Part shown: in pieces, positions 1-64,000 of the stretch
Layout of the letters: each line of letters opens with the position of its first letter
Numbering within the stretch: position 1 is the first letter of the stretch
Sequence record: MH243438.1
Origin: Escherichia phage vB_EcoM_NBG1
Length of the DNA: 64,000 nucleotides
Strand: one strand, 5' to 3'
The notes under the pieces: generated by a model
What the model saw: only the letters and a program-made list of their open reading frames with translations
What the model was told of the DNA's origin: nothing
Database searches by the model: none
Made by a program: the position numbers and the translations under genes

Positions 1-9
1 AATGTTTCC

Positions 10-2223
10 TTATTTGGCCGCTTCCACGGCCTTCATGAATTTAACGATTTGAGCGACCTGTTCTTTGGAAAGAGTACCACGTCGTCCCATGTAGTCTGAC
101 ACAATATGATAATTGGTTTCGAATTCAATAACCATTTTATCATCATTATCGTAAGCATTATCTTTAAGCTTATCGAAAATTTTAGCACACAATTCTAACT
201 TCTTATTCAGGTCTGTATTAGTAGCACCTGCGAATCGATTCCATCCCCAACGATTATTTACTGTTGAGAGTTTTGCAAAGTCTTTACTGATTTCTTTGTT
301 CTTAGAGCTAAAATACTTACTAAGGAAGTTAAGCTCTTCATTACGAGTAATATGATTCAAATAAGGCTGTGCTCTACGACTTGGTGATACATACTCATCA
401 TAATCCACTTTATCGATTAGCGTAATATAGTCATTAATTGATTTTTCGAACAAGCATTCTACTTCGCCAAGTTTACGAACTTTCTTAGCAATCTGTGGAC
501 GAACTACAGTGAACTCTTTAATACCTGACAAATCAGCAATACGGGTCAAGAAATTGGAGTTATAGTTCAACCAACCTTTATCTGAGTCAAGACATTCAGC
601 ATTAGAACGATTACGAACTATAGCATAACCTTGGATTTCATCTGCTTCACTTGCCGGAATAAAGAGGTCTTCTGATACCCAAACGTCATTTTCATTCTTA
701 AAGAATCGATGAGCACTTGGCGATTTAGGACGAGGCTCATTAGTCCGTTTCCTGACTTCAATCCATGGCTTAACGATTTGTAAAAGCTCTGAAGTCTTGT
801 ACATGTTAATGTTGTCGCCATCAAAGATAACTTTAAGGCGTTCCAGAAGTTTCATTGCATCTTCGTCTGTAGGGTCAACGAATAGTACACTTTTACCAAA
901 ACCGCGTGGAACTTTACCAGTTAATTTAACCTCGTCTTTAGACATTTCAATTGAATTAAGAGCTCGCATTAATGGAACGCGTCCCTTAACGTCGTCAATA
1001 ACAATTTCAACATTTTTAATGTTAATGCCAATCAGACTGTTAATTGAAATGGTTGCCGTTGAGCTACCGCTTTCACGAATACGACGAAGACGAGGGGATT
1101 CAACGATATCGTATACGACACCAAGATTACACCACTCAGGCCCCATTTTAAAACGTTTGTACAACTCAGAATAAGTTAGTTGTTCTTTAGAGTATTTCAG
1201 TGATTCAATATTAGACCCGGCCTTTTCCATGTATTTACGAGCGGTATAGCCAAGAGAATCAATTTCACGGAACACATGACGTGGGTATTTACAATCAATC
1301 CATTTCTTAGAATCTTCAGCAAACAATTTAGCATCGATTTCTGCAACGCGTTTATGGATATTTGCTACTGTACGTTTATCAAATGACAATGCTTCACGAG
1401 ACGGGGCTACATCTAGTTCACCCATAGGGAATTTAATATAAGCTGTAGTGCATCGTGTCATCATCCATGTTTGTTCTTTAATAACACTTCCGATTGGATA
1501 TACAATACCACCGTAAACAGCCATGATATTACCGCGTTCACCCCATGGAGCTTCCTTGGCCAAATATACATCGTCAAATTCAGGGAAGTATTTAATATCT
1601 TTAACACCACGAACTTCTGCAATATCACCTAGAGGACGCATAACATATGCAATTTCGGATGCGAACTTTTCAAAATCTTCTGGGTTAACAGGCACAACTA
1701 CTTCAACGCCGGTCCGGTCATCAGGACCCATCTTATCTACAAAGGTCGGCTTAATTTGTGGACCCGTGTCATCTTGGTAGATTACGTAACCACGAACTTC
1801 ACCGTTGTGATAAGACGTAAGGTTAAACGTATCGGTATATGCTAGTGGAGCTTTAGAGCCGAGTCCGAATCCACCAATGAAATCGTTACTCGATGTTTTA
1901 GTTGAAGCAAAATATGAGTTATAGATTCCTGGCTCTTCGTCATTACCTCGAATGGTGAAATCACTCATACCAGGACCAAAGTCTCGAACTACAAAACGTG
2001 GGTCTAAACGACCTGGAGCCTGAACAATAAACTTATCAGTGCAACCATTAAGAATTTGTCCATCGATACAGTTTGTGATTAATTCACGTACGCAAGCCAA
2101 TTCTTTGTTTGTATAAAGGTCATTAGACAAAATCTTATAAACTTTACTATTGCCTTGAATAGTAAATGCTGTGCTTTTACCACCAGAACCAATAATCGTT
2201 TCTTTAGCCGTTTCAATAATCAT
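10..2223 (-). CDS. rIIA: rIIA protein (GHKL-type ATPase N-terminal domain)
   Basis: 737-aa ORF; Bergerat-fold motifs ELITNCIDG, RDFGPGMS, GGFGLG; resembles remembered T4 rIIA N-terminus; first gene of T4 map. Confidence 0.88.
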   Translation of the reverse strand: MIIETAKETIIGSGGKSTAFTIQGNSKVYKILSNDLYTNKELACVRELITNCIDGQILNGCTDKFIVQAPGRLDPRFVVRDFGPGMSDFTIRGNDEEPGIYNSYFASTKTSSNDFIGGFGLGSKAPLAYTDTFNLTSYHNGEVRGYVIYQDDTGPQIKPTFVDKMGPDDRTGVEVVVPVNPEDFEKFASEIAYVMRPLGDIAEVRGVKDIKYFPEFDDVYLAKEAPWGERGNIMAVYGGIVYPIGSVIKEQTWMMTRCTTAYIKFPMGELDVAPSREALSFDKRTVANIHKRVAEIDAKLFAEDSKKWIDCKYPRHVFREIDSLGYTARKYMEKAGSNIESLKYSKEQLTYSELYKRFKMGPEWCNLGVVYDIVESPRLRRIRESGSSTATISINSLIGINIKNVEIVIDDVKGRVPLMRALNSIEMSKDEVKLTGKVPRGFGKSVLFVDPTDEDAMKLLERLKVIFDGDNINMYKTSELLQIVKPWIEVRKRTNEPRPKSPSAHRFFKNENDVWVSEDLFIPASEADEIQGYAIVRNRSNAECLDSDKGWLNYNSNFLTRIADLSGIKEFTVVRPQIAKKVRKLGEVECLFEKSINDYITLIDKVDYDEYVSPSRRAQPYLNHITRNEELNFLSKYFSSKNKEISKDFAKLSTVNNRWGWNRFAGATNTDLNKKLELCAKIFDKLKDNAYDNDDKMVIEFETNYHIVSDYMGRRGTLSKEQVAQIVKFMKAVEAAK

Positions 2224-2235
2224 ATTTTTCTCTCA

Positions 2236-2436
2236 TCACAAGTTACGTTTAAAAATTTCTGCCACTTCGAGAAGTTCTTCTTTAGTAGCTGTATCGGTTT
2301 GTATTTTATATCGAATTTCTTTAAAGCGTTCTTTAAAGGACTCTGCTGACTCGATATCAAAAAATCTTTGGATAAGCCGGAATTCCCGGAGCACTGCTTT
2401 ATCAAAAAGTTCCAAGTCCACGTTATATGTTCTCAT
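2236..2436 (-). CDS. hypothetical small protein (rIIA.1 position)
   Basis: 66-aa ORF directly downstream of rIIA, same strand; no recognisable motif. Confidence 0.5.
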   Translation of the reverse strand: MRTYNVDLELFDKAVLREFRLIQRFFDIESAESFKERFKEIRYKIQTDTATKEELLEVAEIFKRNL

Positions 2437-2528
2437 AATATTCTCTTCAGTAGATTCCTAGGGCACTATTACTAAAGACCATATAATCTATCATCTTATG
2501 TGTAATAGTGCCTCAGGCTATTCAGGAT

Positions 2529-3629
2529 TTACGCTGTGAAGATTTTATCCCACATCGCAACAACTGCATCTCGATTATACTTCTTCCATACTGCTTCAGC
2601 ACGTTTAACTCGAGCTTCGTATGTGTCAGTGAATTCTAATACAGCTTTTGTGTAAAGCGCAACTACTTCTTTCTTAGGAGTAGAGGAATCAATTTCTACA
2701 CGCACAGTATCTGGGTCATATTCGAATGTCGCGTGCGGATAATCCTTAAAAACTAACTGAATCACAGGGACACCTTTAGAGATGGCTTCAATAGAACTAT
2801 TCTCTACCGTACCCGTGTCAGGACACGTATTAATAAGTGCTTTAGCTGTTTTAAGACGTTCCATGATTTCACTGTGTGGAGCATCAATAATAACAGGATA
2901 CTTAGCCGGTGGTGCCCATTTACTAGGACAGTATCCTACACCATTTTCGCCTAGTGCTTTAATCGCTTCAAGAGCAACATCAGTACGACGCATTTTAGTG
3001 TCATAACGTTGTGCACTAATAATCAGATCAGTCGCCGTAAGAACTTCAGGTTTATCATTCAAACAAATAACCGGATAATCTTCGGCTTCAAACAACGGAT
3101 TTGCTCGCCAATAATCATAATCAATTTTGTCAGTCAGACCTGAAGTCATATAACAATATTTGCGTTCAAATTCACGGAAGGCTTTAGTAGGAGCATAACT
3201 CTTACCACCGTTCTTATGAATTTGAATAGTCTGGTCCCAAATTTGAACAATGCCACGAGATACCGGTTCAAATGGTGTTGCCATAAAATTCTTATGAACT
3301 TTAGAGAGACCCGCGTCTTTAATTGCCTGAACGGTTAGTTTAGTCGGTTCCATAGTAACAACAAAATCATATTCATGGATGCCGGCTAGTTCAACAATCT
3401 TACGAGCCATAGTATAACTCATACCTAGACTGAATTTAGTCAGATGACCAACAGGATGATGATTAACCTTCCAATCACCAAATGTGTCATTATCAAAACC
3501 GATATAATCAATATCAGCACCGATGGACACAAGATATTTCAACACATTTAAATGTACTGCTTCAAGACCACCTTGTACACGTTCTGGGTTAAATGGGACT
3601 GCACGAGATGGGATAAACATAACTTTCAT
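2529..3629 (-). CDS. putative glycosyltransferase (candidate DNA hmC sugar transferase)
   Basis: 366-aa ORF; N-terminus MKVMFIPSRA..GGLE loosely resembles T4 alpha-glucosyltransferase start; sits in an insert between rIIA.1 and gene 39 that T4 lacks. Confidence 0.55.
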   Translation of the reverse strand: MKVMFIPSRAVPFNPERVQGGLEAVHLNVLKYLVSIGADIDYIGFDNDTFGDWKVNHHPVGHLTKFSLGMSYTMARKIVELAGIHEYDFVVTMEPTKLTVQAIKDAGLSKVHKNFMATPFEPVSRGIVQIWDQTIQIHKNGGKSYAPTKAFREFERKYCYMTSGLTDKIDYDYWRANPLFEAEDYPVICLNDKPEVLTATDLIISAQRYDTKMRRTDVALEAIKALGENGVGYCPSKWAPPAKYPVIIDAPHSEIMERLKTAKALINTCPDTGTVENSSIEAISKGVPVIQLVFKDYPHATFEYDPDTVRVEIDSSTPKKEVVALYTKAVLEFTDTYEARVKRAEAVWKKYNRDAVVAMWDKIFTA

Positions 3630-3654
3630 AATTAAGCCTTATTAAAATTAAAAT

Positions 3655-3674
3655 TAAGCTCCCGAAGGAGCTTA
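3655..3674 (-). terminator. UUCG-tetraloop stem-loop at end of gene 39 (possible terminator/RNA stability element)
   Basis: minus RNA AAGCUCC-UUCG-GGAGCUU followed by A/U-rich tract; overlaps gene 39 stop. Confidence 0.4.
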
Positions 3675-5489
3675 GGACATCCATTCTTTACGAAGTTCTG
3701 AATCATCACCCATCAACATTTCAAAGAGTTCTTTCCAATTTTCAGGAAGTTTAACTACGTCGTACACAGGGTTCTGAATCATTTCACGATATTCTGACTT
3801 TTCAAGGGAGCCCAATCCCTTGATGTATCGAATACTATGCTTAGGCAGTGTATCTTTAACTTCTTCATACTCAGCTACAGTATAAAACCATTTTTGAGTT
3901 TTGCCAATTTGTGCAATAATTACAGGCGTTTTAACAAAGCGAATACGTCCTTGTTCGAACAATTCAGGCCAATTACTAAAGAAAGCAAGCAAAGCCGGAT
4001 AGATACTTCCAAGACCGTCGTGATCTGCATCAGTCATAATTGCAATATTACGATAGTTCGTATTCTCTGCCTTTTCACCAAGAATAAGACCTGTGATAGC
4101 ACAGATATCAAAGAGCTCTTTGTTCTTCATCATATCAGCATATGACATACCCCAGCTATTCATCACCTTACCACGTAATGGGAATCCGCCGTGTAGTTCA
4201 CGGTCACGAACATCAATGAGATAACCAATTGCCGAATCACCTTCCGTTAAGAACAATGTCGTATCTGCATCTTTACCACATTGGTTAGCTTTAATATGCT
4301 TATGAACCTTAGCTTTAGTTGCCTTTTTAGCTGCTTTAGTTTCTGCAGCCTTTTCTGCCGCCAATTTACGAGCTAATGCTGCTTCAACAATAGGCATAAT
4401 CAAGGCTTCGTTTTTAAGAAGTGCCTGAGCAATTTTCTTAGCATCTAATTGGATATGATTACGAATATCACCATACGTTGACGTTAAACGTTCTTTAGTC
4501 TGAGAATCAAAACGCATGTTGCTCATGTCTCTAATAAACATCAACATTGTGAGGCATTCTTTAACACGAGCTTTAGTGACTTCAATACCCTTATATTTCT
4601 TTTTAATACCCGGTAAAAGATGTTCGCAGATATCATCCATTACACATTCAACATGATGACCACCATTTTTAGTATGGATGTTATTCACATAAGTTAAATG
4701 ACGGAAGCCATCTGGTGATGTTGTGAATGCTATAGAGACTTTATCATTTTCTTGAATGATGTTATCTTCACCAAATTGTTTAGCAAATCGTTTAAAATTA
4801 CCATCAACCTTTTTACCATTAAATGTGAACTTGATATCAGGATAAACGACTGCCAATGTTTGAAGTCGGTCTAAAGTAATATCTAAATAAATTTGAGATA
4901 AATTATGCTCTTCAAATGAAGAGAAATCAGGAGTGAAGATTACTTTAGTGCCTTTACCTTTAGATTTCTTAGAAGACCATGATTTGTTTTCCATTCCGTT
5001 TGAACAGTTAACAGTGATTTCATTTTCGCCATCTGACGTGATGCCTGTAAACAACGTAGAGAAGATATTAGTTAAACTACTCCCGACGCCGTTCATACCA
5101 CCAGTCTTGCGTTCAGAATCATCACCAAAGTTACCACCAGCCTTTGGAATAGTCCAGGCCGCTACAGGACCAGGAATTTGTTCACCTGTTTGGTCGGTAA
5201 CTAAACCTTGAGGAATACCACGTCCGTTATCTTCCACCGAAACTTGATTATTTTTAATTTGCACATCAATTTTATTTGCAAACTTAAATGATGTACGAAT
5301 AGCTTCATCAACCGAGTTGTCAATAATCTCATCGATTAATTTAACCAGACCAGGAACATATTCAACTTGTTGATATTTACCAAACAAAAAACGCTCATGT
5401 GCTTCTTTAGCAGAAGAACCAATATACATACCACTACGTTTCTTAATATGTTCTACATCTGACAATACCTTAATTTCATTTTTAATCAT
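3672..5489 (-). CDS. 39: DNA topoisomerase II large subunit (gene 39 fused with gene 60 region)
   Basis: 605-aa ORF; GHKL ATPase motifs EIIDNSVDEA, EDNGRGIP, GGMNGVGSS plus TOPRIM-like C-terminal part; single uninterrupted ORF. Confidence 0.9.
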   Translation of the reverse strand: MIKNEIKVLSDVEHIKKRSGMYIGSSAKEAHERFLFGKYQQVEYVPGLVKLIDEIIDNSVDEAIRTSFKFANKIDVQIKNNQVSVEDNGRGIPQGLVTDQTGEQIPGPVAAWTIPKAGGNFGDDSERKTGGMNGVGSSLTNIFSTLFTGITSDGENEITVNCSNGMENKSWSSKKSKGKGTKVIFTPDFSSFEEHNLSQIYLDITLDRLQTLAVVYPDIKFTFNGKKVDGNFKRFAKQFGEDNIIQENDKVSIAFTTSPDGFRHLTYVNNIHTKNGGHHVECVMDDICEHLLPGIKKKYKGIEVTKARVKECLTMLMFIRDMSNMRFDSQTKERLTSTYGDIRNHIQLDAKKIAQALLKNEALIMPIVEAALARKLAAEKAAETKAAKKATKAKVHKHIKANQCGKDADTTLFLTEGDSAIGYLIDVRDRELHGGFPLRGKVMNSWGMSYADMMKNKELFDICAITGLILGEKAENTNYRNIAIMTDADHDGLGSIYPALLAFFSNWPELFEQGRIRFVKTPVIIAQIGKTQKWFYTVAEYEEVKDTLPKHSIRYIKGLGSLEKSEYREMIQNPVYDVVKLPENWKELFEMLMGDDSELRKEWMS

Positions 5490-5530
5490 GTTGTCTCCTC
5501 GTTATGAAGGTATTCTATCATCCGAAATCT

Positions 5531-5553
5531 AAAGCAAAAAGGGCCGAAGCCCT
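5531..5553 (-). terminator. intrinsic terminator-like hairpin (UUCG loop) followed by U tract
   Basis: minus RNA AGGGC-UUCG-GCCCU then UUUUUGCUUU. Confidence 0.5.
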
Positions 5554-5999
5554 TATTTAAATTTAATTTTCTGAAGTGCATCAATTGCAGCCAAACGCCC
5601 TTGTTCACTTTTAACTGTAATGACCACATCGCCTGATACGATCACCGAACCATCAACAAATTCTATGGAGCCTTTTTTGAAATCGACAGCTGTATCTGGT
5701 TCCGGAACTTCTTCAAAGAATTTAAATTCTGCACCATAAAGCAGAATATCACCTTGCATACTATGAATAGTTCGGCCGTAATCGCCTACGGCTTCTACAG
5801 CAATAACCGAAACACCGTAACCAATCATCTCTTCCACAATAAAATCTTTGGACAATAAAGTAGTATGCAGATTAGTATTAAGACGTTTACCAGTCGTATT
5901 AAGAATTCTCAAGAAATTATCTTCTTGACCTTTGATAATACGGTATTTCTTACCAACTTCAAAACCTTTAAAACCTTTAAAAGCCGTATTAAAAGCCAT
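5553..5999 (-). CDS. hypothetical protein
   Basis: 148-aa ORF, compact spacing, same strand. Confidence 0.55.
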   Translation of the reverse strand: MAFNTAFKGFKGFEVGKKYRIIKGQEDNFLRILNTTGKRLNTNLHTTLLSKDFIVEEMIGYGVSVIAVEAVGDYGRTIHSMQGDILLYGAEFKFFEEVPEPDTAVDFKKGSIEFVDGSVIVSGDVVITVKSEQGRLAAIDALQKIKFK

Positions 6000-6001
6000 A
6001 A

Positions 6002-6181
6002 TTAACCCTTCTTAAGTAAGTCGTAAAAACCACCATTCACATGTTTAGGAGCAGAAACCCGACGAGTAGACAGACGATGACATTCAGGGCAAACATCGTT
6101 TTCTCGTTCAGAAATTCTTTTAATTTTTTCATATTCATGACCACAATCTTCAGATTGACATTTATAGTCGTATATCGGCAT
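6002..6181 (-). CDS. small zinc-ribbon protein (CxxC..CxxC)
   Basis: 59-aa ORF found by manual translation ([24 protein letters not shown]); ATG overlaps upstream stop as TAATG. Confidence 0.5.
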   Translation of the reverse strand: MPIYDYKCQSEDCGHEYEKIKRISERENDVCPECHRLSTRRVSAPKHVNGGFYDLLKKG

Positions 6182-6594
6182 TATTGTTCCTTAAAATGTG
6201 CTTTCAACATTTGATACAAAGACCATGCCTGGTCGTTATTTTCGATAGTAATTGTCATCACCGGAAATTCAGACAATTCGTCAAGTTCACCAGAATCTTG
6301 CTCTTCGGACGCTTGATATGGATTTCCAACTTCGTCAAAGAACTCTGCTTCATTCGTGGAGAGCCAGATAAAGTTTTCATCAAGGATATCACCGCCTGTT
6401 GCGTATCCAACCATACCAGTAGATGTCACAATTTTAGTAGGACGACCAAGATGGTCAACATCTAATACTTTAAATGGTTCCATGCCAAGACGACGTGCAT
6501 AAATCCCATTATCAGTGTGGTCTTTAATAAACTCTTCTTGGGCACGTTTATCTTTAAATTGGTACCATGAGTTAACGCGGAATTTATTAGCCAT
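6181..6594 (-). CDS. hypothetical protein
   Basis: 137 aa from ATG at 6594 (MANKFRVNS..), which overlaps upstream stop as TAATG; ORF-track start at 6612 is a TTG. Confidence 0.55.
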
Positions 6595-6821
6595 TAGTAA
6601 GTTTCCTTCCAATAAGTTGTACCATTTTCAGTGATTTCACGGAAGATACCATAGATAGGCATTTCGTCGCCGAGTTTTTCGTAAACGTAAACCACTTCGG
6701 TGTAGCATAAAAATTCGGTCCAGTTTTTCTGTACAACAACTAAATCAGGATTAAACAGAACATCTTCAAACTCATCGATGTTTGAATCAGTAGTTACGTT
6801 TTTAATGATTTGACGTTTCAT
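6594..6821 (-). CDS. hypothetical protein
   Basis: 75 aa from ATG at 6821 (MKRQIIKNV..) preceded by AGGAGA SD; ORF-track 5' extension would run into the promoter. Confidence 0.5.
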
Positions 6822-6849
6822 AATATTCTCCTCTTGTTTTGATAGGTCT

Positions 6850-6878
6850 ATAGTATCATAGACCATAGTTGTTGTACA
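6850..6878 (-). promoter_or_regulatory. early promoter (TGTACA-N17-TACTAT) with GGTCTAT/ATAGACC inverted repeat
   Basis: -10 at 6850-6855 and -35 at 6873-6878 read on minus strand. Confidence 0.45.
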
Positions 6879-7403
6879 TCATTTTAGCAAAATAAAATCA
6901 ACTTGTTCTGCCAATGAACGTCTAAACATTAATTGACAACTTCCGAGGATGAAATCAGGTGCTTCATAGACCGCGATGTAGTATCCTTTAGCTTTCAAGA
7001 GTTCAACATCCACCTGGTCATCAAACCATGCATAAACCGCGTCAACACTTTCAAATCCAAAATAGAACTCTTGAGCCCAATCTTCGTTCAATTCAAATGT
7101 GTGCTCAATTCTATAGTATCTTAAGATATTTTGTTCAAGGAGTTTGTCTTCATTTACTGTAGGACGATTAGGGACATTATAGTTGTCACCGTGATGGTAG
7201 AAGTTACCTGAGATTATCCCATGTTTATCAAGGAACTCCCATGTTTCTTCAGAGTTATCGGTGCCCGACCAACCGTATGGCGAACGAGGTTCTTTATTCC
7301 AAGAGGTTTCCCAAATTCTGACGGCTTTACCGTCTTCGATAGCAATTCCTGGTAATGATTCACGTTGAGTACAAAAACTACGTTCTACGCGGTAAACTAA
7401 CAT
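6879..7403 (-). CDS. hypothetical protein
   Basis: 174-aa ORF; SD AGGAGA lies inside a 13-bp inverted repeat with the upstream promoter spacer. Confidence 0.6.
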   Translation of the reverse strand: MLVYRVERSFCTQRESLPGIAIEDGKAVRIWETSWNKEPRSPYGWSGTDNSEETWEFLDKHGIISGNFYHHGDNYNVPNRPTVNEDKLLEQNILRYYRIEHTFELNEDWAQEFYFGFESVDAVYAWFDDQVDVELLKAKGYYIAVYEAPDFILGSCQLMFRRSLAEQVDFILLK

Positions 7404-7407
7404 ATTA

Positions 7408-7458
7408 TTCTCCTCTGGTTGATACGGTTATAATATCAAAACCAGAGGAGAAGTAAAC
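7408..7458 (-). promoter_or_regulatory. early promoter (GTTTAC-N17-TATTAT) whose spacer is a perfect 13-bp inverted repeat of the downstream SD region
   Basis: arms 7408-7420 (contains SD AGGAGA) and 7440-7452 (promoter spacer); -10 at 7430-7435; -35 at 7453-7458. Confidence 0.55.
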
Positions 7459-7462
7459 AACT

Positions 7463-7882
7463 TTATGCAAAAGATGCTGGACAATATTTTTTGATTTGGA
7501 ACTCAGGAACTACCATGAACTGTCCAGCGAAAACGATGTTATAAAGCTTAACACCATCTTCTACCCATTGGTCCGAAATAAAACCAGCAACTTGATTCGT
7601 TGTCCATGGAGACCCGTCAGTTGCAGCAGCAATAGTAAATTCATGGTCTTTTACAACTAAAACAGACCTGCACAGTTTCCATTTGAACGCACGTTCTTCT
7701 GGCTCAATGAACTGGCTTTTAACGTAACCAATGTTACCATCGGCGTCACGAACTTTAACTTGGTTACGACCAAAAACCGGATCACTCACAGAAAGAACTT
7801 CAACCAACTTCCCAGCAACTTTAGAGCGAGAAGCATCCGATACGTGTACATAATCACCAATAGAGAGATTTGCAATATTCAT
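7463..7882 (-). CDS. MotB-like protein, paralog 1 (KOW-like N-terminus)
   Basis: 139 aa; N-terminal IGDYVHVSDASRSKVAGKLVEV and C-terminal GFISDQWVEDGVKLYNIVF shared with the next ORF; T4 motB map position. Confidence 0.55.
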   Translation of the reverse strand: MNIANLSIGDYVHVSDASRSKVAGKLVEVLSVSDPVFGRNQVKVRDADGNIGYVKSQFIEPEERAFKWKLCRSVLVVKDHEFTIAAATDGSPWTTNQVAGFISDQWVEDGVKLYNIVFAGQFMVVPEFQIKKYCPASFA

Positions 7883-7891
7883 AATAATTCC

Positions 7892-8389
7892 TTAAGCTTT
7901 ACGAGGAGACACATAGCGAGTGATTTCAGATTCTTCAACAACTCGGAAGTCACCTAAGAATACAATATTGTATAGCTTTTTACCATCTTCTACCCATTGG
8001 TCACTAATGAAGCCGCACATAGTATCAGTTTTGCTTGGATAACCGTATTCGTCGATGTAATCAAATTCTTTATCGGTTATAAATTCAACGCCTTTGCAAA
8101 GGGCCCATTTGAACTGTGTAGTAGGCTCAACGATATCGCTTGAAGCAAAGTGTGCAGGTGCAACTTCTTCGCTTGAAGCAAATTGAACTCGTATATGTTT
8201 TTCCAGGAATTTAGGACTCACGTAAGCATACTGGGCATCTTGTCCGCCAAAACTGGGCATGATTCGAACTTTAACTTCTTTAACACGTCCCATGCCGTTA
8301 GTACGAAGCCCTGCTACTTCAACCAGACGACCTGCAGCTTTAGAACGAGAAGCAGGAGATACACGAAGGATTTCACCAATAGTAATCAT
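7892..8389 (-). CDS. MotB-like protein, paralog 2
   Basis: 165 aa; shares SRSKAAGRLVEV and GFISDQWVEDGKKLYNIVF with paralog 1. Confidence 0.55.
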   Translation of the reverse strand: MITIGEILRVSPASRSKAAGRLVEVAGLRTNGMGRVKEVKVRIMPSFGGQDAQYAYVSPKFLEKHIRVQFASSEEVAPAHFASSDIVEPTTQFKWALCKGVEFITDKEFDYIDEYGYPSKTDTMCGFISDQWVEDGKKLYNIVFLGDFRVVEESEITRYVSPRKA

Positions 8390-8417
8390 AATTTCTCTCT
8401 TTGTTTAAATTGAATTC

Positions 8418-8446
8418 ACTATACTCCATCCATCCTTGGATGTACA
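8418..8446 (-). promoter_or_regulatory. early sigma70-like promoter, PeSL-type variant (TTGTACA-N17-TATAGT)
   Basis: minus strand TTGTACATCCAAGGATGGATGGAGTATAGT, about 25 nt upstream of the ATG at 8389. Confidence 0.55.
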
Positions 8447-8449
8447 ACA

Positions 8450-8944
8450 TTAATTAAGGATATTAACCACAGCACTACGCGGAACTACACTAAAATCACC
8501 TGCATGAACTACGTTCAGAAGTTCAACACCGTCTTCAATCCACTGATCAGTTACCCATCCACAAACTGGACCTGCGAACGGACGTCGAATTGAAACAGCT
8601 TTACACAACAAATCAGTAGGCTCAATAGGCTTAATCAGAGTACCGTACATACAAGCGATATCCATATCAATACAGATGTCTTTAACGGGTTCTACTTCTT
8701 CAATCAACAGTTCAAAGTCTGTGCTTGGAAGGGCGGTAGTAGAAATTGTACCATATGAATTTTTAATTTCTAAGAATAACCAAGGGCCTTCAGCTTGTTT
8801 GATGAAGTTAACAATAGTGAAACTGTTACCTTGAGTGGCACCTAAAATTTCACAAAACTTTTCATAAGCTCGCACTGAAGCACCGTACCAGTTGATTTGT
8901 TTTTCGTCTTTCAGGATGTAAGTAGCCGTAGTATTGATATTCAT
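8450..8944 (-). CDS. MotB C-terminal-domain-like protein, paralog 3
   Basis: 164 aa; C-terminus GWVTDQWIEDGVELLNVVHAGDF matches paralogs 1 and 2; N-terminus unrelated; own PeSL-type promoter. Confidence 0.55.
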   Translation of the reverse strand: MNINTTATYILKDEKQINWYGASVRAYEKFCEILGATQGNSFTIVNFIKQAEGPWLFLEIKNSYGTISTTALPSTDFELLIEEVEPVKDICIDMDIACMYGTLIKPIEPTDLLCKAVSIRRPFAGPVCGWVTDQWIEDGVELLNVVHAGDFSVVPRSAVVNILN

Positions 8945-8975
8945 AATGTTTTTCCTGTTTGGTTAAGATAGAAAG

Positions 8976-9005
8976 ATTATACTCCAACCATCCTTGGTTG
9001 TAAAC
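8976..9005 (-). promoter_or_regulatory. early promoter cassette (GTTTAC-N17/18-TATAAT with internal inverted repeat)
   Basis: minus strand AGTTTACAACCAAGGATGGTTGGAGTATAAT; identical 30-nt copies at 50967-50996 and 51987-52015. Confidence 0.6.
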
Positions 9006-9010
9006 TGATT

Positions 9011-9688
9011 TTATCGCTGTTTTACACTTAACGGGTCAGGATTCTCAGGGACATCTTCAAGGTCAAGCGCATAACGCTGAGCATATTTTAACATCAAAAT
9101 ATCTTTAGCGCAATCATGAATACTATCATGGGCAACAAATCCTTTTAGCGTACCCATCGGTAATGGACACGTACTTAATCCTCGTGTCAACGAGTAAGCT
9201 TCGATTGCCGTACGAATATCGCGTTGAGCCCAGAATTTAACCGGTTCTAATTTATCAGTATCAATATCTGGTTCAAGAACACCTTCATCACGATAGAGGT
9301 CACGAATCAAATCGACCAATATCGGGAAGTCAAAGCTCATACCACGGCACCACATCTGTGATTTCCATTGGTCAACTTTATTAGCTCGGCAATAGTCTAA
9401 AAAGATTTTAATGCCTTCAAGCGTAGTGACATCGTCTTCAGACGGAGCCAAGTTTTTACGTGCTTCAGCCGATTGTTCTTTCCACCATTTCATAGTGGAT
9501 TTAGCGAAAACTCGCTTCCCTTTCTGAGAAGCTAAATTAAATTTAATTCGCTTACCTCGTTGAACAAGTTCTTCAAATGATTCAACAACTTCAGGGTCGG
9601 AATTATATGCAATAACCGCAAGGTCAATAACAGCCGCTTTTGATGTATTGCCGAATGTTTCAAAATCTATAATAACATCAGTGCTCAT
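9011..9688 (-). CDS. dexA: exonuclease A (DnaQ-like 3'-5' exonuclease)
   Basis: 225 aa; Exo I motif IIDFETFG; T4 dexA length and position. Confidence 0.85.
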   Translation of the reverse strand: MSTDVIIDFETFGNTSKAAVIDLAVIAYNSDPEVVESFEELVQRGKRIKFNLASQKGKRVFAKSTMKWWKEQSAEARKNLAPSEDDVTTLEGIKIFLDYCRANKVDQWKSQMWCRGMSFDFPILVDLIRDLYRDEGVLEPDIDTDKLEPVKFWAQRDIRTAIEAYSLTRGLSTCPLPMGTLKGFVAHDSIHDCAKDILMLKYAQRYALDLEDVPENPDPLSVKQR

Positions 9689-9697
9689 AATTTTCTC

Positions 9698-11011
9698 TCA
9701 AATAAAATGGACGTCAAAACGACCACGAGTTGTGCCGACATACAATAACTGTTTAGCTAATTCTGAATCGGCATAATGGATACACGGTGTATAAACAAAG
9801 GCCGTGTCAACAGACATACCCTGGGCCTTATGGAAGGTTGATACTGGTAGTGCCTTCACCTTAGTGAACATACGTTTAGCATCCCAGAATTCGCTCCATG
9901 GAGCTTTACCACCTTTATTCCAGAATTTGTATGTTTCTGCGGTCTTAGCCAAAAACAAATTGAATTTATAAAGCTCTTCTTCAGAAGAAATAACCTTTAT
10001 ATCTTCGCGGATGTATTCTTCATCATCCCCATATGTTTCTACTGTAAGATTCCAGTATCGTATCATATATTCGCCTGAAACACCACGTGCTTTAACGAAT
10101 GTAGACGTTTCTACAGCATCTCGAATACGAACGAATTGCCCGTTATTGAAAAGCATTTCGGTCATATTTTTTCCATCTAGCTTGTACGTCTTAGTAAACG
10201 GCTCTTGTAGAACAATGACTTCGTCTTTAATAAATGGTTTTTCTGTTTCAAGAAGTTTTCGGCGAATAATTGAATTCAACTTGTCCACCGACTTATTTGT
10301 GAATGCCATCATTCGATTTTCGAAAAGGTCTTCAGGAGTTTTAACGACGTTAAAATAGTTCATCATATACGATTTAAGGTCTGTATATCCGTGAACACCG
10401 TGTCCATCAACTACTTTATCGTAAATCCATTTGCCATTACGAATATCAGTCGCAACATCAATAATTGGTGCATTGCTACGTTTAACTTCTGTAAGGTTGC
10501 ATTGCACGAAGTCTTTGTGAGTGAAGAAAGGACTTAGATACGCAGTTGATTCGCCTGGGTCTACCGGACGAATCTGGCATCGGTCGCCGATTCCAATTAC
10601 TGTGCACCATTTAGGGATACTAGCTAACATTATTTTAAACAGAGAACGGTCGCACATTGACGCTTCATCAAATAACAGTACACGACACAATGCTAAGTCG
10701 GGGACCTTTTTCTGTTCAAATAATACGTTTTCTTCGTATGTAGTTGGGTTGATTTTAAGAATGCTATGAATAGTCGATGCTTCTTGACCCGCAAGTTTGC
10801 TTAGAACCTTTTTAGCAGCATGTGTAGGGGCTGCTAAAATAATACCTGATTCTCCGGCAGAAATAAGAGCTTCAACGATGAATCTAGTAAGGGTTGTTTT
10901 ACCTGTACCAGCAGGCCCGTTAATAGTTACGTGATGTTTCTTTTCTTTAATAGCGTTCATAACAACGTTGAAGGCGTTTTTCTGGCCTTCAGTCAAATCA
11001 TCAAATTTCAT
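9698..11011 (-). CDS. dda: Dda DNA helicase (SF1)
   Basis: 437 aa; Walker A INGPAGTGKTT; T4 Dda length and position. Confidence 0.9.
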   Translation of the reverse strand: MKFDDLTEGQKNAFNVVMNAIKEKKHHVTINGPAGTGKTTLTRFIVEALISAGESGIILAAPTHAAKKVLSKLAGQEASTIHSILKINPTTYEENVLFEQKKVPDLALCRVLLFDEASMCDRSLFKIMLASIPKWCTVIGIGDRCQIRPVDPGESTAYLSPFFTHKDFVQCNLTEVKRSNAPIIDVATDIRNGKWIYDKVVDGHGVHGYTDLKSYMMNYFNVVKTPEDLFENRMMAFTNKSVDKLNSIIRRKLLETEKPFIKDEVIVLQEPFTKTYKLDGKNMTEMLFNNGQFVRIRDAVETSTFVKARGVSGEYMIRYWNLTVETYGDDEEYIREDIKVISSEEELYKFNLFLAKTAETYKFWNKGGKAPWSEFWDAKRMFTKVKALPVSTFHKAQGMSVDTAFVYTPCIHYADSELAKQLLYVGTTRGRFDVHFI

Positions 11012-11319
11012 CGTAAAGTCCCTGCAATTGGAATACTAACAATACGGCCTGTGTCCAGGATTCGTTGATACAATCTTTGCGTCTCCGCATCTAGTTTAAC
11101 GTGTTTCATTTCAAGCTTATTAAACCAGAACTTACGCGGAGTTTCAACCATTCTTAGAACTCCCATTTTTAAATCTGTTTTATACTGTGTTTTCAAAGTA
11201 TCGAAAACTTTATCTGCAATATCCTTTCTAAAAAATACTGCAGGACGATGTTCATCAAGTGGAACCGGGGCAGTAAATCCTTCCATATCTCGATAAACTA
11301 TTGCATATACATAAACCAT
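11008..11319 (-). CDS. hypothetical protein (dda.1 position)
   Basis: 103-aa ORF, start overlaps dda stop. Confidence 0.55.
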   Translation of the reverse strand: MVYVYAIVYRDMEGFTAPVPLDEHRPAVFFRKDIADKVFDTLKTQYKTDLKMGVLRMVETPRKFWFNKLEMKHVKLDAETQRLYQRILDTGRIVSIPIAGTLR

Positions 11320-11321
11320 AA

Positions 11322-12068
11322 TTAACCTTTAATCAGTTGGAATAATGATGCGCTAAGTGGTAAGCCACGTTTCAATTTTAATTTACCAATAAAACCAATC
11401 TTTTCAAACCGTTGCAGACCTTGGATAACTTTATCATATGTATCGAAAAGCGATTCAGCGTCAGTTAATTTAGTTTTAGTTTTCCAGTCAGAGCCTTTAA
11501 GAAGAACGTTAAGTTTAGTAAGTTCATGGCCTTCTGCTTGATGTGAGCCATTAATGCGTGCTTTCAAAGCAACAATTCTAAGTTTAGATTCGTTAGATAA
11601 AGGTTGATTTTTCATCATGTTCGCCATATGCTTAACACGATTTTCACGTTTTGCTCGGATTTTTAAAATAGTACCATAAACATTTTTAATTTGGGCCCAT
11701 TTCTTCTCGTCGAGATTAAGTTTCTCTACTTTACGGGCAGAAGGATTAGCGATACGTCTTGCAATGGCATCACGTTTCTCAATAAGTTCTTCTAATGTTA
11801 AATCAGAACGAGCCGTGTTATATTTTTTCTTAACTGGGATAACATTACCTTTAATGTAGCCTATATCATTATTAAAACGTTCTAAGGATAATTTCTCACC
11901 TTCAACAGAGTTATTGAAAGATTCACCTGAGTAAGCGCAGACCTTTTGATCAAGAATGTTTTTAAGGTAATTAAAGTCTAAGTTAAAATCCTTAGAGCGT
12001 CTCTTCGCAGAAGCTCTGGTGTGGTCAAGACGACGATTGATTTTGTTAATTTTATTATTTGATAACAT
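11322..12068 (-). CDS. Srd-like protein (syntenic with T4 srd)
   Basis: 248 aa, basic; position after dda as in T4; degenerate HNH-like patch CAYSGE..ERFNNDIGY..GNVIPV lacks catalytic His. Confidence 0.45.
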   Translation of the reverse strand: MLSNNKINKINRRLDHTRASAKRRSKDFNLDFNYLKNILDQKVCAYSGESFNNSVEGEKLSLERFNNDIGYIKGNVIPVKKKYNTARSDLTLEELIEKRDAIARRIANPSARKVEKLNLDEKKWAQIKNVYGTILKIRAKRENRVKHMANMMKNQPLSNESKLRIVALKARINGSHQAEGHELTKLNVLLKGSDWKTKTKLTDAESLFDTYDKVIQGLQRFEKIGFIGKLKLKRGLPLSASLFQLIKG

Positions 12069-12222
12069 AATATTTTCCTCTGTCTTACGGACGTTAAGGT
12101 CATTTAGCTGATAGGTCTATAATATCATGCCCTCAGGTAGTGTACACTCTTTTTTCGTAAAAATGCTTTAATTTTTTATGTGTTATAATGGTTCTGAGTT
12201 CCATCCGGTTATTCCAATTCAG

Positions 12223-12831
12223 TCAGTAACTGACAATAGACAGATTCCAGATTGTATAACGTCCATCCTGAATAATAGAATCTACACGCAGTGTAGTCCC
12301 TATAGGGAGCATAAATTCACATTCGTCAGATATAAGTCTAGCATTAGACCGTCTTGTCGCTTCAGGGAAAGCTCCATTGAACTCACAAGATGGCGCAGCC
12401 AGAATCATGTTAAGCATATGTTCACGGAAGTTGAAAGCAAATGGTGCATCTTTGATGCAGAACATATTAAATGTTCCGTAAAAATTATACGAAGCAAAGT
12501 TACGTGCTACACCGAACACTGGGCTGAAGCTCATTACTCTGTCAAATTTAATAATACTACCAATGCCTTTATCATCGAGTGTAGCCATAGTTTTCTTAGA
12601 GATTCCACGATACATTGTCTCAGGAACAGAAGACGTCCAATTTCTACGAACGATTGAACTTAACTCCTGTTGAATACAGTCTGGCTTGTTTTCCATACAC
12701 TGCCACAGTACACTTTGTTCAATGTCGCTGAATTGACTATCAATTTCGTACTGCAATACATCTTGATATTCGGGGTTTTGAGCACGACGAACCATTTCTT
12801 CAATTTCACACTCGTTATACGGCATAAACAT
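12223..12831 (-). CDS. modA: ADP-ribosyltransferase ModA-like
   Basis: 202 aa; R-S-E ART signature (ETMYRG, RVMSFSP, SDECEF); tandem paralog of next ORF; modA/modB order assumed from T4. Confidence 0.7.
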   Translation of the reverse strand: MFMPYNECEIEEMVRRAQNPEYQDVLQYEIDSQFSDIEQSVLWQCMENKPDCIQQELSSIVRRNWTSSVPETMYRGISKKTMATLDDKGIGSIIKFDRVMSFSPVFGVARNFASYNFYGTFNMFCIKDAPFAFNFREHMLNMILAAPSCEFNGAFPEATRRSNARLISDECEFMLPIGTTLRVDSIIQDGRYTIWNLSIVSY

Positions 12832-12888
12832 TTAGGTTTCTCCTGTGGTTGATAAAGGTATAGTATCATCGTTGGTAGAGTTTGTACA

Positions 12889-13470
12889 CTAAAAATTCAA
12901 CATTTTCAAATGAATGATTTTGTATAACCGAGATAAAGGGTCATATTCTAAGTCTTCAATTTCCACAATCTCAAATCTAGAGATACCTGAGACCATGTAC
13001 TCTTGTTCAGATTCAATCATATCTAGGACATCGATACGAGCTTCTTCCATAACATGCTTAGGGTTCTTTCCGGCGAGTACAATGTTAACCATGTTTTGGT
13101 AGTAATCAAAAATGAACGGAGCATTCCTGAGACTAAGAATAGTGTACGTCTGATATTCCCAACTCCCAGAGAATTGACGAGCTGTACTGAAATCAGTTGT
13201 GAACGATGTTACTCGTCCAGGAGACCAATGGCATCCAACAGAAAGAAGTGAAAGACGTTCTACTTCTTCTGGAGTTACACCACGGTAGAGTTCTACTGGT
13301 ACTGTAGAAGTCATATGCTTACGAACAAGATGGTCTAATTCATAGTGGAAATCCGGGTCTTCCTTAGAATCGGTGCAAGCCCAGAGAATGTTTTGTTCTT
13401 GGCGGGTGAATTTGCTATCAATCAGATTTGTTAGGTATTCACGTTCTTGAAGTTCAGATTGACATGTCAT
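12889..13470 (-). CDS. modB: ADP-ribosyltransferase ModB-like
   Basis: 193 aa; ART signature (VELYRG, RVTSFTTD, ESEQEY); paralog of previous ORF. Confidence 0.7.
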   Translation of the reverse strand: MTCQSELQEREYLTNLIDSKFTRQEQNILWACTDSKEDPDFHYELDHLVRKHMTSTVPVELYRGVTPEEVERLSLLSVGCHWSPGRVTSFTTDFSTARQFSGSWEYQTYTILSLRNAPFIFDYYQNMVNIVLAGKNPKHVMEEARIDVLDMIESEQEYMVSGISRFEIVEIEDLEYDPLSRLYKIIHLKMLNF

Positions 13471-13497
13471 GATAGACCTCCATTTAAAGATAAGCCT

Positions 13498-13526
13498 ATC
13501 ATAACACGAGAGGAGGGAATGTAAAC
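13498..13526 (-). promoter_or_regulatory. early promoter upstream of modB-like gene (GTTTAC-N17-TATGAT)
   Basis: spacer contains CCTCC complementary to the downstream GGAGG SD. Confidence 0.5.
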
Positions 13527-13690
13527 TACTTTTTAAGCTTTCCTACTAAAGGTCCATCAGGGCCAGGTTGTTCTAACATGAATAAGGATGCTTTAAAAAG
13601 CAATGTCAACCCTTTCACCATTCGATACCATGTCTCAAAGTCTTTTTCCTTGATTTCTAGTAAGAATTTCTCTTTCAATTTCTCTTTCAT
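13526..13690 (-). CDS. small hypothetical protein (54 aa)
   Basis: manually translated MKEKLKEKFLLEIKEKDFETWYRMVKG..; ATG overlaps upstream stop as ATGA; below ORF-track size cutoff. Confidence 0.3.
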   Translation of the reverse strand: MKEKLKEKFLLEIKEKDFETWYRMVKGLTLLFKASLFMLEQPGPDGPLVGKLKK

Positions 13691-13866
13691 TTCCAAGGAC
13701 TCCATGGTGGAGGGTCATCATAATAAGAGGCGAGGTCTTTCAGGACATCTAATGGTAAACTAAAGCCATGACGCTGTATAATACTATCTAGTTCATCAAC
13801 AAGTTCACTACGATGCACTTTAGGAGCCTCAACTTCAGGCTCGTCAAACATACTCATAAGGTCCAT
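13687..13866 (-). CDS. hypothetical protein
   Basis: 59 aa from ATG at 13866 (MDLMSMFDEPE..), placed directly after the upstream stop. Confidence 0.45.
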   Translation of the reverse strand: MDLMSMFDEPEVEAPKVHRSELVDELDSIIQRHGFSLPLDVLKDLASYYDDPPPWSPWK

Positions 13867-13867
13867 A

Positions 13868-14332
13868 TTACTCACCTAAATAAAAACTAGGCTGCTCGGA
13901 GAATGTTTCTAGCGCTACACCTTTTGTCTTAAAAAATTTCCAAATAGCTCGTTGCAAATGGATTAAATCTGCTAATGATGTAATAAAGTATTTTTTGGCA
14001 AAATACTTATGGTCTCGCTTTTCAAACAAGTCTAAACGCTTTTCAGGATTCACATAAACGGCATTTTCCGTAGATTCATAACCTAAGTCCTTTATGCCTT
14101 CTTCAAGACTAAACGGAGAATTTTTAGAACGAGTAATAGCTCCAACTCGCTCTACACGAATTTTGTAACCTTTAGGAATCTGCAATTTGCAGAATTCTTC
14201 TACGATATATTGCGGATTATTTAGACTTTTGTTAATGAGAATAGCTATTTCTAGTGGAGTCTTATCTTCTACTGGTATATGTTTAAACGACTTGGCTTCA
14301 AGCAAATACATTTTAAATAACATAGCATCCAT
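13868..14332 (-). CDS. hypothetical protein
   Basis: 154-aa ORF. Confidence 0.6.
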   Translation of the reverse strand: MDAMLFKMYLLEAKSFKHIPVEDKTPLEIAILINKSLNNPQYIVEEFCKLQIPKGYKIRVERVGAITRSKNSPFSLEEGIKDLGYESTENAVYVNPEKRLDLFEKRDHKYFAKKYFITSLADLIHLQRAIWKFFKTKGVALETFSEQPSFYLGE

Positions 14333-14511
14333 TATAATTTCCTCGATGGTTCACCCATATAAAGTTTTACAATACGTTCGCCTTCATCTTCGACGAGCTT
14401 TTCTTCATGTTTCTGGAATTCTTTAGCCATATTCTCTTCAAGAACATCCAGCCAATCTTCTGGACCGACACCATCGTCCCAGCTTTTAAACCATTTAACT
14501 ATCTTGTTCAT
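14332..14511 (-). CDS. hypothetical protein
   Basis: 59 aa from ATG 14511 (MNKIVKWFKSWDD..), SD GGGAG, ATGA overlap with upstream stop. Confidence 0.45.
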   Translation of the reverse strand: MNKIVKWFKSWDDGVGPEDWLDVLEENMAKEFQKHEEKLVEDEGERIVKLYMGEPSRKL

Positions 14512-14756
14512 TCGCAGCTCCCTGAGCTTGAACCACAATCAGAATAACTTGACCCAGAATCACCAGGCCAAGACGATACGTATGAATGATTATAACTTGA
14601 AGAGCTTGAAGCATTAACCTGTTTTGTTTTTGGACGAACAACTTCTTCCATCATTCCGTCACCGATATATTCCCAACTTTTTTCGTGTGTATCAGGAATA
14701 GGCATCATACCTTCGCCCGGTTTAACAGCAAACAACTTCTTCAGCATCGTAAGCAT
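14508..14756 (-). CDS. hypothetical protein
   Basis: 82 aa from ATG 14756 (MLTMLKKLF..), SD GAGGAA; longer ORF-track version overlaps the neighbouring gene. Confidence 0.45.
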   Translation of the reverse strand: MLTMLKKLFAVKPGEGMMPIPDTHEKSWEYIGDGMMEEVVRPKTKQVNASSSSSYNHSYVSSWPGDSGSSYSDCGSSSGSCE

Positions 14757-14949
14757 TAATTGTTCCTCGAACAAAACGAACACCACCGTCATCCCAGCGG
14801 ATTTCGGCATTAAATTTGACGTCTTCACCATCCATCATGAATGAGTGTACGACTACATCATCGTAATATCCAAGACAGTATTTCAACGAAACTTCTTGAG
14901 CAATCAAAGCACCTAATGTGTTATTAGGTTTAATCCAACGATTTAACAT
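14722..14949 (-). CDS. hypothetical protein
   Basis: 75 aa from ATG 14949 (MLNRWIKPNN..), SD AGGAGA 5 nt upstream. Confidence 0.5.
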   Translation of the reverse strand: MLNRWIKPNNTLGALIAQEVSLKYCLGYYDDVVVHSFMMDGEDVKFNAEIRWDDGGVRFVRGTINAYDAEEVVCC

Positions 14950-15013
14950 ATTGTTCTCCTCTTGAGTAAGTAAGAATATATTAACACAGTTTTTAGTGGT
15001 TGTAAACTGTAGA

Positions 15014-15046
15014 AACAAAAAAAAAAGGAATCCCGAAGGATTCCTT
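15014..15046 (-). terminator. intrinsic terminator after soc
   Basis: minus RNA 9-bp stem AAGGAAUCC-UUCG-GGAUUCCUU followed by U9. Confidence 0.7.
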
Positions 15047-15053
15047 AAATTAT

Positions 15054-15290
15054 TTAACCGCTTACTGGTGTAGGGGTAAACATTGCAGCGTTCTTAGTTT
15101 TCCAGTCAGCTGCATCAGAAACTACAGTAGAATAAGCTGCCTTTTCTGATGGAAAGATTTGGTAATGAGAATCTGCAATCCGATGTTCGTTTGAATAAAT
15201 CTCAAACGGCACAGAAACTTCCATACCTTTAACTTCTTTGCCTTCACCAGCCGGATGTGTAAAGGTTTTGATATTAACGTAACCACCCAT
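15054..15290 (-). CDS. soc: small outer capsid protein Soc
   Basis: 78 aa; GYVNIKTF..HYQIFPSEKAAYSTV matches remembered T4 Soc; TATAAATA late promoter upstream and UUCG terminator downstream. Confidence 0.85.
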   Translation of the reverse strand: MGGYVNIKTFTHPAGEGKEVKGMEVSVPFEIYSNEHRIADSHYQIFPSEKAAYSTVVSDAADWKTKNAAMFTPTPVSG

Positions 15291-15321
15291 AATTAACTCC
15301 TTTGTTGTTTAATTACAGGTG

Positions 15322-15329
15322 TATTTATA
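15322..15329 (-). promoter_or_regulatory. T4-type late promoter TATAAATA (soc)
   Basis: exact TATAAATA on minus strand about 32 nt upstream of soc ATG. Confidence 0.65.
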
Positions 15330-15335
15330 ACTTAA

Positions 15336-15857
15336 TCAGTAACCATTATCCTGACGTTCAAAGTTGTGTTGGTTTTTCAAGTAGTAAAGTTTAAAGATTT
15401 CTTCAGCGGAAAGACCCAGACCTTGGAACATATTCAGAACAAAGTGGAGGATATCAATCATCTCGAATTTAATTTCAAGCTGGTCTTCAGGAGACAGTTC
15501 ATCGATACGACGATTACGATATTCAGCATGTTGTGCTTTCCATGGCTTCCATACACTGCTGGCGGCTTTTTCACCATTGCTCATACCGCCAAGTGAAGTC
15601 AGCAGTTCACGGAATTCATCATCAATATAATCTTTCTGATTACGCAGCCAATCAACAACATCACCAGCAGTAGCCAATTCATCAGGATGTTTGTTATGTT
15701 CAGGCTTGTCATTTGCCAGACGAACTTGTAAAGATTTCTGCATATCAAGCATTACCTGCAGTGGGTCTTTATCTTCGTGAATCAGAGCATTAAAATAAGC
15801 TTCTTCTGCTTTATCAACACCAGAAATAAGTTGTGAACATTCGTTAAAGTGCGCCAT
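15336..15857 (-). CDS. 56: dCTP pyrophosphatase (dCTPase/dUTPase, MazG-like)
   Basis: 173 aa from MAHFNEC..; strong resemblance to remembered T4 gp56; SD AAAGGA. Confidence 0.85.
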   Translation of the reverse strand: MAHFNECSQLISGVDKAEEAYFNALIHEDKDPLQVMLDMQKSLQVRLANDKPEHNKHPDELATAGDVVDWLRNQKDYIDDEFRELLTSLGGMSNGEKAASSVWKPWKAQHAEYRNRRIDELSPEDQLEIKFEMIDILHFVLNMFQGLGLSAEEIFKLYYLKNQHNFERQDNGY

Positions 15858-15947
15858 TATTTTTCCTTTCAATTCAGTATAAGAGAGTTTAATTCTAACA
15901 TTAATTTTATAAAGCGTAATAAATAATAAGGTAACTAAGGAGATATT

Positions 15948-16145
15948 ATGTTTAAACTTCCATCGTTAATCAACGCTATTAAAGGCAATAAAAAGAAAAC
16001 TGCTATCGCTGCAATAGTTGTAGGTGGCATTATTTCATGGAACTTCGGGATTGCACCATTGTTAGTTGCCCATGGTGTTATGGTTCCTTCTGTTCCATTG
16101 GATACTGTGGTTGACCTAGCTTTTGCTGTTATAGGGCTTGTTTAA
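15948..16145 (+). CDS. small hydrophobic membrane protein (plus strand)
   Basis: 65 aa; strong SD AAGGAG 5 nt before ATG; two predicted TM segments; only plausible plus-strand gene; 3' end overlaps primase stop. Confidence 0.45.
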   Translation: MFKLPSLINAIKGNKKKTAIAAIVVGGIISWNFGIAPLLVAHGVMVPSVPLDTVVDLAFAVIGLV

Positions 16146-17164
16146 ATCTTCGAATAACGAGATAATCTCATTTTAGCATGCAACCCACTTGAAATATTCT
16201 GTTTCATATATTCTAAAATTTCTTGTGGTGTTGCATTTTCTTTCATTACCATATCATTCACATCCTTTGAACTCCATGGAGCTCTATCCCAGAACATGAC
16301 ACGTTCGCCTGCATCAACTAATCGCTTCATGCGAGCTATAGTATCTGGATGCCTAGGTTCATTATCCATTACCCATACCCGACGTTCTTTAAATGGTACC
16401 ACATCTAAATCTATTGAGCCGCCTGTAATAGCGATTGCATTGGGTATGAATAAACTATCAATAGGGCCTTCCATTACCCAGACGTCTCCTTCCTTAACAC
16501 GTTCAACACCATAAATTTTTGTTGCAGACTCAAACGCTTTAATAGTGATATATTTCTGAGGAGCATCTTTACGAAGTGCACGTCCTTGGAATGACTCGGC
16601 CTTCCCATCTTTATTAAAAATAGGAATAACTAAACGCGGTTCGGGGATCTCTTTCTTATACGTACCAGGTTGAATCTTGTTGACCAATTTAGGCCATTCT
16701 AATGTGAACCATAATCTGTTCCATGATTCTTTAGGAATACACCGAGACTTAACATATTTCACAATAGGATGCTCTTCAGGCAGCTTGTCCAGACGAGAAC
16801 AAGACGGCAAAGAATTTATAGTCTTTTTCTCCGGTTCTGGTTTATGTTCAGGAACCTTTTCAATCTTTGGTTCCATTCTAGCTTTTTCTTTACGAACTTC
16901 CATTAGATACTCGCGATAAAGCTCTTCATCATACTCTTTTAAGTATCCGGAAATTGTATTGTGGTATTGACAGTTATAGCAATGTACATTACCAGGAGTA
17001 CCGCCATAATACCATCCGCGAGCTTTCATTGCATCTGTCTGGGAGTCGCCACAAACTGGACATCGAAATGTTAATTTAAATGTACTTGAATTATTGATTT
17101 GTCTAAAACGAGGTAGGTGAGAAAACGCACGATAAGCAAATTCATTATCTATCCATTCAGCCAT
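16142..17164 (-). CDS. 61: DNA primase
   Basis: 340 aa; zinc ribbon CPVCGDS..CYNC followed by TOPRIM region; T4 gp61 size and position. Confidence 0.9.
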   Translation of the reverse strand: MAEWIDNEFAYRAFSHLPRFRQINNSSTFKLTFRCPVCGDSQTDAMKARGWYYGGTPGNVHCYNCQYHNTISGYLKEYDEELYREYLMEVRKEKARMEPKIEKVPEHKPEPEKKTINSLPSCSRLDKLPEEHPIVKYVKSRCIPKESWNRLWFTLEWPKLVNKIQPGTYKKEIPEPRLVIPIFNKDGKAESFQGRALRKDAPQKYITIKAFESATKIYGVERVKEGDVWVMEGPIDSLFIPNAIAITGGSIDLDVVPFKERRVWVMDNEPRHPDTIARMKRLVDAGERVMFWDRAPWSSKDVNDMVMKENATPQEILEYMKQNISSGLHAKMRLSRYSKI

Positions 17165-17203
17165 AGTATTCTCCAGAGGCCTTAAATTAATAAGGCCATC
17201 TTA

Positions 17204-17698
17204 TCACAACTTATTAATATTTACTTTAATTCGCTTTCTTTTCTTGGAAGGAATTTGTTCGGGTCCTTTATTTACAATTGCACCTGTAGTAGTTCCTGAT
17301 GCAATAGCTTGAGGGCTGCCACCTGAATCGCCAGCAACCATATCCTCAAATAAAGGGAGCTCTTTAAATATTTCTTTCTGTTGTTCTTCCGTAATGTTAT
17401 AGCGTGAAGCTACAGCACTCCAGGCAGACATCATTGAGGCCATTCCATTAAGACCTGGAACAGTGCTCATCATTCGCTTCATTGAACGAACTGAAGCATG
17501 AAAAGGTGTATAAGCCGCTTTCTCTTCAGGAGTAGAAGGACGTTTAAGAACACTTCCACGTTCATCGATGATTTTGGCTTCGTATGCTTTCCATTCGGTA
17601 AAAGGTTTTTGCATTAGTCGAATAAACTTATATGCGTAAACAGAATCTATTGCAGTGTTAATAATACCCATAGGTACCTCCTGAGTATATTTAATCAA
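17204..17698 (-). CDS. hypothetical protein (61.1 position)
   Basis: 164-aa ORF with basic C-terminal tail KKRKRIKVNINKL. Confidence 0.6.
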   Translation of the reverse strand: MIKYTQEVPMGIINTAIDSVYAYKFIRLMQKPFTEWKAYEAKIIDERGSVLKRPSTPEEKAAYTPFHASVRSMKRMMSTVPGLNGMASMMSAWSAVASRYNITEEQQKEIFKELPLFEDMVAGDSGGSPQAIASGTTTGAIVNKGPEQIPSKKRKRIKVNINKL

Positions 17699-17888
17699 TC
17701 ACAAAGATCGCTTTATCACCATTTATATCTGTGACTTCATATGTAGTGCCTTCATACTGTGGAATATTCCAAATTACACCATCATTAGCTTTTACGCTAA
17801 TATGGCATTGGTGTTTTGAAACAACTTCATAATCTTCAAAACTTGTAAAAACACTAATTTTAGAACCAGTGCAAATTGCAGTAGTCAT
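17691..17888 (-). CDS. hypothetical protein
   Basis: 65-aa ORF. Confidence 0.5.
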   Translation of the reverse strand: MTTAICTGSKISVFTSFEDYEVVSKHQCHISVKANDGVIWNIPQYEGTTYEVTDINGDKAIFVID

Positions 17889-17889
17889 T

Positions 17890-18549
17890 TTAACCTCGAT
17901 TCATAAATGCATTAAATATTTGGTCATCAACAGAAATTTCTAATTCGACTTCAATTGCTTCAGCCTTTTCTTCAGGTGGTAATTCGTATCCACACACTAC
18001 AATTTTTTCATCGATATCAAAATATACAGAAGCAATACGATTAATGTTACTTTCAGTTAAGTCTAAATCAACATCAACATCTTTTTGACCTACACTTAAA
18101 GGATAACTAATACGGGTTATTTTATTATCTTTAACAAAGAGTCCACCAACATACTCTGTACTGCGTTTGAAGTTTACACGTTTCCGAATTGAAAGATATG
18201 ATACATCTTTACCGTGAGCTCGGCTCATAGGACATAATGAATAGCTAGAATAAGAGATGTCAAATCCTACACCTTCAATATGAGCCAACGTGTCATGATT
18301 AAACCAATTATAATCATATGCCAAATCCATTATATTGTAATATGTGAAAGGCACAGGATTAACATCATATGTTGTACCTTTAAAATCGGCCCAGGCAACG
18401 ATTTCGTTATCTTTAACAATTACAAAAATTACACCAATATGATATCCGTTATTATTTTCGTTCGGCGTTATATTATAACATTGTGCATTAGGAAATTTAC
18501 CATATTTAAATGGTGCGTTTTTGTGCATATAATAAATCATATTATTCAC
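17890..18549 (-). CDS. hypothetical protein (syntenic with T4 61.2 region)
   Basis: 219-aa ORF, AT-rich; precise start uncertain. Confidence 0.55.
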   Translation of the reverse strand: MNNMIYYMHKNAPFKYGKFPNAQCYNITPNENNNGYHIGVIFVIVKDNEIVAWADFKGTTYDVNPVPFTYYNIMDLAYDYNWFNHDTLAHIEGVGFDISYSSYSLCPMSRAHGKDVSYLSIRKRVNFKRSTEYVGGLFVKDNKITRISYPLSVGQKDVDVDLDLTESNINRIASVYFDIDEKIVVCGYELPPEEKAEAIEVELEISVDDQIFNAFMNRG

Positions 18550-18835
18550 CTGTGATTTCGGTTACGATATCTTTGTTATCGAAATTAGGGTCACAATACA
18601 AAACATAGTTGTACTGCATGATACCACCAGACTTAAGTTGTTCAACAACTTTATTAACCATATTAGGACGGTCTCGTTTAGTGATGTTCATGATATCAGA
18701 GAAGATTTGTTGTTCAACATCTTCTTGATTTGCAGTCATTGACCACTCACAGAGGTCTTTATCATAACCTGCCGTAACTGGAGCCGGTGCACATGATACT
18801 GCAAGTAAGATTGCTGCCAATGATAACTTTTTCAT
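18542..18835 (-). CDS. sp: Spackle-like periplasmic protein (signal peptide/lipobox)
   Basis: 97 aa; N-terminal signal peptide with LAVSC lipobox-like cleavage site; size and position as T4 sp; own early promoter. Confidence 0.5.
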   Translation of the reverse strand: MKKLSLAAILLAVSCAPAPVTAGYDKDLCEWSMTANQEDVEQQIFSDIMNITKRDRPNMVNKVVEQLKSGGIMQYNYVLYCDPNFDNKDIVTEITGE

Positions 18836-18864
18836 TTTAACTCCTTAGTTGATTTGATAGGACT

Positions 18865-18894
18865 ACTATACTATAGTCCATCTATAATGTAAAC
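18865..18894 (-). promoter_or_regulatory. early promoter upstream of spackle-like gene (GTTTAC-N18-TATAGT)
   Basis: minus strand GTTTACATTATAGATGGACTATAGTATAGT. Confidence 0.45.
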
Positions 18895-18898
18895 AAGT

Positions 18899-19147
18899 TT
18901 ATTCTTTTTCGCGAATAATAATTACTTGTTGAGGCTGCTGAGCAGATTTCTTTTCGGCAACGATAGACCAAATTAAAGTTCCAATCCAACCAATCATCGT
19001 CCAGTTAAAGAGTAAAGATACAAAGAAGATTGCTGTTGTGCTTTTTGTGCCACGAATAAGTGCGATTACCCAAGGCAACATGTAAATGATGATTGAACCA
19101 ATACCTGCGATTAAAACTGCTACTGAACTAGCTACGAATAATTCCAT
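18899..19147 (-). CDS. superinfection-immunity family membrane protein (Imm-like)
   Basis: 82 aa; YMLPWVIALIRG....LLFNWTMIGWIGTLIWSIV fits the Imm_superinfect pattern. Confidence 0.55.
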   Translation of the reverse strand: MELFVASSVAVLIAGIGSIIIYMLPWVIALIRGTKSTTAIFFVSLLFNWTMIGWIGTLIWSIVAEKKSAQQPQQVIIIREKE

Positions 19148-19208
19148 GTTAATTTCCTCTTGATTTGTTATGTTTATAGTATCTTGTTTTAACTTTTGCG
19201 TAAACCAA

Positions 19209-19577
19209 TTAATTAAATTTGTTTAAACGTTCAATACACTGGACGTAGTTATTCGCGATTTGTTTCTGGGTAGGCTCTTTACCAGTTGTTTCAACATAGC
19301 GAATGAATGCGATTTCAGTAGCCTGTAAGCAATGTTCTTTAACGCGTTGTTCTTTTGACAACGCTACGGTATCAGAATCACGATAACGTTGAGCATGGGC
19401 ATCAGCTTGAATCATTCGATTACCTACAGTAACCGGGTCTTCCACTTCAACTTTAGGTTGGTTGTACTGTTTAACATTCGGATTGTAAATCAGTTGGCCA
19501 ACGTTATTAGGGATAAAGCCATGAGCACCACATCCGGTTAATCCAAATACCATTGCTAAAGCGATTAATTTTTTCAT
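19209..19577 (-). CDS. putative lipoprotein
   Basis: 122 aa; signal peptide with lipobox LTGC. Confidence 0.6.
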   Translation of the reverse strand: MKKLIALAMVFGLTGCGAHGFIPNNVGQLIYNPNVKQYNQPKVEVEDPVTVGNRMIQADAHAQRYRDSDTVALSKEQRVKEHCLQATEIAFIRYVETTGKEPTQKQIANNYVQCIERLNKFN

Positions 19578-19649
19578 TTCAATTTCCTCTGTAGTTGATA
19601 GAAAGATAGTAACACAGTATGTGGGGCTTGTAAACAGTTATTTTTAAAA

Positions 19650-19838
19650 TTATCGAAAATCTGCTTCGAAAACTTTCTCGTCATTAATAAATGCTTTAAC
19701 TAATGCATTGTTCACTTCAGCAAGTTGTACCGTAACCCACTCGATTTCTTCGCGATCACCTGATAACATGATATCTTTAGTGAACATCTCACCGCTTTTA
19801 AACCAACCGATAAAAGTAACTTTAGTTAATTTGCTCAT
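19650..19838 (-). CDS. dmd: Dmd-like antitoxin (inhibitor of RnlA/LsoA-type toxins)
   Basis: 62 aa from MSKLTKVTFIGWFKSGEMFTKDI..; resembles remembered T4 Dmd; ATGA overlap with upstream stop. Confidence 0.55.
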   Translation of the reverse strand: MSKLTKVTFIGWFKSGEMFTKDIMLSGDREEIEWVTVQLAEVNNALVKAFINDEKVFEADFR

Positions 19839-20152
19839 ATTTCCTCGCAAAATGCCCATTCAGCGTGATAAACTGTAGCGCCTTTAGTATCATTCATTTG
19901 AACTACATCTACAGGAGAAATTACTCGATAGAGACGTGGTTCACCTCCATAAGAGCGTGCTGCTCGTCCTGCATAAATCTTTGCTAAACCGATATCTTCA
20001 GTAAAGAATACACGATCCAAGTTTTTCTTACGTCCAGTTTCAGACAGAACTCCTGTTTCTTCAGGAGGACAAAGCATGTTTTCGATGTTAGCTGAACTAC
20101 TTGAACCGTGATAAAAAATCTTAAATTCTGCTTTACAATCGATGGTTTTCAT
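19835..20152 (-). CDS. hypothetical protein
   Basis: 105-aa ORF; SD GGAG inside a perfect 12-bp inverted repeat with the promoter spacer. Confidence 0.6.
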   Translation of the reverse strand: MKTIDCKAEFKIFYHGSSSSANIENMLCPPEETGVLSETGRKKNLDRVFFTEDIGLAKIYAGRAARSYGGEPRLYRVISPVDVVQMNDTKGATVYHAEWAFCEEI

Positions 20153-20158
20153 TTTGTT

Positions 20159-20207
20159 CTCCAGTAGTTGATAGGTCTATAATAACACAACTACTGGAGA
20201 AGTAAAC
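20159..20207 (-). promoter_or_regulatory. early promoter (GTTTAC-N17-TATTAT) with perfect 12-bp inverted repeat pairing spacer and SD
   Basis: arms 20159-20170 (SD GGAG of gene 19835-20152) and 20189-20200 (spacer); -10 at 20179-20184; -35 at 20202-20207. Confidence 0.55.
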
Positions 20208-20582
20208 TTAAAAATGTAATTTAGATATATCTGCGTTGATTTCGTTTTGGTTTGCGTCGTATGCAATTAAACGAACCGCTTTAGATGGGTCATTCAATGC
20301 ATAGAAATGATGGAACATTGCTCGAACGATATCACCATTTACGAGTTCTACCTGGATAGGAGAACCTTTTTCGAGTTGGAAATGTTCATAAGCTTTGATG
20401 GTTCGTAGATAATCAAGTTTTTGATTTCCAGCTCCAACTATTTGTACGATACGTTTGCCCATGTTTTCCATACGAGATACAATAGTTTTAGGAGCAAGAA
20501 TAACGTAGGTTGCCAGCGGAGAAACTACTTCAACAGTTGTGTTTTCGGTGATTGCAGTAAAAATTGCTTGAGACATATTCAT
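20208..20582 (-). CDS. hypothetical protein
   Basis: 124-aa ORF. Confidence 0.6.
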   Translation of the reverse strand: MNMSQAIFTAITENTTVEVVSPLATYVILAPKTIVSRMENMGKRIVQIVGAGNQKLDYLRTIKAYEHFQLEKGSPIQVELVNGDIVRAMFHHFYALNDPSKAVRLIAYDANQNEINADISKLHF

Positions 20583-20645
20583 AATGTTTTCCTCTTGGTT
20601 GGTGTAAGTACATCATATCATGCCTAGAGGAAGATGTAAACCCCG

Positions 20646-20667
20646 AAAGGAGACCGAAGTCTCCTTT
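20646..20667. terminator. UUCG stem-loop after gene 41 (orientation ambiguous)
   Basis: 9-bp stem AAAGGAGAC-CGAA-GTCTCCTTT; T tract follows on plus strand, none on minus strand. Confidence 0.4.
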
Positions 20668-20670
20668 TTA

Positions 20671-22113
20671 TTAAAATTTTAACTCGTTGGCTAAGCTATC
20701 TAGGTCAGCACGTGTTGCTTTGGCTTTACCTACGCGTTCCGTACGATTCACCTCTGCCTGACGCATCTGAGCACCTGCGTTTTCATTTACTGTGTTAGGT
20801 GTGTTCATGCCTTCTTGCTCAATCTCAATCCATTTCTGGTTGCCTTTACGTACACCCATCAGGAATTTATTCCACTTATTCTTATCACCATATCGTGATT
20901 TGATTTGTTTGATAAGTTGTTGTTCAGCTTGTGCAAGTTCTTCGGTTTCAATTACGGCCAACATGAAATCTGCCGTTGCTGGTAAACCTGCTGATTCTGC
21001 GATATCACTCATGTTCATGTCTGAAGCATCCCATGCTGCACGTCCTACTTGAGCTGCAGTCCATAGAACTGTTTCAGATTCTACTGCTAATGCACGAAGT
21101 TCTTCTGCGATAGCTTTAACTAATGTGTAGCTATTTTCAGTGTAAACTCTGATACGACAAGACCCACAAATACCTAAGTAATCAACCATGATTACAGATG
21201 GCACAAAGTTCTTCTTAAGTTTTAACTCATTAAGCAATGCACGAAATGTATTAGCATTAGCTCCGCCAGTAGGATACTGTTTAACTACTAAACGTCCTAA
21301 TGTGGATTTTGAACGCCATTTTTCCATCTTGGCTTTATATTCAGCATAAGATACGTTACCATCATCAATATCATCAAGTGATACGTCAAGCATGTTTGCA
21401 TCTATACGCTTAGCACAAACTTCTTCAGCCATTTCCATGGAAATATAAAGAACATTATGACCTGTTTGAAGATAATCTGCAGCAAGTGAACAAAGGCCTA
21501 AAGATTTACCAACGTTAACACCGGCCATTAAAACATTCAGTGTACCGGTTTCAGCACCACCTTTAGTGATTTTATTCAGAATGTTTAATTTGAACGGGAC
21601 CTTACGTGCCTTGTTCAGATAAGAAAGCCAGCGTGCTTCATAGTCTTCCATCCAGTCATGCCCAACATAACTATCAAACGAAATTGAAAGTGCTTGACGC
21701 ATAATATCAGGAATAGCTCCTACGTCAGGCATTTTCTTGTTACGTTGTTCTGGAGGTAGTTCAGCATTAGACTGAATCTCAATGATTTTGGATGTAGCAT
21801 TATACATCGCTTTTTGCTGGACATATTTCTCAGTTTCTTTAACCAACCATTCGTGGTCTTCAGGAGTATCAGCCAATTTTTCAATTAGGTCTGAAGTTCC
21901 TTTATATTCGGCTTCAGTTAAAGAACTGTTATCTAAAGCCACCTTTAATGCATTGATAGATGGCATTGCATTATATTCGTTAACGTGGCTCTTTATAATT
22001 TTAAAGACATTTTTTGCCGGTCCACGCTCAAAATACTCAGAATCCATATAAGGCCAGACCTTAGAAAAATAAGCCTGGTCATATACGAGATGAGACAAAA
22101 TAATTTCTACCAC
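20671..22113 (-). CDS. 41: replicative DNA helicase (DnaB-like)
   Basis: 480 aa; Walker A LMAGVNVGKSLGL; T4 gp41 size and position. Confidence 0.92.
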   Translation of the reverse strand: MVEIILSHLVYDQAYFSKVWPYMDSEYFERGPAKNVFKIIKSHVNEYNAMPSINALKVALDNSSLTEAEYKGTSDLIEKLADTPEDHEWLVKETEKYVQQKAMYNATSKIIEIQSNAELPPEQRNKKMPDVGAIPDIMRQALSISFDSYVGHDWMEDYEARWLSYLNKARKVPFKLNILNKITKGGAETGTLNVLMAGVNVGKSLGLCSLAADYLQTGHNVLYISMEMAEEVCAKRIDANMLDVSLDDIDDGNVSYAEYKAKMEKWRSKSTLGRLVVKQYPTGGANANTFRALLNELKLKKNFVPSVIMVDYLGICGSCRIRVYTENSYTLVKAIAEELRALAVESETVLWTAAQVGRAAWDASDMNMSDIAESAGLPATADFMLAVIETEELAQAEQQLIKQIKSRYGDKNKWNKFLMGVRKGNQKWIEIEQEGMNTPNTVNENAGAQMRQAEVNRTERVGKAKATRADLDSLANELKF

Positions 22114-22122
22114 GATAACTCC

Positions 22123-22464
22123 TTAAAAGAATTTAAATTTTTTCTTGGTCCGTTCATTAAAAGCTTGTTGTACTTGCATTGTAACACATTTTTCAACATG
22201 TGGTGCAAGTTCTGCTTTTCTGTCCTGGTCAAGAACTGCAAAGTCCATTACGATTTTACCATCAACCCAGTCTAGTTTTGTAATATAGACTATATGATGG
22301 GAACCGTCTTCAAGTGTAATCAGAATCTCTTGAATGACATTTTCCATTGCTGAACGGACAATTTTAAGAGATTCATTAAACACTCGTTCTTTGCGAATGT
22401 CTTCCCCTTCCGAAGAAGGGGATTCATCAACGATTTCTAGATTCAAATCATCGAGATTATTCAT
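22123..22464 (-). CDS. 40: gene 40-position protein (head vertex assembly chaperone-like)
   Basis: 113 aa from ATG 22464 (MNNLDDL..), overlapping uvsX stop; synteny with T4 gene 40. Confidence 0.5.
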   Translation of the reverse strand: MNNLDDLNLEIVDESPSSEGEDIRKERVFNESLKIVRSAMENVIQEILITLEDGSHHIVYITKLDWVDGKIVMDFAVLDQDRKAELAPHVEKCVTMQVQQAFNERTKKKFKFF

Positions 22465-23629
22465 CGAAATCTTCCATTTCGTCAAGGTCGTTTTCTATAT
22501 CTGCTGCAGACGGAGCATCAGAAGTTTTAACTGGAACCTTAGTTGTTGCTTTGCAATTAATAAGGTCGTTAACAGCGTCATCAACTTCTTTAATAGAAGA
22601 GATAGCACCTAGTTTATATTTAGTTTCAATTGCATCTCGGAAAGGTTTGTGTTTAAACAAAGGTCCCCAGAATTCTACACAATCAGTAGCTTTAGCACGC
22701 CATGATTTTTCTTCACGAATCATTTCGCCTGTTTCTTCGTCAAGGAATTCGCGAGCATACCAACCGGCTTTAGGCTTAACTACAAAACCAATTTCAGTTG
22801 CCATTTCTAACAAGCCACTGAATGGGTCGATACCACCATCGAAATTAACCGTGATTGGGAAAGTAGATTTTTCTTTAACGGTGCGAGATTTTTCTGCTTT
22901 CAACGTGAAGTCATAACCGGTCAATTCTGTACCTTCTTTAACCTGACGTTTAGAGATAAAAAATACCGTGTTGGCAGAATAAAGAATACCTGTACCACCA
23001 CCCATAATCTCTTTAGGATATAGTCCGCCGATTTCCATTGCTGTATGGTTGATTGCAACACATGGAATATCTTTAATAGTCAGATAAGGAGTCACAATGC
23101 GGAACAGAGATTTAAGTGCCTTAGCACGAGACATATCACCTACAACTTTCTCGTTCAATGCATCTTCGGTTTCTTTCTTAGATGCAGTATTACCGATTGA
23201 ATCGATAAAGATAATAACTTTATCACCTCGTTCAATCGCGTCAAGCTGATTAGTCATATCAACTTTAAGTTGTTCGACGGACTGAATTGGTGTATGAACT
23301 ACACGGTCTAAATCAACACCCATTGAACGAAAATAAGATTCCGAAGCACCGAATTCCGAATCATAGAACAAACAGATTGCATCTTTATATTTCTTCATAT
23401 ATGCTGCGACCATAGTTAGTCCAAACAATGTTTTAAAATGTTTAGAAGGTGCAGCAAAAATAGTCAAGCCTGATTGCAATCCTGCATTCAGAGCACCACC
23501 TAGTGCAATATTCAACATCGGAATACGAGTAGGGACTTCATCGCGATTATTAAACAGCTTAGACTTAGTCAAGTCTGCAGTCATTTTAGAAGTAGAAGCT
23601 TTAATCAGACGAGATTTTAAATCAGACAT
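22457..23629 (-). CDS. uvsX: UvsX recombinase (RecA-like)
   Basis: 390 aa; RecA-fold with P-loop-like APSKHFKT; T4 UvsX size and position. Confidence 0.92.
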   Translation of the reverse strand: MSDLKSRLIKASTSKMTADLTKSKLFNNRDEVPTRIPMLNIALGGALNAGLQSGLTIFAAPSKHFKTLFGLTMVAAYMKKYKDAICLFYDSEFGASESYFRSMGVDLDRVVHTPIQSVEQLKVDMTNQLDAIERGDKVIIFIDSIGNTASKKETEDALNEKVVGDMSRAKALKSLFRIVTPYLTIKDIPCVAINHTAMEIGGLYPKEIMGGGTGILYSANTVFFISKRQVKEGTELTGYDFTLKAEKSRTVKEKSTFPITVNFDGGIDPFSGLLEMATEIGFVVKPKAGWYAREFLDEETGEMIREEKSWRAKATDCVEFWGPLFKHKPFRDAIETKYKLGAISSIKEVDDAVNDLINCKATTKVPVKTSDAPSAADIENDLDEMEDFDE

Positions 23630-23727
23630 TGTATTTTTCCATAGGCATCATTATATTTTACTCATGTTTAAAAGATAAGACGATTATATACTAATGGTTA
23701 TACAGCATTTAAAACTTTAAATGGCTC

Positions 23728-24276
23728 TTAACGAGCCCATTTGATAATTTCTGTAATCAAATCATTACGTTCGCTTGCGTTAAATCCTATAACTTTGTTA
23801 GCACCATCATGATTAAGTAATTGATACGTTTGGATTTCGTTATGAATTGCAAACTCTTCAAAATGTGAAATGACTGTATTAAAACCGAATGAAGACAAAG
23901 TAATAAGGTCGTCTTCAAAACTTTCAGTCATTTCGTTACGTGTTAAAATAATTGTGAACACATCATGGTTTTGGCAAAGACGAACATAATCCTGTTCATA
24001 AACGTCAAGAACCGAGTCCGCATCTTGTCGAATACGTCCATAAACCCAGTTACTAATATATCCACGGTCTAACAGATAAATCTTAGTAGGGTCTAAATAA
24101 TTCAACATTGTTTCGAAACAGCCAACTTCATTTCGAGACTTAACATCGAAACGTCCATCAACTGTTCGTTTAGGGAAATCAATCTTTACATATCTTTCAC
24201 TAATTTCCATTATGTCATTAATGAAAGTTGTTTTACCAGCGTTATCCGGGCCATCTACTAAAATAATTTTAGCCAT
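23728..24276 (-). CDS. P-loop nucleoside/nucleotide kinase-like protein
   Basis: 182 aa; Walker A VDGPDNAGKTT and DRGY motif typical of dNMP/thymidylate-kinase-like enzymes; sits where T4 has beta-gt. Confidence 0.6.
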   Translation of the reverse strand: MAKIILVDGPDNAGKTTFINDIMEISERYVKIDFPKRTVDGRFDVKSRNEVGCFETMLNYLDPTKIYLLDRGYISNWVYGRIRQDADSVLDVYEQDYVRLCQNHDVFTIILTRNEMTESFEDDLITLSSFGFNTVISHFEEFAIHNEIQTYQLLNHDGANKVIGFNASERNDLITEIIKWAR

Positions 24277-24277
24277 T

Positions 24278-25177
24278 TTATTCCTCGATTACGACATCTT
24301 CGTATTTAGGTATATTATACGGTGAAGAAATTAAAGCATTAAAGTAGATGAACTCACCAAGACCTGGATGAAATACTTCTTCAGGATTTTCGAAATATTG
24401 AATCTTCGGACGTCCTTTAAGAATTTGATAGTACTCAGTTTTAGTTGGTTTAAAAATTCTAATCAGCGCTTCTTCAGGATACTTATTTCTGTCAAAGCTA
24501 TTATTTGGATCGGTTATATAAAGCGGTTGACCTAATTGAATTGCGCATTCAACCACTTGTTCAAAACGATAACATGGGTCACTAATTCGAAATGGATGAA
24601 AAATACCATCTAGATGAATAGGAGCCAAATCACCTACAAGACGCTGCATGATGGAAGGACGTATAACTTTCTGCGTTACGATAATCTTATTACCATCTGC
24701 ACCTGCGTTAACCAGCACTTCTTTTTGACGTTCATTCAACACAGTAGTTTGAAGTGAACGATTAACCGACAACATGTCGGTTTTTAAGAATTCGTCAATA
24801 TAAAAACGTGGTTTATTAGGGTCTGCAGTGATATTGAAATTGAATTCTACATCAAAAGCGCCGTCATATCCGGTGATATCTGTGATTAGAAAATCACAAT
24901 CATAATAAGCAATTAATGAATCAACCACAAATTCATTTTCAGACCAGAAATATTTACGAGTGTTATACGCGTTATCTTTATACCATAATGGAACAAACTT
25001 AAATTCCGGGAAAAGACGTTCGCATTCTTTAATATCAGATGCATTACGTGGATATGTAATCACATCACCTGGATTAGCACGGTGCAAATGAAGTTGGAAG
25101 TTGCCATCCTTAAGGATAGCATACTGTCCAGTTTCATAAGACCGCATACTCAAAATAGGTACGCGGAAAATAGCCAT
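24278..25177 (-). CDS. hypothetical protein (beta-gt syntenic position)
   Basis: 299-aa ORF between the P-loop kinase and gene 42; no confident motif. Confidence 0.6.
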   Translation of the reverse strand: MAIFRVPILSMRSYETGQYAILKDGNFQLHLHRANPGDVITYPRNASDIKECERLFPEFKFVPLWYKDNAYNTRKYFWSENEFVVDSLIAYYDCDFLITDITGYDGAFDVEFNFNITADPNKPRFYIDEFLKTDMLSVNRSLQTTVLNERQKEVLVNAGADGNKIIVTQKVIRPSIMQRLVGDLAPIHLDGIFHPFRISDPCYRFEQVVECAIQLGQPLYITDPNNSFDRNKYPEEALIRIFKPTKTEYYQILKGRPKIQYFENPEEVFHPGLGEFIYFNALISSPYNIPKYEDVVIEE

Positions 25178-25893
25178 TAGTCAAGGAATCCTTTAACATA
25201 ATCAAAATCACGTTCAAACACATGGGCACTTACCATGGTATGAGTATAATCACCAACTTCTACACCACATTCGTTAGCGATATAATGAAGTAATTTTCCT
25301 TGGAGATAAAAATCCAACTGCATAACAACAGCACAGTTCTGAGAACGCATATGACAGTGGGTATAAAGCTTACCATCACGAATATAATAAGTCACTGAGT
25401 CAGTACATGGATATTCAAGCGTTTCGTCTGAATCAAGCAAAGCCTGATCAGAACTTTCTAGAATTTGGAACACAACTCTTCGGGAGTTAGGCTTCTCTTT
25501 AAGTTCTTTTAGAAGAGCTGGTAATTGGGCCGCAATGCGAGGACCATAGAAAGTGTTGAAGTTCGCCGGCAAAACATCTGATTTTGGTTTAGAAATAAAT
25601 TTAGCGACATTAGGATATGCCTTAAACGCTTCTTCTGCGTTGGTACCACCAGAAATCATAAACTTCCAGAAATCTTCAGCATATTCATAAGAGATGCGGT
25701 TAATACGTGGGTCGGTCATTTTGAATGTTGACGGAGTGTCAACAACTACTGTCATAGACCCAATTTCATTACAACGTCCAATACGAGAATCAGTTACGAA
25801 TTCCGGGTTTTCTAAAATTTCACGATTGACTGCTTTAAATGCGGCTTGAAAATCTGCGGCTTTGATATATTTCATTGTGTTATGTTTTCCCAT
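25177..25893 (-). CDS. 42: dCMP hydroxymethylase
   Basis: 238 aa; thymidylate-synthase-like, active-site region EYPCTDS; T4 gp42 position. Confidence 0.85.
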   Translation of the reverse strand: MGKHNTMKYIKAADFQAAFKAVNREILENPEFVTDSRIGRCNEIGSMTVVVDTPSTFKMTDPRINRISYEYAEDFWKFMISGGTNAEEAFKAYPNVAKFISKPKSDVLPANFNTFYGPRIAAQLPALLKELKEKPNSRRVVFQILESSDQALLDSDETLEYPCTDSVTYYIRDGKLYTHCHMRSQNCAVVMQLDFYLQGKLLHYIANECGVEVGDYTHTMVSAHVFERDFDYVKGFLD

Positions 25894-25934
25894 GTTTACC
25901 TCAATACAGTTATTATATACTCAATTCATAAAGC

Positions 25935-26174
25935 TTATTTGAATTTCTTAGTGATGTTGATATAACGTAGAGCTTCGGCATCGATACTTCCAAGAACACT
26001 ATGAAGAAATGCATCAGCGTAGTATTCCAATTGAACAGGTTCTTTAATCACTTTAGCCGCTTTGGTTTCAAACAGGCCCATAAGGGCCTTTTTAAGAATT
26101 TGTTCATTAGTGTTCAGTTTCATAGTCAAAATCTCTTCATTAAGTTGGTGGTTAAAAGTTTTTCTAGAAATCAT
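25935..26174 (-). CDS. hypothetical protein
   Basis: 79-aa ORF, start overlaps stop of the 386-aa gene. Confidence 0.5.
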   Translation of the reverse strand: MISRKTFNHQLNEEILTMKLNTNEQILKKALMGLFETKAAKVIKEPVQLEYYADAFLHSVLGSIDAEALRYINITKKFK

Positions 26175-27331
26175 TCCGGGTACCTCAAAGCGTCATCAGA
26201 GTTAGTTATATCAATAATAGATATAGAGTTTTCTGCTAACCCATTTTTAGATAACTGACGTTTATAATATCTTTCACAATATGTACACGTCGTCCCGCAG
26301 ATTTCATTAGCACAATCGAAATCTGGATGTCTGAACCACCTTTTTTCTAAAAAGCCATCTAACAAAGAGGTTTCAATATTTACTGTATGTGAAAACTCGG
26401 TCTCATTTTCAAGAGTGAAAATGGTCTCTAAAGGCTTCCACAATTCCAACAAATTACCTTCAAACTTTTCAGAAGCATAAGCTTCAAGAACTTTCAAAAT
26501 GTAGTCGGTGCTACCTGTACGTCCTGAAACTTTGAATTGAGTGATACCAATATCATTATAAAGTTTCAAATCTTGAGGACGAACAAAACGAGTTCTCAAC
26601 CAGTTAAATGGGTCTGTATCACGAGCTTTAATGCAGTGTTGCATTGGATATCCATTTAAGGATTTGGCATCATCTACTGTAACATCGGTGCTATGGAAAA
26701 TATAGCAAGAGTCACGATAGCTACAATGTGTTGTATACCCTTTACCAGCATTAGAACAGAACTCATTTACAAGAACTTCAAATATTATATTGTTCTTATT
26801 GCAAAACTCTGCTGCACGCTTCAGGAAAGAAACCGAACGGTTCTTATGAATTCCGCAACAGACTTTTTTGATGTTATATTGGTCATGCAAGTATTTGATT
26901 TGAGTTACAGCATCAACATGTAGAATTGTTGAAACTTCAATCTCAATGTCTTTATTGACTTCACGAACAATTTCCATAACAACAGGATTAGCGATAGTAA
27001 TACGCCATACGCCTATTGACCAAAGATACTGAACATAATCCTGAATAGCTTTCTTCTTCCACTCAACTAGTTCTCTTTTTGAACCAGGATTTATCGTGTT
27101 GAGTGTATAGTTAAAGCAAATACCTAATTCGTTACAACGTTTAACATAATCTTCTAACATCTTTTTGTCAACGTCAGGAAGCCTAAAATCAGGTCTGGCT
27201 GCTACAAAAGCCATTTCTCTTGTAGAGCCATATACTTCGTTTATCAAGCTATTAGGATAAGTTTTATTGAGCTCTACGATTTTATCAAGAAGAGCTAAAT
27301 CAAAATTCGTTCCGATTTTAAAAGTATTCAT
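26171..27331 (-). CDS. Cys-rich hypothetical enzyme (candidate Fe-S/metal-binding protein)
   Basis: 386 aa; Cys clusters CCGIH, FCSNAGKGYTTHCSYRDSC and C-terminal CANEICGTTCTYC (CX3CX-aromatic-C pattern); inside the sugar module. Confidence 0.65.
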   Translation of the reverse strand: MNTFKIGTNFDLALLDKIVELNKTYPNSLINEVYGSTREMAFVAARPDFRLPDVDKKMLEDYVKRCNELGICFNYTLNTINPGSKRELVEWKKKAIQDYVQYLWSIGVWRITIANPVVMEIVREVNKDIEIEVSTILHVDAVTQIKYLHDQYNIKKVCCGIHKNRSVSFLKRAAEFCNKNNIIFEVLVNEFCSNAGKGYTTHCSYRDSCYIFHSTDVTVDDAKSLNGYPMQHCIKARDTDPFNWLRTRFVRPQDLKLYNDIGITQFKVSGRTGSTDYILKVLEAYASEKFEGNLLELWKPLETIFTLENETEFSHTVNIETSLLDGFLEKRWFRHPDFDCANEICGTTCTYCERYYKRQLSKNGLAENSISIIDITNSDDALRYPE

Positions 27332-27387
27332 TTTTTTGCATCTCGCGTTAATTGATGCGATGGTTTTTGCAGGTCTTACTTAAATTA

Positions 27388-27789
27388 TTATAGATTCGGT
27401 TTATATGATTTAAATGTTTCGAATTCGCCTTTATTCATAAGAGCTTTGAATTCGTCAGGACGCATAGCTTTGTCGTCGATAATCCAATCATATACTGGTT
27501 TATGTGTTAGCAAATTATGGTACTTCAAGCCAATGTTTGCCAAGTTCTGAATCAGACTCGGGAGAATGTCAATTGCTATACGACCAGGACCTACTGACTT
27601 CATACCACGAGCAGTGTAAAGCGTTATGGTATGCCCTGCATCATACAGGGCATTAATGGCAGACACCATTTCGACGTCTGGTTTGAAGTTCACGTAATCA
27701 CGATTGTTATTCCACTCTGTTATACAATCATCGACATCAAAACAAAGATTAAGCATGTTTTCTACACGGTGCATTAGATTCGTTCCCAT
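27388..27789 (-). CDS. HAD-superfamily phosphatase (KdsC-like small sugar-phosphate phosphatase)
   Basis: 133 aa; HAD motif I FDVDDCIT, motif II TITLYTAR, motif III/IV K..IIDDKA. Confidence 0.7.
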   Translation of the reverse strand: MGTNLMHRVENMLNLCFDVDDCITEWNNNRDYVNFKPDVEMVSAINALYDAGHTITLYTARGMKSVGPGRIAIDILPSLIQNLANIGLKYHNLLTHKPVYDWIIDDKAMRPDEFKALMNKGEFETFKSYKPNL

Positions 27790-29459
27790 TGATGAGTGAT
27801 ATCGCCACCGATTGGACGATAGGAAACACCAGTTTCTTTATCAGTTAGTACCCATTTACCAGGATTTTTTGTAATCAGAGTAGCCGTTACAGGTTCTGCT
27901 ACGTCATAACTAATAGAGCCGTCTTGAAGTACACGGCCCATGTTACGTAATTGCTTAGTCAGAAGTTCCATACCTTTATAATATGCGGCTACCGCTTTAA
28001 GTGGATTATTCTTGAAATAACCACCTAATGCAATCCAGATAATTGCTACAGCCAAATGATGATATTCATTAAACGAACTCAGCTTTCCATATTTGTAAAC
28101 TAATGGATTGATGTTAATAGTCACATTACAAGTTGTTTCATCAATAGTAAACTGTCCCCAGGTCGGATTAGCGTTGAATTCATCATAACCTGAAACAGCG
28201 TAAAGCACTTTAGCTTCATCATACAATTTTGGCCCGTAAATCTTGGTTTCACCAAAATATCCACGAGGGTCGATAAACTTGACTTCGCCATTATCAGTAA
28301 TCATAGTATTACTGAAGTTCGGGTCGCCATGAATAACAGAGTACTGTCCCTGAGAACGGTTATGATAACGAATAAGGTGTTCTAAAGCTTGTTTCAGCAT
28401 TGGCTTCAGACGTCCAATCTTAGTGTAGTTCACATGTGTGATTTTACCAAATGAATCAATCAACGGTTGAATGCTTTCACAACGATCAATAACTTTCGTA
28501 TAGAATTCTTTAGTGAAATCACGACGAACAGTTTCAGGACTTACAAAATAAGTGTCTGTGCTGAATTTCAGTGCATCTAAAATTGCATCAACAATTTGTG
28601 GACGAGCAAGACTTGATTTGGATTTAATATATTCAAATGCTGGCTTACCTTTAATGCGTTCCATTTCAAAGTTATTTTCATTAACAGAAACTAACTGAGG
28701 AACTGAATCTGATTTCACTTTCAAATACCACGAAATCTCATCTTTCTGAAGAGCTCGTCCCTGTTCGGTTAATGCGAATTTAGTTACAGTTTCTTCACCA
28801 ATTTCAACTGCATTAAAACTACGATTAAGTTCACGAACTTCATGAGCCTTTTCAAGTTTAGGCATATCACCTAAATCAATTAGATTCATAAGCTCTGATT
28901 TATTGAATGCGCCACTGTAAAGGAATTCTACGAAATCACGTCCTTTGCAGTATTCATGAATTTCCTCATCAGTAGAACCCATGTAGAATTCCCAGTCTTT
29001 GAACTGGTAAATTCCCACAACATTACCGCCTGTTGCACCTACATTAGTGATATTTTCACCGTCGAAATTATATCGACATTCGTCACCCTTAACATAGATT
29101 GCGTTAACATTCCAAGACCATGAACCAAAATCGGGAATAATATCACACCAGTTAACAATTACGTTATGGCCGTCTAAATCTTTGTGTAATTTAGCAAGAG
29201 CATAAGCAGAACCATACGCTTCATCAACTGTACGAATAGTCACATTGAACCCTTCTTGCTCGCAATAAGCTCGAACAGTTTCAGCAAATTTTGAATGAAC
29301 TACTACAATAATTTCATCTGCGCCAAGGCCAGAATAAATTGTATACAAATTGCTCAGAATAGTGTCTTGTTTATAGTTAACAAGCACCTTAGGAATATGA
29401 TGCGTTATTGGATACAAACGAGTCGCCAGTCCAGCACCAAGAATAACAGCTTTTTTCAT
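27774..29459 (-). CDS. bifunctional sugar-1-phosphate nucleotidyltransferase / sugar kinase
   Basis: 561 aa; N-terminal ILGAGLATRLYPIT..PK nucleotidyltransferase signature; C-terminal APH/choline-kinase-like VIHGDPNFSNT..FIDPRGYFG. Confidence 0.8.
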   Translation of the reverse strand: MKKAVILGAGLATRLYPITHHIPKVLVNYKQDTILSNLYTIYSGLGADEIIVVVHSKFAETVRAYCEQEGFNVTIRTVDEAYGSAYALAKLHKDLDGHNVIVNWCDIIPDFGSWSWNVNAIYVKGDECRYNFDGENITNVGATGGNVVGIYQFKDWEFYMGSTDEEIHEYCKGRDFVEFLYSGAFNKSELMNLIDLGDMPKLEKAHEVRELNRSFNAVEIGEETVTKFALTEQGRALQKDEISWYLKVKSDSVPQLVSVNENNFEMERIKGKPAFEYIKSKSSLARPQIVDAILDALKFSTDTYFVSPETVRRDFTKEFYTKVIDRCESIQPLIDSFGKITHVNYTKIGRLKPMLKQALEHLIRYHNRSQGQYSVIHGDPNFSNTMITDNGEVKFIDPRGYFGETKIYGPKLYDEAKVLYAVSGYDEFNANPTWGQFTIDETTCNVTININPLVYKYGKLSSFNEYHHLAVAIIWIALGGYFKNNPLKAVAAYYKGMELLTKQLRNMGRVLQDGSISYDVAEPVTATLITKNPGKWVLTDKETGVSYRPIGGDITHQWERI

Positions 29460-29500
29460 GTTGAAGTCCTCATTGGTAAGTAGGAGTATTGTACACTATT

Positions 29501-29644
29501 CTAGTTAAAGCATTCATACTTTGCTTGTAGTCCAATCATAATCCATCCAATTACAAGTGTTGGAATCATTACTGGAGCCGTTAAGCTCCAGTAGATAGTC
29601 ATGACAAGCATCAATAGTAAAAGTCCTATTGTTATTGCTTTCAT
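29501..29644 (-). CDS. small membrane protein (47 aa)
   Basis: manually translated MKAITIGLLLLMLVMTIYWSLTAPVMIPTLVIGWIMIGLQAKYECFN; ATGA overlap with the isomerase stop. Confidence 0.35.
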   Translation of the reverse strand: MKAITIGLLLLMLVMTIYWSLTAPVMIPTLVIGWIMIGLQAKYECFN

Positions 29645-30276
29645 TGTTCGCCTCGTAACATGGCACCTAGTGCACCGCCTGGATGGAACTTAAGGAAATC
29701 ATTAGAGGTAAATCCACGTTCAGACGAAAGGTTGATAGCGAACGTATCGATAAGCGCTAACAACAATGTAGTAGACATTGTCGGAGCTAAAGAGTTCTCG
29801 TCAACTTCTACCGCGATACCGGTACAGAACGTATAATCAAAAAGAGCTTCGTATTCTTGTGGAATGTCAGGGTTACAATGTAACAGAATCTGTTTAACCT
29901 GAGGACGAATCATACGAAGATGTTTAGCAACACCTATCATTTCTTCAGTCTTACCAGAACGACTGATGTGAACTAATACATCATTAGGTGCAATAAATCC
30001 TGCGTCACCATGAGAATAATGCCCAGTGTTCAAGTACATACTTGGGATACCGAGTGAAGCAAAAGTCTCGGAAGCTTTAGTTGCGATATTAGCGTTCTTA
30101 CCAACACCTGTAATAATTACTCGGCTTTCATAATTACTAAGTCCCGGGCGTCGAAGAGTTTCTAGAATAGCATTATAACGAGCAGGGTTTTGACTAATTA
30201 CTTTAGCCATAGTGGCAAGAGATGAAGCTTGTTTTACGATTGCGTCAATAGCGATAGTGATTGGTGTAGTTTTCAT
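29641..30276 (-). CDS. D-arabinose-5-phosphate isomerase (SIS domain only, KdsD/GutQ-like)
   Basis: 211 aa; ITGVGKNANIATKASETFASLGIPS, ISRSGKTEE and FHPGGALG align with remembered E. coli KdsD SIS domain; no CBS domains. Confidence 0.85.
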   Translation of the reverse strand: MKTTPITIAIDAIVKQASSLATMAKVISQNPARYNAILETLRRPGLSNYESRVIITGVGKNANIATKASETFASLGIPSMYLNTGHYSHGDAGFIAPNDVLVHISRSGKTEEMIGVAKHLRMIRPQVKQILLHCNPDIPQEYEALFDYTFCTGIAVEVDENSLAPTMSTTLLLALIDTFAINLSSERGFTSNDFLKFHPGGALGAMLRGEQ

Positions 30277-30316
30277 ATTTCTCTCATTTAATTAGTTGGC
30301 CGTCCTTGGCATTATA

Positions 30317-33028
30317 TCAAAAATCAAACATATCGAACAGAGATGCTTTCTTCTCGTAATCGAGTTTAGCTGCTGATGTGAATCCTTCAAGTGGTTTAAT
30401 AAATGTCTTCTCAAGGAGAACAGTGTAGTCCATCCAATGAAGTACGTCGTCTTTAATTAAATCTGTGATTTCAGTACCAGAAGGCCATGCGATACATTTA
30501 TCACCGAATGGGTTTCCTTCACGTAAAGGCAGAACATATACTTTTTCACCTTCTACAACTTGTGGTGCATCAATATTACCTTTGATAGCTCGGTTATACG
30601 TCAGAATTCCACGAATATGGAACGGGCATTTAGGACCCGGGAATCCACCTACGTCGTATTTAGCAATGTTATTCGCAGAAGATACCGACGCGATGCTAAT
30701 ATAATTCAATTGACGGAATTCTTTTTCAAACTCTTTAAAATATTCTTGTAATGATTCTTCACCTTCTTGAAGCATACGACGAATACATTCTTTAAGAGCT
30801 TTCTGTACTGCTTTAGGAGTCGAAGATTTCTGAGTCTCTAGACCCATGATTTTGAGTTTAGGCTCAGCGTAACGAGTGCCTTCCATATCCCACACGTTTA
30901 ATGCATAACGTTTCTTACCAGTCCAGAATCCACCAATACCTTTAGAACCGAGCGGAGGACCAGCGATAGCTTCTCGGTCCATGAACATTAAGTGTTGTTT
31001 ATTGTTCATGTATTCACACATTTCACGGAAACCTTTATCAATAGCTGGTTCCATACGTTCACGTGCAAACTTATCTAAGAAGTCTACCCAATGGTTGGTA
31101 TCACGGAATTTAGATTCACCAACCTTATCAATAATTTTATCAGCAGATACGTAAATAGAGTCTGTATCACCATATAGAACGAAAGCTTCGCCTTCTGTAC
31201 CACAAACTTCATTCAGATATTCATTAACTTTACGTTCAATCCACTGTAAAGCCATTTGTCCGAATGTTGTGATTGCAGTAGCATTACGCAAATCGTAATA
31301 ACGGAACCATACGTTACCAAGTGCACCATAAAGCGAGTTGATAAGCAATTTACGGTTAATTTGTGCAGTCATACCTGCAACTTCAGTACGTTGAGCTCTG
31401 AACAACATTTCATTAAGAGATTTAGCAGACAACTTTTTAATCTTTTCTTTAATCTCATCACTGAAGTCGAAACGATAATCAACATCTAATGGTTCGTCAA
31501 CAGAAAGATTAGGATTATGCAATGCCTCTTTAATTATTTCACAATTACGTTGAGCTGCAAGCATGTAACCTTTATGTTCTTTACGTTGGTTAAAGACCTT
31601 AGTGATTTCAGTTGGAACTACACCATCACGGTCTTTATAATACATCATGCCGTTAGGAGAGCAACTGTACACATCTGAAGGACGTTCAGCGATTGCGTTA
31701 ATATAATCATGCAGTGGAGCTACTTTAAACGTTCCTGCTATTGTTTCCGGGCTAATATTCACTTGGCGAATAATACTTGGATACAGAGATGTAAGGTCGA
31801 AACTCATTACATATTTGTATCGATTTGGAATAGGTTCCTTAACAAAAGCGCCAGGATAAGGTTGAACCGGGTGAGAACGACCTTGTGGAATCACCTTGTT
31901 CTGCTCTTTAAGGCTATTAAAAATAATAGCATCCCATGTTTTAATTGGGCTAAACACAGATTGAATCTGTATCTTAGCATAATAACCCATGTCCAAACTC
32001 AAGTTGATGAACTGACGCTTAGCATCAATTTGCAATACACGATACACGTCGATAATGTTATAAGAAATATATCGTTGGTGATTGCTTTCACGAAGCTTAG
32101 AAATAGGGCCGTCATATTTCAGTTTACCAACGTTCAATTCAAATTCTGAAATGTAATCCAGAGAATACGACGGTTGATTGGTAAAAGAGAATTTTTTGTA
32201 AAGGTCAATGTAATCAAGAACAGAGATACCGAACAATGTAATGATTTCACGAGAACCATACATGTTTTCGATAACTTTAACACGAGTTTTACGATGTGGC
32301 GATAAACGTTTCGCAGTAGATTCGCCAAAAATATTCTTGATTCGGTTATACACATATGGAATATCAAATGACTCAACGTTCCATCCAGTCAAAATGACAG
32401 GAGTTTTCTGTTGCCAGAAGTTGAGATATTCCATCAATAATTCTTTTTCATTATCAAACGGCATATAAACAATTTTGTCGATAATTTCGGATGGAACTTC
32501 ATCACCACCTTGTTCTTGAAGCTTAGCAGCGATTTCAATAGACCATTCTTCTACATTACCGTATGGAGAATTCAATAGATCAAATACGTAGAACCTGTCA
32601 TCAATTGAGTCATAATGGGTGATAGCATCAATCGGATGTTTTGCTTGTGACGGCTCAGGGAACCCGTCCGGAGATGTTACTTCGATGTCGAAGTTAGCCA
32701 CACGAATTTTTGTATGGTCATATTTGATTTCATAGTTATAAGTGTCAGACAAATACGCCAATTTGAAATCGTCCATGCCAAGTGCTTCAAGTCCGATATC
32801 TTCCATGCGTTTAATCCATTGGGAAGCATCACGCATATTAGCGAACAGCTTACGAGTACACGGCTTACCGTAGATATCGAAATATTTCGTAGCCTGACTT
32901 TCTGGACAATGAGCAAACAGTGATGGTTTATATTCTACTTCACGAGTACGTTCACGGCCATTAGAATCGATGTAACGTTCAAAAATTGAATCACCAATCT
33001 GTTCAACCGTTAAGTAAAATTCTTTCAT
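30317..33028 (-). CDS. 43: DNA polymerase (family B)
   Basis: 903 aa; exonuclease motif FDIE and polymerase motif YGDTDS; T4 gp43 size. Confidence 0.95.
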   Translation of the reverse strand: MKEFYLTVEQIGDSIFERYIDSNGRERTREVEYKPSLFAHCPESQATKYFDIYGKPCTRKLFANMRDASQWIKRMEDIGLEALGMDDFKLAYLSDTYNYEIKYDHTKIRVANFDIEVTSPDGFPEPSQAKHPIDAITHYDSIDDRFYVFDLLNSPYGNVEEWSIEIAAKLQEQGGDEVPSEIIDKIVYMPFDNEKELLMEYLNFWQQKTPVILTGWNVESFDIPYVYNRIKNIFGESTAKRLSPHRKTRVKVIENMYGSREIITLFGISVLDYIDLYKKFSFTNQPSYSLDYISEFELNVGKLKYDGPISKLRESNHQRYISYNIIDVYRVLQIDAKRQFINLSLDMGYYAKIQIQSVFSPIKTWDAIIFNSLKEQNKVIPQGRSHPVQPYPGAFVKEPIPNRYKYVMSFDLTSLYPSIIRQVNISPETIAGTFKVAPLHDYINAIAERPSDVYSCSPNGMMYYKDRDGVVPTEITKVFNQRKEHKGYMLAAQRNCEIIKEALHNPNLSVDEPLDVDYRFDFSDEIKEKIKKLSAKSLNEMLFRAQRTEVAGMTAQINRKLLINSLYGALGNVWFRYYDLRNATAITTFGQMALQWIERKVNEYLNEVCGTEGEAFVLYGDTDSIYVSADKIIDKVGESKFRDTNHWVDFLDKFARERMEPAIDKGFREMCEYMNNKQHLMFMDREAIAGPPLGSKGIGGFWTGKKRYALNVWDMEGTRYAEPKLKIMGLETQKSSTPKAVQKALKECIRRMLQEGEESLQEYFKEFEKEFRQLNYISIASVSSANNIAKYDVGGFPGPKCPFHIRGILTYNRAIKGNIDAPQVVEGEKVYVLPLREGNPFGDKCIAWPSGTEITDLIKDDVLHWMDYTVLLEKTFIKPLEGFTSAAKLDYEKKASLFDMFDF

Positions 33029-33085
33029 TTAATTTCCTTTAGACGAGTTATTGTCTTTTGTTTGTTGATGAACTTATTATACTCC

Positions 33086-33107
33086 AAATGGGACCGAAGT
33101 CCCATTG
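33086..33107 (-). other. intercistronic UUCG stem-loop between regA and gene 43
   Basis: 9-bp stem with CGAA/UUCG loop, no U tract; adjacent to a TTATACTCCAA promoter-cassette remnant. Confidence 0.4.
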
Positions 33108-33109
33108 CT

Positions 33110-33487
33110 TTAATTACCAATTGTATATTTTGCTTTCAGAGTCCAGTCATCTTTCTGTTTAAAAGAGATAACACGGAAGTTATTAGTCAGGCCAAACAGA
33201 TCTTCACGAGCGGAGTCTTCAATAACAATCAAGCCCCAGTCTTCAAGCAACTGAGCAATCGAATCACGTCGTTGGTAGTCTTCACCATTGATATCAACTT
33301 GACGTCCGTCCATACGCAGCATTTCTTTAAAGTGGACGATGTAGTATTTACCTTGCTTTTGGAGGATATGACAGGACTGATAAAGGATTTTATCCTTGTT
33401 ATTAGCGATACCCATACGGGTCAGAGTCTCTTTGACTTTCAGAAAATCTTCAGGGTTCTTCAATTTAATTTCGATCATTTTTACCAT
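33110..33487 (-). CDS. regA: RegA translational repressor
   Basis: 125 aa; near-identical to remembered T4 RegA ([28 protein letters not shown]). Confidence 0.9.
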
Positions 33488-34044
33488 TCCAATGCTAATT
33501 TTTTAAATTGTTTTTGTTCTTTCACATTTTTTGTAACTTCTTTGAGAAACTCATCAGTGACCATGGCCTTCAGTTCTTTAAGGACTATTGGCAGCTTGTT
33601 ATTTTTTTCAAGGAGCCGCTTATACTCGGTAGCATCATTCATGTTGATTGTGTAATGTTTCATCAACAATTTGATAACTAGTAACTCTGAAGTGTCTTCA
33701 ACCAGTTTAGCCCATTTAGAGAATCGTCGGCCACGCGGAATGGCGGCCATCATGTAGTTGAAGTGTGCTTCATCACTTAATTCAGAACCGACCAAGTTCA
33801 TCATGTAAACTGCGGGCATACATTCTGGAAACTGGGACAATGAGTTTTCAACCATAAATTTTGAGTAGTCAACCTGAGCAATTGACATCGATTTCTTTTC
33901 ATTAATTGCGTTAATGATTTTAAAGAATTCGTTCTCAGGTTTTTCTTTAAACATGTCAGCACATTTTTGAATCGCATCAGCGTCGTTAGACTTCCATGCG
34001 ATTTGGTGCTCGTTAAGTTGGACGTCATCATCAAATAAGTTCAT
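33481..34044 (-). CDS. 62: clamp loader small subunit
   Basis: 187 aa; T4 gp62 length and position; overlaps regA start. Confidence 0.85.
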
Positions 34045-34045
34045 A

Positions 34046-35008
34046 TTATTTCCAAGTCAATTCACAAGTCAATTGAAGAAGCATATACATAACATGTAAT
34101 TCAATATTACTAGCTAGTCCATGAAACTTATTATTTTCACCTGCAATTTCATAAAGCGAAATAATACTTTTACCTGGTGCGACTTTGTCATAACACTCAG
34201 AAACTAATTTATCGATGAACCATGAATAATCAGCGGCATATTTTGGAGCTAATGCACGAAGCTGTTTGATATCTTTATTTTTCATTGCTTCTATGACATC
34301 ATCTACCGTGCCACGATCATTGGTTACAATCGACAAAATACCTGCATCAAGAACACCTTTAGACGAGTACTGGTCTAATTGACCAATTGTACGACGAAAG
34401 TCCGGGAAGTTCTTTTTAACCAGAGCTGCAACAACTTTCATATCAGCGATTTCGATATTTTCGTTCTTACAGATTTCAACCATACGATGAATCATTTTCT
34501 TCATCATTGAGATTTTATCTTCTTCGGTTGGACGTCCGAATTCGATAACTCGACAACGACTACGTAACGGTTCGATAATTCCATCGATGTTGTTGGCAGT
34601 AATAATAATAGAACAGTTACTAGAGAATTCTTCCATGAATGTACGAAGGTGACGTTGTGATTCAGCGAGGCCACTACGGTCAAATTCATCAATAACAATA
34701 ACTTTAGGCTTGCCTTCCATTGAGACTGAACGAGCGAATGCAGTTAATGGACCACGCACAAAATCAATCTTACAATCAGAACCGTTGACGAACATCATTT
34801 CGGCATTGATATCATTACATAATGCTTTTGCTACGGTTGTTTTACCGGTACCAGGAGATGGAGAGTGTAAAATAATATGAGGAAGTTTTCCTTTAGATAC
34901 TAAAGACTTGAATGTTTCATGGTCATACGCAGGCAGAATACATTCGTCAATGGAAGAAGGACGATATTTCTGTTCTAGAATGTGTTCTTTGGAATTGATA
35001 GTAATCAT
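34046..35008 (-). CDS. 44: clamp loader large subunit (AAA+)
   Basis: 320 aa; Walker [11 protein letters not shown]; T4 gp44 size and position. Confidence 0.9.
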
Positions 35009-35083
35009 GTAATTTTCCTCATTATCATTAAACTGGAGGATTTCTCCTCCATAATCGTATCACAATAAACGTAAAGCTTTGAC

Positions 35084-35770
35084 TTAGAAGTCGTGAGTAG
35101 AATCGGCTTCCATCGCAATAACATAACTTACTTGAGAGCTTTCAAACTTAGCTGCAACTTTATCACCAGCTCCCCACAACATTACTTTATAGTTACCTGG
35201 CTGGATTTTCATATTAGCCATATTGATTACGAAGTTAAAGTTATTAGAACCGTCATAATCAGTAAGAGTCAAAGAATACTTAGGACGAGTTAGTCCGGAA
35301 TCTTCAACTTTATTATAGCCATTGATAACAATTTTACCATCTTTATTTGTAATAGCAATTGTATCAATCTGAAGACCACGTGAAACTCGAAGCAATTGTT
35401 GAAGGTCTTCAGCTTTAATTTCAGTAATCACAGAAGCCACTGGGAATTGAATTGGCTTATTAGGAAAAACAATGGTGCTCTTGTCGGCAGCAGGCCAATA
35501 AACTGTGGAACGTGTATCTGCAATTTTAATATTGCCATCAGTATGCATTGAAATTTCGGCATCATCAGACACTAGACTCAAAATGCTTAAGAAGCTATTC
35601 AAATCATAAAGTGCTACGTCAAAATCAATTTCATCAGAGATATTTGCTTCCGCATAAGTGGTGCCATTAACTGCACGAGTCATAATAAATTTACCTTGAC
35701 TCAGCAGAATGCCAGAGTTAATAGAGGCAAAGTTTTTCAGAATAGCGATAGTATCTTTAGACAGTTTCAT
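35084..35770 (-). CDS. 45: sliding clamp
   Basis: 228 aa from MKLSKDTIAILKNFASINSGI, closely matching remembered T4 gp45; ORF-track 5' extension rejected. Confidence 0.9.
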   Translation of the reverse strand: MKLSKDTIAILKNFASINSGILLSQGKFIMTRAVNGTTYAEANISDEIDFDVALYDLNSFLSILSLVSDDAEISMHTDGNIKIADTRSTVYWPAADKSTIVFPNKPIQFPVASVITEIKAEDLQQLLRVSRGLQIDTIAITNKDGKIVINGYNKVEDSGLTRPKYSLTLTDYDGSNNFNFVINMANMKIQPGNYKVMLWGAGDKVAAKFESSQVSYVIAMEADSTHDF

Positions 35771-35812
35771 TTTATTTCCTTTCAAGACAATTCAAAGTTT
35801 ATAACAAATTTA

Positions 35813-36229
35813 TTATGCAGCAACCATCTGCTTTTTAATAGCTTCAGGCAGTGATTCAATATATTCTGGAATTTTAGAAGCAACAATTTCGCCAGCTGCA
35901 ATTAGTTGTTCGTCGGCATCAACACAGTAAAAATCTTCAAGGCGTTCAGAACCGTCTTTATCAAGAACGATTTTAGCACCTGCTTCGATAGAATCTTTAT
36001 AGTGCTTACGCATCAAATGAATCCACATATCAGACACATCGTTATCAATAAAACCATAAATCATAAAACGAGTTTCTTGTGGCAAAGATTGGAGTTTTTT
36101 AGCACTTGCGTCATCACAATGCAGGACCCATGCTTTACGAACACGATTATGGTTATGCGGGTTAGCGTCAGTACGGATAGAAGTAACTTTCAGATCAGCA
36201 GCGGTAAAACCTTTAGCAGTAGTAAACAT
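35813..36229 (-). CDS. RNA polymerase-binding protein RpbA-position protein
   Basis: 138-aa ORF in the position of T4 rpbA; sequence identity not verified. Confidence 0.5.
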   Translation of the reverse strand: MFTTAKGFTAADLKVTSIRTDANPHNHNRVRKAWVLHCDDASAKKLQSLPQETRFMIYGFIDNDVSDMWIHLMRKHYKDSIEAGAKIVLDKDGSERLEDFYCVDADEQLIAAGEIVASKIPEYIESLPEAIKKQMVAA

Positions 36230-36241
36230 ATTATTTCTCTC

Positions 36242-36442
36242 TTATTCGTAGAAGTCGGTAACTGTCCATGCGGAATTGCGATTAGACATTATTTTATTAT
36301 ACTCATCTTTAAAAGCAGATTTGAGCATTTGTTCAGTAACAATATGTTCTTCACCTGAAAACGTATTGGTCAAAACATATTTTTTAATTTCAGGGACAAC
36401 GAGAAGATGTTGTCCAGTTGAATACTCCATGTTGTTCTCCAT
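36242..36442 (-). CDS. hypothetical protein
   Basis: 66-aa ORF. Confidence 0.5.
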   Translation of the reverse strand: MENNMEYSTGQHLLVVPEIKKYVLTNTFSGEEHIVTEQMLKSAFKDEYNKIMSNRNSAWTVTDFYE

Positions 36443-36484
36443 TTAATTTGATGTGGTCATTATAACCACATCGTGTTAAAGCGT

Positions 36485-38173
36485 TTATGAAACAGTCATT
36501 ACAGTAAATCGTCCAACTTTGCTCATCTGAAGATGTTGTCCATAACGTTGAGGGTCATGGTCTCTATGAGAGATAATGAACACATTAGTATTTTGTAAAC
36601 TACCAAGGATGGTATCTATAGCCTTAACAGCTTCAGAATCCACAGCGCCGTCAAAAACTTCATCTAAAATCAGAGTGTTGATTTTAACACCAGAAACCTT
36701 TTCAGCAATATCTCGCCATGTAAACAACAGTGCGATATCGATACGTGCTTTTTCACCTTGACTAAATGAAGCATAACTGAACTCTTCACGGCCACGTGAT
36801 TTTATAGACTCATTGAATTCTTCGTCAATAGAAAACACGTAATCGGCTTCCATGATTTTAAGATAATGGTTAATCTGCTTATTGAACAAAGGCACGTATT
36901 TTTTAATGATAGCACCTTTAATACCAGAATCTTTTAACATATCTGTGATAATACCACGATGGTATTTTTCAAGAACGATGTCTGATTTTGTTTTAATGAT
37001 TTTATCAAGTTCTTTTTGAAGCAAAGCTATCTCATCAGCATGGTCGATAAATTCTGCTGAGGCTTGCTCTATTGCAGCTTTAACTTTCTTAGCTTTATCA
37101 ATAGTGGCAATCATTGCTTGTTTCTTGGTACGAATATCAGATGCAAGGTCCTGTTTAGTCTTAACATTAGCTCTATATTCGTCCACTAGGACACTCAGAT
37201 TATCTCTGTGACAGGTAAGTTGCTCGAATGAGTGATTACATTCATGAAGCTTATCGGTAATCTTAGAGACAATAGGATCACCCTGGTGCAACTGTGATGC
37301 ACAAGTAGGACATGTACCGCCATCATGATACATCTTAATAACTTTGTTATATGAGTCAATTTTAGATTTAATCAAGAATGCTTCTTGTCCTATCTTGTCG
37401 AATGCCTCAGTAGGGTCTTCATCAAGAACGATATTAAGTAGTCGCTCATTAGCTTCTTCGATTTCTGCTTTTAATGAACGAGCTTCTTTGGCTAGGTCGT
37501 CATACATATTCTGTAGACGCGCTACATTATCACCGGATAATTTCTTTTGACGTTCGATATTCTCATTATAAATCTTAATTTGTTGGATAACACCATCTTT
37601 CTTGGCGTCGAGAACTTGCCCCTGGGAATTAAGTTCTCGAACTTGAGACTTATTGATTTTATCCATTTCAGCGAGCGTGCCAACTTCTAAAAGGTCTTCG
37701 ACAAGTTTTCTACGAGCAGGGGTGCTAAGAGCCATGAAAGGGGTATACCCTGCCGTCCCAAGCACAACGATTTGTTTAAAAGACGCGTATGACATTCCGA
37801 TGCTACGTTCAAATTCTTCTTGGAAGTCACGACTGCTGGCAGATTCATCGAGACGAACACCGTCAACGGAGATTTCGAAAATATTGGGCTTTTGGCCACG
37901 TTTAATGAAGTATTTTTTATCATCGAATTCCATCCAAAGCTCAACTAAGAGCTCTTTCTTGTTCGTGCTATTAATGATTTGTCCTTTCTTAACATCACGA
38001 AATGGTTTACCGAAAAGTCCGAAAGTAATGGCTTCTAACATCGTAGATTTACCACCGCCATTTTTACCAGTGATTAATGTCTTTTGGACTTTATCTAATT
38101 GGATATCAATAGGATTCCCACCTACCGACATGATGTTTTGATAACGAACACGATTTAATTTAAATGATTTCAT
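36485..38173 (-). CDS. 46: recombination endonuclease subunit (Rad50/SbcC-like ATPase)
   Basis: 562 aa; Walker A GKNGGGKST, long coiled-coil middle; T4 gp46 size. Confidence 0.9.
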   Translation of the reverse strand: MKSFKLNRVRYQNIMSVGGNPIDIQLDKVQKTLITGKNGGGKSTMLEAITFGLFGKPFRDVKKGQIINSTNKKELLVELWMEFDDKKYFIKRGQKPNIFEISVDGVRLDESASSRDFQEEFERSIGMSYASFKQIVVLGTAGYTPFMALSTPARRKLVEDLLEVGTLAEMDKINKSQVRELNSQGQVLDAKKDGVIQQIKIYNENIERQKKLSGDNVARLQNMYDDLAKEARSLKAEIEEANERLLNIVLDEDPTEAFDKIGQEAFLIKSKIDSYNKVIKMYHDGGTCPTCASQLHQGDPIVSKITDKLHECNHSFEQLTCHRDNLSVLVDEYRANVKTKQDLASDIRTKKQAMIATIDKAKKVKAAIEQASAEFIDHADEIALLQKELDKIIKTKSDIVLEKYHRGIITDMLKDSGIKGAIIKKYVPLFNKQINHYLKIMEADYVFSIDEEFNESIKSRGREEFSYASFSQGEKARIDIALLFTWRDIAEKVSGVKINTLILDEVFDGAVDSEAVKAIDTILGSLQNTNVFIISHRDHDPQRYGQHLQMSKVGRFTVMTVS

Positions 38174-38424
38174 ATGTATTCTCTTCGAATGAAGTCCTCT
38201 ACATATTTTAACATGTCATCTCTATCAGCAAAATATTCATCTAGTTCTGCATACATAACAACACCTGGTGCGTACTCACAGGTAACATACATTGTTCCAA
38301 AGAAACGAGGAGTTGATTCCTCGTAATTCTCAGTCCATTCAACGATACCAATATAACCGTCACCAATACTAAATTCATGACGATGGATTTCATAATCAGT
38401 CTTCGTCATTATACGCATCCTCAA
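38170..38424 (-). CDS. hypothetical protein
   Basis: 84-aa ORF overlapping the gp46 start. Confidence 0.55.
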   Translation of the reverse strand: MRMRIMTKTDYEIHRHEFSIGDGYIGIVEWTENYEESTPRFFGTMYVTCEYAPGVVMYAELDEYFADRDDMLKYVEDFIRREYI

Positions 38425-38653
38425 TACACGCTTCAGCCATTTTAAGAATAGAGCCGGGAGTATCGTTGTCCATTATATTAAAGCTAAATTCAATAGCCCA
38501 GTCGGTGCAGACATGAACTGCTTTAACTTCATTGCCTTCAACGCGTAATGGCTCAATCCAATACTTGATGGTGTTCTCGAATCCATCATCATCTTTAACG
38601 TCTATTTCAACTTCAAGCCCGAGCCCAGCATTGTTAAATTCATCTAAAGTCAT
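38396..38653 (-). CDS. hypothetical protein
   Basis: 85-aa acidic ORF. Confidence 0.55.
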   Translation of the reverse strand: MTLDEFNNAGLGLEVEIDVKDDDGFENTIKYWIEPLRVEGNEVKAVHVCTDWAIEFSFNIMDNDTPGSILKMAEACIEDAYNDED

Positions 38654-39669
38654 TGTGTTGCCTCAATATAAAGTTCGTTGGAATATTTGACCAGCGCTTC
38701 TCTGTCTTCGTCTGAGATATCTGGAATCGCGTCAATATATTCTTTAATGATATCTTGAAGTGATTTAATCTCGATTTCCTGGTCATCATCAGATTCAACA
38801 CTGTTATCAACTTTAGAAACCATACGAAGAGAGTGAACTACTTTTTCAAGTTCAGATTCAAACTTAGTCAACTCTGAATCAATTTCTGATACTATAACAC
38901 GTACGGCTAGATTAGTATAATCAGAATAATTAATTTTGCCTTTAAACGGATAAGTGATTCGTCGATGCCATGTTGTTTCATTAGGAATAAATTCCATACG
39001 TTCAACATCAGTGTCAAATACCCAGAATCCGCGCGGGTCGTTCTCGTCACCTGCAGTAAGGGTCCATGGTGTCCCAATATATTTGACGTTAGCAGCTTCA
39101 GAGATTGTGTGGAAGTGGCCAGACCAGACTTGTTTATAGGTCTTTAAGAAATCAGGTTCAAGCCCATGAGACTTCATTCCTTTATAGAAATAAAAGCCAT
39201 TCAGTTCCCAGTGCCCAACACAATACGCTGCGGAAGAAGTCTTGATGTGCTCTAAGATTTCACCTGTATTTTCTTCACACATCCATGGAACGATATCAAT
39301 CAGACATCCGTCAAAATCTACAGTAGTCGGATGCTCGTAAATAGTAAAGTTTTCAAATTGAGTTAACAATTCAGAAACAGTGTTAGGTGTTATTGTATTC
39401 TTAAACGCCATGTCATGGTTTCCTATCGTGACATGAACGTGAATGCCTGCTTTAGAAATCATATCAACGATTTCACGATTGAATTCCATTGTACGATGTG
39501 TTATTGCTTTACGGACGTCAAACCAATCGCCGTACTGAATCCAAGTTTTAATCCCGTGTTTCTTAGAGTATTCAATTGCTTGACGAATACCATCACGTTG
39601 AATATCTTGAACCCATGGGTCGTCTTGTTTGACTCCGATATGGAAGTCGCCTAAGTGCAAAATTTTCAT
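38650..39669 (-). CDS. 47: recombination endonuclease subunit (Mre11/SbcD-like nuclease)
   Basis: 339 aa; phosphoesterase motifs LHLGDFHIG, GNHD; T4 gp47 size. Confidence 0.9.
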   Translation of the reverse strand: MKILHLGDFHIGVKQDDPWVQDIQRDGIRQAIEYSKKHGIKTWIQYGDWFDVRKAITHRTMEFNREIVDMISKAGIHVHVTIGNHDMAFKNTITPNTVSELLTQFENFTIYEHPTTVDFDGCLIDIVPWMCEENTGEILEHIKTSSAAYCVGHWELNGFYFYKGMKSHGLEPDFLKTYKQVWSGHFHTISEAANVKYIGTPWTLTAGDENDPRGFWVFDTDVERMEFIPNETTWHRRITYPFKGKINYSDYTNLAVRVIVSEIDSELTKFESELEKVVHSLRMVSKVDNSVESDDDQEIEIKSLQDIIKEYIDAIPDISDEDREALVKYSNELYIEATQ

Positions 39670-39710
39670 ATTATTTCCTCATTAGTTAATTCATTCTATC
39701 ATCCGTTTAT

Positions 39711-39740
39711 AAAGCAAAAAAGGAACTCCGAAGAGTTCCT
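39711..39740 (-). terminator. intrinsic terminator upstream of gene 47
   Basis: minus RNA AGGAACUC-UUCG-GAGUUCCU followed by UUUUUUGCUUU. Confidence 0.6.
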
Positions 39741-39912
39741 ATCCACATAGTACACCGTACAGAGGCTCATTTGAACTTTTAAATCGAATGGGCTTGTATG
39801 TAATAGTTCCTTCGGCTTTAGCTTTATCATAAGACTCTTTAAAACGTCTCATTCTTTCTGCTTTGCCTTTACGGATTTTATCGAAATTTTCAGAAGTCGG
39901 GATGTTCGTCAT
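39739..39912 (-). CDS. small basic protein (57 aa)
   Basis: manually translated MTNIPTSENFDKIRKGKAERMRRFKESYDKAKAEG..; SD GAGAGGTG; stop lies in the terminator hairpin. Confidence 0.35.
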   Translation of the reverse strand: MTNIPTSENFDKIRKGKAERMRRFKESYDKAKAEGTITYKPIRFKSSNEPLYGVLCG

Positions 39913-39951
39913 GCATAAGCACCTCTCAGAAAATGCCTAAATCAATTTCTC

Positions 39952-40173
39952 TCATCGTTTCCACCATTTCTTAACTTGAAATGAATCAACCCACACGAGT
40001 TGTTTTGGGTCTGCCTTTACAATAGGCGGACAAATTTCTGTAATAGAACCGTCGTGATATTCCTTTTCAGAAATTTTAACACAAAGAGGACCTCCCAATT
40101 TAAGGGTGAACCCTGCGTTCAGCTTCAGACGTTTAAACTTTGTTTGAACTAGCGCCATTAATGATGTCCTCAA
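39952..40173 (-). CDS. hypothetical protein
   Basis: 73-aa ORF. Confidence 0.45.
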   Translation of the reverse strand: MRTSLMALVQTKFKRLKLNAGFTLKLGGPLCVKISEKEYHDGSITEICPPIVKADPKQLVWVDSFQVKKWWKR

Positions 40174-40456
40174 TAGCCTGACGAGTAGTAACCCACTGGA
40201 TTTTAATTAACTTGTCATTGTATGGTTGTCGTAGAATATCCCGAGATTTCTTAATAGCATATTCGTAAGCTTCGAAGTTGTTTTGAATTGCTGCTTCTTG
40301 AGCATGAGCATAAAGACGGTTTAGTTCAAAACGATTCTTTTTAAGAATCTTTTCGGATTTTTTACGTGCTTCAGCTTCATTTTTCTTTTGGATTTCTTGT
40401 AGCATTTTAGCTACTGCATCTTCTGCTTCTTTATTTTCAATAATCTCGGTAGTCAT
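40133..40456 (-). CDS. hypothetical protein
   Basis: 107-aa ORF, predicted helical. Confidence 0.5.
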   Translation of the reverse strand: MTTEIIENKEAEDAVAKMLQEIQKKNEAEARKKSEKILKKNRFELNRLYAHAQEAAIQNNFEAYEYAIKKSRDILRQPYNDKLIKIQWVTTRQAIEDIINGASSNKV

Positions 40457-40457
40457 A

Positions 40458-40673
40458 TTATCTCATTAAATTAAAATAAAAACGTCCATCCTCTTCAATA
40501 CAGAACTCATATTCAACTGGAGTCCCGTTTATCGAAAATGACACGTCATGTGGGTTCAAAGGGTCGATGTCAAAATTAATTTTAAATTCACGACCCAACA
40601 GTTTTACCAAATAAGGGATTGCTTCGTCAAAAGGTTCTTCTAAGTAGTTAGAGATGTCAATTGTCATCCTCAT
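40458..40673 (-). CDS. hypothetical protein
   Basis: about 71 aa from an internal ATG; the ORF-track 5' extension overlaps the gene 55 3' end. Confidence 0.4.
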
Positions 40674-41214
40674 ATAAAAAATCCAAACTAGGCGAATCGC
40701 TAACAACTTCCTTCTTTTCAGCCCCAGGAGCTTTATAAGCGGATTCTTCATAATGCGTCATTTTATCGTAGATGTCTTGAATAAACGTTTCATCTACCAA
40801 CGCTACCATATCATCGTCATGACTGTCGTAGACATTATGAACGAAGTAACTATATTTCTTTGCAACTTCCTTACGTTCTTTTTTGATACGTTGGACAAAA
40901 GCATTAAAACAAGCTCGAGTTATGTATGCATGTGGGTTATTGTACTTAGTTTCGTCGAAATTATGAAGTCCCTTAATAGAGGCTTCAATCCCATCTGCAA
41001 TCATCTCCTGCTTCCAAGACTGGGTATATCCTGAAAAGTTGAAACGTTTGGACAGGCCTTCGGCGATAAGCATAATTGCTAAACCGATAGTATCATTCTG
41101 ACGAATAATTTTGTTTGGGTCTTTATTATTTAAGAGCTCCTTTTTCCACTCGATTATAGCGGCGAGAAGCTCTTTATTATTCACATAGTTATTTTTAGGT
41201 TTTTGTTCAGTCAT
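40657..41214 (-). CDS. 55: late sigma factor gp55
   Basis: 185 aa from [17 protein letters not shown]; long stretches match remembered T4 gp55 ([45 protein letters not shown]). Confidence 0.9.
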
Positions 41215-41286
41215 AAGTACCTCTTGGCTCAATTCATAGGTCTATTATATCATAATATTTAGAGACCTATCTTAAAGCACGAGATA

Positions 41287-41556
41287 CTATCGGAGCAAAC
41301 AATAAGCCTGAAACACTTTTTCCATTAAACGTTTGAACTCATGGATATCGATATAAAGCTCAGTAAGACCGGCATTATAAAGAAAATCTAAAAAGTTCTC
41401 ATGTGTTTCGTTATAGTCGCCTTCGTTTAATTGAGATACATGAGTTTCCCAAAAACCAACACCTTTAACGAATGGAAAATACGTGACTTTCATGTATTCG
41501 TCAACATAAAATTCGCCCAGCTTTTCTTCAGTTATACTGATTCGAGTTAATTTCAT
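41287..41556 (-). CDS. hypothetical protein
   Basis: 89-aa ORF. Confidence 0.55.
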   Translation of the reverse strand: MKLTRISITEEKLGEFYVDEYMKVTYFPFVKGVGFWETHVSQLNEGDYNETHENFLDFLYNAGLTELYIDIHEFKRLMEKVFQAYCLLR

Positions 41557-41780
41557 TCTAGTTCCTTTGCTGCTTCAAGAGCAGCATCCAGCGAATCAAA
41601 TTGGTCAACGAAATCAATATTCAACGCATCGTCAACCGTAGCATATAACCACCATTGTTTGAATTCGTATTCTAGAATAAATCCAGGACCTTCAATCTGA
41701 GGAAGACCTAGACTATTTGTACCAACTTCGTAACCAGCTAGACGCAGGTCATTAATCAAAGTTTCTGTTAATACGCTCAT
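41553..41780 (-). CDS. hypothetical protein
   Basis: 75-aa acidic ORF. Confidence 0.55.
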   Translation of the reverse strand: MSVLTETLINDLRLAGYEVGTNSLGLPQIEGPGFILEYEFKQWWLYATVDDALNIDFVDQFDSLDAALEAAKELE

Positions 41781-42109
41781 TTTACCGCCTTAACAATTTT
41801 AAGGTCAACGAATTTTTTCTTACGTTGATTTTTCATACGACGGATAGTCTTTTCAGAGATTTCATGTTTCTGATAAGCTTTAGATTCAACACCAAATGCA
41901 GCAACGTCAAATTCAGAAAGAATATATTGTACTAGAATTTCACGAATAGAATTACGTCCAATTTTCTGGTCGTGTTTTTGCATGATTTCATAAAGACGGA
42001 ATTCCCACGCATCAAGAACTTGAGGAGTAACAATATTGCCAGATTCCAGAAGAGCAACAACTTTATCGAAAGCGAAAGAATTAACTACGTTTTTGATTTT
42101 AGTAGACAT
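41777..42109 (-). CDS. hypothetical protein
   Basis: 110 aa from ATG 42109 (MSTKIKNVVNS..) with SD GAGGAAAA. Confidence 0.55.
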   Translation of the reverse strand: MSTKIKNVVNSFAFDKVVALLESGNIVTPQVLDAWEFRLYEIMQKHDQKIGRNSIREILVQYILSEFDVAAFGVESKAYQKHEISEKTIRRMKNQRKKKFVDLKIVKAVK

Positions 42110-42175
42110 ATTATTTTCCTCGGTTATTTTATTATCCAACGAGAGAATTATACTCATCTCTCAAGAGTTTGTATA

Positions 42176-42415
42176 CTATTTTTTAAGCATGAAAAGTAAG
42201 TAATTTGTATCACGTGGAGTAATATCAACACCCATATCAAAGATGCCTTTATAGATTGGGTATTTGTTTTCGGTTGTATCGAAGCTGAAACTATTTCCAT
42301 CACATCTAACAGTAATAGCATCTGTTAAAATGTCATACTCAATCCTAACAATTGAATCCCCAATTTTAACGTCGAGGTGTTTTTTGAATTTGATAAAATC
42401 TAATTCTTGGGCCAT
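42176..42415 (-). CDS. hypothetical protein
   Basis: 79-aa ORF. Confidence 0.55.
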   Translation of the reverse strand: MAQELDFIKFKKHLDVKIGDSIVRIEYDILTDAITVRCDGNSFSFDTTENKYPIYKGIFDMGVDITPRDTNYLLFMLKK

Positions 42416-42478
42416 GATATTTTCCTCATTTTAAGACGATAGGAAGTCATGTTATTATCTTCCTATCGTTGTACATTA

Positions 42479-42691
42479 TTAACCGAACTTTTTAGCGCCT
42501 TTCCAGCCTTCGTACATAACTGCGCAAGTCAATAGCACGGCATGTTGGCATTCTTTGTATTTGTAAATCCAGAACCAGCGTAAAAAGTCTTCATCCTCAA
42601 CACCGTTGAGTTTCATATTGGCAAAGAATTCGGCACGTTCTTCACGAAGCTTTTGCGATAACATAGATTCAGGATTCATTTTGTGTTCCAC
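42479..42691 (-). CDS. hypothetical protein
   Basis: 70-aa ORF. Confidence 0.5.
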   Translation of the reverse strand: MEHKMNPESMLSQKLREERAEFFANMKLNGVEDEDFLRWFWIYKYKECQHAVLLTCAVMYEGWKGAKKFG

Positions 42692-42810
42692 GCCCCATTT
42701 TCATCGATGAACTTAATCCAGTCATTTACAGACCATTTAGTTGTATCACCCTTTGGATTAACATTTAAAGTATATAATCCCTGCTTAAAAAGCATTCGTT
42801 TGATATTCAT
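42676..42810 (-). CDS. small hypothetical protein
   Basis: 44 aa from ATG 42810 (MNIKRMLFKQGLY..) with SD GAGGAAA. Confidence 0.35.
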   Translation of the reverse strand: MNIKRMLFKQGLYTLNVNPKGDTTKWSVNDWIKFIDENGAWNTK

Positions 42811-42817
42811 AATTTCC

Positions 42818-43111
42818 TCAACTGTAACGATAACATTCGTTAGCTTTACGTTTGGCTTCAGTATGAGAAGTATTATAATCATACTCTTCTTTACTGTAAA
42901 CATCTTTTTTCAACTTACGAACTTCTTTGCGGAGTTGTCGATTCATTTCGTTCTTGACTTCAGAATCAACGCCTTTCATACGTTTCCATTTATCTGAGCG
43001 GAAGATGTTTTCAACCATGTCTTTGTGGCTAACACCGTCAGGAGCTTTACGCTTACCAAAATAGTCGTAATCGCGAACTTTCAAATCTTTACGACGATAT
43101 GTTTTACCCAT
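42818..43111 (-). CDS. lysine/arginine-rich basic protein
   Basis: 97 aa from ATG 43111 (MGKTYRRKDLKVRDYDYFGKRK..), SD GAGG. Confidence 0.5.
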   Translation of the reverse strand: MGKTYRRKDLKVRDYDYFGKRKAPDGVSHKDMVENIFRSDKWKRMKGVDSEVKNEMNRQLRKEVRKLKKDVYSKEEYDYNTSHTEAKRKANECYRYS

Positions 43112-43118
43112 AAGTACC

Positions 43119-43367
43119 TCAGAGGTTGATTGATACAACGCGTTTGATAAAATTCACTTCACTTACTGAAAGGTCTTTAAGACCGATTGATTCTAAACGC
43201 TGAGTAAGCGTCAACATCGGGATATAATCCCAATGAGTTTTATTTGCTTGATAAGTACGAACGCCATTAGCAATTTCAACATGCAAATCGGAAATGGTAA
43301 CGAATACCGGACGTTCGTCATTAACTTTAAGGGTTAGAACAACTTTCTTTGAATCTAAACTAATCAT
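43119..43367 (-). CDS. hypothetical protein
   Basis: 82-aa ORF. Confidence 0.55.
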   Translation of the reverse strand: MISLDSKKVVLTLKVNDERPVFVTISDLHVEIANGVRTYQANKTHWDYIPMLTLTQRLESIGLKDLSVSEVNFIKRVVSINL

Positions 43368-43546
43368 GACTTAATTTCCTTCGCAATTGAACAGAAGATA
43401 CCACGGTCACAAAGCATTTCACCAATTTCTGGATATTTGATTGAACGGTACCAAACATCCAGGCTTGAAACTTTGGTTATCTGTATTGCATTACCGTTGA
43501 CAGAATAGTACTGGTCAACCTTAATTTCTTTATCTTCAATTGTCAT
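43364..43546 (-). CDS. hypothetical protein
   Basis: 60-aa ORF, first gene after the terminator at 43677-43706. Confidence 0.5.
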   Translation of the reverse strand: MTIEDKEIKVDQYYSVNGNAIQITKVSSLDVWYRSIKYPEIGEMLCDRGIFCSIAKEIKS

Positions 43547-43576
43547 TTTATTTTCCTCTATAGTAAGATGGTGTTA

Positions 43577-43605
43577 ATCTTAACATATCTATCGAGGATG
43601 TAAAC
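43577..43605 (-). promoter_or_regulatory. early promoter (GTTTACA-N16-TAAGAT)
   Basis: first promoter after the terminator at 43677-43706, upstream of gene 43364-43546. Confidence 0.4.
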
Positions 43606-43676
43606 TGGTTTTATGAAAATATTTTTGATTTGAGAGGGGCACAAGGAGATAGTGAAGTGAAGATTCCAATGGATTA

Positions 43677-43706
43677 TATTAGAAATGAGATAAAGAAGAC
43701 CAGGCG
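43677..43706 (-). terminator. intrinsic terminator after nrdH-like gene
   Basis: GC-rich 7-bp stem GACCAGG-UGCCG-CCUGGUC followed by UUCUUUAUCU on minus strand. Confidence 0.6.
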
Positions 43707-43714
43707 GCACCTGG

Positions 43715-44038
43715 TCAATCTTCTATGATATCGGAGTCATATCCTAATGAAATCAAGGACTTTTTAAACTCTGCAATATTCTTTTGTTTCTTATCATTTA
43801 AAAATATGACAGGATAACGAATATTAAGTGAAGTGAATCCTGCACGTTTAGCAAGAGATACGATTAAAGGACGGTCATATTCAATCTTACCATTATTAGT
43901 GAGGACTTTATAAAATGTATAAGGAGCATTGAGCTCCTTTAAAAGTTTTGTAACAGCATAACATCCTGGACAACGTCCTACTTCTTCAGGGATGCCATAG
44001 ATTTCAATCTTGTTCTTTAAGTTCGAGTTTTGTTCCAC
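43715..44038 (-). CDS. nrdH: glutaredoxin-like protein NrdH-like
   Basis: redox motif CPGC in KIEIYGIPEEVGRCPGCYAV; probable GTG start at 44038 with AAGGAA SD; ORF-track N-terminal extension overlaps the upstream gene. Confidence 0.5.
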   Translation of the reverse strand: MEQNSNLKNKIEIYGIPEEVGRCPGCYAVTKLLKELNAPYTFYKVLTNNGKIEYDRPLIVSLAKRAGFTSLNIRYPVIFLNDKKQKNIAEFKKSLISLGYDSDIIED

Positions 44039-44321
44039 GAGAAATAATTCCTTGGTAAGCCCAATAAGGAGGATTAACAGAATCCTCACCAGAGTTTTCT
44101 TCAGGAAAATAAACCTGGATAACAAATCCAGACTCATCAAAGGTAAAATAAACCGTAGGCAGTTCACCTAACAAATCGGCACGAGCGTTGATTTCTTCGA
44201 GGTCTTGTTCACGTCCAGCCCAAAAACTAGGATTTAGATTACATTCGTAAAAATAATAGTCATTACCGAACATATCAAACCCCTTCCAACTCTCTACCAC
44301 ATACCGCTCAAAACTAATCAT
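44004..44321 (-). CDS. hypothetical protein
   Basis: 105-aa acidic ORF. Confidence 0.55.
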   Translation of the reverse strand: MISFERYVVESWKGFDMFGNDYYFYECNLNPSFWAGREQDLEEINARADLLGELPTVYFTFDESGFVIQVYFPEENSGEDSVNPPYWAYQGIISRGTKLELKEQD

Positions 44322-44323
44322 AA

Positions 44324-44539
44324 TTAAGCCTTTTTATCAAGAACAGAATTCAGTTTATTAGTAATTTTGTCCAAACGTTCATTGAATTCGCTGGAGGATA
44401 AACCCTTTTCCGGAGAAATTAAACTAATCACGAAAAATACACCAGTAAAAGGAATAAGAAAAATAGCTCCAACTGCCATAAACAAAAAGAACGTTACAGT
44501 TGTAAGAAAATCAGCTAAACCTTTACGAAATTTGTACAT
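44324..44539 (-). CDS. small membrane protein
   Basis: 71 aa with one hydrophobic TM segment. Confidence 0.5.
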   Translation of the reverse strand: MYKFRKGLADFLTTVTFFLFMAVGAIFLIPFTGVFFVISLISPEKGLSSSEFNERLDKITNKLNSVLDKKA

Positions 44540-44649
44540 ATTTACCCTTAATTAACTAAGCATTGATAATCATTAAACTATATTGCGAATAAAATTCTGG
44601 ACCAAAACGAAAAATCATATCATTTATAGTATCCATAATGTAATTCAAT

Positions 44650-45120
44650 TTAATCATGTTTCCACACCCCATCGGTATTTGACCAAAGTCGCTGATTATC
44701 TGATCCTCGCCACAGCTTTTTGGTCGGAAGATTTTTCTCATACTTCCCATCAATAATAACATCAACATATTTAAGCATTTCTAGTTGTTTAATATCTTCA
44801 AACTTATATCCTGTCCACAACCAAATGCTTTTACTGGGATAAAGATTTTTAATAGTTTGAACCACAGAGTGAATCACATCTCGGTTATCAGGATAGAGAG
44901 GGTCACCTCCGGTTATAGTCAATCCTTCTATATAATCATTATTCAAACATTCAATTAATTGTTCTAGTGTTTCACCAGTGAATGGAATACCATTTCTAGC
45001 ATTCCATGTTGATTTATTATAACACCCTTCACATTTATGCAAACAACCTGTAACGAAAAGAACGACCCTGCAACCAGGGCCATTCACAAAATCGCAAGGA
45101 TAAAATCTATCATAATTCAT
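44650..45120 (-). CDS. nrdG: anaerobic ribonucleotide reductase activating protein (radical SAM)
   Basis: 156 aa; radical SAM cluster CLHKCEGC; start overlaps nrdD stop. Confidence 0.85.
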   Translation of the reverse strand: MNYDRFYPCDFVNGPGCRVVLFVTGCLHKCEGCYNKSTWNARNGIPFTGETLEQLIECLNNDYIEGLTITGGDPLYPDNRDVIHSVVQTIKNLYPSKSIWLWTGYKFEDIKQLEMLKYVDVIIDGKYEKNLPTKKLWRGSDNQRLWSNTDGVWKHD

Positions 45121-46934
45121 TGGTGTTTAACCCTATGCATGATTTCTTTATTTTTACCGAGATTAAATCCGCGTTCGTTCGGATTTCCCAAATAGCCGCA
45201 TGTTCTTCTTATTGTGTTCATCTTTTTAGGATCAGTTTCTCCACAGATAGAACAAACAAATCCGTTTTCAGTAGGAGTCATTTCATGAGTACTTCCGCAT
45301 GTAAAACATTTATCTACTGGCATATTAACACCAAAATAATCTAAATGTTGTGCAGCATAATCCCACACGGCCTCAAGACCTTTTAAGTTATTTTTCATAT
45401 CAGGAAGTTCAACATAAGAAATGTGACCACCTGTCGCAATGAAATGATATGGCGCTTCACGAGAAATCTTTTCAAACGGAGTAATATTTTCTTCTACTGA
45501 AACGTGGAAACTGTTAGTGTACCAGCCTTTATCGGTAACATATTTTACACTTCCATATTTTTCTGTATCAAGTTTACAGAAGCGGTAACAAAGGTTTTCA
45601 GCAGGAGTCGAATATAAACTAAAAGCAAATCCAGTTCTTTCAGTCCATTGCTTAAGATGAGCATTCATTTTAGTTAAAATTTCTTGTCCAATATCACGAC
45701 CAACAAGAATATTCAATTCGTGAATACCAATGTATCCTAAAGACACTGAACTTCTACCGTTTTTAAATAACTCAATTATGTCGTCATCAGGTTTAAGACG
45801 AACCCCGAATGCACCTTCTTGGTAAAGAATAGGAGCAACAGTCGCTTTAACTCCTTTTAAGGAACTAATTCTACACATCAAAGCTTCAAAACACAGGTCC
45901 ATTCGTTCGTTAAATAGCTCAACAAATTTCTGTTCATTGAACTGTGTTCCAATATAAGAATCTAACGCAATACGAGGAAGATTCAGTGTTACAACACCAA
46001 GATTATTACGTCCATCAAGAATTTCATTACCAGTCGAATCTTTCCATACGCTCAAGAAACTACGGCAACCCATCGGAGAAACAGGAACTGAAGAACCGGT
46101 AATAGCTTTATTATTCTTAACCGAAATAATGTCAGGATACATTCTTTTGCTTGCACATTCTAACGCAAGTTGTTTAATATCATAGTTTGGATCATCTTTA
46201 TAAAGATTAACACCTTCTTCAACAAACATAACAAGCTTAGGGAAAATAGGAGTTATCCCATCACGACCAAGACCTTTAATACGATTTTTCAGAATTGCTT
46301 TCTGAATCATTCGTTCAGTCCAGTCAGTTCCCGTACCAAATGTAATTGTTACAAAAGGCGTTTGCCCGTTTGAACTAAAAAGAGTATTTACTTCATATTC
46401 ATAAGCTTGGAATGCATCGTATACATCTTTTTCTGTTTTAGATTGAGCATAATTCAACGCATCAGCGATTTGCCATTTTTCTGCATCCTCAATATGTTTT
46501 GCATAGGTGCGTTTAACATAAGGAGAAAGTACTTTATCTACATTAGCAAAAGTCGTTCCGCCGTATTGATGGGAAGCAACTTGTGCAGTAATTTGTGCCA
46601 TAACTGCAGTAGCAACACCAATCGATTTAGGCGTTTCAATTTGAGCATTGCCTAATTTAAATCCGTTCTCAAGCATCCCCTTTAAATCGACTAAACAGCA
46701 ATTAGTAAATGGAAGAGCAGGGGAATAATCAATATCGTGGAAATGGATAATTCCGCTTTCGTGTGCTTTCATAATAAAAGACGGGACCATATTTTTGGCA
46801 ATGTGTTTAGACACAATACCAGCCATAAGGTCCCGTTGAGTTGGAAAAACACGAGAATCTTTATTAGCATTCTCGTTTAAAAGGTCTTTATTAGTTTTAT
46901 GAATCAGTCCTTCAATTTCTTTTTCAATTTTCAT
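45117..46934 (-). CDS. nrdD: anaerobic ribonucleoside-triphosphate reductase
   Basis: 605 aa; glycyl radical site RRTCGYLG; C-terminal zinc site CFTCGS..CSICG; uninterrupted ORF (no intron). Confidence 0.92.
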   Translation of the reverse strand: MKIEKEIEGLIHKTNKDLLNENANKDSRVFPTQRDLMAGIVSKHIAKNMVPSFIMKAHESGIIHFHDIDYSPALPFTNCCLVDLKGMLENGFKLGNAQIETPKSIGVATAVMAQITAQVASHQYGGTTFANVDKVLSPYVKRTYAKHIEDAEKWQIADALNYAQSKTEKDVYDAFQAYEYEVNTLFSSNGQTPFVTITFGTGTDWTERMIQKAILKNRIKGLGRDGITPIFPKLVMFVEEGVNLYKDDPNYDIKQLALECASKRMYPDIISVKNNKAITGSSVPVSPMGCRSFLSVWKDSTGNEILDGRNNLGVVTLNLPRIALDSYIGTQFNEQKFVELFNERMDLCFEALMCRISSLKGVKATVAPILYQEGAFGVRLKPDDDIIELFKNGRSSVSLGYIGIHELNILVGRDIGQEILTKMNAHLKQWTERTGFAFSLYSTPAENLCYRFCKLDTEKYGSVKYVTDKGWYTNSFHVSVEENITPFEKISREAPYHFIATGGHISYVELPDMKNNLKGLEAVWDYAAQHLDYFGVNMPVDKCFTCGSTHEMTPTENGFVCSICGETDPKKMNTIRRTCGYLGNPNERGFNLGKNKEIMHRVKHQ

Positions 46935-47404
46935 TTTAAACTCTTTCTAAGCTGCTTTTTGAATGAAGCTATTAATTGTGTTTTAGTATCAGATTCATTA
47001 TATTCAAATCCTCTTTGAAGCATCTCAGCCATCATTTCCTCTTTACCTAGTCTTGAGAACTCTTTAGTTTTGTCTGGAACAAAATTAGGATGGATATTAT
47101 TATCAGAATAATCTTGTTTCAAATAAGCAAGAAGAGCTTCAAGCCATTTGAGGTAGTCGACATCACGACCTTTAAGACCAGAACGGTTGAACTTATGCTT
47201 CATTTGGCCTTCTGCTGCGTTGCACAGATTACAGAGTAACCCACGAACTCTACCTGCTTTTGGCCCGTTTAATTCGTGGTCGTGGTCAAGATGGTTACCT
47301 TGAACATCAGGGTCTAATTCACGGTGGCAAATAGGACACTTACCGTTCTGTGCATCATAAAATTTTTGTTTTTCTTCTTTGTATAATTTGCCAGATAATA
47401 ACAT
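46931..47404 (-). CDS. 49: endonuclease VII (Holliday junction resolvase)
   Basis: 157 aa; CPIC..HLDHDH..CNLCN zinc/His-Me finger motifs; TATAAATA late promoter and SD-sequestering hairpin upstream. Confidence 0.9.
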   Translation of the reverse strand: MLLSGKLYKEEKQKFYDAQNGKCPICHRELDPDVQGNHLDHDHELNGPKAGRVRGLLCNLCNAAEGQMKHKFNRSGLKGRDVDYLKWLEALLAYLKQDYSDNNIHPNFVPDKTKEFSRLGKEEMMAEMLQRGFEYNESDTKTQLIASFKKQLRKSLK

Positions 47405-47409
47405 AATAA

Positions 47410-47440
47410 ACCCTTACCATATTAGATAAGGGTATTTATA
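47410..47440 (-). promoter_or_regulatory. late promoter TATAAATA plus SD-sequestering hairpin upstream of gene 49
   Basis: TATAAATA at 47433-47440; inverted repeat ACCCTTA/TAAGGGT (47410-47433) with the gene 49 SD AAGGG in the 3' arm. Confidence 0.6.
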
Positions 47441-47442
47441 AT

Positions 47443-47622
47443 TTAATAAATGTTATAAAAGTCACGATGGAAACGTTTGTATTGACGAATCATTCTTTTA
47501 GTAGGACGTGTTACCGAAATGATTGAAGTCCTCATGTTCGGATTGTTTGGAGCACCAATTATAACAAATTTCCAAGATTTTTGGCCGTTTGTTCTTTCGC
47601 CAAAAAATAATGCAGTTTTCAT
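47443..47622 (-). CDS. small basic protein, paralog 1
   Basis: 59 aa (MKTALFFGERTNGQKSWKFVIIGAP..VTRPTKRMIRQYKRFHRDFYNIY) by manual translation; shares RPTKR..FY..Y with ORF 48047-48217. Confidence 0.4.
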   Translation of the reverse strand: MKTALFFGERTNGQKSWKFVIIGAPNNPNMRTSIISVTRPTKRMIRQYKRFHRDFYNIY

Positions 47623-47631
47623 AATAAGCCC

Positions 47632-48045
47632 TTAACTTAAACGTCTTTCTAAATATTCAATGTATTCCGCTGCGGCTTGCATCAGATTACCTTCATAACC
47701 GTCATTATTTTCTTGACCGGCTAATTTAGCTAAAGCATAAGAAATACGTTCACCTTCGAATTCGCCAAGTCCACCATCACAAACTACTTGGTCAATTTCT
47801 TCGAGTTCATCTATTGAATGGGATTCCCAGAAGCACCAAAGAGAAGTATCACGGTCATAGATGCAAAGTTTCTCACCTGTGTTCAACATCACTTCGTTAA
47901 TGCCATGGTCGCCATAACCATCTTCGGTAGTAGTACCAATTACCTTGATGATTGTTCCTTTCTTTAATTCAGGAAACTTGACTTGTAGTTCTTCATCTTC
48001 TTTAACAATCTTGAACCATTTACCGCGAGTTTCAGAAATATTCAT
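47632..48045 (-). CDS. hypothetical protein
   Basis: 137 aa from ATG 48045 (MNISETRGKWFKIVKEDEEL..). Confidence 0.55.
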   Translation of the reverse strand: MNISETRGKWFKIVKEDEELQVKFPELKKGTIIKVIGTTTEDGYGDHGINEVMLNTGEKLCIYDRDTSLWCFWESHSIDELEEIDQVVCDGGLGEFEGERISYALAKLAGQENNDGYEGNLMQAAAEYIEYLERRLS

Positions 48046-48046
48046 A

Positions 48047-48217
48047 TCAATATTCTCTATAAAAGTTACGATGAGAACGTTTAGCTTTGCGAAGCTGACG
48101 TTTAGTAGGACGAACTGTAAATGGTTGTCCAGAGAAAAAATTAGGATCGGTTTTAATAAGCAAATACCAATCATGTTTGCCATTTTTTAATAAACGGTAC
48201 AATAATTTAACTTGCAT
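48047..48217 (-). CDS. small basic protein, paralog 2
   Basis: 56 aa from ATG 48217 (MQVKLLYRLLKNGKHDWYLLIK..TVRPTKRQLRKAKRSHRNFYREY). Confidence 0.4.
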   Translation of the reverse strand: MQVKLLYRLLKNGKHDWYLLIKTDPNFFSGQPFTVRPTKRQLRKAKRSHRNFYREY

Positions 48218-48345
48218 AATAATCTCTTCCCATTTCCATATCAATTAATTCATTTATTGAAGGTTCATCATAACACGTTTCTTCGTCGTTGTAAACTGTT
48301 TCGACGTCTGGCTCGACCGTCTCCCATCGAGCCGAATACCACGGT

Positions 48346-48702
48346 TTAACCGCGGAGCTTATTGAGCTCTTCATAATCAATCCAGGATTCTAACCCAGAT
48401 GGCAGGTCACATTCGATGTTCCACAGAAGCTCTTCAATGGCTTGTAGACGATTGAGTTCTTCAACGGTAATAGTAACCATTGGTTCAACCGGTTTTGCCT
48501 TTTTAACCATCATGTCATTCATCAGGACGTACAAGTCGTCACGAACAACGGTATCATTCCAACCCCATGATTTGGCTGCATACGCTAATGATGATGGGAG
48601 CACATTTAAAACTTCAATAATAGATGGAGATTCAGGACCAAGCTCAGATACACAAACTTCGTATACATCTTGGAAATCTTTAAGATTTAATGAATATGTC
48701 AT
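48346..48702 (-). CDS. hypothetical protein
   Basis: 118-aa acidic ORF; its start region is a 22-nt duplicate of the nrdC 3' end. Confidence 0.55.
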   Translation of the reverse strand: MTYSLNLKDFQDVYEVCVSELGPESPSIIEVLNVLPSSLAYAAKSWGWNDTVVRDDLYVLMNDMMVKKAKPVEPMVTITVEELNRLQAIEELLWNIECDLPSGLESWIDYEELNKLRG

Positions 48703-48721
48703 TTAAAATATTCTCGCAGTT
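48700..48721 (-). repeat. 22-nt direct repeat copy A (CATTTAAAATATTCTCGCAGTT)
   Basis: identical to 49015-49036; contains ATG of gene 48346-48702. Confidence 0.8.
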
Positions 48722-49017
48722 TATTGTTCTACACATGCACAGGAAACTTCGAAATCAGGACCGTCGTACTTCCAGTGATATTCACCAACAGGAATCCAGT
48801 CACCATGCTCGTTTTCTTCATAGTCCTCAGGCTCAAGGCCAACGAATCGCCATTGGACACCGATGATTCTATTACCCATCATTACTCGAAATTCGCCCCA
48901 TGGATTATCAATAGCATACTGAATATCGTTCTTAGCACGAGAGCACATTTCTTGATATAACAAAGTTTCTAATTCGTCCTGGTCATAAGGGCCTGGGAAA
49001 GTTAAATCGATATTCAT
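48721..49017 (-). CDS. hypothetical protein
   Basis: 98-aa acidic ORF with C-terminal CAC; ATGA overlap with nrdC stop. Confidence 0.55.
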   Translation of the reverse strand: MNIDLTFPGPYDQDELETLLYQEMCSRAKNDIQYAIDNPWGEFRVMMGNRIIGVQWRFVGLEPEDYEENEHGDWIPVGEYHWKYDGPDFEVSCACVEQ

Positions 49018-49277
49018 TTAAAATATTCTCGCAGTTGGTCAAATCCACCAATGTGACTTCCGTCAGGAGCAAACACTTGAGGCATCGTCAATCCAACATG
49101 TGTTTCACGTCCAAGCTTAGCCAGAAGCTCAGCAATTTTCTCATCGTCGAACACACCTTTTTCTGGCATAACATTAATGAATTCGAATGGTTGTTTCTTA
49201 ACAGTCAGCAATCGTTTCGCATTATCACAATAAATGCATTTATGAATAGTAGAGTCATACCCGTACACTTTAAACAT
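49014..49277 (-). CDS. nrdC: thioredoxin/glutaredoxin NrdC
   Basis: 87 aa from MFKVYGYDSTIHKCIYCDNAKRLL, near-identical to remembered T4 NrdC; CIYC redox motif. Confidence 0.88.
   Translation of the reverse strand: MFKVYGYDSTIHKCIYCDNAKRLLTVKKQPFEFINVMPEKGVFDDEKIAELLAKLGRETHVGLTMPQVFAPDGSHIGGFDQLREYFK
49015..49036 (-). repeat. 22-nt direct repeat copy B (3' end of nrdC plus ATG of downstream gene)
   Basis: identical to 48700-48721; encodes the nrdC C-terminus QLREYFK. Confidence 0.8.
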
Positions 49278-49683
49278 TATTTTTCCTTTCATCAATTAAA
49301 TATGCAATGCCAAATACAATACATGTAATAAAACCTGTGATACAGATAGAAACCAACAACACTGTACCAAAGAACCAAATCAAGTTATCTTTAGTAGTTT
49401 GTTTGATATCCATCTCACGAATTTCTATAGCTATCGTATCACCTTTATTCAGAAGCGTATAAAACGATGGCGATACACGTCTGTCAAAAACTCGTCCTTG
49501 CTCATCTTTATAGACTGCAATAAATTCTAATTTAGAATATTTTCCTGTAGATTGACCTGAGATTAGCTCTACTACCTCCACAGGAATTACTTTAGTTTCC
49601 ATGTAAGTATTCTGGCTGTTCCAAATGAATGGAATAATAGCAAAAACTAAAGCTGCGATAAAACAACGAAAGCTATATCTCAT
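49270..49683 (-). CDS. membrane protein
   Basis: 137 aa; N- and C-terminal hydrophobic TM segments. Confidence 0.55.
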   Translation of the reverse strand: MRYSFRCFIAALVFAIIPFIWNSQNTYMETKVIPVEVVELISGQSTGKYSKLEFIAVYKDEQGRVFDRRVSPSFYTLLNKGDTIAIEIREMDIKQTTKDNLIWFFGTVLLVSICITGFITCIVFGIAYLIDERKNNV

Positions 49684-49988
49684 TATAATGTTCTCTCAAA
49701 TTTGTGGAAGCATTTACGGCATTTCAATTTCAAGTTATCACTGGTCCAGTTAACCAGTTGGACTTGGATAGTTCCACATTCCGGACATGGATGTTTTGCT
49801 GCCGATTTGGCAGCATTTTCACGTCGTTCAACCATTTTCATTATTTCGTTCCATGCTGGAGGAACGAACTCTTCTTCACCATGAATTTTATCTCGCTGAA
49901 CAAATTCAATCTTTGAACTATCATCAATAAACTTAACCAAGTCATGATTAGTGCTCATATCAATATCCTCTAAAAGACGTAGTTTCAT
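49683..49988 (-). CDS. zinc-ribbon protein
   Basis: 101 aa; CPECG..CRKCFHKF. Confidence 0.55.
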   Translation of the reverse strand: MKLRLLEDIDMSTNHDLVKFIDDSSKIEFVQRDKIHGEEEFVPPAWNEIMKMVERRENAAKSAAKHPCPECGTIQVQLVNWTSDNLKLKCRKCFHKFERTL

Positions 49989-50938
49989 TATAAAACCTCA
50001 ATGGCATTTCGTAAACCATCCGCTTTCGCATTCAGAGCTTTTAACGATTTAGTTTGTTCTTTAATCTGAGCTTCGACTTCTTTCAGACGAGATTTGAGAT
50101 ATTCACGTTCTTCGGCCATAATATCTACCTTTTCTGCTTTAGGTTCTTTAATAGGCTTAGGCTTATACGTATTAGGGTTCTTCAACTTAATTTGAATGCG
50201 AGAACTGAATAACATCGAACCGTTATCTTCGGTTTCATCATGCATTTCTACCACGTCCATGATTCTTAACATCATGCGAAGTTTATAAGACAGCGAACGA
50301 ACGGTTTTATTGTGCTTCTTAATTTCTTCAGCTTTCATGGTGCCGAGATTACGTGAGTAATAATAAGGAACCTGAATATCAATTGATAATGATGCAGTAC
50401 CATTACCGGTTGGTTTGAACACTGCAGTAACCCAATCTTTAGCATGAACTGTATTTGTACGATCATCGCCGCCTGTGAATAATTTACGAGAATGTTTAAA
50501 AAGCATATTCACTTGGTTATTGAATTCACAAGCAAATTTATCAGCAAATTTAGTTTCAGGAATGGTAGATAACCAATCAGCCAAATGAGTCTTTTTAACA
50601 TCATTAACAATAGTGAATTCAACCAAATCGGTTTTAGATGTCACAGATTTAATAAAGCTCGGCTTCATAAAGTTTTTAATGTTATCGCGAGCTACAGTAG
50701 AAGATAATAAACGAGAACGTTTGAACCATTGAAGCAGTGTCCCTAATGAATGAGAATATGCATTTTGAGTATCTTTACAGATATGATTTTCTTGGCCTAT
50801 GTATGTACCAAAATCTCGAAGAATACCACTTACTACATCTCGGTGTGGAACATCAAATCCTAGTGCACCAGAAGCACGTTGGGCATGAACGTTAGCGATA
50901 AGACCTGCAAAGTATTCAATGTAATGTGAACGTGTCAT
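49988..50938 (-). CDS. hypothetical protein with C-terminal coiled coil
   Basis: 316-aa ORF with its own PeSL-type promoter at 50967-50996. Confidence 0.65.
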   Translation of the reverse strand: MTRSHYIEYFAGLIANVHAQRASGALGFDVPHRDVVSGILRDFGTYIGQENHICKDTQNAYSHSLGTLLQWFKRSRLLSSTVARDNIKNFMKPSFIKSVTSKTDLVEFTIVNDVKKTHLADWLSTIPETKFADKFACEFNNQVNMLFKHSRKLFTGGDDRTNTVHAKDWVTAVFKPTGNGTASLSIDIQVPYYYSRNLGTMKAEEIKKHNKTVRSLSYKLRMMLRIMDVVEMHDETEDNGSMLFSSRIQIKLKNPNTYKPKPIKEPKAEKVDIMAEEREYLKSRLKEVEAQIKEQTKSLKALNAKADGLRNAIEVL

Positions 50939-50966
50939 AATATTTTCCTCTCGTTAAGATAAATTC

Positions 50967-50996
50967 ATTATACTCCAACCATCCTTGGTTGTAAAC
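50967..50996 (-). promoter_or_regulatory. early promoter cassette (identical PeSL-type copy)
   Basis: plus strand TTATACTCCAACCATCCTTGGTTGTAAAC; upstream of ATG 50938. Confidence 0.6.
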
Positions 50997-51000
50997 TATT

Positions 51001-51960
51001 TTATGATTTTAATGCATTCATTGCGTTAAAAAGTTTAGAATACTGCAACTGGAGATTCGTTACAACACTTTGAGCATCACGAAGCTTAGCTTGTGCTTTG
51101 TCAAGTTCAACAGACAGTTGGTCCATAGTGGCCTTGATTTGATTGTAATGGTAATCTTCGGCCGGAAGAAGGTCATTAGAAACATTTAGTTTTACTGCAG
51201 ACAGTTTGCACACATTTGGCAAACCTTTAAACATTGATTTAGCCGAAGTAGAATAAGCACTTAGGACTTCGGCTTGTTCAATTGGGGTCCCAGTAAGCGA
51301 TGCTTCAAACAATGCATTTTCCTTTTTAAGATTTTGATAGTATTCAGAGTCTTTGTGCCACCATGGCGCAGGAACCTTTTTACCAATAGATACACGAGCC
51401 TGGATAGCGATATTGCCCTTATTCTTGATAGGGTCGATAATATTAAGCTCACGAGAATAAATTGCTTTAATCTGGTGAATATTATCACCTAAAACTTCCA
51501 ACGCTTGGTGGAATACACGAGCAACGTTATCATTCTTAGGTTTATACGTGAGAGTGAACTCGTTCTCACTGATAACCATGATTTCCAACTTATCGTAAGT
51601 ATATTTCAAATGTTTCATGTTAATTGCTTGAGGACGAATACGAGAAGCAATGGCCATCAGATTGTTAAGGTTATTCCGGAACTGCTTAGCGAAATATTGT
51701 CCTTCACCGCCAATACAAAAATTACGAAGTTTCTGTTTGGCCAATAAACGGCTGAACTCGCCATTTTTAATGAACTCTTTAACGGGTGTGTTAGTAACGC
51801 ATTCAAATTGAGTAAACTTACGAGAATTAATCCCATAATACGAACAGATTTCCTCAATCTCTTCAGGAGTCTTTACAGGCATACGGATAGGATTAGGTCC
51901 TGGAGTATATGCGTTCGAGGTAAATTCTTTGATAAGTTCTCTACGTGTAATAAAAGCCAT
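51001..51960 (-). CDS. hypothetical protein with C-terminal coiled coil
   Basis: 319-aa ORF with its own PeSL-type promoter at 51987-52015. Confidence 0.65.
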   Translation of the reverse strand: MAFITRRELIKEFTSNAYTPGPNPIRMPVKTPEEIEEICSYYGINSRKFTQFECVTNTPVKEFIKNGEFSRLLAKQKLRNFCIGGEGQYFAKQFRNNLNNLMAIASRIRPQAINMKHLKYTYDKLEIMVISENEFTLTYKPKNDNVARVFHQALEVLGDNIHQIKAIYSRELNIIDPIKNKGNIAIQARVSIGKKVPAPWWHKDSEYYQNLKKENALFEASLTGTPIEQAEVLSAYSTSAKSMFKGLPNVCKLSAVKLNVSNDLLPAEDYHYNQIKATMDQLSVELDKAQAKLRDAQSVVTNLQLQYSKLFNAMNALKS

Positions 51961-51986
51961 TTTATATTCCTCATGTTGAAAAATTT

Positions 51987-52015
51987 ATTATACTCCAACC
52001 ATCCTTGGTTGTACA
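51987..52015 (-). promoter_or_regulatory. early promoter cassette (identical PeSL-type copy)
   Basis: plus strand TTATACTCCAACCATCCTTGGTTGTACA; upstream of ATG 51960. Confidence 0.6.
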
Positions 52016-53011
52016 TCATTCCTTAAGAAGTTTTACTACTTGAATAAGATTAGCTCGTTCTGTTTTATTTTTACCATTTAAGCCTGCTAATCGTGAGATT
52101 TCATCGTCAGTCTGTTGAATAGTTACATTAAGTTCGTTAATCAAAGCTTCAAAGTATTTGATTTGCTCAGCATGTTTTGATTCAAATTTCTGAACAGGAA
52201 TAACGTCTTGGTTCAGTTCATCAATAAGGTCTTTAAGAGCATCTTCTTGGTTGATATCATATTCAACTTCTTTTATTTCTTCAACGAGCTCGTCTTTATA
52301 TCTAACGTCTTTTAGTCCTGGTGCTGGTCCTGAAATCTCTTCTTTAAGAGTACAAACATATCCAATACGGTATCCAATGCCGTCTCGCTTGATATCAACT
52401 TCGTCGATAAATCCACAATGTTTAAGCCCGGAGCCGATTATGTCAAAATATCCTTGACGTCGTCCTTCAAACGTTACACGAACTACTAAGACAGTTTTAC
52501 CTGCAACCTTTTGAAGCTCACATTTATAAAAGTCAGTTGAACCTGAATAACGTGGATTAGTTTTAAAGTTCATCTGACGATCTAGGCCCATTTGTAAGCG
52601 TGCTGTTACGGCCATAAAACGTGTTTGGTTCTCGTTAAGATGAGCAACAATCCATTTCAAAGGCATTTTACACTGTTCACGGCCGAACAAATCAGTACGT
52701 CCTAAATTACGCAGGATATTGTTAGAGTTAATCATCGACAGAACGTTAAGTTTATTCAGCGCGCTGAAGATTCCATCGGCCATTGATTTTCCGTAACCTT
52801 TACACGCTTTAATAAGTGCTCGCGGTAGATTAGTATAGATTTCAGACGGCATATGAAAATCAAATTTACTAACCAGTAATTGATGAACTTGGATAGCAAT
52901 TTGTTCATAATTAAGTGCTCTGCGATCATTATGGTCTTTAAACCACACTTTAATCTGTGAAGCACATAAACCGTTAATTTCATGTTTTACCGCATCAGAT
53001 GTAATGCTCAT
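52016..53011 (-). CDS. hypothetical protein with C-terminal coiled coil
   Basis: 331-aa ORF; degenerate PeSL-like element upstream (53041-53070). Confidence 0.65.
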   Translation of the reverse strand: MSITSDAVKHEINGLCASQIKVWFKDHNDRRALNYEQIAIQVHQLLVSKFDFHMPSEIYTNLPRALIKACKGYGKSMADGIFSALNKLNVLSMINSNNILRNLGRTDLFGREQCKMPLKWIVAHLNENQTRFMAVTARLQMGLDRQMNFKTNPRYSGSTDFYKCELQKVAGKTVLVVRVTFEGRRQGYFDIIGSGLKHCGFIDEVDIKRDGIGYRIGYVCTLKEEISGPAPGLKDVRYKDELVEEIKEVEYDINQEDALKDLIDELNQDVIPVQKFESKHAEQIKYFEALINELNVTIQQTDDEISRLAGLNGKNKTERANLIQVVKLLKE

Positions 53012-53073
53012 AACTATTTCCTCAGATTGAATTGGAACTCAAAACCATTATAACCCGTCCTTGGGTAAAGCGT

Positions 53074-53601
53074 TTATGCGTGAACCGTCTTTAAACGTTC
53101 TTCAAATTTCCGAAGAGTACTAATACGTTCTGCTTTCTGTTTTGTATAGTTTGCAATACGTTCTGAAGTGAGAGCGTATCGTTCGTTTACTGTTTCTTTC
53201 ATGAAGTCAGGGATTTCACGAGAAGCTTTAATTTCATCAAACTTATCGAGTACTGCCTGGTCTTCAGCAATTAAATTTTCGTACATCTCGATATCTTTCT
53301 TGATGAAGTCGATATCTTCCTGGGTTACTTTGGATAAACGAGATGCTTTATCCTTTTTGTACTGCTCGTTAGTTTCACGAGACCAGAATAATGTACGTTT
53401 TTTGTTAGTGTTTTTGTAGACTTCCACAATTCCAACTGAATCGATGATAACAATCCAATTCCAGCGAGATTTGAAAATCTGACCTCCGTCCACGGTAATC
53501 TCGTTACCATAAGCAATGTCATTAAAGAACTTACTTTGTGCTTCAGATTTAAATTTACCGTCGTTATAATTTACCAGGTTGAAAATATCTTTAGCGTTCA
53601 T
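53074..53601 (-). CDS. hypothetical protein
   Basis: 175-aa ORF with early promoter GTTTAC-N17-TATTAT upstream. Confidence 0.6.
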   Translation of the reverse strand: MNAKDIFNLVNYNDGKFKSEAQSKFFNDIAYGNEITVDGGQIFKSRWNWIVIIDSVGIVEVYKNTNKKRTLFWSRETNEQYKKDKASRLSKVTQEDIDFIKKDIEMYENLIAEDQAVLDKFDEIKASREIPDFMKETVNERYALTSERIANYTKQKAERISTLRKFEERLKTVHA

Positions 53602-53659
53602 GTTTTACCTCCAGTAGTTGATAGGTCTATAATAACATAACCATAGACCTTGTAAACAA

Positions 53660-53947
53660 CTAAAAGAAACTTTTTTCGGTATTTTTTCCACTGAACCAAA
53701 CAGACTTCGGGATTTTTTGTAATTTTTCAGATTTAAGTTTCTCTTCCTGTTCTTTCTTATATACACCCTTGTCGTACTGGAGCATCTCTATGGCATTCTT
53801 TTGCAAACGATCTAAGGTAATTAAGGCTTTAGTTTTTCCTTTCAAGGAAGAGTCCTGGCGAACCTCCTCACTATATTGCATCGTAGAACTAACCATACGA
53901 TGAGCATACAGTTCGACTGCGGCTTTAATTTTTTGCATAAAATCCAT
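53660..53947 (-). CDS. hypothetical protein
   Basis: 95-aa ORF. Confidence 0.55.
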   Translation of the reverse strand: MDFMQKIKAAVELYAHRMVSSTMQYSEEVRQDSSLKGKTKALITLDRLQKNAIEMLQYDKGVYKKEQEEKLKSEKLQKIPKSVWFSGKNTEKSFF

Positions 53948-54084
53948 AACATATCCTCTTTGATTTGTACATCATTATTTTAAATATTTCTATGCCCTCA
54001 GTAGGTTCCTGGTGTCCTTCTTTGAGGTAAGCCATATGATTATTCATCTTTATGGCTTTTGTTACCTCAGAACTTCCTATAAGC

Positions 54085-55086
54085 TTATTTCAGTAAAGTT
54101 ACTTCAGAGATTTCCTCCCAACCATCTTTATCAGTTGAAATAAAATCTGCTACATAAAGAGCGGTACGTAATGATACATTGCGAAGACGAGATACATTAG
54201 CCTTCATCCAGGACAATGCTTTGTACGTTTCTGCATCCGTCAGGCCACGTTTCTGCATCATGTCAGTAGATAATATTACATCTTCAACTCGAACCATAAT
54301 CTCTTCATTAGAGTGTACTCCAAGGTCGAGATACACTGAACGAGATACTAAAGCTTGAAGGTGTGGAGCAAGTTTCGAACCCCGTTCTAACTCTTTATCG
54401 ATATCAACGTTTGTAATGAAAACGATAGTACCTTCAAACTCAAATTCTTTATCAATACCCTTATCCTCGAGATAAGATGACGCAGTGCTCCAACAAACTT
54501 TGCGTTTATCGCCTGTATCTAATGCTGCTTTAAGAAGGTTCAAGATGTCCATATCTGAGAATACGTCAACGTCGTCGATTAAGAGAACGCTGTCTGCATC
54601 ACGGTTGAGCCAAAGTTGTTCGTAAAGGCCAATACCAGAGATTTTACCATTAATGCTTTTGTATTTGATGAAACCATTACCATTAGCATTATTAAGTGCT
54701 TTATCCAGAGAGTACGTCTTACCAATACCGGCTGCACCTGAAATAATGAGTGAACGAATTTTGCCATCGATAATGCCATTCGTCATCATGTTCATTACTT
54801 TAAAGCGTTTGTTGATACGAGTTTTCATATCTTCAGCGCTTTCAATAACTGCAACTGGTGACGTCTCAACTCCTTCCATTACGATGTCTGATTTGAAGAC
54901 CCATACTCCACGTTCAGAACCATCAATCATAACGAAAATTTTACCATCACCTAAGTGGGAACATTCAGGATTAAGCTTTGCCGGGAACCATGTCTTTGTG
55001 GCGACATAAGAACCAGAGATTTCGTTATTACGATAGATACCTTTTTTGATTTGAACGTTGAACATTTTATTCTCCAATTTACTCAT
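54085..55086 (-). CDS. P-loop NTPase (AAA-like ATPase)
   Basis: 333 aa; Walker A ISGAAGIGKT and Walker B VLLIDDVD, preceded by an about 110-aa N-terminal domain. Confidence 0.7.
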   Translation of the reverse strand: MSKLENKMFNVQIKKGIYRNNEISGSYVATKTWFPAKLNPECSHLGDGKIFVMIDGSERGVWVFKSDIVMEGVETSPVAVIESAEDMKTRINKRFKVMNMMTNGIIDGKIRSLIISGAAGIGKTYSLDKALNNANGNGFIKYKSINGKISGIGLYEQLWLNRDADSVLLIDDVDVFSDMDILNLLKAALDTGDKRKVCWSTASSYLEDKGIDKEFEFEGTIVFITNVDIDKELERGSKLAPHLQALVSRSVYLDLGVHSNEEIMVRVEDVILSTDMMQKRGLTDAETYKALSWMKANVSRLRNVSLRTALYVADFISTDKDGWEEISEVTLLK

Positions 55087-55163
55087 TTCGTTTCGATAGG
55101 TCTATAATAACATATCCTAAAAGCATGTACACTACTTTTTTAAAAATATTTTAACCCCCTAAA

Positions 55164-55178
55164 GGGACCCGAAGGTCC
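55164..55178 (-). terminator. UUCG-tetraloop hairpin after the late 88-aa gene
   Basis: minus RNA GGACC-UUCG-GGUCC followed by UUUAGGGGGUU. Confidence 0.4.
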
Positions 55179-55184
55179 TCGCAT

Positions 55185-55451
55185 TTACTTATCGCACTTA
55201 GCAACATAATTAGGCATATCACAGAATACGGAGCGAGTAACTATTCGTCCCTTTGACCATGCTTCAGTTGCTTGTCCGGCCGTGCTATTAATATAGCTTG
55301 ATTTGATATTCTCAATACCCTGAGAATGTGATGCATTTACCGAACCGTTGGAAGGCCCAGAAGACTGGTTACCACCAGCTCCTGTACCTGTGGTAGCACC
55401 AACAGAGAATGCCATCATTACTGCGAATAAACCAATTACTAATTTTTTCAT
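55185..55451 (-). CDS. small secreted Gly/Ser-rich protein with C-terminal Cys pair
   Basis: 88 aa; signal peptide MKKLVIGLFAVMMAFSVGA; CDMPNYVAKC; TATAAATA late promoter upstream and UUCG hairpin downstream. Confidence 0.6.
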   Translation of the reverse strand: MKKLVIGLFAVMMAFSVGATTGTGAGGNQSSGPSNGSVNASHSQGIENIKSSYINSTAGQATEAWSKGRIVTRSVFCDMPNYVAKCDK

Positions 55452-55482
55452 ATTTACCTCAAGTTAAGAGTTATTTATCTAC

Positions 55483-56472
55483 TTATTTATAGTAAGAATT
55501 ATGATTTTCGAGATAGACTTGCTCAAGGAAATCATCCCAGAAACTCATATCTACTTTTTGTTGCATACCGTTCTTAGCGGCTTGTTCTGATGCTTGTTCT
55601 ACCTGGTCAACAATGACTTCCAGGAATTCTTGTACAGTTTTAAACGTATGTTTACCAAGCTTAACATCGAGAATAAATGGAGCATCCTGAAGTGGGTAAA
55701 CCAAGTCACCGGTTTTGTAAATTTCCAATAATTGAAGTCCACCACGACATGCATGACTCAATGCTTTCCAGTCAATACCTTCGTTAGCTTCTGCCTTACG
55801 AGCACGTTCACCATAGTTCTCTTCCAGTTTAACCAGGATGGCATTGAACTCTTTATTGGTTAACGTATCTTGGAATTTACGGTCTAACAGATTATAGAAT
55901 GTTTGCTTACCTGTTTTCTCGTTTTCGGTTTCAATCCACGAAGCAAATTCACCTACAGGCAGAACATTCTTCATATGTGATAAACGAATTACTGCGCCAT
56001 TATCAAAGTATTGTCCCCATTCATTAGAACGTTTAAGGGCTTGACGAAGAACAGCCAGTCGAGAACCCTTGACACCGTATTTAGAAGCTTGCTTACGGAC
56101 ATACCCCAAATAAGATTTCATGTTAGTGGTATAGAAACGAGACCTGTTATCTTGAATATACTTCCACACGTCAGGCAAATCAGATTTAACCACTAGACTT
56201 GGTGGAGTGTGAAGCATATCTAATGCGACAGTTTCACCATCCGCAGCTAGTTTAAAGAAATATTTGAGACTATACAACTCATGGTCCACGTCGTCTTTTG
56301 TGTTCTTAGAAGATGTGTTATTCGTGTTCTTGCTCATGTGTTCTTTAACGTTACCGGTCAAGATATCACGAGCATGAGGGACATAAATTTCTTTAAAATC
56401 GACGTCAGATTCAGGAGTAGACGTTCCATAAAGGTGGCTACCAAAGTAGCCTTTCATAATTGTTTTCATCAT
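55483..56472 (-). CDS. Pol-beta-superfamily nucleotidyltransferase
   Basis: 329 aa; N-terminal GYFGSHLYGTSTPESDVDF fits the NTase-fold GS-x9-SDxD signature. Confidence 0.7.
   Translation of the reverse strand: MMKTIMKGYFGSHLYGTSTPESDVDFKEIYVPHARDILTGNVKEHMSKNTNNTSSKNTKDDVDHELYSLKYFFKLAADGETVALDMLHTPPSLVVKSDLPDVWKYIQDNRSRFYTTNMKSYLGYVRKQASKYGVKGSRLAVLRQALKRSNEWGQYFDNGAVIRLSHMKNVLPVGEFASWIETENEKTGKQTFYNLLDRKFQDTLTNKEFNAILVKLEENYGERARKAEANEGIDWKALSHACRGGLQLLEIYKTGDLVYPLQDAPFILDVKLGKHTFKTVQEFLEVIVDQVEQASEQAAKNGMQQKVDMSFWDDFLEQVYLENHNSYYK
55484..55491 (-). promoter_or_regulatory. T4-type late promoter TATAAATA (88-aa secreted protein gene)
   Basis: exact TATAAATA on minus strand about 33 nt upstream of ATG 55451. 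Confidence 0.55.
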
Positions 56473-56942
56473 TTAGCCTTATATTCAAGAGTAGGACAGA
56501 CTTTTTCTTTACGAGCTTTAAGGTATTCGCCTATTAATGATTTCTTACGTTCAATAGGCTCAAGTCCATTTTTAATTCGTTCTTGGTTTTGCGCAATGAG
56601 CTCAATTTCTTTATAATATTTTCTGTCGTTATATTTGTCTAACAGCCAAGACGGACCAATTACCAACCCGGTAGCAATAAAAGCCATGACTGCTACAATT
56701 AAAATGCCCACACCAATTGAGGCCGGAACTAATGTCCATAGACTGCTAAAAACAAAGAATTTAGTTAAAATTTCCTGGCCAATGATTGTGACTGCTGCTA
56801 AAATCGCAAATCCAATAATTGAAGCAGCCAATACCGGGATTAACGTTTTCCAAAAATAAGCACACAACGTTTTCGGACGATTCCATGTACTATTGAACGC
56901 GGCATAAATTTTAAAGTGCCAAGAGTTTTCATTGATAATCAT
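56469..56942 (-). CDS. membrane protein (3 predicted TM helices)
   Basis: 157 aa; hydrophobic segments and a basic C-terminal tail; stop overlaps NTase start (ATGA). Confidence 0.6.
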   Translation of the reverse strand: MIINENSWHFKIYAAFNSTWNRPKTLCAYFWKTLIPVLAASIIGFAILAAVTIIGQEILTKFFVFSSLWTLVPASIGVGILIVAVMAFIATGLVIGPSWLLDKYNDRKYYKEIELIAQNQERIKNGLEPIERKKSLIGEYLKARKEKVCPTLEYKAK

Positions 56943-56951
56943 AATAATTCC

Positions 56952-57482
56952 TTATTTCAAAGTTGGGATAATAGAATCGAGATAAGCTTTAAGAGCAACT
57001 GCTTCATCTTTGTCTAATGTAATGATATGCTGACGAAGGTCATCAATTTGGCGAATAACTACGACATCACCGTCTTCATAAGAAGGATTAACGCCTAGGA
57101 CTGTTGTATAGTCAGGGCGGTCCTGATTTGTAATAAAAGCATTACGGCATTTAGCCCATTGAAGTTTGGCCTTTTTGGCAGTTTCAGATTCTATGAATTC
57201 TTTCACCTTAGTGACGAATGTTTTCCAATTATTGATAGAAAGGCATTCATCTTCTGTTTCGATATTAACCCCACTATAAAGACCGTGATAAAAACGAACT
57301 TGAAGGTCTTCATCAATGTTAATTACAGATGCATGGCCGGGCGGATTGAGTTTCAAAATCTTGTCCAGTTCCATAGGAAGAATAGTAACAGCATCATCTT
57401 CTTGTGTCAGAACGTAAGCATAACCACGTTTTTCGATACATAAATCGCCAAACAACTCGGTTGTTTCAATTACAGTTTTCAT
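56952..57482 (-). CDS. hypothetical protein
   Basis: 176 aa from ATG 57482 (MKTVIETTELF..). Confidence 0.6.
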   Translation of the reverse strand: MKTVIETTELFGDLCIEKRGYAYVLTQEDDAVTILPMELDKILKLNPPGHASVINIDEDLQVRFYHGLYSGVNIETEDECLSINNWKTFVTKVKEFIESETAKKAKLQWAKCRNAFITNQDRPDYTTVLGVNPSYEDGDVVVIRQIDDLRQHIITLDKDEAVALKAYLDSIIPTLK

Positions 57483-57483
57483 A

Positions 57484-57663
57484 TTATTCACCAATTAAAG
57501 TTTCAACAAAATTCACCAAATCATTCAGACAAGCATCAACCTGATTTTCATAAAAGTCTTCGTTATCATTTACTGCATGATAAGCTACATCATTCAAATC
57601 TGAATCGGCTTCACGTAAGTTACGGATAAGTTCCATCAATTTATTAGCTTGTTCACGGGTCAT
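57484..57663 (-). CDS. small acidic protein
   Basis: 59 aa (MTREQANKLMELIRNLREADSDLND..) by manual translation. Confidence 0.4.
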   Translation of the reverse strand: MTREQANKLMELIRNLREADSDLNDVAYHAVNDNEDFYENQVDACLNDLVNFVETLIGE

Positions 57664-57827
57664 TTTACCATACTCGTTTCAATAAGATTCACTATGCCGT
57701 TTACCATGTTATAAGTAAACATCGGATAATTGTATTGTACTACAACATAAGAGATAAGCAAAAGTTTCATTTTGTTCTCCGTTCGTTTTGGTAGGACTAC
57801 TATAACATAATCCTACCAAGATGTAAA

Positions 57828-58034
57828 CTACCGATTGTGTTTTAAATGTTGATAAAGTTCTTCAACTTGTTTAGGGTCCAAAACAATTAGGTCATTTTCT
57901 TGACGAAGATAAATCCATCCCTTATCCCCAGGTCCATTTTTACAAAACATCACCACCATATCATCATCTTCAGCGCTTTCAGGTAAAAGTTCAAGTACAC
58001 CGTCTTCAGATTTTCCAGTATAATCGTAAAGCAT
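57828..58034 (-). CDS. hypothetical protein
   Basis: 68 aa from ATG 58034 (MLYDYTGKSEDG..), SD GAGGA. Confidence 0.5.
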   Translation of the reverse strand: MLYDYTGKSEDGVLELLPESAEDDDMVVMFCKNGPGDKGWIYLRQENDLIVLDPKQVEELYQHLKHNR

Positions 58035-58041
58035 AATATCC

Positions 58042-58221
58042 TCACATAATCTCGTTAACATACATTTGCAATTCGGAGTGGGCGATGGTCATCTTTTTCA
58101 TAGCTCTGTTAATGTCGATGTCTCCATCTTCGCAACCATGAGCATTTTCCCAATCAGATACCGCATTAGCGTACTCTTCAATCAAAAACATTAACTTTGA
58201 AATCTTTTCTTTACGCGTCAT
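58042..58221 (-). CDS. hypothetical protein
   Basis: 59 aa from ATG 58221 (MTRKEKISKL..); SD GAGGAG inside the promoter-spacer inverted repeat. Confidence 0.45.
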   Translation of the reverse strand: MTRKEKISKLMFLIEEYANAVSDWENAHGCEDGDIDINRAMKKMTIAHSELQMYVNEIM

Positions 58222-58225
58222 AATG

Positions 58226-58277
58226 TTCTCCTCTAGTAAGTAAGGACTACTATAACACAACCTGAGGAGAAGTAAAC
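58226..58277 (-). promoter_or_regulatory. early promoter (GTTTAC-N17-TATAGT) with spacer/SD inverted repeat
   Basis: spacer arm 58261-58271 complementary to SD arm 58226-58236 (8 of 11 contiguous). Confidence 0.5.
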
Positions 58278-58322
58278 TGATAGATGCCAAAAAGCCCCAA
58301 CCATAAGGAAGGGGCTAGTAAA

Positions 58323-58625
58323 TTAGATAGATGTAGGCTCTAATTTTATTTTCATGAACTCGGCAAATTGTCTGGCTGTTTTTATGCCTTGTTCATGACA
58401 TTCAAATGCATCATCACAGGGGCTATTTTTGTAATGCTTTGCCATATACTTATAGAATTTTTCAGAATTCTCGACATTTTGAATTTCAAACAAAGTATAT
58501 ACGTTTTTAATCCCTGATTCCATAAAGTTATCAAAATATGGGTCAACATATGCAGTGCCAACAATAGGAGTTGTTACTGCAAAAAACCCCAGCATCACCA
58601 TGACGGCTATCGCTCTTAAGGCCAT
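58323..58625 (-). CDS. rI: lysis inhibition regulator RI-like membrane/periplasmic protein
   Basis: 100 aa; N-terminal signal-anchor MALRAIAVMVMLGFFAV; position just before tk as in T4; identity not verified. Confidence 0.55.
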   Translation of the reverse strand: MALRAIAVMVMLGFFAVTTPIVGTAYVDPYFDNFMESGIKNVYTLFEIQNVENSEKFYKYMAKHYKNSPCDDAFECHEQGIKTARQFAEFMKIKLEPTSI

Positions 58626-58637
58626 ATAGGCCTCCTG

Positions 58638-58850
58638 TTAATTTTGGCCAGTATTTATTTTTCGCCTTTGGACGGCCTTAACATCTGCGAGGTATTTTTC
58701 CAGCTTGCGCTTGCGTGTATAATCAGCTTTAGAACCAGTTTGACGGATATCCTCGTTTAAATGAGAAATAGAATGTCCTAATTCTCTTCGGATTTCATCC
58801 AATTGGGTTACAGTAAGATTACGAAGTTGTCTTTCGTTTAATTGCTGCAT
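58638..58850 (-). CDS. hypothetical protein (rI.1 position)
   Basis: 70-aa basic ORF. Confidence 0.5.
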
Positions 58851-58877
58851 ATATACCTCTTGGTTAGATATTAGTAT

Positions 58878-59459
58878 TTATAACAATCCTGTTAAATCAT
58901 TCCAATGCTTCCGGCATAATGACACATATCTATCGGTATCACCAATTTCAATTTGACTGCCATCTGTAATTGGAAGACCGTCTTCCGTGACTCTAGCTAC
59001 CATTGTGGCCTTTTTACCACAATGACAGACACCTTTAAGTTCAACAAGCTTATCGGCAATAGCCATTAATGCTTGAGAACCTTCAAATAGATTACCTTTA
59101 AAATCTGTTCGTAGTCCATATGCCATTACCGGCACATTGTATACGTCAACAATACGACTAAGTTGATACACCTTTTCAGTAGTTAAGAACTGAGCTTCGT
59201 CAACAAATACGCAGTGAATATCCTTTTGTGCTGCAGCCCATTTATAGAATTCAAAGATATCCATGTCTTTTGTAATTATATTGGCGTCCTGACGAATACC
59301 AATACGAGAGACTATTTCACCTTTTGAATCGCGAGTATCAATAGCCGGTTTAAGAACTAATACACCCATGCCACGTTCTTTATAGTTATGTGCGGCAGTA
59401 AGTAATGAAGCAGACTTACCAGCGTTCATAGCGGCATAGGTAAAAATTAAACTAGCCAT
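58878..59459 (-). CDS. tk: thymidine kinase
   Basis: 193 aa; P-loop AMNAGKS; zinc site CHCGKKA..CRKHW; strong similarity to remembered bacterial/T4 Tk. Confidence 0.9.
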   Translation of the reverse strand: MASLIFTYAAMNAGKSASLLTAAHNYKERGMGVLVLKPAIDTRDSKGEIVSRIGIRQDANIITKDMDIFEFYKWAAAQKDIHCVFVDEAQFLTTEKVYQLSRIVDVYNVPVMAYGLRTDFKGNLFEGSQALMAIADKLVELKGVCHCGKKATMVARVTEDGLPITDGSQIEIGDTDRYVSLCRKHWNDLTGLL

Positions 59460-59468
59460 AAGAGTCCC

Positions 59469-59651
59469 TTATAGTGAATTCACGTAGTCAATGAGTTCTT
59501 GTTCTTTCCTGTCAAATGATTCCAACAATGCTTGATATTCTTCGTCCGTCAAAGGAGCATATTCATCATACGCATTGGTGGCTGCTTGCTCATCCAATAG
59601 GTCATGGATAAGTTCAAACAGTTTAGTTTTCTCTTCTTTAGTCAATTTCAT
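59469..59651 (-). CDS. hypothetical protein
   Basis: 60-aa acidic ORF. Confidence 0.5.
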   Translation of the reverse strand: MKLTKEEKTKLFELIHDLLDEQAATNAYDEYAPLTDEEYQALLESFDRKEQELIDYVNSL

Positions 59652-59875
59652 TTAGGTTCACCTTCTTTAACGAAATCTGGGTAAGGGTAAAATCCTGAGT
59701 AAAACCATTCACCTTTATGATTGCTACAACCTTTGTTCGAACAGTAACACCAATAATCAAAATCACAAGCCATTTCGTCATTGCATAAAGCAAAAACTAC
59801 AGGCCATTCGCATTTTTCGCATTTAGCACCTGTAAGAATTTTTGTTTGACTCATAGCCATGTCACCTTTAAGCAA
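59648..59875 (-). CDS. Cys-rich small protein (putative zinc-binding)
   Basis: 75 aa with 10 Cys (CEKCEW..CNDEMACDFDYWCYCSNKGC). Confidence 0.5.
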   Translation of the reverse strand: MLKGDMAMSQTKILTGAKCEKCEWPVVFALCNDEMACDFDYWCYCSNKGCSNHKGEWFYSGFYPYPDFVKEGEPK

Positions 59876-60078
59876 TATTCTTCTACATGTTGTTTACGGC
59901 CTTTCTTATCAATAAAGGTATATTCAACGAATGTTCCGATGTAGTCTTTATCTACATCATGTGGACTATTAATTGGACATTTAGTACGACAAATGCGTTC
60001 CCATTGACGAATAATTACTGCCTTATTCTTTGGATCGTATGGATGTGGATAATGTATATTCATAATAACGGTTCCCAA
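59851..60078 (-). CDS. hypothetical protein
   Basis: 75-aa ORF. Confidence 0.5.
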   Translation of the reverse strand: MGTVIMNIHYPHPYDPKNKAVIIRQWERICRTKCPINSPHDVDKDYIGTFVEYTFIDKKGRKQHVEEYCLKVTWL

Positions 60079-60557
60079 TCAACAATCACAATTTCTAGTT
60101 TAGTAGAATACGTATCTAAAATCTCTTCGATGACATCCCAGTTTCCACCACCAATACCTGCACCAATTCTTGGCATATAAATTACAGGCTTTGTTATCTT
60201 ATTCTTTCCGAATTCATTTAATTCTATTATACAATTCATTAAAGCAGAGTACTCAAAATTAGGTCCCGGCTCAAACTGTGTATAAAGATTAAAGCAATAA
60301 GCTTTATAGGTCTTAAAATATTTTTCATAAACCGAATAAGTCCCGAGTTTAGACTTGTCTCCGAATTCGGTTTGAAGTTTATCGGCTTCTAAAATTTTTG
60401 GATAAGCCTTTGCTAATTGGCCTGCTACACCGGCGCCCATTGTATGAAAACAATTACACCCATGAGCAATATTATTACCTTTAGAAAACAGGGCGACAAT
60501 ATCGCCCTTGATATAGTTTTTAATCACTTGCTGCAAGTCCTCTATTATAAGAGTCAA
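60060..60557 (-). CDS. macro domain protein (putative ADP-ribose binding/hydrolase)
   Basis: 165 aa; macro-domain signatures NNIAHGCNCFHTMGAGVAGQ and PRIGAGIGGG. Confidence 0.7.
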   Translation of the reverse strand: MTLIIEDLQQVIKNYIKGDIVALFSKGNNIAHGCNCFHTMGAGVAGQLAKAYPKILEADKLQTEFGDKSKLGTYSVYEKYFKTYKAYCFNLYTQFEPGPNFEYSALMNCIIELNEFGKNKITKPVIYMPRIGAGIGGGNWDVIEEILDTYSTKLEIVIVDWEPLL

Positions 60558-60867
60558 CTAGACGGTCCACCATAGAATTGCATGCTGCCTTATCTTTAGG
60601 TTCCGCCACTGAGCATTCTAATATTTGCCATTTTTTATAGTATCTTTTAATTAAGGTAGACGCCTTGAACCTACTAGACGCCCCATCTTTTTCTCCGTCT
60701 TTATACGCGTATAACAATTTTTGTGAAAAATCTACTTTACACTCTTGACTTTTACCACAATAATCAGACGCCGTTCTGTTTGTATACTCCGTTACATCAG
60801 TATATGTAGTATTAGCAAGAGCGTTAAATGAAACCAAGCTAACTATTAAAGCCAACATTTTGGTCAT
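60520..60867 (-). CDS. small secreted protein with 4 Cys (vs position)
   Basis: 115 aa; signal peptide MTKMLALIVSLVSFNALA. Confidence 0.55.
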   Translation of the reverse strand: MTKMLALIVSLVSFNALANTTYTDVTEYTNRTASDYCGKSQECKVDFSQKLLYAYKDGEKDGASSRFKASTLIKRYYKKWQILECSVAEPKDKAACNSMVDRLVDSYNRGLAASD

Positions 60868-61406
60868 TCTTTTATTTCCAGTAGTTTATTTGATTTAAGG
60901 TAATTAGCCTTTTCTAGGACTTCAGAAGCATATTTACTTCCAGCACTTGTCTTCCATCCCGCATTATATGAGGATATAGCTTTTCTTATATCCCCGTTAT
61001 GTATATTTAACCAATAAGAAAATTCGATATAAGCCCATCTGGCTGAATTAGACCGCTTAGATAGCATTTTCTTAATTTGGGCATCAGTCATATTATAACC
61101 AAGCTGGTTAATTCTTGCCCTCATTGTTGGTAGATAATTTTGGAACATTCCATACGCATGGTGACCTTTCTTATCTTTAAGATTAATACCGGCAGATGAT
61201 TCCTGCCATAGTATTGCGGCCATTATGTATCCAAGTCCTTTCTTATGCATATTTTCATGCGTTTTAAATTTTCCGTCCTTAGAAAACTGTTCCCCAAACT
61301 GATAAGCATAATTCAAGTTATCGAGTTGGACATTACTAAAAGTATGCTCGGAGCTATGTGCTGATAACGAAAGAGCAAATAGACCAGCGAGTAGTGCTTT
61401 TCTCAT
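60864..61406 (-). CDS. secreted lytic transglycosylase (SLT domain)
   Basis: 180 aa; signal peptide; SLT motifs LWQESS, AYGMFQ, SYNAG. Confidence 0.7.
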   Translation of the reverse strand: MRKALLAGLFALSLSAHSSEHTFSNVQLDNLNYAYQFGEQFSKDGKFKTHENMHKKGLGYIMAAILWQESSAGINLKDKKGHHAYGMFQNYLPTMRARINQLGYNMTDAQIKKMLSKRSNSARWAYIEFSYWLNIHNGDIRKAISSYNAGWKTSAGSKYASEVLEKANYLKSNKLLEIKE

Positions 61407-61414
61407 GTTTACCT

Positions 61415-61873
61415 CTAGATTTTAATCACTGCTTTAGAAGCTTTTCCTGGTAGTCGTTTACTGTTAATAATAGCCATTCTGCATTGAAGAGTCTTCATTT
61501 TGAATGCCGGATTTTCGCGACAAACTGTAAGTCCTAACCAAAGATTTCCGTCAGTTATTTCTAAACGGCCTGGACGATACTCGACACCTTCGACAAAATC
61601 TTCATCAACATCTGGACGTGCCGGCATTGATAAAAATTCTGCAACTTCTTTAACGTGATTTTTTACTTTATGAAATAATTCAAAAACGTAATTCTCATCT
61701 ATTTCTCTCTGGATGGCACGATCTAAGAGATGTTGAGAATACTTGATATGAAAGCCTGGTAGTCCAAGAGACTTTGCAGCATCTTTTATACCGGCATTTA
61801 TTTTGCGGAACTCCGTTTCAAAGATTCGACGGAGTTTATTACGGCGGATAAAAACTTCCGAATTGATAGTCAT
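61415..61873 (-). CDS. regB: RegB endoribonuclease
   Basis: 152 aa from MTINSEVFIRRNKLRR, near-identical to remembered T4 RegB; ORF-track start at 61897 is a TTG. Confidence 0.85.
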   Translation of the reverse strand: MTINSEVFIRRNKLRRIFETEFRKINAGIKDAAKSLGLPGFHIKYSQHLLDRAIQREIDENYVFELFHKVKNHVKEVAEFLSMPARPDVDEDFVEGVEYRPGRLEITDGNLWLGLTVCRENPAFKMKTLQCRMAIINSKRLPGKASKAVIKI

Positions 61874-61880
61874 TTTGATT

Positions 61881-61930
61881 TCTCCTCTAGTTGACAAGTC
61901 TATAGTAACACAACTAGAGGAGAAGTAAAC
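61881..61930 (-). promoter_or_regulatory. regB early promoter (GTTTAC-N17-TACTAT) with perfect 13-bp spacer/SD inverted repeat
   Basis: arms 61881-61893 (regB SD GAGGAG) and 61911-61923 (spacer); -10 at 61902-61907; -35 at 61925-61930. Confidence 0.6.
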
Positions 61931-62229
61931 TACTCTTTGAAAGGAATTAACTTTTTAACTGCTTTAGATACTTCGTCACGAACCTGATGGAAGTTCTTGA
62001 GCTGTTCAAGGCGTTGTTCGTAATACGCAATCTCATCTTCTTCAAGACAATCGTCAGCGTCTTCTTTCAGATATGCCTTGTACTCATTAAAGAGGGCCCA
62101 TAGGCGGTTCTCAAAGTCATCAAGGCTTTGAATTTTCTTGTGCTTCGGAACAAGGCCAAAAGGATTGCTTTCAGTTATGCGTCTAGATGCTTCATAATGA
62201 GTTCCAAAGCCTGATAGGATTTGAGCCAT
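61930..62229 (-). CDS. hypothetical protein
   Basis: 99-aa ORF. Confidence 0.55.
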
Positions 62230-62495
62230 TAGTATTTTTCCTCAGGTCGAAATACTGCACGACATGCCCACATGCTGGCTTCTTTTAGATGTTGCTTAGC
62301 ATACTTAAGAGCCTGTACTGCATCCATATCTTCTTTGGTTTGTTGCTCTGTTTCATTTTCTTTCAAGATATATGCTTCTTCAATCAGAGCATCAAACAAC
62401 AATCCAAGACGGACTTCTGCATCTTTAATAGCGTTCACTTTACCGATTTTATCATCGGTATGCGGCTTGTAGCCTTTGATGTCTTCAATCGACAT
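62229..62495 (-). CDS. hypothetical protein
   Basis: 88 aa from internal ATG 62495 ([15 protein letters not shown]..), SD GAGGAAA; longer version overlaps the upstream ORF. Confidence 0.45.
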
Positions 62496-62709
62496 AAGGA
62501 ATTTCCTCATCGGTGGCAAGGTCATATTCGACCAATTGGATAGGCTCATTAATACCATATCCACGTACAGTGATATCAGTTGCCGGATAGTTTCCAGTAA
62601 TATCACCCATTCTAAATGCTTCAATGAATGATTGCTCGCCTGAGCAACTAAACCAGGCGGCAAAACATTTTAAAACATCTTCAGACCCTTCTATAATCAA
62701 TTTAGCCAT
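62485..62709 (-). CDS. hypothetical protein
   Basis: 74-aa acidic ORF. Confidence 0.5.
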   Translation of the reverse strand: MAKLIIEGSEDVLKCFAAWFSCSGEQSFIEAFRMGDITGNYPATDITVRGYGINEPIQLVEYDLATDEEIPYVD

Positions 62710-63071
62710 TATAGACTCTCAGTAAAGGTACGAGCGATAACGTCGCGCTGCTGTTCCGGAGTCAGAGAGTTAAAGCGAACTGCATAACCGGATACACGGA
62801 TGGTCAACTGCGGATATTTTTCTGGATGCTTAACTGCATCTTCCAGAGTTTCACGACGCAGAACATTAACGTTCAGGTGTTGACCACCTTCAATTTTAAC
62901 TTTAGGTTGATGTTCAATTTCAATTTCACGGGCATTCAAACCGTAGAAAATTTCCGGGTCTACAATAGCGTCTTCTTTAAAAGTCTTAGAGACAATAATC
63001 CGGGCTTGAGTACCGTCTTCAAAATAAATAGTGCCTTTGTGTGTGCCTTCAAGAATTTGATATGCTTTCAT
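62709..63071 (-). CDS. autonomous glycyl radical cofactor (GrcA/YfiD-like)
   Basis: 120 aa; glycyl-radical motif [27 protein letters not shown]; C-terminal half closely resembles remembered E. coli GrcA. Confidence 0.85.
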
Positions 63072-63077
63072 ATAACC

Positions 63078-63386
63078 TCAATTAGAAAATAAATTTATCC
63101 AAGTTTTTTCTTTAATCAAAAATGGGTCGGAATTAAACGCCATTAAACTTTGAGTGATTAATCCCTTAAATGGCCCATCAATAAATTCCATTTTGAAATG
63201 TGGAATACTAGTCATCAACCGTGCATTAGGAGCAGTACAAAGAACCTGCTGCCCTGCGAACGGACCTTTAGTCAAACGGTATCGTTTAGGTTTAAAATGG
63301 TAAATCTCGTAATTTTCTACAAGGGCCCTTTTATTGCATACTGGGCTGGTATAACAATATTCAAAAACTTCAATAGTGGTCATCAT
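63078..63386 (-). CDS. hypothetical protein
   Basis: 102-aa ORF. Confidence 0.55.
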   Translation of the reverse strand: MMTTIEVFEYCYTSPVCNKRALVENYEIYHFKPKRYRLTKGPFAGQQVLCTAPNARLMTSIPHFKMEFIDGPFKGLITQSLMAFNSDPFLIKEKTWINLFSN

Positions 63387-63922
63387 TGCATTCCAATCAC
63401 AAAAAATTGAGGACGAGCATTACCGCCGATGCAATATTTGCTTTTGCAACAGTGTTGGACTGTTTTAATATGTACATTGTAAATCTTATCCATATCAGGA
63501 GCTTTAATAGGCTCGTCAATTATATACAGAATACGAGAAAGCGTTAATCCACGGAATTTAGAACCTTCATTGCCAATAAAACTACGAACAGAATCAGTAA
63601 ATAAACGGAATCGAATATCGTCGCTAGAATAACGAGAAAATTCTTTTTCAATGTTGCCAGCAGAAATTTTAGCATAAGCTGAAGTATTAGAAAGAACAAT
63701 AACTGTTCCGCCATCATACAGCCAATTAGCAGCAAAGTTAGTCACAGCAATTGATTTACCTGATTGTCGGCCGCCGTCTAAACGAAGTGTACAGTACTGC
63801 TTGAGTACGTCTTCAAATGGTGGGACGTAACCGTTCTTACAAATTTCTTCTACTCTAGCATCAGAATGGTGTGTAAAAGCATTCATCAGGGATAGATAAG
63901 GTCCAGTTAAAAATGTTCTCAT
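63383..63922 (-). CDS. hypothetical protein with P-loop-like motif
   Basis: 179 aa from ATG 63922 (MRTFLTG..); GGRQSGKS Walker-A-like segment. Confidence 0.5.
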   Translation of the reverse strand: MRTFLTGPYLSLMNAFTHHSDARVEEICKNGYVPPFEDVLKQYCTLRLDGGRQSGKSIAVTNFAANWLYDGGTVIVLSNTSAYAKISAGNIEKEFSRYSSDDIRFRLFTDSVRSFIGNEGSKFRGLTLSRILYIIDEPIKAPDMDKIYNVHIKTVQHCCKSKYCIGGNARPQFFVIGMQ

Positions 63923-64000
63923 ATTATTTCTCTTAAGGTTGGGGCCCTTCCGTGGCACATGTTAGGTCCTTCGACTCGCTATGTAAACCCATTACCGCAT

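Follow-up and report, generated by a model that had tools for sequence, protein, structure and literature searches.

The 386-aa protein studied here, from an RB69-like phage, belongs to the U32 iron-sulfur family and has a compact architecture with one domain, a TIM barrel, followed by a C-terminal site of four cysteines. Its gene lies in a DNA modification module, and the DNA of the phage carries arabinosyl-5-hydroxycytosine. On an even balance of probability, we propose that the protein is an O2-independent, prephenate-dependent pyrimidine C5 hydroxylase making a 5-hydroxy-dC nucleotide, as the anaerobic isozyme of the ThyA-like 5-hydroxy-dCMP (5hodCMP) synthase. Orthology, fold and family membership, the conservation of the cysteines, and the neighbourhoods and distribution of the genes are results of the analysis, whereas Fe-S binding, the use of prephenate, the substrate and the anaerobic role are what we infer from them.

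The genes of the module and further relevant features of the window, i.e., the whole 64-kb stretch of DNA that was analysed, are listed in Table 1. In the original prediction the target was placed in an ‘hmC-sugar module’ between a ‘dCMP hydroxymethylase’ and a HAD phosphatase. The ThyA homologue and the phosphatase are indeed its neighbours, but a 79-aa ORF separates it from the former, and the label of that gene as well as the name of the module had to be abandoned, as its product is nearly identical to RB69 gp48, an O2- and flavin-dependent 5-hydroxy-dCMP synthase for which activity and 18O2 labelling were shown (PMC13326640). The sugar branch comprises an AfhF-like phosphatase converting Araf-1,5-P2 to Araf-1-P and an AfhE-like enzyme whose product is UDP-arabinofuranose (PMC13326640). 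Removal of dCTP by the dCTP pyrophosphatase makes replication dependent on the modified dC nucleotide, and NrdD and NrdG provide the context of a phage equipped to replicate without O2. A promoter and terminator scan gave fewer matches than expected by chance.

Table 1: Features of the modification module and of the U32 protein in the window.
Feature	Position	Strand	Basis and remarks
Second arabinosyltransferase (RB69 gp3 family)	2532..3629	minus	tblastn, 98.6%; PMC13326640
dCTP pyrophosphatase	15339..15857	minus	tblastn with JK36 protein, 100% identity
Thymidylate-kinase-like nucleotide kinase (RB69 ORF045c)	23728..24276	minus	100% identical; PHROG 761
First DNA arabinosyltransferase (RB69 gp46:47 family)	24278..25177	minus	PHROG 3891; PMC13326640
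ThyA homologue, RB69 gp48 orthologue	25177..25893	minus	98.3% identity; RSQN replaces canonical RSGD
79-aa ORF (RB69 ORF049c family)	25935..26174	minus	Start codon overlaps target stop (ATGA)
Target gene, 386-aa U32-family protein	26171..27331	minus	ATG start; RB69 ORF050c orthologue, 99.2% identity
C-terminal four-Cys site, C340-x4-C345-x3-C349-x2-C352	26276..26314	minus	Translation, conservation; putative Zn site or second Fe-S site for electron transfer
K267-V-S-G270-R271, U32 ‘K-I-E-G-R’ motif	26519..26533	minus	Aligned to FKIEGR, LKIEGR, VKIEGR of RlhA, TrhP, UbiU
U32 core motif, aa 190-233, E190-F191-C192...C203-x5-C209...C233	26633..26764	minus	Catalytic domain; proposed [4Fe-4S] ligands
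HAD phosphatase (AfhF-like; RB69 gp51)	27388..27789	minus	NCBIfam TIGR01689
Bifunctional kinase and nucleotidyltransferase (AfhE-like; RB69 gp52:53)	27774..29459	minus	Pfam NTP_transferase, weak kinase-family matches
Arabinose-5-phosphate isomerase (API; SIS domain; RB69 gp55)	29641..30276	minus	Pfam SIS, NCBIfam KpsF/KdsD
Anaerobic ribonucleotide reductase NrdD (45120-46934) with its activase NrdG (44653-45120)	44653..46934	minus	tblastn, 97-99% identity to JK36 proteins

Membership in the U32 family was established by a match to Pfam PF01136 (Peptidase U32) over aa 94-286 (42.4 bits against a gathering score of 22.4, E 6.3e-11), the only Pfam domain found in the 386 aa, and precomputed PF01136 matches exist for nearly all homologues. 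The TIM-barrel fold of the U32 domain is present. E190-F191, C203, C209 and K267-x2-G270-R271 align with residues of the family, K267 and R271 being conserved in 100% of 127 representatives. The PROSITE pattern for U32, E-x-F-x2-G-[SA]-[LIVM]-C-x4-G-x-C, is not matched literally: the target reads E-F-C-x10-C-x5-C, in which a loop has been inserted and the two cysteines are one residue closer to each other. It did not fit the definitions of the UbiU, RlhA and TrhP subfamilies. The score for the UbiU equivalog NCBIfam NF047963 was 19.4 bits (cut-off 440), the combination of U32 with DUF3656 typical of RlhA is reduced to PF01136 alone, and of the features of TrhP no C-terminal extension was detected, while only C233 stands where C193-x3-C197 would be expected; the hhalign match to TrhP (E 0.004) covers the N-terminal part only. 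The target itself has no similarity to ThyA; the ThyA fold with the D169N signature of 5hodCMP synthases belongs to the neighbouring gene at 25177-25893. Among PDB sequences phmmer found no match and the profile search only a chance match to BIM1. MK0906 (PDB 5D88, the U32 peptidase domain of Methanopyrus kandleri) has 247 residues and shares 14% identity with the phage protein, whose C-terminal Cys-rich region is not covered.

The original prediction had pointed to a Cys-rich protein, and this holds: the 13 cysteines make up 3.4% of the target, compared to a median of 1.2% in ORFs of at least 150 aa in the window. The three motifs named are also present, namely VCCGIH (C158, C159), NEFC192-x10-C203-x5-C209 and C345GTTC349TYC352, yet each needed amendment. 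C159, the second cysteine of the first, is not conserved (nor are C66 and C72), the spacing of the second had been given as C-x11-C-x5-C, and the CX3CX2C of the third is part of a longer conserved motif, C340-x4-C345-x3-C349-x2-C352. Lack of Cys conservation among homologues had been named as an observation that would speak against the prediction; conservation was found to be far above chance. Ten cysteines are invariant in 30 relatives (46-85% identity). In the distant alignment of 127 representatives (median identity 27%), C192 is kept in 99% and C233 in 100%, the four C-terminal cysteines, invariant in the 30 closer relatives, in 76-87%, and C203 and C209 in approximately 60%, the surrounding loop aligning poorly.

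Three of the four canonical U32 ligands can be mapped. E190, C203 and C209 align with E161, C169 and C176 of RlhA, and C233 aligns with C192 of RlhA and with C193 of TrhP, UbiU and UbiV, so that C203, C209 and C233, all invariant in close relatives, map to UbiU C169, C176 and C193 and would be expected from the alignment to bind a 4Fe-4S cluster. The fourth position, the second Cys of C-x3-C, is empty. The nearly universal C192 is likely to be the replacement ligand, for which UbiU, with its own fourth ligand at the non-canonical C232, sets a precedent. The residues C340, C345, C349 and C352 are proposed to form a second four-Cys site. In RlhA, core motif residues as well as the C-terminal C580 and C611 are essential (PMC5727448).

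Which reaction such a protein might catalyse is best approached through the systems closest to it. Of the U32 proteins of E. coli, RlhA (YdcP), the synthase of 5-hydroxycytidine C2501 in 23S rRNA, gave the best profile match, albeit a marginal one (hhalign probability 76%). Both share the U32 domain, the aligned E and Cys residues and additional essential or conserved cysteines near the C-terminus, and the chemistry of RlhA, a prephenate- and Fe-S-dependent hydroxylation of cytosine at C5, is that proposed for the phage protein. However, RlhA has 653 aa, carries DUF3656 and acts on a ribosome precursor, whereas in the phage protein neither DUF3656 nor the second Cys of C-x3-C is found, and C192 is specific to its family. 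UbiU and UbiV, O2-independent ubiquinone hydroxylases of the U32 family with defined Cys ligands of 4Fe-4S clusters, are anaerobic isozymes of flavin mono-oxygenases, and their oxygen donor was identified as prephenate by 18O labelling. They differ in forming a heterodimer, in their lipid substrate and in the help of UbiT, while the phage protein is distinguished by its second four-Cys site, and the window contains no further U32 gene that could encode a partner. The closest functional analogy is offered by TrhP and TrhO (tRNA ho5U34), a prephenate-dependent U32 enzyme and an unrelated O2-dependent enzyme leading to the same 5-hydroxypyrimidine, both being present in some genomes and only one in others, which is also the pattern of the phage U32 and ThyA-type synthase genes. 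In that system, however, a uridine of tRNA is the substrate, TrhP is extended by further domains at its C-terminus, and the O2-dependent partner is a rhodanese and not a ThyA/flavin enzyme. The counterpart in the phage would be the flavin-dependent 5hodCMP synthase of the thymidylate synthase superfamily (RB69 gp48, HY126), whose gene follows some 280 bp downstream of that for the target, with the product and pathway proposed for the target itself. As the two have unrelated folds, and the synthase is a flavin enzyme of demonstrated activity that requires O2 (18O2 labelling), functional analogy is proposed and not homology.

By this analogy, the enzyme would most likely convert dCMP into 5-hydroxy-dCMP, the oxygen being donated by prephenate. 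As in UbiU/V, the pyrimidine ring would give up two electrons to a [4Fe-4S] cluster on C192, C203, C209 and C233, prephenate would decarboxylate to phenylpyruvate and deliver hydroxide to C5, and the site at C340, C345, C349 and C352 might hand the electrons on to an acceptor. With dCTP destroyed and all cytosine replaced by arabinosyl-5-hydroxycytosine, the phage cannot obtain the base from its O2-dependent enzyme under anoxia, for instance in the gut; the U32 enzyme would then step in, in the same way as NrdD/NrdG serve as a backup for the aerobic ribonucleotide reductase.

Mosigviruses would draw on prephenate made by PheA/TyrA of the host, whereas most relatives, among them Entb_45 and CHI14, have a chorismate mutase (CM) of their own. 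In 7 out of 29 lineages, counted from the visible sequence only, CM_2 and/or DAHP synthase (DAHPS), or a fusion of both, adjoins U32, and the same neighbours were found in 56 GenBank phages, which indirectly favours the use of prephenate. CM genes were detected with the cm2 HMM, which was derived from cluster 3, and confirmed by Pfam. Neither a CM nor a DAHPS gene was found anywhere in the 64-kb window, and Mosigvirus, the genus of the window phage, as well as Marfavirus are without CM, which together with the restriction of the linkage to 7 of 29 lineages counts against a hydroxylase. So do the absent fourth canonical ligand and the conservation of C203 and C209 in merely some 60% of distant representatives. 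The 79-aa ORF, which has no Pfam or NCBIfam match, was considered as a degenerate CM and rejected, since it lacks a CM_2 match, reaches an hhalign probability of 0.4% against CM and, in phiR1-RT and Serratia phage 92A1, stands next to CM as a gene of its own.

The phage U32 subfamily is large (clustering at 50% identity gives at least 466 clusters), and its genes co-occur with those of ThyA-type synthases in the T4-like lineage. Among IMG/VR contigs, both were found in 15, U32 only in 32 and the ThyA-type only in 31, where ThyA was scanned by peptide patterns and U32-only contigs may be incomplete; the loci were searched for ThyA with a broader HMM and phmmer. One locus (L031) contains a canonical ThyA. 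A rule by which every enteric host implies U32 was discarded, as Dhakaviruses such as IME08, which infect E. coli, have the ThyA-type enzyme without U32; some enteric phages with the modification thus manage without it, which also speaks against the proposed hydroxylase. The distribution of NrdD was dismissed as a control for the oxygen lifestyle of the host, being too indirect. Tentatively, and with somewhat less confidence than in the reaction itself, the subfamily may be seen as the first O2-independent deoxynucleotide hydroxylase with prephenate as donor, acting as a backup in enteric T4-like phages and as the sole hydroxylase feeding DNA glycosyltransferases in many uncultivated phages (contigs of 190-294 kb among them), some with DAHP synthase-chorismate mutase fusions that would raise the prephenate supply.

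If this were true, the U32 family would gain a new substrate and a new setting, and the O2-free replication of phages with derivatives of 5-hydroxycytosine in place of all cytosine would be explained. Their only known synthase needs O2, yet their hosts are gut bacteria and an anaerobic ribonucleotide reductase is among their genes, a puzzle the U32 enzyme would resolve. Prephenate-dependent hydroxylation by U32 enzymes rests on genetics and isotope labelling, with in vitro assays awaited (2024 PNAS paper). In vitro reconstitution has yet to be achieved for any U32 hydroxylase, so that the chemistry of the family itself is inferred from genetics, a further point against the proposal. A soluble 386-aa enzyme acting on a mononucleotide would be an easier system than ribosome precursors, tRNA or membrane lipids, and a small single subunit could permit the first in vitro reconstitution. 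Hypermodified DNA based on 5-hydroxypyrimidines would be common in anoxic viromes, the phage-borne chorismate mutase and DAHP synthase of the shikimate pathway are pointed out as putative cofactor-supply genes for DNA hypermodification, and a large set of uncultivated phages is flagged as probably having modified DNA, which is of relevance for phage therapy, restriction and CRISPR evasion, and the sequencing of such genomes.

A U32 Fe-S enzyme could also serve another step of the module, such as sugar or heterocycle reduction, tailoring or UDP-arabinose supply, which we consider unlikely. The entry ‘Sugar or heterocycle reductase’ in the table of Lee et al. (PMC13326640), the BASEL annotation ‘putative enzyme involved in UDP-arabinose biosynthesis’, given for H32, and the position of the target, with sugar genes on one side and base genes on the other, suggest such a role. 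Distant phages pair U32 with homologues of the first arabinosyltransferase (15 out of 38 loci), AfhE-like (11/38) and SIS genes (10/38), the latter two leaving room for a function related to sugars, and in L009 and L029 the DAHPS-family gene beside U32 gives a weaker match to KDO8P synthase, a user of arabinose-5-P. However, no U32 was detected in Acinetobacter and Pseudomonas phages with the same pathway, and DLP3 makes the same arabinosylated base (PMC13326640). Synthesis of UDP-Araf was reported to be complete with API, AfhE and AfhF, and RB69 DNA shows no extra product (PMC13326640). Several U32 loci are devoid of any sugar genes and contain dCMP deaminase, dNK and NT5C instead, a reductase is not known among U32 proteins, and the CM/DAHPS linkage would be left unexplained.

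This linkage would equally be expected of an RNA hydroxylase like RlhA or TrhP whose target in the infected cell would be tRNA or rRNA, either of the host or of the phage. Although RlhA is the best profile match and both pyrimidine-directed U32 enzymes known so far use RNA, we regard this as very unlikely: the extra domains of RlhA (DUF3656) and TrhP are missing from the target, which is conserved inside DNA modification and deoxynucleotide modules of very distant phages and absent from related phages with equal translation needs.

The original prediction of a metal- or Fe-S-dependent step of the modification pathway is partly borne out, in that an Fe-S family was found, namely U32, while hmC and radical SAM were not supported, although the CX3CX2C motif is present in the sequence. 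A non-canonical radical-SAM enzyme using C345-x3-C349-x2-C352 is highly improbable, since no match to Radical_SAM (PF04055) appeared at E up to 0.1, fold and motifs are those of U32, no canonical radical-SAM structure ranks specifically and ThiC scores no better than generic TIM barrels; moreover, C340, conserved as strongly as the other three cysteines, implies that the ligands of the site are complete, which would leave SAM no iron to bind. That the protein is a collagenase-like peptidase, as the family name and many GenBank records (‘peptidase’, ‘putative protease’) would have it and as the collagenolytic activity reported for PrtC and HP0169 might suggest, is scarcely credible, given that the U32 family has no known proteolytic mechanism, that the conserved residues are the predicted Fe-S ligands and that a context of nucleotide metabolism and DNA modification was found in every lineage sampled. 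Alongside ‘peptidase’, the annotations ‘dCMP hydroxymethylase’, ‘GlmU’ and ‘phosphoheptose isomerase’ are corrected for this module.

The Cys-rich protein, orthologue of RB69 ORF050c, is encoded as originally predicted by an open reading frame of 386 aa on the minus strand with an ATG start, and its 13 cysteines (3.4%) compare with a median of 1.2% across the ORFs of the window with 150 aa or more. All three cysteine motifs of the original prediction were found, although the spacing of the middle one had to be corrected from x11 to x10 (C192-x10-C203-x5-C209) and the C-terminal one was extended by a fourth cysteine (C340-x4-C345-x3-C349-x2-C352). Loss of the cysteines among homologues had been named as a ground for rejection, which falls away, since they are conserved: ten are invariant among 30 relatives (46-85% identity), and across 127 full-length representatives (median 27% identity) C192 is retained in 99%, C233 in 100%, the C-terminal four in 76-87% and C203 and C209, in a poorly aligned loop, in about 60%; C159, C66 and C72 showed no conservation there. 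Directly 5' of the start lies an A-run, in which A7 puts the ATG at 27341, further upstream, in another frame; the RB69 run is A6, and its annotated start lies three codons earlier (MQKMNTF), and in JK36 and Entb_45 the protein is annotated with 390 aa. The true start is likely the common ATG at 27331.

The family, formerly held to be unassignable, is almost certainly U32. The protein scored 42.4 bits with Pfam Peptidase_U32 (gathering score 22.4), and among the four characterised U32 proteins of E. coli MG1655 its family profile matched RlhA best (E 2.4e-5 over 203 columns), followed by TrhP (0.004), UbiU (0.01) and UbiV (0.14). An AlphaFold model from 30 sequences was confident (pLDDT 90, pTM 0.89); PDB sequence searches gave no meaningful match. 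In a MAFFT alignment with the four proteins E190 corresponds to RlhA E161, C203 to RlhA C169, TrhP C170 and UbiU C169, C209 to RlhA C176, TrhP C177, UbiU C176 and UbiV C180, C233 to RlhA C192 and to C193 in TrhP, UbiU and UbiV, and K267-x2-G-R to K-I-E-G-R in RlhA, TrhP and UbiU. RlhA cannot function without C169 and C176, and E161 is almost as essential (PMC5727448), and the UbiU 4Fe-4S cluster requires C176. The fourth canonical Cys ligand is absent from our protein in this alignment; C192, almost universal and family-specific, would be the obvious substitute, for which UbiU with its own non-canonical C232 offers a precedent, and the C-terminal four-Cys site has a parallel in the essential C580 and C611 of RlhA. 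The radical-SAM reading was abandoned in favour of U32, and of the Cys-rich tailoring enzyme envisaged in an hmC module the (predicted) Fe-S tailoring enzyme is what survives. Since the extra domains of RlhA and TrhP are lacking and the UbiU equivalog model gave 19 bits against a cut-off of 440, the protein is, judged by its sequence, a member of a distinct, uncharacterised U32 subfamily, which comprised 466 representative clusters at E <=1e-30 and 1,128 at E <=1e-10 in an exhaustive search.

The phage is a Mosigvirus, an RB69-like relative of T4; the DNA of the module region is 98% identical to that of many RB69-like phages, and the U32 protein 99.2% identical to RB69 ORF050c. The frame of an hmC-sugar module is outdated, as RB69 DNA carries 5-hydroxycytosine in mono- and di-arabinosylated form (Lee et al., NAR 2026, PMC13326640). 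There, 5-hydroxy-dCMP is the product of gp48, a ThyA homologue that works with a flavin, and the oxygen atom comes from O2 according to 18O2 labelling (PMC13326640); the window homologue is 98.3% identical to gp48 and shows the diagnostic replacement of RSGD by RSQN. In the same work the U32 orthologue is only a table entry, 'Sugar or heterocycle reductase', based on a match to 5D88, and tRNA hydroxylation pathways are named in the discussion without a tie to it (PMC13326640). In the literature searched, U32 in connection with RB69, or with chorismate mutase (CM) and phage, was represented only by a 2006 Pfam match for RB69 ORF050c.

Features of the module and related genes in the window
Feature	Position	Strand	Remarks
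dCTPase	15339-15857
Thymidylate-kinase-like protein	23728-24276	-	Matches Lee et al. (PMC13326640)
Arabinosyltransferase	24278-25177	-	Matches Lee et al. (PMC13326640)
ThyA homologue	25177-25893	-	Records of close relatives: 'dCMP hydroxymethylase/thymidylate synthase'; RB69/HY126 experiments: 5hodCMP synthase
79-aa ORF	25935-26174	-	ATG overlaps TGA of U32 gene (ATGA)
U32 protein	26171-27331	-	386 aa
A-run	27329-27343	-	ATGCAAAAAAATGAAT (A7)
AfhF-like HAD phosphatase	27388-27789	-	Matches Lee et al. (PMC13326640); records of close relatives: 'phosphoheptose isomerase'; RB69/HY126 experiments: Araf-1,5-P2 phosphatase
AfhE-like kinase + nucleotidyltransferase	27774-29459	-	Matches Lee et al. 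(PMC13326640); records of close relatives: 'bifunctional protein GlmU'; RB69/HY126 experiments: A5P kinase/UDP-Araf pyrophosphorylase
~50-aa ORF	29514-29666	-	Between SIS isomerase and AfhE-like gene
Arabinose-5-P isomerase (SIS)	29641-30276	-	Matches Lee et al. (PMC13326640)
NrdD/NrdG, anaerobic ribonucleotide reductase	44653-46934

The U32 gene had been placed between the ThyA homologue and the HAD phosphatase; on the ThyA side the 79-aa ORF intervenes. This ORF is devoid of Cys, 94.9% identical to RB69 ORF049c, contains the conserved motif YYxDAFxHSxxGxIxAExxRHINxxKR and is sporadically distributed (Mosigvirus, Tegunavirus phiR1-RT g049, Pectobacterium PM2, Serratia 92A1). It could be an accessory factor for the U32 enzyme; a chorismate mutase was rejected (hhalign probability 0.4%). 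The ~50-aa ORF has counterparts in a JK36 hypothetical protein and RB69 ORF054c, for which a similarity to the intercistronic region 42-imm of T4 is recorded in RB69.

The characterised U32 enzymes of E. coli are hydroxylases: RlhA, the 23S rRNA 5-hydroxycytidine synthase, produces ho5C in rRNA, TrhP ho5U in tRNA, and UbiU/V hydroxylate ubiquinone precursors. All three require prephenate and do not use O2, and for UbiU/V prephenate was identified as the oxygen donor by 18O labelling; none of the U32 hydroxylases has so far been reconstituted in vitro. O2-dependent counterparts exist in TrhO for TrhP and UbiI/H/F for UbiU/V. We consider it about an even chance that the phage protein is a prephenate-dependent, O2-independent hydroxylase of a dC nucleotide, which would extend a known kind of enzyme to a viral setting and to a new class of substrate. 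Since the dCTPase and NrdD/NrdG are encoded in the window, the phage would be able to produce dNTPs without O2; the known route to its obligatory modified dC needs O2, and this gap would be closed by the U32 hydroxylase.

DAHP synthase (DAHPS) is the entry to the shikimate pathway, and CM produces prephenate. In Enterobacter phage Entb_45 a type II CM gene overlaps the end of the U32 gene (CM_2 40.9 bits, cut-off 27), likewise in Shewanella phage Thanatos-2 (32.8 bits), where the module is rearranged, yet both genes remain together. This CM was detected by tblastn in 56 phage records, adjoining U32/ThyA-homologue genes among the matches listed. Neighbouring ORFs of 47 IMG/VR and six metagenomic U32 loci, representing 29 lineages at 80% identity, were clustered and calls confirmed with Pfam and NCBIfam. 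CM and/or DAHPS on the same strand, 0-628 bp from U32, was visible in only seven of the 29 lineages: the T4-like lineage (CM in 13/15 loci), two lineages with CM_2 directly downstream (52-55 bits), two with DAHPS directly downstream (DAHPS models 221 bits against 67 for KDO8P synthase) and two with a DAHPS-CM fusion ~600 bp upstream (DAHP_synth_1 88.7-125.4 bits, CM_2 64.9-71.8 bits). These three different architectures occur in lineages whose U32 proteins share no more than 45-55% identity, which favours a putative functional link over one inherited block. CM is absent from Mosigvirus and Marfavirus; prephenate in E. coli is supplied by PheA and TyrA. The fusions (IMG/VR loci L041:8411-9433, L043:9-971, L044:7302-8357 and L045) carry DAHPS N-terminally and CM C-terminally, the reverse of the order in Bacillus AroA(G).

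In IMG/VR, a pattern-based scan for the 5hodCMP-synthase clade (ThyA type) yielded 46 contigs for comparison with the 47 U32 contigs. Both types occurred in 15 contigs, all T4-like; 31 had only the ThyA type, including Dhakavirus, Acinetobacter and Pseudomonas phages, and 32, possibly partial, had only U32. Of these 32, 12 measured 128-294 kb, and the sole ThyA-family gene at the U32-only loci was one canonical ThyA (L031). Such a both-or-either pattern, also displayed by TrhO/TrhP, should be expected of two analogous enzymes at a single step. Dhakaviruses infect E. coli, yet are without U32. One of them, Escherichia phage IME08, possesses AfhE-like, HAD, Tmk-like, ThyA-homologue and glycosyltransferase genes and lacks the SIS isomerase and U32; its arabinose-5-P is presumably supplied by host KdsD/GutQ, and it would be without any O2-independent hydroxylase.

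Alternatively, U32 could act on the sugar. However, gene distribution provides evidence that its substrate would be a nucleotide rather than a sugar. The AfhE-like marker was found in 368 phage records, of which 57 belong to Acinetobacter phages and one to a Pseudomonas phage, and U32 in 221, with hosts among the matches listed all Enterobacterales or Shewanella; these counts leave no room for U32 in Acinetobacter phages, where it was not found. Apostate, one of the Acinetobacter phages, has its HAD gene directly adjoining the ThyA homologue. DLP3 produces the same DNA base, and AfhE and AfhF are reported sufficient to complete UDP-arabinose synthesis (PMC13326640). Moreover, distant U32 genes are located in deoxynucleotide and replication modules, beside an overlapping dCMP deaminase, deoxynucleoside kinase, NT5C, nucleoside deoxyribosyltransferase, dUTPase/DCD, Tmk-like proteins and Pol III alpha; sugar genes are absent at some of these loci, and homologues of the window arabinosyltransferase, AfhE and SIS isomerase occur in 15, 11 and 10 of 38 distant loci, respectively.

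Fifteen distant loci contain a KdsC/KDN-9-P-phosphatase-like HAD of ~200-220 aa (e.g. L054:9280-9942), in several of them 19-59 bp directly upstream of U32; it stands in for the AfhF-type HAD of T4-like phages, and therefore the sugar pathway may differ. On a 60.9-kb contig (L010, 8001-14179) the genes for U32 and a TAGT-like DNA glycosyltransferase overlap. Close by are genes for a dUTPase/DCD, a UDP-galactopyranose mutase and a further glycosyltransferase, and none of the genes in view belongs to the ThyA family; U32 may be the sole hydroxylase here, in a possible galactofuranosyl-5-hydroxypyrimidine system. Two metagenomic contigs (L007, 86 kb; L008, 24 kb) have two U32 paralogues clustered with genes for a radical-SAM/SPASM protein, a deoxynucleoside kinase, NT5C, a protein resembling nucleoside deoxyribosyltransferase and an NMN transporter; radical-SAM/SPASM genes are also found near U32 in L006 and L012. 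The host of L007 and L008 may be a cellulolytic anaerobe, as suggested by a GH43 protein with dockerin encoded next to the cluster.

What the first reader, a model, noticed from the sequence alone, without database searches (positions are those of the whole stretch)
27774..29459. Unusual fused nucleotidyltransferase plus anomeric-kinase architecture
A single 561-aa polypeptide combines an N-terminal RmlA/GlmU-like sugar-1-P nucleotidyltransferase signature with a C-terminal protein-kinase-like/APH-type phosphotransferase (HGD..N..D.RGYFG). This domain order resembles salvage enzymes such as AmgK-MurU or eukaryotic kinase/pyrophosphorylase fusions. It implies the pathway goes through a free sugar and 1-phosphorylation rather than a mutase.
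Basis: seen in the sequence. Interest (0 to 1): 0.6.

Follow-up and report, generated by a model that had tools for sequence, protein, structure and literature searches.

The report
Phage UDP-arabinose kinase-pyrophosphorylase fusion enzyme

Summary
The 561-aa ORF is real and intact at 27774-29459, on the minus strand. The window is a Mosigvirus (RB69-like) genome. The protein is 98.8% identical to RB69 ORF53_52c (gp52:53) and 96% identical to its syntenic counterpart in phage HY126. Lee et al. 2026 (NAR) summarise He et al. [quoted passage not shown]

The gene sits between a KdsD-like arabinose-5-P isomerase and an overlapping mini-HAD phosphatase. All four activities are fused in single 890-955-aa proteins elsewhere.

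The inference of a free-sugar intermediate is contradicted by the reported route: Ara5P, then Ara-1,5-P2, then Araf-1-P, then UDP-Araf. This parallels the GmhA/HldE/GmhB ADP-heptose pathway. I know that biochemistry only second-hand.

Verdict: already known, low interest. Side observations are the wide cellular and giant-virus distribution of the module, and a conserved U32-family neighbour.

The parts
27774..29459 (-). Complete gene for the 561-aa bifunctional enzyme (orthologue of RB69 ORF53_52c / gp52:53 and of the HY126 protein taken to be AfhE)
   Evidence: ORF listing and translation; 98.8% identity to RB69 (H44); 540/562 identical to HY126 XAN60479.1; phrog_4098 at E 6.6e-294
28848..29459 (-). 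N-terminal sugar-1-phosphate nucleotidyltransferase domain, residues about 1-204 (predicted UDP-D-arabinofuranose pyrophosphorylase)
   Evidence: Pfam NTP_transferase E 8.3e-10; best PDB sequence hit LicC 1jyk at E 6.7e-5; Foldseek hits to RmlA, MurU, LicC, HddC and GMPP at E about 1e-8; invariant G9, R13, L14, K23, D105, D194, G196, D197
27942..28847 (-). APH/choline-kinase-fold kinase domain, residues 205-506 (reported D-arabinose-5-phosphate 1-kinase)
27777..27941 (-). C-terminal 55-residue tail (507-561), clade-specific, role unknown
   Evidence: Lower pLDDT, 72-83; present only in T4-like phage homologues and close metagenomic relatives, absent from more distant ones
27388..27789 (-). Mini-HAD phosphatase (RB69 gp51 / AfhF-like), reported to remove the 5-phosphate from arabinose 1,5-bisphosphate; its start overlaps the kinase gene's stop
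   Evidence: DxDxT motif CFDVDDCIT; NCBIfam TIGR01689 capsule biosynthesis phosphatase at E 4.3e-13, below the family cut-off; ATG 16 nt upstream of the stop plus an in-frame TAATG overlap, and HY126 annotates the latter start; function from Lee 2026
29641..30276 (-). SIS-domain arabinose-5-phosphate isomerase (KdsD/GutQ-like; RB69 gp55), supplies Ara5P from ribulose 5-phosphate
   Evidence: Pfam SIS E 8.2e-10; NCBIfam KpsF/GutQ 8.8e-32 and KdsD 3.8e-30, both below equivalog cut-offs because the CBS half is missing
29501..29644 (-). 47-aa hydrophobic ORF between the isomerase and the bifunctional gene (bas46_0147 homologue), function unknown
   Evidence: ORF listing; annotated as hypothetical in Bas46 and HY126
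26171..27331 (-). U32-family protein (RB69 gp50), role in the pathway unassigned
   Evidence: Pfam Peptidase_U32 E 6.3e-11; weak UbiU match at 4.8e-4; 221 phage records, all at least 82% identical
25177..25893 (-). Thymidylate-synthase homologue = 5-hydroxy-dCMP synthase (RB69 gp48), makes the acceptor base
   Evidence: Pfam Thymidylat_synt E 2.3e-15; function shown experimentally for RB69 gp48 in Lee 2026
24278..25177 (-). Putative DNA arabinosyltransferase 1 (RB69 gp46:47 homologue), consumer of UDP-Araf
   Evidence: Position and synteny with Bas46, HY126 and RB69; no Pfam match, so assigned by synteny and literature only
2529..3629 (-). Arabinosyltransferase 2 (RB69 ORF003c homologue)
   Evidence: 361/366 identical to RB69 ORF003c; function proposed in Thomas 2018 and Lee 2026

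Best explanation
The gene encodes the AfhE-type bifunctional enzyme of the phage pathway that makes UDP-D-arabinofuranose, the donor for arabinosylating 5-hydroxycytosine in phage DNA.

Proposed sequence of steps:
1. The adjacent SIS isomerase converts host ribulose 5-phosphate to D-arabinose 5-phosphate.
2. The C-terminal APH-fold kinase domain uses ATP to phosphorylate C1, giving arabinofuranose 1,5-bisphosphate.
3. The translationally coupled mini-HAD phosphatase removes the 5-phosphate.
4. The N-terminal RmlA/LicC-like domain condenses Araf-1-P with UTP to give UDP-Araf.
5. The GT-B arabinosyltransferases at 24278-25177 and 2529-3629 use UDP-Araf on DNA.

Shown here: the two folds, their catalytic residues, orthology, synteny and the gene fusions. 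Taken from the literature (second-hand): the substrates and the order of steps. My inference: phosphorylating C1 while the 5-phosphate is still in place locks the sugar in the furanose ring, because a blocked O5 cannot close a pyranose. That would explain why the route uses neither a free sugar nor a mutase.
For: Orthology: 96% identity (540/562) and identical gene order with HY126; 98.8% identity to RB69 ORF53_52c.

Literature: Lee et al. [quoted passage not shown] RB69 DNA carries arabinosylated 5-hydroxycytosine, and UDP-Araf works as a donor in vitro. The 54%-identical Thanatos homologue is essential for propagation.

Structure: full-length AF2 model with pLDDT 92.3 and pTM 0.89. The N-terminal domain matches RmlA, MurU, LicC and HddC. 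The C-terminal domain matches APH/choline-kinase-fold kinases, including the anomeric kinases maltokinase, MtnK and NahK.

Catalytic residues: GxGxxTRL, the PK lysine and the DxGD motif are invariant in the transferase. The beta3 Lys226, alphaC Glu240, HGD378, N383 and D396 are invariant in the kinase.

Context: SIS isomerase upstream and an overlapping HAD phosphatase downstream.

Rosetta-stone fusions: HAD-SIS-NT-kinase on single chains of 890-955 aa.

Conserved linkage: the SIS-GT-NTK-HAD-ThyA module on a jumbo-phage contig, and a SIS gene adjacent in 35 of 80 bacterial or archaeal loci.
Against: The substrate assignment (Ara5P rather than free arabinose) and the UTP specificity come from Lee et al.'s summary of He et al. 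2026, which I could not read. That HY126 XAN60479.1 is 'AfhE' is inferred from synteny and from Lee et al.'s stated equivalence; the GenBank record names it only as a hypothetical protein.

Table 1 of Lee et al. still labels the phosphatase 'dephosphorylates Araf5p to Ara' and the kinase 'phosphorylates Ara to Araf1p'.

Pfam kinase matches for this protein are all below threshold.

The purified Thanatos homologue showed no nucleotidyltransferase activity with xylose-1-phosphate. That is expected if the enzyme is specific for Araf-1-P, but it remains a negative result.

Nothing computed here discriminates between the two possible orders of the kinase and phosphatase steps.
Confidence: 0.88

Rival explanations
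1. Free-sugar salvage-type route: the HAD phosphatase first hydrolyses arabinose 5-phosphate to free D-arabinose, the kinase domain then phosphorylates the free sugar at C1, and the transferase domain makes UDP-arabinose.
For: The same three genes and the same net ATP cost fit this order, and gene context cannot distinguish the two. Table 1 of Lee et al. 2026 carries exactly these labels. The closest-fold anomeric kinases (NahK, maltokinase, AmgK-type) act on unphosphorylated sugars.
Against: The text of Lee et al. 2026, citing He et al., states that AfhE is a D-arabinose 5-phosphate kinase giving Araf-1,5-P2 and that AfhF dephosphorylates that bisphosphate. From general carbohydrate chemistry, free D-arabinose is mainly pyranose in solution whereas the product is a furanose. 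The isomerase-kinase-phosphatase-transferase logic has a precedent in GmhA/HldE/GmhB. Lee et al. report that the phosphatase model resembles a heptose-1,7-bisphosphate 7-phosphatase.
Confidence: 0.08
2. The protein is itself a glycosyltransferase that transfers the pentose to DNA or a nucleotide. This is the GT-A reading of the N-terminal domain, favoured for TH1_060 in the Thanatos paper and initially considered for RB69.
For: CDD placed the N-terminus in the GT-A superfamily. The Thanatos authors keep it as a glycosyltransferase candidate.
Against: The N-terminal domain carries the nucleotidyltransferase signature GxGxxTRL...PK and matches RmlA, MurU and LicC rather than GT-A transferases. 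No transfer to DNA, dCMP, dCTP or cytosine was seen with TH1_060. It scored poorly against glycosyltransferase HMMs in Thomas 2018. Separate GT-B arabinosyltransferases exist in the genome, and homologous GTs of phage DLP3 were shown to work in vitro.
Confidence: 0.02
3. A LicC-LicA-like enzyme that activates a non-sugar alcohol (for example choline or ethanolamine to the CDP-alcohol), unrelated to DNA modification.
For: The best PDB sequence hit of the N-terminal domain is LicC. LicA and choline or ethanolamine kinases are among the top structural matches of the C-terminal domain. One homologue is labelled 'choline kinase' by its source.
Against: Identities to these are only 10-20%. Tight and widely conserved linkage and fusion with a sugar-phosphate isomerase and a phosphatase argue against it. 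The gene lies within the arabinosyl-5hoC cluster, and arabinose-related activity is reported for the HY126 enzyme.
Confidence: 0.01

Closest known systems
AfhE of Escherichia phage HY126 / RB69 gp52:53 (ORF53_52c) / DLP3 gp82
   Same: Same protein family and architecture, with 96%, 98.8% and about 56-57% identity respectively (the last figure is from close DLP3 relatives). Same neighbours (SIS isomerase, mini-HAD AfhF, ThyA-like 5hodCMP synthase, arabinosyltransferases). Same reported role in UDP-Araf synthesis.
   Different: Nothing of substance: 22 substitutions or indels relative to HY126, clustered around residues 241-265. The gene is intact here, whereas the RB69 GenBank record splits it through a sequencing error.
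GmhA / HldE (or HldA+HldC) / GmhB ADP-heptose pathway
   Same: Identical pathway logic: a SIS isomerase makes an aldose phosphate, a kinase phosphorylates the anomeric carbon to give a bisphosphate, a HAD phosphatase removes the distal phosphate, and a nucleotidyltransferase makes the NDP-sugar. The kinase and transferase are fused on one chain in HldE (my knowledge of the pathway; parallel also drawn).
   Different: Non-homologous catalytic domains and reversed order. HldE is an N-terminal PfkB/ribokinase-fold kinase plus a C-terminal cytidylyltransferase-fold adenylyltransferase. This protein is an N-terminal RmlA/LicC-fold transferase plus a C-terminal APH-fold kinase, and no PfkB or CTP_transf_like match was found. 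The sugar is a pentofuranose, not a heptose, and the nucleotide is UDP, not ADP.
   Same: Same two folds: an APH-type anomeric sugar kinase and an RmlA-like uridylyltransferase. MurU structures are among the top matches of the N-terminal domain (also Lee 2026).
   Different: As far as I recall, AmgK and MurU are separate proteins in Pseudomonas and act on a free, unphosphorylated sugar. The NCBIfam MurU equivalog scores 23.5 bits against a cut-off of 250. No isomerase or phosphatase partners are involved.
LicC + LicA (CDP-choline pathway; fused as LicCA in Treponema denticola, from memory)
   Different: The substrate is choline, not a sugar phosphate. Identity is only about 12-19%. The nucleotide is CTP.
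5-methylthioribose kinase MtnK, N-acetylhexosamine 1-kinase NahK, maltokinase
   Different: Stand-alone kinases without a transferase domain. Identity is 8-16%. Their substrates are not phosphorylated.
FKP (L-fucokinase/GDP-fucose pyrophosphorylase)
   Same: A single chain with an N-terminal pyrophosphorylase and a C-terminal anomeric kinase (from memory).
   Different: Its kinase has the GHMP fold, not the APH fold, and it acts on a free sugar in salvage. No GHMP match here.

Membership tests
AfhE-type Ara5P kinase / UDP-Araf pyrophosphorylase (phrog_4098) | Full-length sequence membership and orthology with the characterised phage enzyme | tested here: met
   phrog_4098 residues 1-561 at E 6.6e-294; 96% identity to the HY126 protein; 98.8% to RB69 ORF53_52c
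AfhE-type Ara5P kinase / UDP-Araf pyrophosphorylase (phrog_4098) | N-terminal sugar-1-P nucleotidyltransferase fold with GxGxxTRL, a catalytic Lys and metal-binding Asp residues | tested here: met
   Pfam PF00483 above threshold; Foldseek hits to RmlA, MurU and LicC; invariant G9, R13, L14, K23, D105, D194, D197
AfhE-type Ara5P kinase / UDP-Araf pyrophosphorylase (phrog_4098) | C-terminal APH/eukaryotic-like kinase fold with Lys-Glu pair, HGD...N catalytic loop and a Mg-binding Asp | tested here: met
AfhE-type Ara5P kinase / UDP-Araf pyrophosphorylase (phrog_4098) | Embedded in the arabinosyl-5hoC cluster (A5P isomerase, AfhF-like phosphatase, 5hodCMP synthase, arabinosyltransferases) | tested here: met
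AfhE-type Ara5P kinase / UDP-Araf pyrophosphorylase (phrog_4098) | Enzymatic activities: Ara5P to Ara-1,5-P2, and Araf-1-P plus UTP to UDP-Araf | not testable with these tools
   Reported for HY126 AfhE by He et al. 2026, as summarised in Lee et al. 2026. The primary paper is not held.
[quoted passage not shown] | Score at or above the NCBIfam equivalog cut-off | tested here: not met
   NF045761 scores 23.5 bits against a cut-off of 250; NF045697 scores 18.2 against 370. Only fold-level resemblance.
HldE (bifunctional heptose kinase/adenylyltransferase) | PfkB/ribokinase-fold kinase domain and cytidylyltransferase-fold transferase domain | tested here: not met
   No PfkB or CTP_transf_like match in Pfam or NCBIfam. 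The folds found are RmlA-like and APH-like.
GlmU (label used in several phage GenBank records) | Left-handed beta-helix acetyltransferase domain and a GlmU equivalog score | tested here: not met
   TIGR01173 scores 21.1 bits against a cut-off of 366.85, matching residues 3-106 only. The C-terminal half is a kinase fold, not a beta-helix.
Pfam APH (PF01636) phosphotransferase family | Score at or above the Pfam gathering threshold | tested here: not met
   14.4 bits against 23.2 for this protein. Some homologues pass, for example Trichodesmium at 32.1 bits and P0051, P0055, P0056. This is therefore a divergent branch of the same fold.

The most novel reading that the evidence does not exclude
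The SIS isomerase, transferase-kinase and mini-HAD module is not limited to phage DNA modification. It may be a widespread, largely unannotated route to an NDP-pentofuranose (probably UDP-D-arabinofuranose) in cells and large viruses.

The supporting observations are: adjacency of a SIS gene in 35 of 80 bacterial and archaeal loci; a complete three-gene set in Trichodesmium erythraeum; and single-chain HAD-SIS-NT-kinase fusions in a giant-virus-like contig and a eukaryotic transcriptome.

This would point to D-arabinofuranose-type glycans, made independently of the actinobacterial decaprenyl-phospho-arabinose route, in many lineages. He et al. 2026 or Mahler et al. 2025, which I could not read, may already have noted this.
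Probability: 0.3. Interest if true: 0.45.

Novelty: already known. Interest (0 to 1): 0.15.

Why it matters
UDP-D-arabinofuranose is not a normal enterobacterial metabolite, so the phage has to bring its own pathway. This enzyme catalyses two of the four steps. Arabinosylated 5-hydroxycytosine is reported to protect phage DNA from type II restriction enzymes, the Brig1 glycosylase and type I CRISPR-Cas. The 54%-identical homologue is essential in phage Thanatos.

For this window the practical value is correct annotation. Many GenBank records still call the gene 'hypothetical' or 'GlmU'. It should be named a bifunctional D-arabinose-5-phosphate 1-kinase / UDP-D-arabinofuranose pyrophosphorylase. 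The wider distribution of the module in cellular genomes and giant-virus-like contigs is the only part that might lead somewhere new.

Tried and rejected
1. Plus-strand reading of the stated coordinates: full of stop codons. The gene is on the minus strand.

2. Looked for a solved structure of the enzyme itself: none. The best PDB sequence hit is LicC at E 6.7e-5.

3. Tried to read the primary biochemistry (He et al. 2026) and Mahler et al. 2025: neither is held. Searches for AfhE/AfhF, arabinofuranosylation and HY126 found only Lee et al. 2026. The Durham Collection and T4 glucosyltransferase papers add no enzymology.

4. Promoter and terminator scan of 25000-30500: 13 promoter-like sites against 17.6 expected, and 4 terminator-like sites against 2.4 expected. 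No usable signal.

5. Pfam on the two putative arabinosyltransferases and the phosphatase: no matches. These are assigned by NCBIfam, synteny and the literature instead.

6. BLASTP of the Trichodesmium 131-aa ORF against the phage phosphatase: not significant, E 0.16. Only the HAD motif pattern is shared, so that link is suggestive rather than proven.

7. tblastn for HAD partners in the 80 cellular loci found essentially none, probably because these small HADs are too divergent. I could not quantify HAD linkage.

8. I could not inspect model coordinates, so I could not test whether the invariant basic residues R212, R325, R398, K416 and K487 form a 5-phosphate pocket. That test would have addressed the free-sugar question directly.

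9. GlmU, MurU, HldE and FKP membership was considered and rejected.
Full report
**1. Observation**

The coordinates 27774-29459 hold one uninterrupted ORF of 561 codons, but on the minus strand. The plus-strand translation is full of stops. A GAGGA Shine-Dalgarno sequence lies 8 nt upstream of the ATG.

The N-terminus reads MKKAVILGAGLATRLYPITHHIPKVLV and matches Pfam NTP_transferase above threshold (residues 3-99, E 8.3e-10). By sequence alone the kinase half gives only sub-threshold Pfam matches (Fructosamin_kin 0.0034, RIO1 0.0087, APH 0.033). The kinase call therefore needed an independent test.

The protein matches phrog_4098 ('unknown function') over its full length at E 6.6e-294.

**2. 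What the window is**

The region is 98% identical at the DNA level to many Mosigvirus (RB69-like T-even) phages. The protein is 98.8% identical to RB69 ORF052c+ORF053c and 96% identical (540/562) to the syntenic HY126 protein XAN60479.1.

All neighbouring genes are on the minus strand, running from DNA polymerase gene 43 towards uvsX:
- DNA polymerase, 30317-33028
- SIS isomerase, 29641-30276
- a 47-aa hydrophobic ORF, 29501-29644
- the 561-aa gene, 27774-29459
- a 133-aa HAD phosphatase, 27388-27789
- a U32-family protein, 26171-27331
- a ThyA homologue, 25177-25893
- a 299-aa protein, 24278-25177
- a small nucleotide kinase, 23728-24276
- UvsX, 22457-23629

The phosphatase start overlaps the kinase gene's stop, either through the ATG 16 nt upstream or through an in-frame TAATG. 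HY126 annotates the latter start. This suggests translational coupling.

**3. What is already published**

Thomas et al. 2018 (PMC6024577) showed that RB69 ORF053c and ORF052c are one 561-residue gene split by a sequencing error. They expressed it, noted its 'complex domain structure' and proposed a role in UDP-arabinose synthesis together with the SIS protein ORF055c. The Bas46 GenBank record annotates the orthologue as 'putative enzyme involved in UDP-arabinose biosynthesis'.

Lee et al. 2026 (PMC13326640) showed that RB69 DNA carries mono- and di-arabinosylated 5-hydroxycytosine. They modelled gp52:53 as an N-terminal nucleotidyltransferase plus a C-terminal kinase. They also summarise He et al. 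[quoted passage not shown]

I could not obtain He et al. or Mahler et al. 2025. The enzymology is therefore second-hand.

In Shewanella phage Thanatos the 54%-identical TH1_060 is essential for propagation and was inactive with xylose-1-phosphate.

**4. Independent tests made here**

*Alignment.* An alignment of 35 homologues down to 28% identity has two sets of invariant residues. In the transferase half these are G9, R13, L14, K23, D105, D194, G196 and D197: the GxGxxTRL loop, the PK lysine and a DxGD motif. In the kinase half they are K226, E240, G377, D378, N383, D396, P397, R398 and G399: the Lys-Glu pair, the HGD...N catalytic loop and the metal-binding Asp. H376 is conserved in at least 90%.

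*Full-length model.* AlphaFold2 with this alignment gave pLDDT 92.3 and pTM 0.89. Foldseek against the PDB matched the N-terminal part to RmlA, MurU, LicC, HddC and GDP-mannose pyrophosphorylases at E about 1e-8. The C-terminal part matched APH(2'')-IIa.

*Domain limits.* Transferase about 1-204, kinase 205-506, and a 55-residue tail (507-561) of lower confidence that occurs only in the T4-like clade and close metagenomic relatives.

**5. Context and fusion evidence**

Distant homologues (31-35% identity) occur as 890-955-aa single chains with the order HAD phosphatase, SIS isomerase, nucleotidyltransferase, kinase. Sixteen of the best 150 representatives in the exhaustive search are 887-1,011 aa with the match at the C-terminal end, consistent with that architecture.

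One such fusion lies on a contig with MutS7-HNH, RNA polymerase Rpb2 and RNA_pol_N genes, which is typical of giant viruses. Another comes from a eukaryotic transcriptome.

A 350-kb jumbo-phage contig keeps the module SIS, GT2, transferase-kinase, HAD and ThyA-like.

In species-representative bacterial and archaeal genomes, 80 loci encode the fused protein at 23-30% identity. In 35 of them a SIS homologue is directly adjacent.

In Trichodesmium erythraeum IMS101 the order is a KpsF-type SIS+CBS isomerase, then the fused protein (APH 32.1 bits, above threshold), then an overlapping 131-aa ORF with HAD motifs DIDGV, LLTAR and NDKKP. BLASTP of that ORF against the phage phosphatase is not significant.

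These fusions and linkages show independently that the isomerase, kinase, phosphatase and transferase act in one pathway. They do not fix the order of the kinase and phosphatase steps.

**6. Mechanism**

The best-supported scheme has these steps:
1. Ribulose-5-P to Ara5P (SIS isomerase)
2. Ara5P to Araf-1,5-P2 (kinase domain, ATP)
3. Araf-1,5-P2 to Araf-1-P (mini-HAD phosphatase)
4. Araf-1-P to UDP-Araf (transferase domain, UTP)
5. UDP-Araf to DNA-bound 5hoC (arabinosyltransferases at 24278-25177 and 2529-3629; the latter is 99% identical to RB69 ORF003c)

The folds, residues, orthology and linkage are shown here.

My own inference, from carbohydrate chemistry, is that a 5-phosphorylated pentose can only cyclise as a furanose. 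Phosphorylating C1 before removing the 5-phosphate therefore fixes the furanose ring required in UDP-Araf. This would explain why the route avoids both a free sugar and a mutase.

This is the logic of the ADP-heptose pathway (GmhA, HldE, GmhB), carried out with non-homologous kinase and transferase folds and the opposite domain order.

**7.

The architecture, the anomeric kinase, the absence of a mutase and D-arabinose as the sugar are all right. The inference of a free-sugar intermediate is not supported by the reported biochemistry, although Table 1 of Lee et al. still carries such labels and nothing I computed excludes it. I give it 0.08.

AmgK-MurU is a fair fold-level comparator but the protein is not a member: the MurU equivalog scores 23.5 bits against a cut-off of 250. 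The GlmU labels in several GenBank records are wrong, since only residues 3-106 match and there is no beta-helix domain.

**8. Novelty and score**

This is an orthologue of a published enzyme that is reported to be biochemically characterised, and the fused architecture was first described in 2018. Novelty: already known. Interest: 0.15.

The residual novelty lies in the breadth of the module outside phages (section 5), which the papers I could not read may already cover.

**9. Side observations**

The U32-family neighbour (26171-27331) is far more conserved than the transferase-kinase. It is at least 82% identical in all 221 phage records, whereas the transferase-kinase falls to 54% in Shewanella phage Thanatos. 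Every host genus named in the output is a facultative anaerobe. It is not among the named host groups for Acinetobacter phages, although 57 Acinetobacter phage records carry the transferase-kinase and the DLP3 cluster has no U32 gene.

From my own knowledge, U32 proteins include the O2-independent hydroxylases RlhA (ho5C in rRNA), TrhP (ho5U in tRNA) and UbiU/V. The phage ThyA-like 5hodCMP synthase needs O2 and a flavin. A possible anaerobic route to 5hoC is an untested idea. No held paper links U32, 5-hydroxycytosine and phage.

Noticed in passing
window 26171-27331 (-): The U32-family protein (RB69 gp50) next to the pathway genes is at least 82% identical across 221 phage records. All host genera named in the output are facultative anaerobes (Escherichia, Klebsiella, Shigella, Serratia, Proteus, Yersinia, Enterobacter, Providencia, Edwardsiella, Shewanella). 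It is not among the named groups for Acinetobacter phages, which do carry the transferase-kinase. The U32 family includes O2-independent hydroxylases (RlhA for ho5C, TrhP for ho5U, UbiU/V), whereas the phage 5hodCMP synthase needs O2. It might provide an anaerobic route to 5-hydroxycytosine. Lee 2026 lists it only as 'sugar or heterocycle reductase'.
   Followed up: partly
P0084 on L002 8001-10781; also P0088, P0089, P0091, P0092, P0095, P0108: Four-domain single-chain fusions (HAD phosphatase, SIS isomerase, nucleotidyltransferase, APH kinase; 890-955 aa). One lies on a contig with MutS7-HNH, Rpb2 and RNA_pol_N genes, which looks like a giant virus. One comes from a eukaryotic transcriptome (EukProt). 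Related proteins of 786-790 aa carry a C-terminal extension, with a weak cupin/mannose-6-P-isomerase-like match in one, instead.
   Followed up: partly
L072 4798-7856 (Trichodesmium erythraeum IMS101) and 34 other loci among L008-L087: Bacterial and archaeal genomes (CPR bacteria, Micrarchaeota, Thermoplasmata, cyanobacteria, Sutterella, Helicobacter, Campylobacter, Clostridia) encode the fused transferase-kinase at 23-30% identity. A SIS isomerase gene is adjacent in 35 of 80 loci. In Trichodesmium an overlapping 131-aa mini-HAD-like ORF follows.
   Followed up: partly
window 27777-27941 (-), residues 507-561: A 55-residue C-terminal tail with the conserved pattern T..ITK.P.KW.L.D.ETG..Y.P......W is present only in T4-like phage homologues and close metagenomic relatives. 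It has lower pLDDT (72-83) and no assigned role.
   Followed up: partly
window 29501-29644 (-): A 47-aa strongly hydrophobic ORF (MKAITIGLLLLMLVMTIYWSLTAPVMIPTLVIGWIMIGLQAKYECFN) whose start overlaps the SIS gene's stop (ATGA). It is conserved and annotated as hypothetical in Bas46 and HY126. It is possibly a small membrane protein sitting inside a sugar-nucleotide operon.
   Followed up: no
L011 8302-9387 (Oscillospiraceae MAG contig) and L008 (167-kb contig of a 'bacterium' bin): Two contigs filed under bacterial genome bins look like phage DNA. L008 carries SIS, NTK, HAD and ThyA in the T4-like order at 54% identity. L011 has a U32 gene matching the window's at E 2e-116 next to SIS and NTK genes.
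   Followed up: no
window 24278-25177 (-); homologue TH1_063 of phage Thanatos: The 299-aa protein assigned as arabinosyltransferase 1 (RB69 gp46:47) appears, by size and cluster position, to correspond to the 300-aa TH1_063. The Thanatos paper reports TH1_063 as a UDP-xylose pyrophosphorylase, which conflicts with the GT-B glycosyltransferase assignment in Lee 2026. No Pfam match here.
   Followed up: no
GenBank records listed: The orthologous gene is variously annotated as 'bifunctional protein GlmU', 'mannose-1-phosphate guanyltransferase', 'nucleotidyltransferase' or 'hypothetical protein'. The SIS gene is sometimes annotated as 'phosphoheptose isomerase'. None of these labels reflects the reported function.
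   Followed up: yes

What the first reader, a model, noticed from the sequence alone, without database searches (positions are those of the whole stretch)
48700..49036. 22-nt direct repeat duplicating the nrdC 3' end flanks an inserted gene
The last 21 nt of nrdC plus the overlapping ATG (CAACTGCGAGAATATTTTAAATG, giving QLREYFK*) are exactly repeated 315 nt downstream. The copy is non-coding and provides the start context of the next gene. The 98-aa gene 48721-49017 sits precisely between the copies, the signature of cassette insertion by short-homology recombination.
Basis: seen in the sequence. Interest (0 to 1): 0.55.

Follow-up and report, generated by a model that had tools for sequence, protein, structure and literature searches.

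The report
Recombination scar flanking phage gene 49.3
In this T4-like (RB69-group) phage, a 23-base copy of the end of the nrdC gene sits after the small neighbouring gene 49.3, marking an old unequal recombination that left 49.3 present in some relatives and cleanly absent in others; this is a clear example of a known kind of phage genome shuffling, not a new mechanism.

Summary
On the minus strand, a 23-nt exact direct repeat (AACTGCGAGAATATTTTAAATGA; 49014-49036 and 48699-48721, 315 nt apart) brackets a 98-aa gene. Chance expectation is about 1e-4.

The window is a Mosigvirus. The 98-aa gene is the orthologue of T4 gp49.3 (Pfam Phage_T4_Y04L). In T4, JS10 and metagenomic relatives, 49.3 follows nrdC with the same ATGA overlap, so the left junction is ancestral. 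The right junction is the scar. It is a non-coding copy of nrdC's last codons fused to the start of the 118-aa gene, exactly as in "empty" relatives such as RB69, where nrdC abuts that gene directly.

Phage records split into 56 filled and about 82 empty. The empty junction equals a crossover between the two copies. Filled and empty states each occur with both divergent alleles (118 aa and 111 aa) of the downstream gene. The tail is the only sequence shared between the heterologous blocks, so it has been a crossover or deletion site again since it formed.

The tail is not a promoter, a terminator, an RNA structure or a dispersed element. This is a new instance of short-repeat-bounded gene gain and loss. 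The cargo's function is unknown.

The parts
49014..49277 (-). nrdC (phage glutaredoxin/thioredoxin, 87 aa). Its last 7 codons plus stop form copy 1.
   Evidence: Pfam Glutaredoxin and PHROG 22. About 81-83% DNA identity to T4 nrdC. Annotated nrdC in all related records.
49014..49036 (-). Repeat copy 1: AACTGCGAGAATATTTTAAATGA. Coding end of nrdC ((Q)LREYFK*) with an ATGA overlap onto the start of 49.3.
   Evidence: The same nrdC end is conserved in T4, JS10 and PST-type phages.
48721..49017 (-). 98-aa gene, the orthologue of T4 gene 49.3 (Pfam PF26871 Phage_T4_Y04L, PHROG 4203). Function unknown. This is the 'cargo' of the indel.
   Evidence: tblastn to T4 49.3, E=5e-15, 38% identity. PHROG 4203, E=3.6e-45. 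Homologues carry PF26871. AlphaFold pLDDT 92.6 with no significant fold match.
48699..48721 (-). Repeat copy 2: a non-coding duplicate of the nrdC tail. It spans the last base of the 49.3 stop, the 18-nt spacer (48703-48720) and the ATG(A) of the 118-aa gene. It carries the GAG Shine-Dalgarno-like triplet 10 nt before the ATG.
   Evidence: Present in all 56 Mosigvirus records that have 49.3. Drifts independently of copy 1. GAG is annotated as the RBS in phage Mizar.
48346..48702 (-). 118-aa gene, occupying the position of T4 49.2. In 'empty' relatives it overlaps nrdC directly through ATGA. It exists as two divergent alleles (118 aa and 111 aa), and its C-terminal ~45 aa form a module found as a separate small gene elsewhere.
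   Evidence: PHROG 11244, with the C-terminus matching PHROG 3402. Allele alignment. Empty-site records. Module distribution.
48722..49036 (-). The 315-nt indel unit, in one of the equivalent frames. It is present in 'filled' genomes and exactly absent in 'empty' genomes.
   Evidence: Relatives span 786 bp versus 1101 bp. The L001/L008 junction is identical to a copy 1 x copy 2 crossover product.
50967..50995 (-). Early-promoter-like site (TTTACA-17-TATAAT), part of repeat family D1. Probable start of the operon that contains the locus.
47410..47433 (-). Terminator-like hairpin before gene 49. Probable end of the operon.
   Evidence: A terminator is annotated at the equivalent place in NRG-P0074, ATK47 and PhAPEC2.

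Best explanation
The repeat is a duplication scar left by one unequal, essentially illegitimate recombination between two co-linear T4-type genomes that carried alternative gene sets after nrdC.

One parent had the widespread arrangement nrdC-ATGA-49.3. The other had nrdC-ATGA-118aa gene, the arrangement still seen in RB69. The join linked the stop codon of 49.3 to a point 21-23 nt before the end of nrdC in the second parent.

The recombinant therefore reads nrdC | 49.3 | last 7 codons of nrdC (now non-coding) | 118-aa gene. Both genes are kept, and the 118-aa gene keeps its native translation start region (GAG, an A/T-rich spacer, then ATG).

Since then the 315-nt unit (49.3 plus one tail) has behaved as a presence/absence cassette in Mosigvirus populations. 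It is mostly passed around by ordinary homologous recombination in the long flanks. At least once more it was exchanged or deleted by recombination within the 21-23-nt tail itself.

Shown: the repeat, the exact empty site, the ancestral left junction, the restriction to Mosigvirus, the independent drift of the copies, and the four haplotype combinations with the tail as the only shared sequence.

Inferred: the polarity (empty junction older than filled), a single origin, the role of the tail as a ribosome-binding region, and the enzymology.
For: 1. The 23-nt exact repeat is far beyond chance.
2. RB69 matches the synthetic copy 1/copy 2 crossover junction at 100%. L001, L008 and L012 show nrdC-ATGA-118aa with no other difference.
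3. Record counts: filled+118 is 42, filled+111 is 14, empty+118 about 61, empty+111 about 21. All 56 records with a Mosigvirus-type 49.3 carry the tail, as does the single metagenome locus.
4. The nrdC-ATGA-49.3 junction is shared with T4, JS10 and a metagenomic relative (L036). In these and in the other relatives outside Mosigvirus, 49.3 is followed by no nrdC-tail copy; in most of them it ends in AAATGA overlapping the next gene.
5. Copy 2 reproduces conserved NrdC codons (LREYFK*) out of any reading frame and abuts the ATG exactly as in the empty site, so it derives from an nrdC|118-type junction.
6. nrdC directly abutting other genes through the same ATGA is common, as in PST-type phages, moskry and Merlin. 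Comeau et al. 2014 already describe a non-PeSL '49.2/.3 exchange' at this locus.
7. The copies drift independently. Copy 1 has CTG or CTA. Copy 2 has GAAAATTTT, CCGCG or ATGT variants and an A/C difference just upstream.
8. CCU7 (filled+118) and LF82-4 (filled+111) are 60/60 identical up to and through the tail, then only 50-65% identical for about 210 nt. LF82-4 versus PhAPEC2 (empty+111) shows the mirror pattern.
9. Filled and empty states are interspersed in the trees of both flanks.
10. A second repeat-bounded indel lies about 700 nt away: pin is lost through a crossover between its paralogous flanking ORFs.
Against: - No Mosigvirus 'donor' with 49.3 but without the tail was found, and the nearest non-Mosigvirus 49.3 proteins are only 56-68% identical. 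The parents are therefore inferred, not observed.
- The exact join is ambiguous. The base between TAA and CTGCG is A in some genomes and C in others, so the microhomology is 0-2 nt.
- The data cannot separate an unequal crossover between two genomes from integration of a small circle.
- How many times the cassette has been lost or gained through the tail cannot be counted. Only one or more extra events is required.
- The ribosome-binding role of the tail rests on sequence and on another group's annotation. It has not been measured.
Confidence: 0.75

Rival explanations
1. Campbell-type mini-circle model. A 315-bp circle carrying 49.3 plus one nrdC tail is excised by recombination between the repeats. 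It re-integrates by homologous recombination at the nrdC tail of an 'empty' genome. The tail would then be a functional attachment site, a non-promoter analogue of the PeSL mini-circle mechanism.
For: The structure tail-49.3-tail versus a single tail is exactly what circle integration or excision predicts. PeSL mini-circles of 400-1400 bp were demonstrated in RB49/phi1 infections (Arbiol 2010). The four-gamete pattern needs an event inside the tail.
Against: There is no direct evidence for circles. 23 nt is well below the ~50 bp cited as needed for efficient recombination (Singer et al. 1982, as cited). A 315-bp circle is very small. Ordinary flank-mediated exchange plus one rare tail event explains everything. 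The first origin of a tail-bearing circle would still need an illegitimate join.
Confidence: 0.12
2. Deletion-only polarity. The filled arrangement, tail included, is ancestral for Mosigvirus. Every empty genome arose from it by repeat-mediated deletion, and there never was an insertion.
For: Deletion between short direct repeats is the best documented of these reactions (Albertini 1982, as cited). 49.3 after nrdC is ancestral in the subfamily. Empty junctions leave no scar, so they cannot be polarised directly.
Against: This does not explain how a non-coding copy of conserved nrdC codons came to lie immediately before the ATG of the 118-aa gene, because that junction is the empty-site junction and must have existed first. 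nrdC abutting other genes through the same ATGA is widespread outside Mosigvirus. No relative outside Mosigvirus has the tail after 49.3.
Confidence: 0.08
3. The two copies are independent instances of a conserved regulatory or translation-initiation motif kept similar by selection, and have nothing to do with any rearrangement.
For: The tail contains a GAG, an A/T-rich spacer and an ATG, and is annotated as an RBS. Many T4 early genes are joined by AAATGA.
Against: Identity is 23/23, including positions that matter only as NrdC codons. The other gene junctions of the same operon do not share the motif, and only two copies exist in 64 kb even with 3 mismatches allowed. In 2.9 million viral contigs the 21-mer occurs only at the nrdC end and after a Mosigvirus 49.3. 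There is no promoter, terminator or RNA structure. Copy 2 accumulates substitutions.
Confidence: 0.03
4. A mobile element (IS-like, with a target-site duplication) or a homing-endonuclease-driven insertion placed the gene here.
For: Direct repeats flanking an inserted segment resemble target-site duplications. T4-type phages are rich in homing endonucleases.
Against: The cargo is a single 98-aa protein of a T4-specific family with no transposase or nuclease signature. The cassette has no terminal inverted repeats. No endonuclease gene was found among ORFs of 95 aa or more from 43 to 57.5 kb. The gene is at its ancestral position.
Confidence: 0.02

Closest known systems
PeSL (promoter-early stem-loop) mediated modular shuffling in T4-type phages (Arbiol et al. 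2010, PMC2839356; Comeau et al. 2014, PMC4122927)
   Same: A short repeated sequence that ends in a Shine-Dalgarno sequence plus ATG flanks a small non-essential ORF in a plastic early region. Relatives carry a single copy of the repeat and lack the ORF. The reaction is in principle reversible. The inserted or retained gene keeps its expression signals.
   Different: The repeat here is 23 nt rather than roughly 40-70 nt. It has no -35/-10 promoter and no stem-loop. It is not a dispersed family and has only two contexts. It is derived from the coding end of nrdC. It lies inside a translationally coupled operon, not at a transcription unit boundary. True PeSL-like promoter repeats do exist elsewhere in the window (families D1 and D2).
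Deletions and duplications between short direct repeats (Albertini et al. 1982 in E. coli lacI; classical T4 rII deletion end-points, the latter from my own knowledge)
   Same: The indel is bounded by a short direct repeat, and exactly one copy is retained in the shorter allele. No dedicated recombinase is involved. Comeau et al. 2014 invoke this mechanism for the 49.2/49.3 exchange between T4 and PST at this same locus.
   Different: The classical cases are laboratory deletions. Here the repeat was itself created by the rearrangement, and the polymorphism persists in nature at about 40:60, reassorted with flanking alleles.
The pin cassette about 700 nt downstream in the same window
   Same: A gene (pin, 47632-48045) is flanked by direct repeats. 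Relatives (CCU7, PTK, PTE-Eco05) lack it and carry a hybrid of the two repeats.
   Different: The repeats there are two paralogous ~57-59-aa ORFs at about 76% identity in their 3' parts, not a duplicated gene tail. The crossover lies in a shared CGTRACTTTTATA.

Membership tests
PeSL element (Arbiol 2010) | Contains a T4 early promoter (-35 and -10 boxes) | tested here: not met
   No promoter-like site on the minus strand at either copy. The nearest lies at 50995-50967.
PeSL element (Arbiol 2010) | Contains a stem-loop (terminator-like) structure | tested here: not met
   RNA folds around both copies and around the RB69 junction give z-scores of -0.5, +0.4 and -0.35. There is no terminator-like site.
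PeSL element (Arbiol 2010) | Ends with a Shine-Dalgarno sequence and the start codon of the downstream gene | tested here: met
   GAG lies 10 nt before the ATG in both copies and is annotated as an RBS in phage Mizar. Function was not measured.
PeSL element (Arbiol 2010) | A multi-copy family dispersed through the hyperplastic regions | tested here: not met
   Only two copies in 64 kb with up to 3 mismatches. Only two contexts in the IMG/VR collection.
Short-direct-repeat-bounded indel (Albertini-type) | The longer allele has the segment flanked by a direct repeat, and the shorter allele keeps exactly one copy and nothing else changes | tested here: met
   RB69 is 100% identical to the predicted crossover product.
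Short-direct-repeat-bounded indel (Albertini-type) | No element-encoded recombinase, transposase or nuclease | tested here: met
   The cargo and its neighbours show no such domains.
IS/transposon with target-site duplication | Terminal inverted repeats and a transposase | tested here: not met
   The cassette ends carry no terminal inverted repeats. The 98-aa cargo belongs to a T4-specific family.
T4 gp49.3 family (Pfam PF26871 Phage_T4_Y04L), for the cargo protein | Sequence homology to T4 gp49.3 over the full length | tested here: met
   tblastn to T4 49.3 gives 100% coverage and E=5e-15. PHROG 4203, E=3.6e-45. All homologues carry PF26871. The local Pfam copy lacked this model.
T4 gp49.3 family (Pfam PF26871 Phage_T4_Y04L), for the cargo protein | Syntenic position between nrdC and pin | tested here: met

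The most novel reading that the evidence does not exclude
The duplicated nrdC tail may be more than a passive scar. It could be a working 'portable joint': a minimal translation-initiation region that doubles as an attachment site. The 315-bp 49.3 unit could then excise as a mini-circle and re-integrate behind nrdC in any empty-site genome. That would be a promoter-less counterpart of PeSL shuffling, operating inside translationally coupled operons. It would imply that conserved gene ends with ATGA overlaps are general docking points for ORF exchange in T4-type phages.
Probability: 0.12. Interest if true: 0.5.

Novelty: new member of a known kind. Interest (0 to 1): 0.3.

Why it matters
This is a very clean natural record of how T4-type phages gain and lose small accessory genes without any mobile-element machinery. 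One unequal join duplicated 23 nt of a conserved gene end, and that kept the downstream gene's translation signals intact. The resulting cassette then segregated through the genus at roughly 40:60.

The four haplotype combinations show that a homology of only 21-23 nt has been used again in nature. That gives a concrete, testable substrate for measuring short-homology recombination or deletion in a T4-type phage. It also extends the PeSL idea to joints that carry only translation signals.

It does not reveal a new mechanism, and the function of gp49.3 remains unknown.

Tried and rejected
- **Donor search.** I looked for a 'donor' arrangement, meaning a Mosigvirus-type 49.3 without the tail. 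The deep protein search found 63-68% identical relatives only in non-Mosigvirus contexts without the tail.
- **Cargo function.**
  - Sequence searches gave nothing: the local Pfam copy, PADLOC and PDB sequences.
  - The family has only 7 clusters at 50% identity.
- **Regulatory readings of the tail.** No promoter, terminator or RNA structure was found.
- **Homing endonuclease or transposon.** None nearby and no terminal inverted repeats.
- **Flank phylogenies.** They do not polarise gain versus loss, because filled and empty states are fully interspersed.
- **Literature on Mosigvirus indels and on the T4 homology requirement.** These searches gave only indirect citations.

Full report
**1. Observation**

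All genes of the region lie on the minus strand. The ORFs, in order of transcription, are:
- nrdC, 49014-49277, whose product ends in ...GGFDQLREYFK*
- a 98-aa ORF, 48721-49017, whose ATG overlaps the nrdC stop (ATGA)
- a 118-aa ORF, 48346-48702

The exact repeat is the 23-mer AACTGCGAGAATATTTTAAATGA at 49014-49036 and 48699-48721, 315 nt apart.

Copy 2 begins on the last base of the 98-aa gene's TAA. It covers the 18-nt spacer and ends on the ATG(A) of the 118-aa gene.

This is not chance:
- No shuffle gave two matches.
- The iid expectation is 1.3e-4.
- Simulated sequences never exceeded 18 nt.
- Apart from the promoter repeat families, it is the longest exact direct repeat in the window.

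**2. What the genes are**

The window is a Mosigvirus, an RB69-like T4-type phage. Its nearest records are phiC120, SF, PTK and similar phages. Transcription runs nrdC.3-like, nrdC.2-like, nrdC.7-like, nrdC, 98 aa, 118 aa, 49.1-like, small ORF A, pin, small ORF B, gene 49 (endonuclease VII), nrdD.

The 98-aa protein is the orthologue of T4 gp49.3:
- tblastn to T4 49.3 over its full length gives E=5e-15.
- PHROG 4203 matches at E=3.6e-45.
- All database homologues carry Pfam PF26871, Phage_T4_Y04L.

The family is small, with 7 clusters at 50% identity. Its model is confident (pLDDT 92.6: two helices on a five-stranded sheet) but has no significant structural neighbour. No defence or anti-defence family matches it. 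Its function is unknown.

**3. Relatives with and without the gene**

A 1101-nt query over the locus found 56 phage records that cover it fully. A second class spans 786 nt instead of 1101, which is exactly 315 nt shorter. In NRG-P0074 and RB69, nrdC overlaps the 118-aa gene directly through ATGA. Their junction is base-for-base what a crossover between the window's two copies would give. RB69 matches the synthetic junction at 100%.

The downstream gene exists as two alleles, 118 aa and 111 aa. They are 66-68% identical as proteins, and the divergence is concentrated in the first ~70 codons.

Junction-specific queries give the counts below. These are database records and include RefSeq/GenBank duplicates.

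| Site | Downstream allele | Records | Note |
|---|---|---|---|
| Filled | 118 aa | 42 | |
| Filled | 111 aa | 14 | 12 near-identical LF82 isolates, plus TH12 and Mizar |
| Empty | 118 aa | about 61 | by subtraction |
| Empty | 111 aa | about 21 | |

Every one of the 56 records with a Mosigvirus-type 49.3 carries the tail copy. So does the one metagenome contig found.

**4. Which junction is the unusual one**

In T4, JS10 and a metagenomic relative (L036), 49.3 follows nrdC directly with the same ATGA overlap. In Merlin, L035 and L037 one small ORF intervenes. The left junction of the 'insert' is therefore the ancestral, widespread one.

In most of these relatives outside Mosigvirus, 49.3 ends in AAATGA overlapping the next gene. 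None of them has a second copy of its own nrdC tail.

The Mosigvirus-specific novelty is the right junction. There the 49.3 stop, TAA, is followed by one base (A or C) and then CTGCGAGAATATTTTAAATG, which is nrdC's LREYFK* codons read out of frame and non-coding. That copy abuts the ATG of the downstream gene exactly as the real nrdC end does in empty genomes.

So the right junction must derive from a pre-existing nrdC|118-type junction. nrdC abutting alternative genes through the same ATGA is common, as in PST-type Tequatroviruses, moskry and Merlin. Comeau et al. 2014 already list a non-PeSL '49.2/.3 exchange' between T4 and PST at this locus and attribute it to short chance homologies.

**5. 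Most likely history and mechanism**

A genome with nrdC|49.3|... and a genome with nrdC|118|... underwent a single unequal exchange. It joined the end of 49.3 to a point 21-23 nt before the end of nrdC in the other genome. Microhomology at the join is at most 'AA'. The base there is polymorphic, A or C.

The product keeps both genes and duplicates the nrdC tail. The tail carries the GAG, the A/T-rich spacer and the ATG that serve the downstream gene. The annotators of phage Mizar mark GAG as the RBS at both copies. A recombinant that keeps the tail therefore keeps expression of the 118-aa gene, which is a plausible reason why this join survived. This last step is inference.

The duplication is old within the genus:
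- It occurs in several Mosigvirus species.
- The two copies drift independently. Copy 1 has a synonymous CTG or CTA. Copy 2 has GAAAATTTT, CCGCG or ATGT variants.
- The window happens to preserve a perfect pair.

**6. Later use of the tail**

Filled and empty states are interspersed in neighbour-joining trees of both flanks, as expected with frequent homologous exchange.

A more specific result comes from the right-junction alignment:
- CCU7 (filled+118) and LF82-4 (filled+111) are 60/60 identical through the 49.3 3' end and the tail. They are then 50-65% identical for about 210 nt, then identical again.
- LF82-4 and PhAPEC2 (empty+111) are unrelated upstream of the tail and nearly identical downstream.

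The tail is thus the only sequence shared between heterologous blocks on both sides. All four combinations exist. That requires at least one further exchange, or a second deletion, inside the 21-23 nt.

This is short-homology recombination, but it happened after the repeat arose. It is below the ~50 bp usually quoted for efficient recombination (Singer et al. 1982, as cited), so such events should be rare.

**7. What it is not**

- The tail has no promoter, terminator or significant RNA structure.
- It is not dispersed. There are two copies in the window even with 3 mismatches allowed. In 2.9 million viral contigs it occurs in only two contexts, the nrdC end and after a Mosigvirus 49.3.
- There is no transposase, no terminal inverted repeats and no homing endonuclease within about 8 kb.
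- It is therefore not a PeSL, an IS or a homing element. True PeSL-like early-promoter repeats are present elsewhere in the window (families D1 and D2).

**8. Context**

The whole nrdC-to-gene-49 interval is a mosaic of small modules within one early operon. That operon appears to run from a promoter-like site at 50995-50967 to a terminator-like hairpin at 47433-47410.

A second repeat-bounded indel lies about 700 nt downstream. The pin gene is flanked by two paralogous small ORFs. CCU7, PTK and PTE-Eco05 lack pin and carry a hybrid ORF whose crossover lies in a shared CGTRACTTTTATA.

**9. Verdict**

There is a precise, repeat-bounded cassette polymorphism. However, the gene sits at its ancestral position. 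The repeat is the scar of an unequal join between two alternative arrangements, not the homology that guided an insertion. Short-homology recombination is evidenced only for later reassortment or deletion.

This is a new, well-documented instance of a known kind of event. Interest is modest.

Noticed in passing
window 47443-48217 (small ORF A 48047-48217, pin 47632-48045, small ORF B 47443-47622, all minus strand); L023, L026, L033: The pin gene is flanked by two paralogous small basic ORFs (repeat D3, 55 nt at 76% identity). Phages CCU7, PTK and PTE-Eco05 lack pin and carry one hybrid ORF: ORF A for codons 1-53, then ORF B's last codons and downstream sequence. This is a second repeat-mediated cassette loss in the same operon. 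NRG-P0074, mogra and RPN187 have ORF A and pin but no ORF B.
   Followed up: yes
window 8409-8451, 8967-9009, 50958-51000, 51978-52020 (family D1); 12110-12151, 13489-13530, 53620-53661, 55095-55136 and 20159-20187 (family D2): Two families of 40-nt repeats that, read on the minus strand, look like T4 early promoters (GTTTACA ... TATAAT). D1 has a palindrome between the boxes. They are candidates for PeSL-type elements upstream of nrdC.3-like and neighbouring genes. Exact shared stretches reach 27-31 nt.
   Followed up: partly
window 48346-48702(-); L004, L013-L015, L006, L037: The 118-aa protein is modular. Its C-terminal ~45 residues (PHROG 3402, labelled 'antitoxin from a toxin-antitoxin system') occur as a separate small gene in PST-type Tequatroviruses, moskry, Merlin and a metagenomic phage. 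In one IMG/VR contig (L015) this module is fused to the 71-aa 'MMLEGTDYIHDYRG' gene. The N-terminal half is the part that differs between the 118-aa and 111-aa alleles.
   Followed up: partly
L008 (RB69, AY303349) about 2054-2411: The RB69 record has one extra G (GGAACGGACAC) in the 118-aa gene. It splits the gene into RB69ORF092c and ORF091c. This is either a real frameshift or a sequencing error in the reference genome.
   Followed up: no
window 7463-8944(-): Three tandem paralogous genes (139, 165 and 164 aa) share a C-terminal motif GF(I/V)(S/T)DQW(V/I)EDG..L.N(I/V)VF.G.F.VV. A 21-nt exact repeat (7553/7982) lies in this motif.
   Followed up: no
L026 (phage PTK) copy 2: In PTK, copy 2 reads CCGCGAGAATATTTTAAATGT. 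The second codon of the downstream gene is changed (MSYS instead of MTYS), and the relic TGA after the ATG is lost.
   Followed up: no
protein P0011 (1109 aa): A large metagenomic protein shows three partial matches (E=3.4e-7) to residues 27-68 of the 49.3-like protein, with only a weak hit to a phage ACT-like domain. It may contain a repeated 49.3-like sub-domain.
   Followed up: no
window 48686-48697 and 49010-49021: A 12-nt inverted repeat (TTTAATGAATAT / ATATTCATTTAA) lies between the start of 49.3 and codons 2-5 of the 118-aa gene. It is probably fortuitous. Its arms do not coincide with the cassette ends.
   Followed up: no
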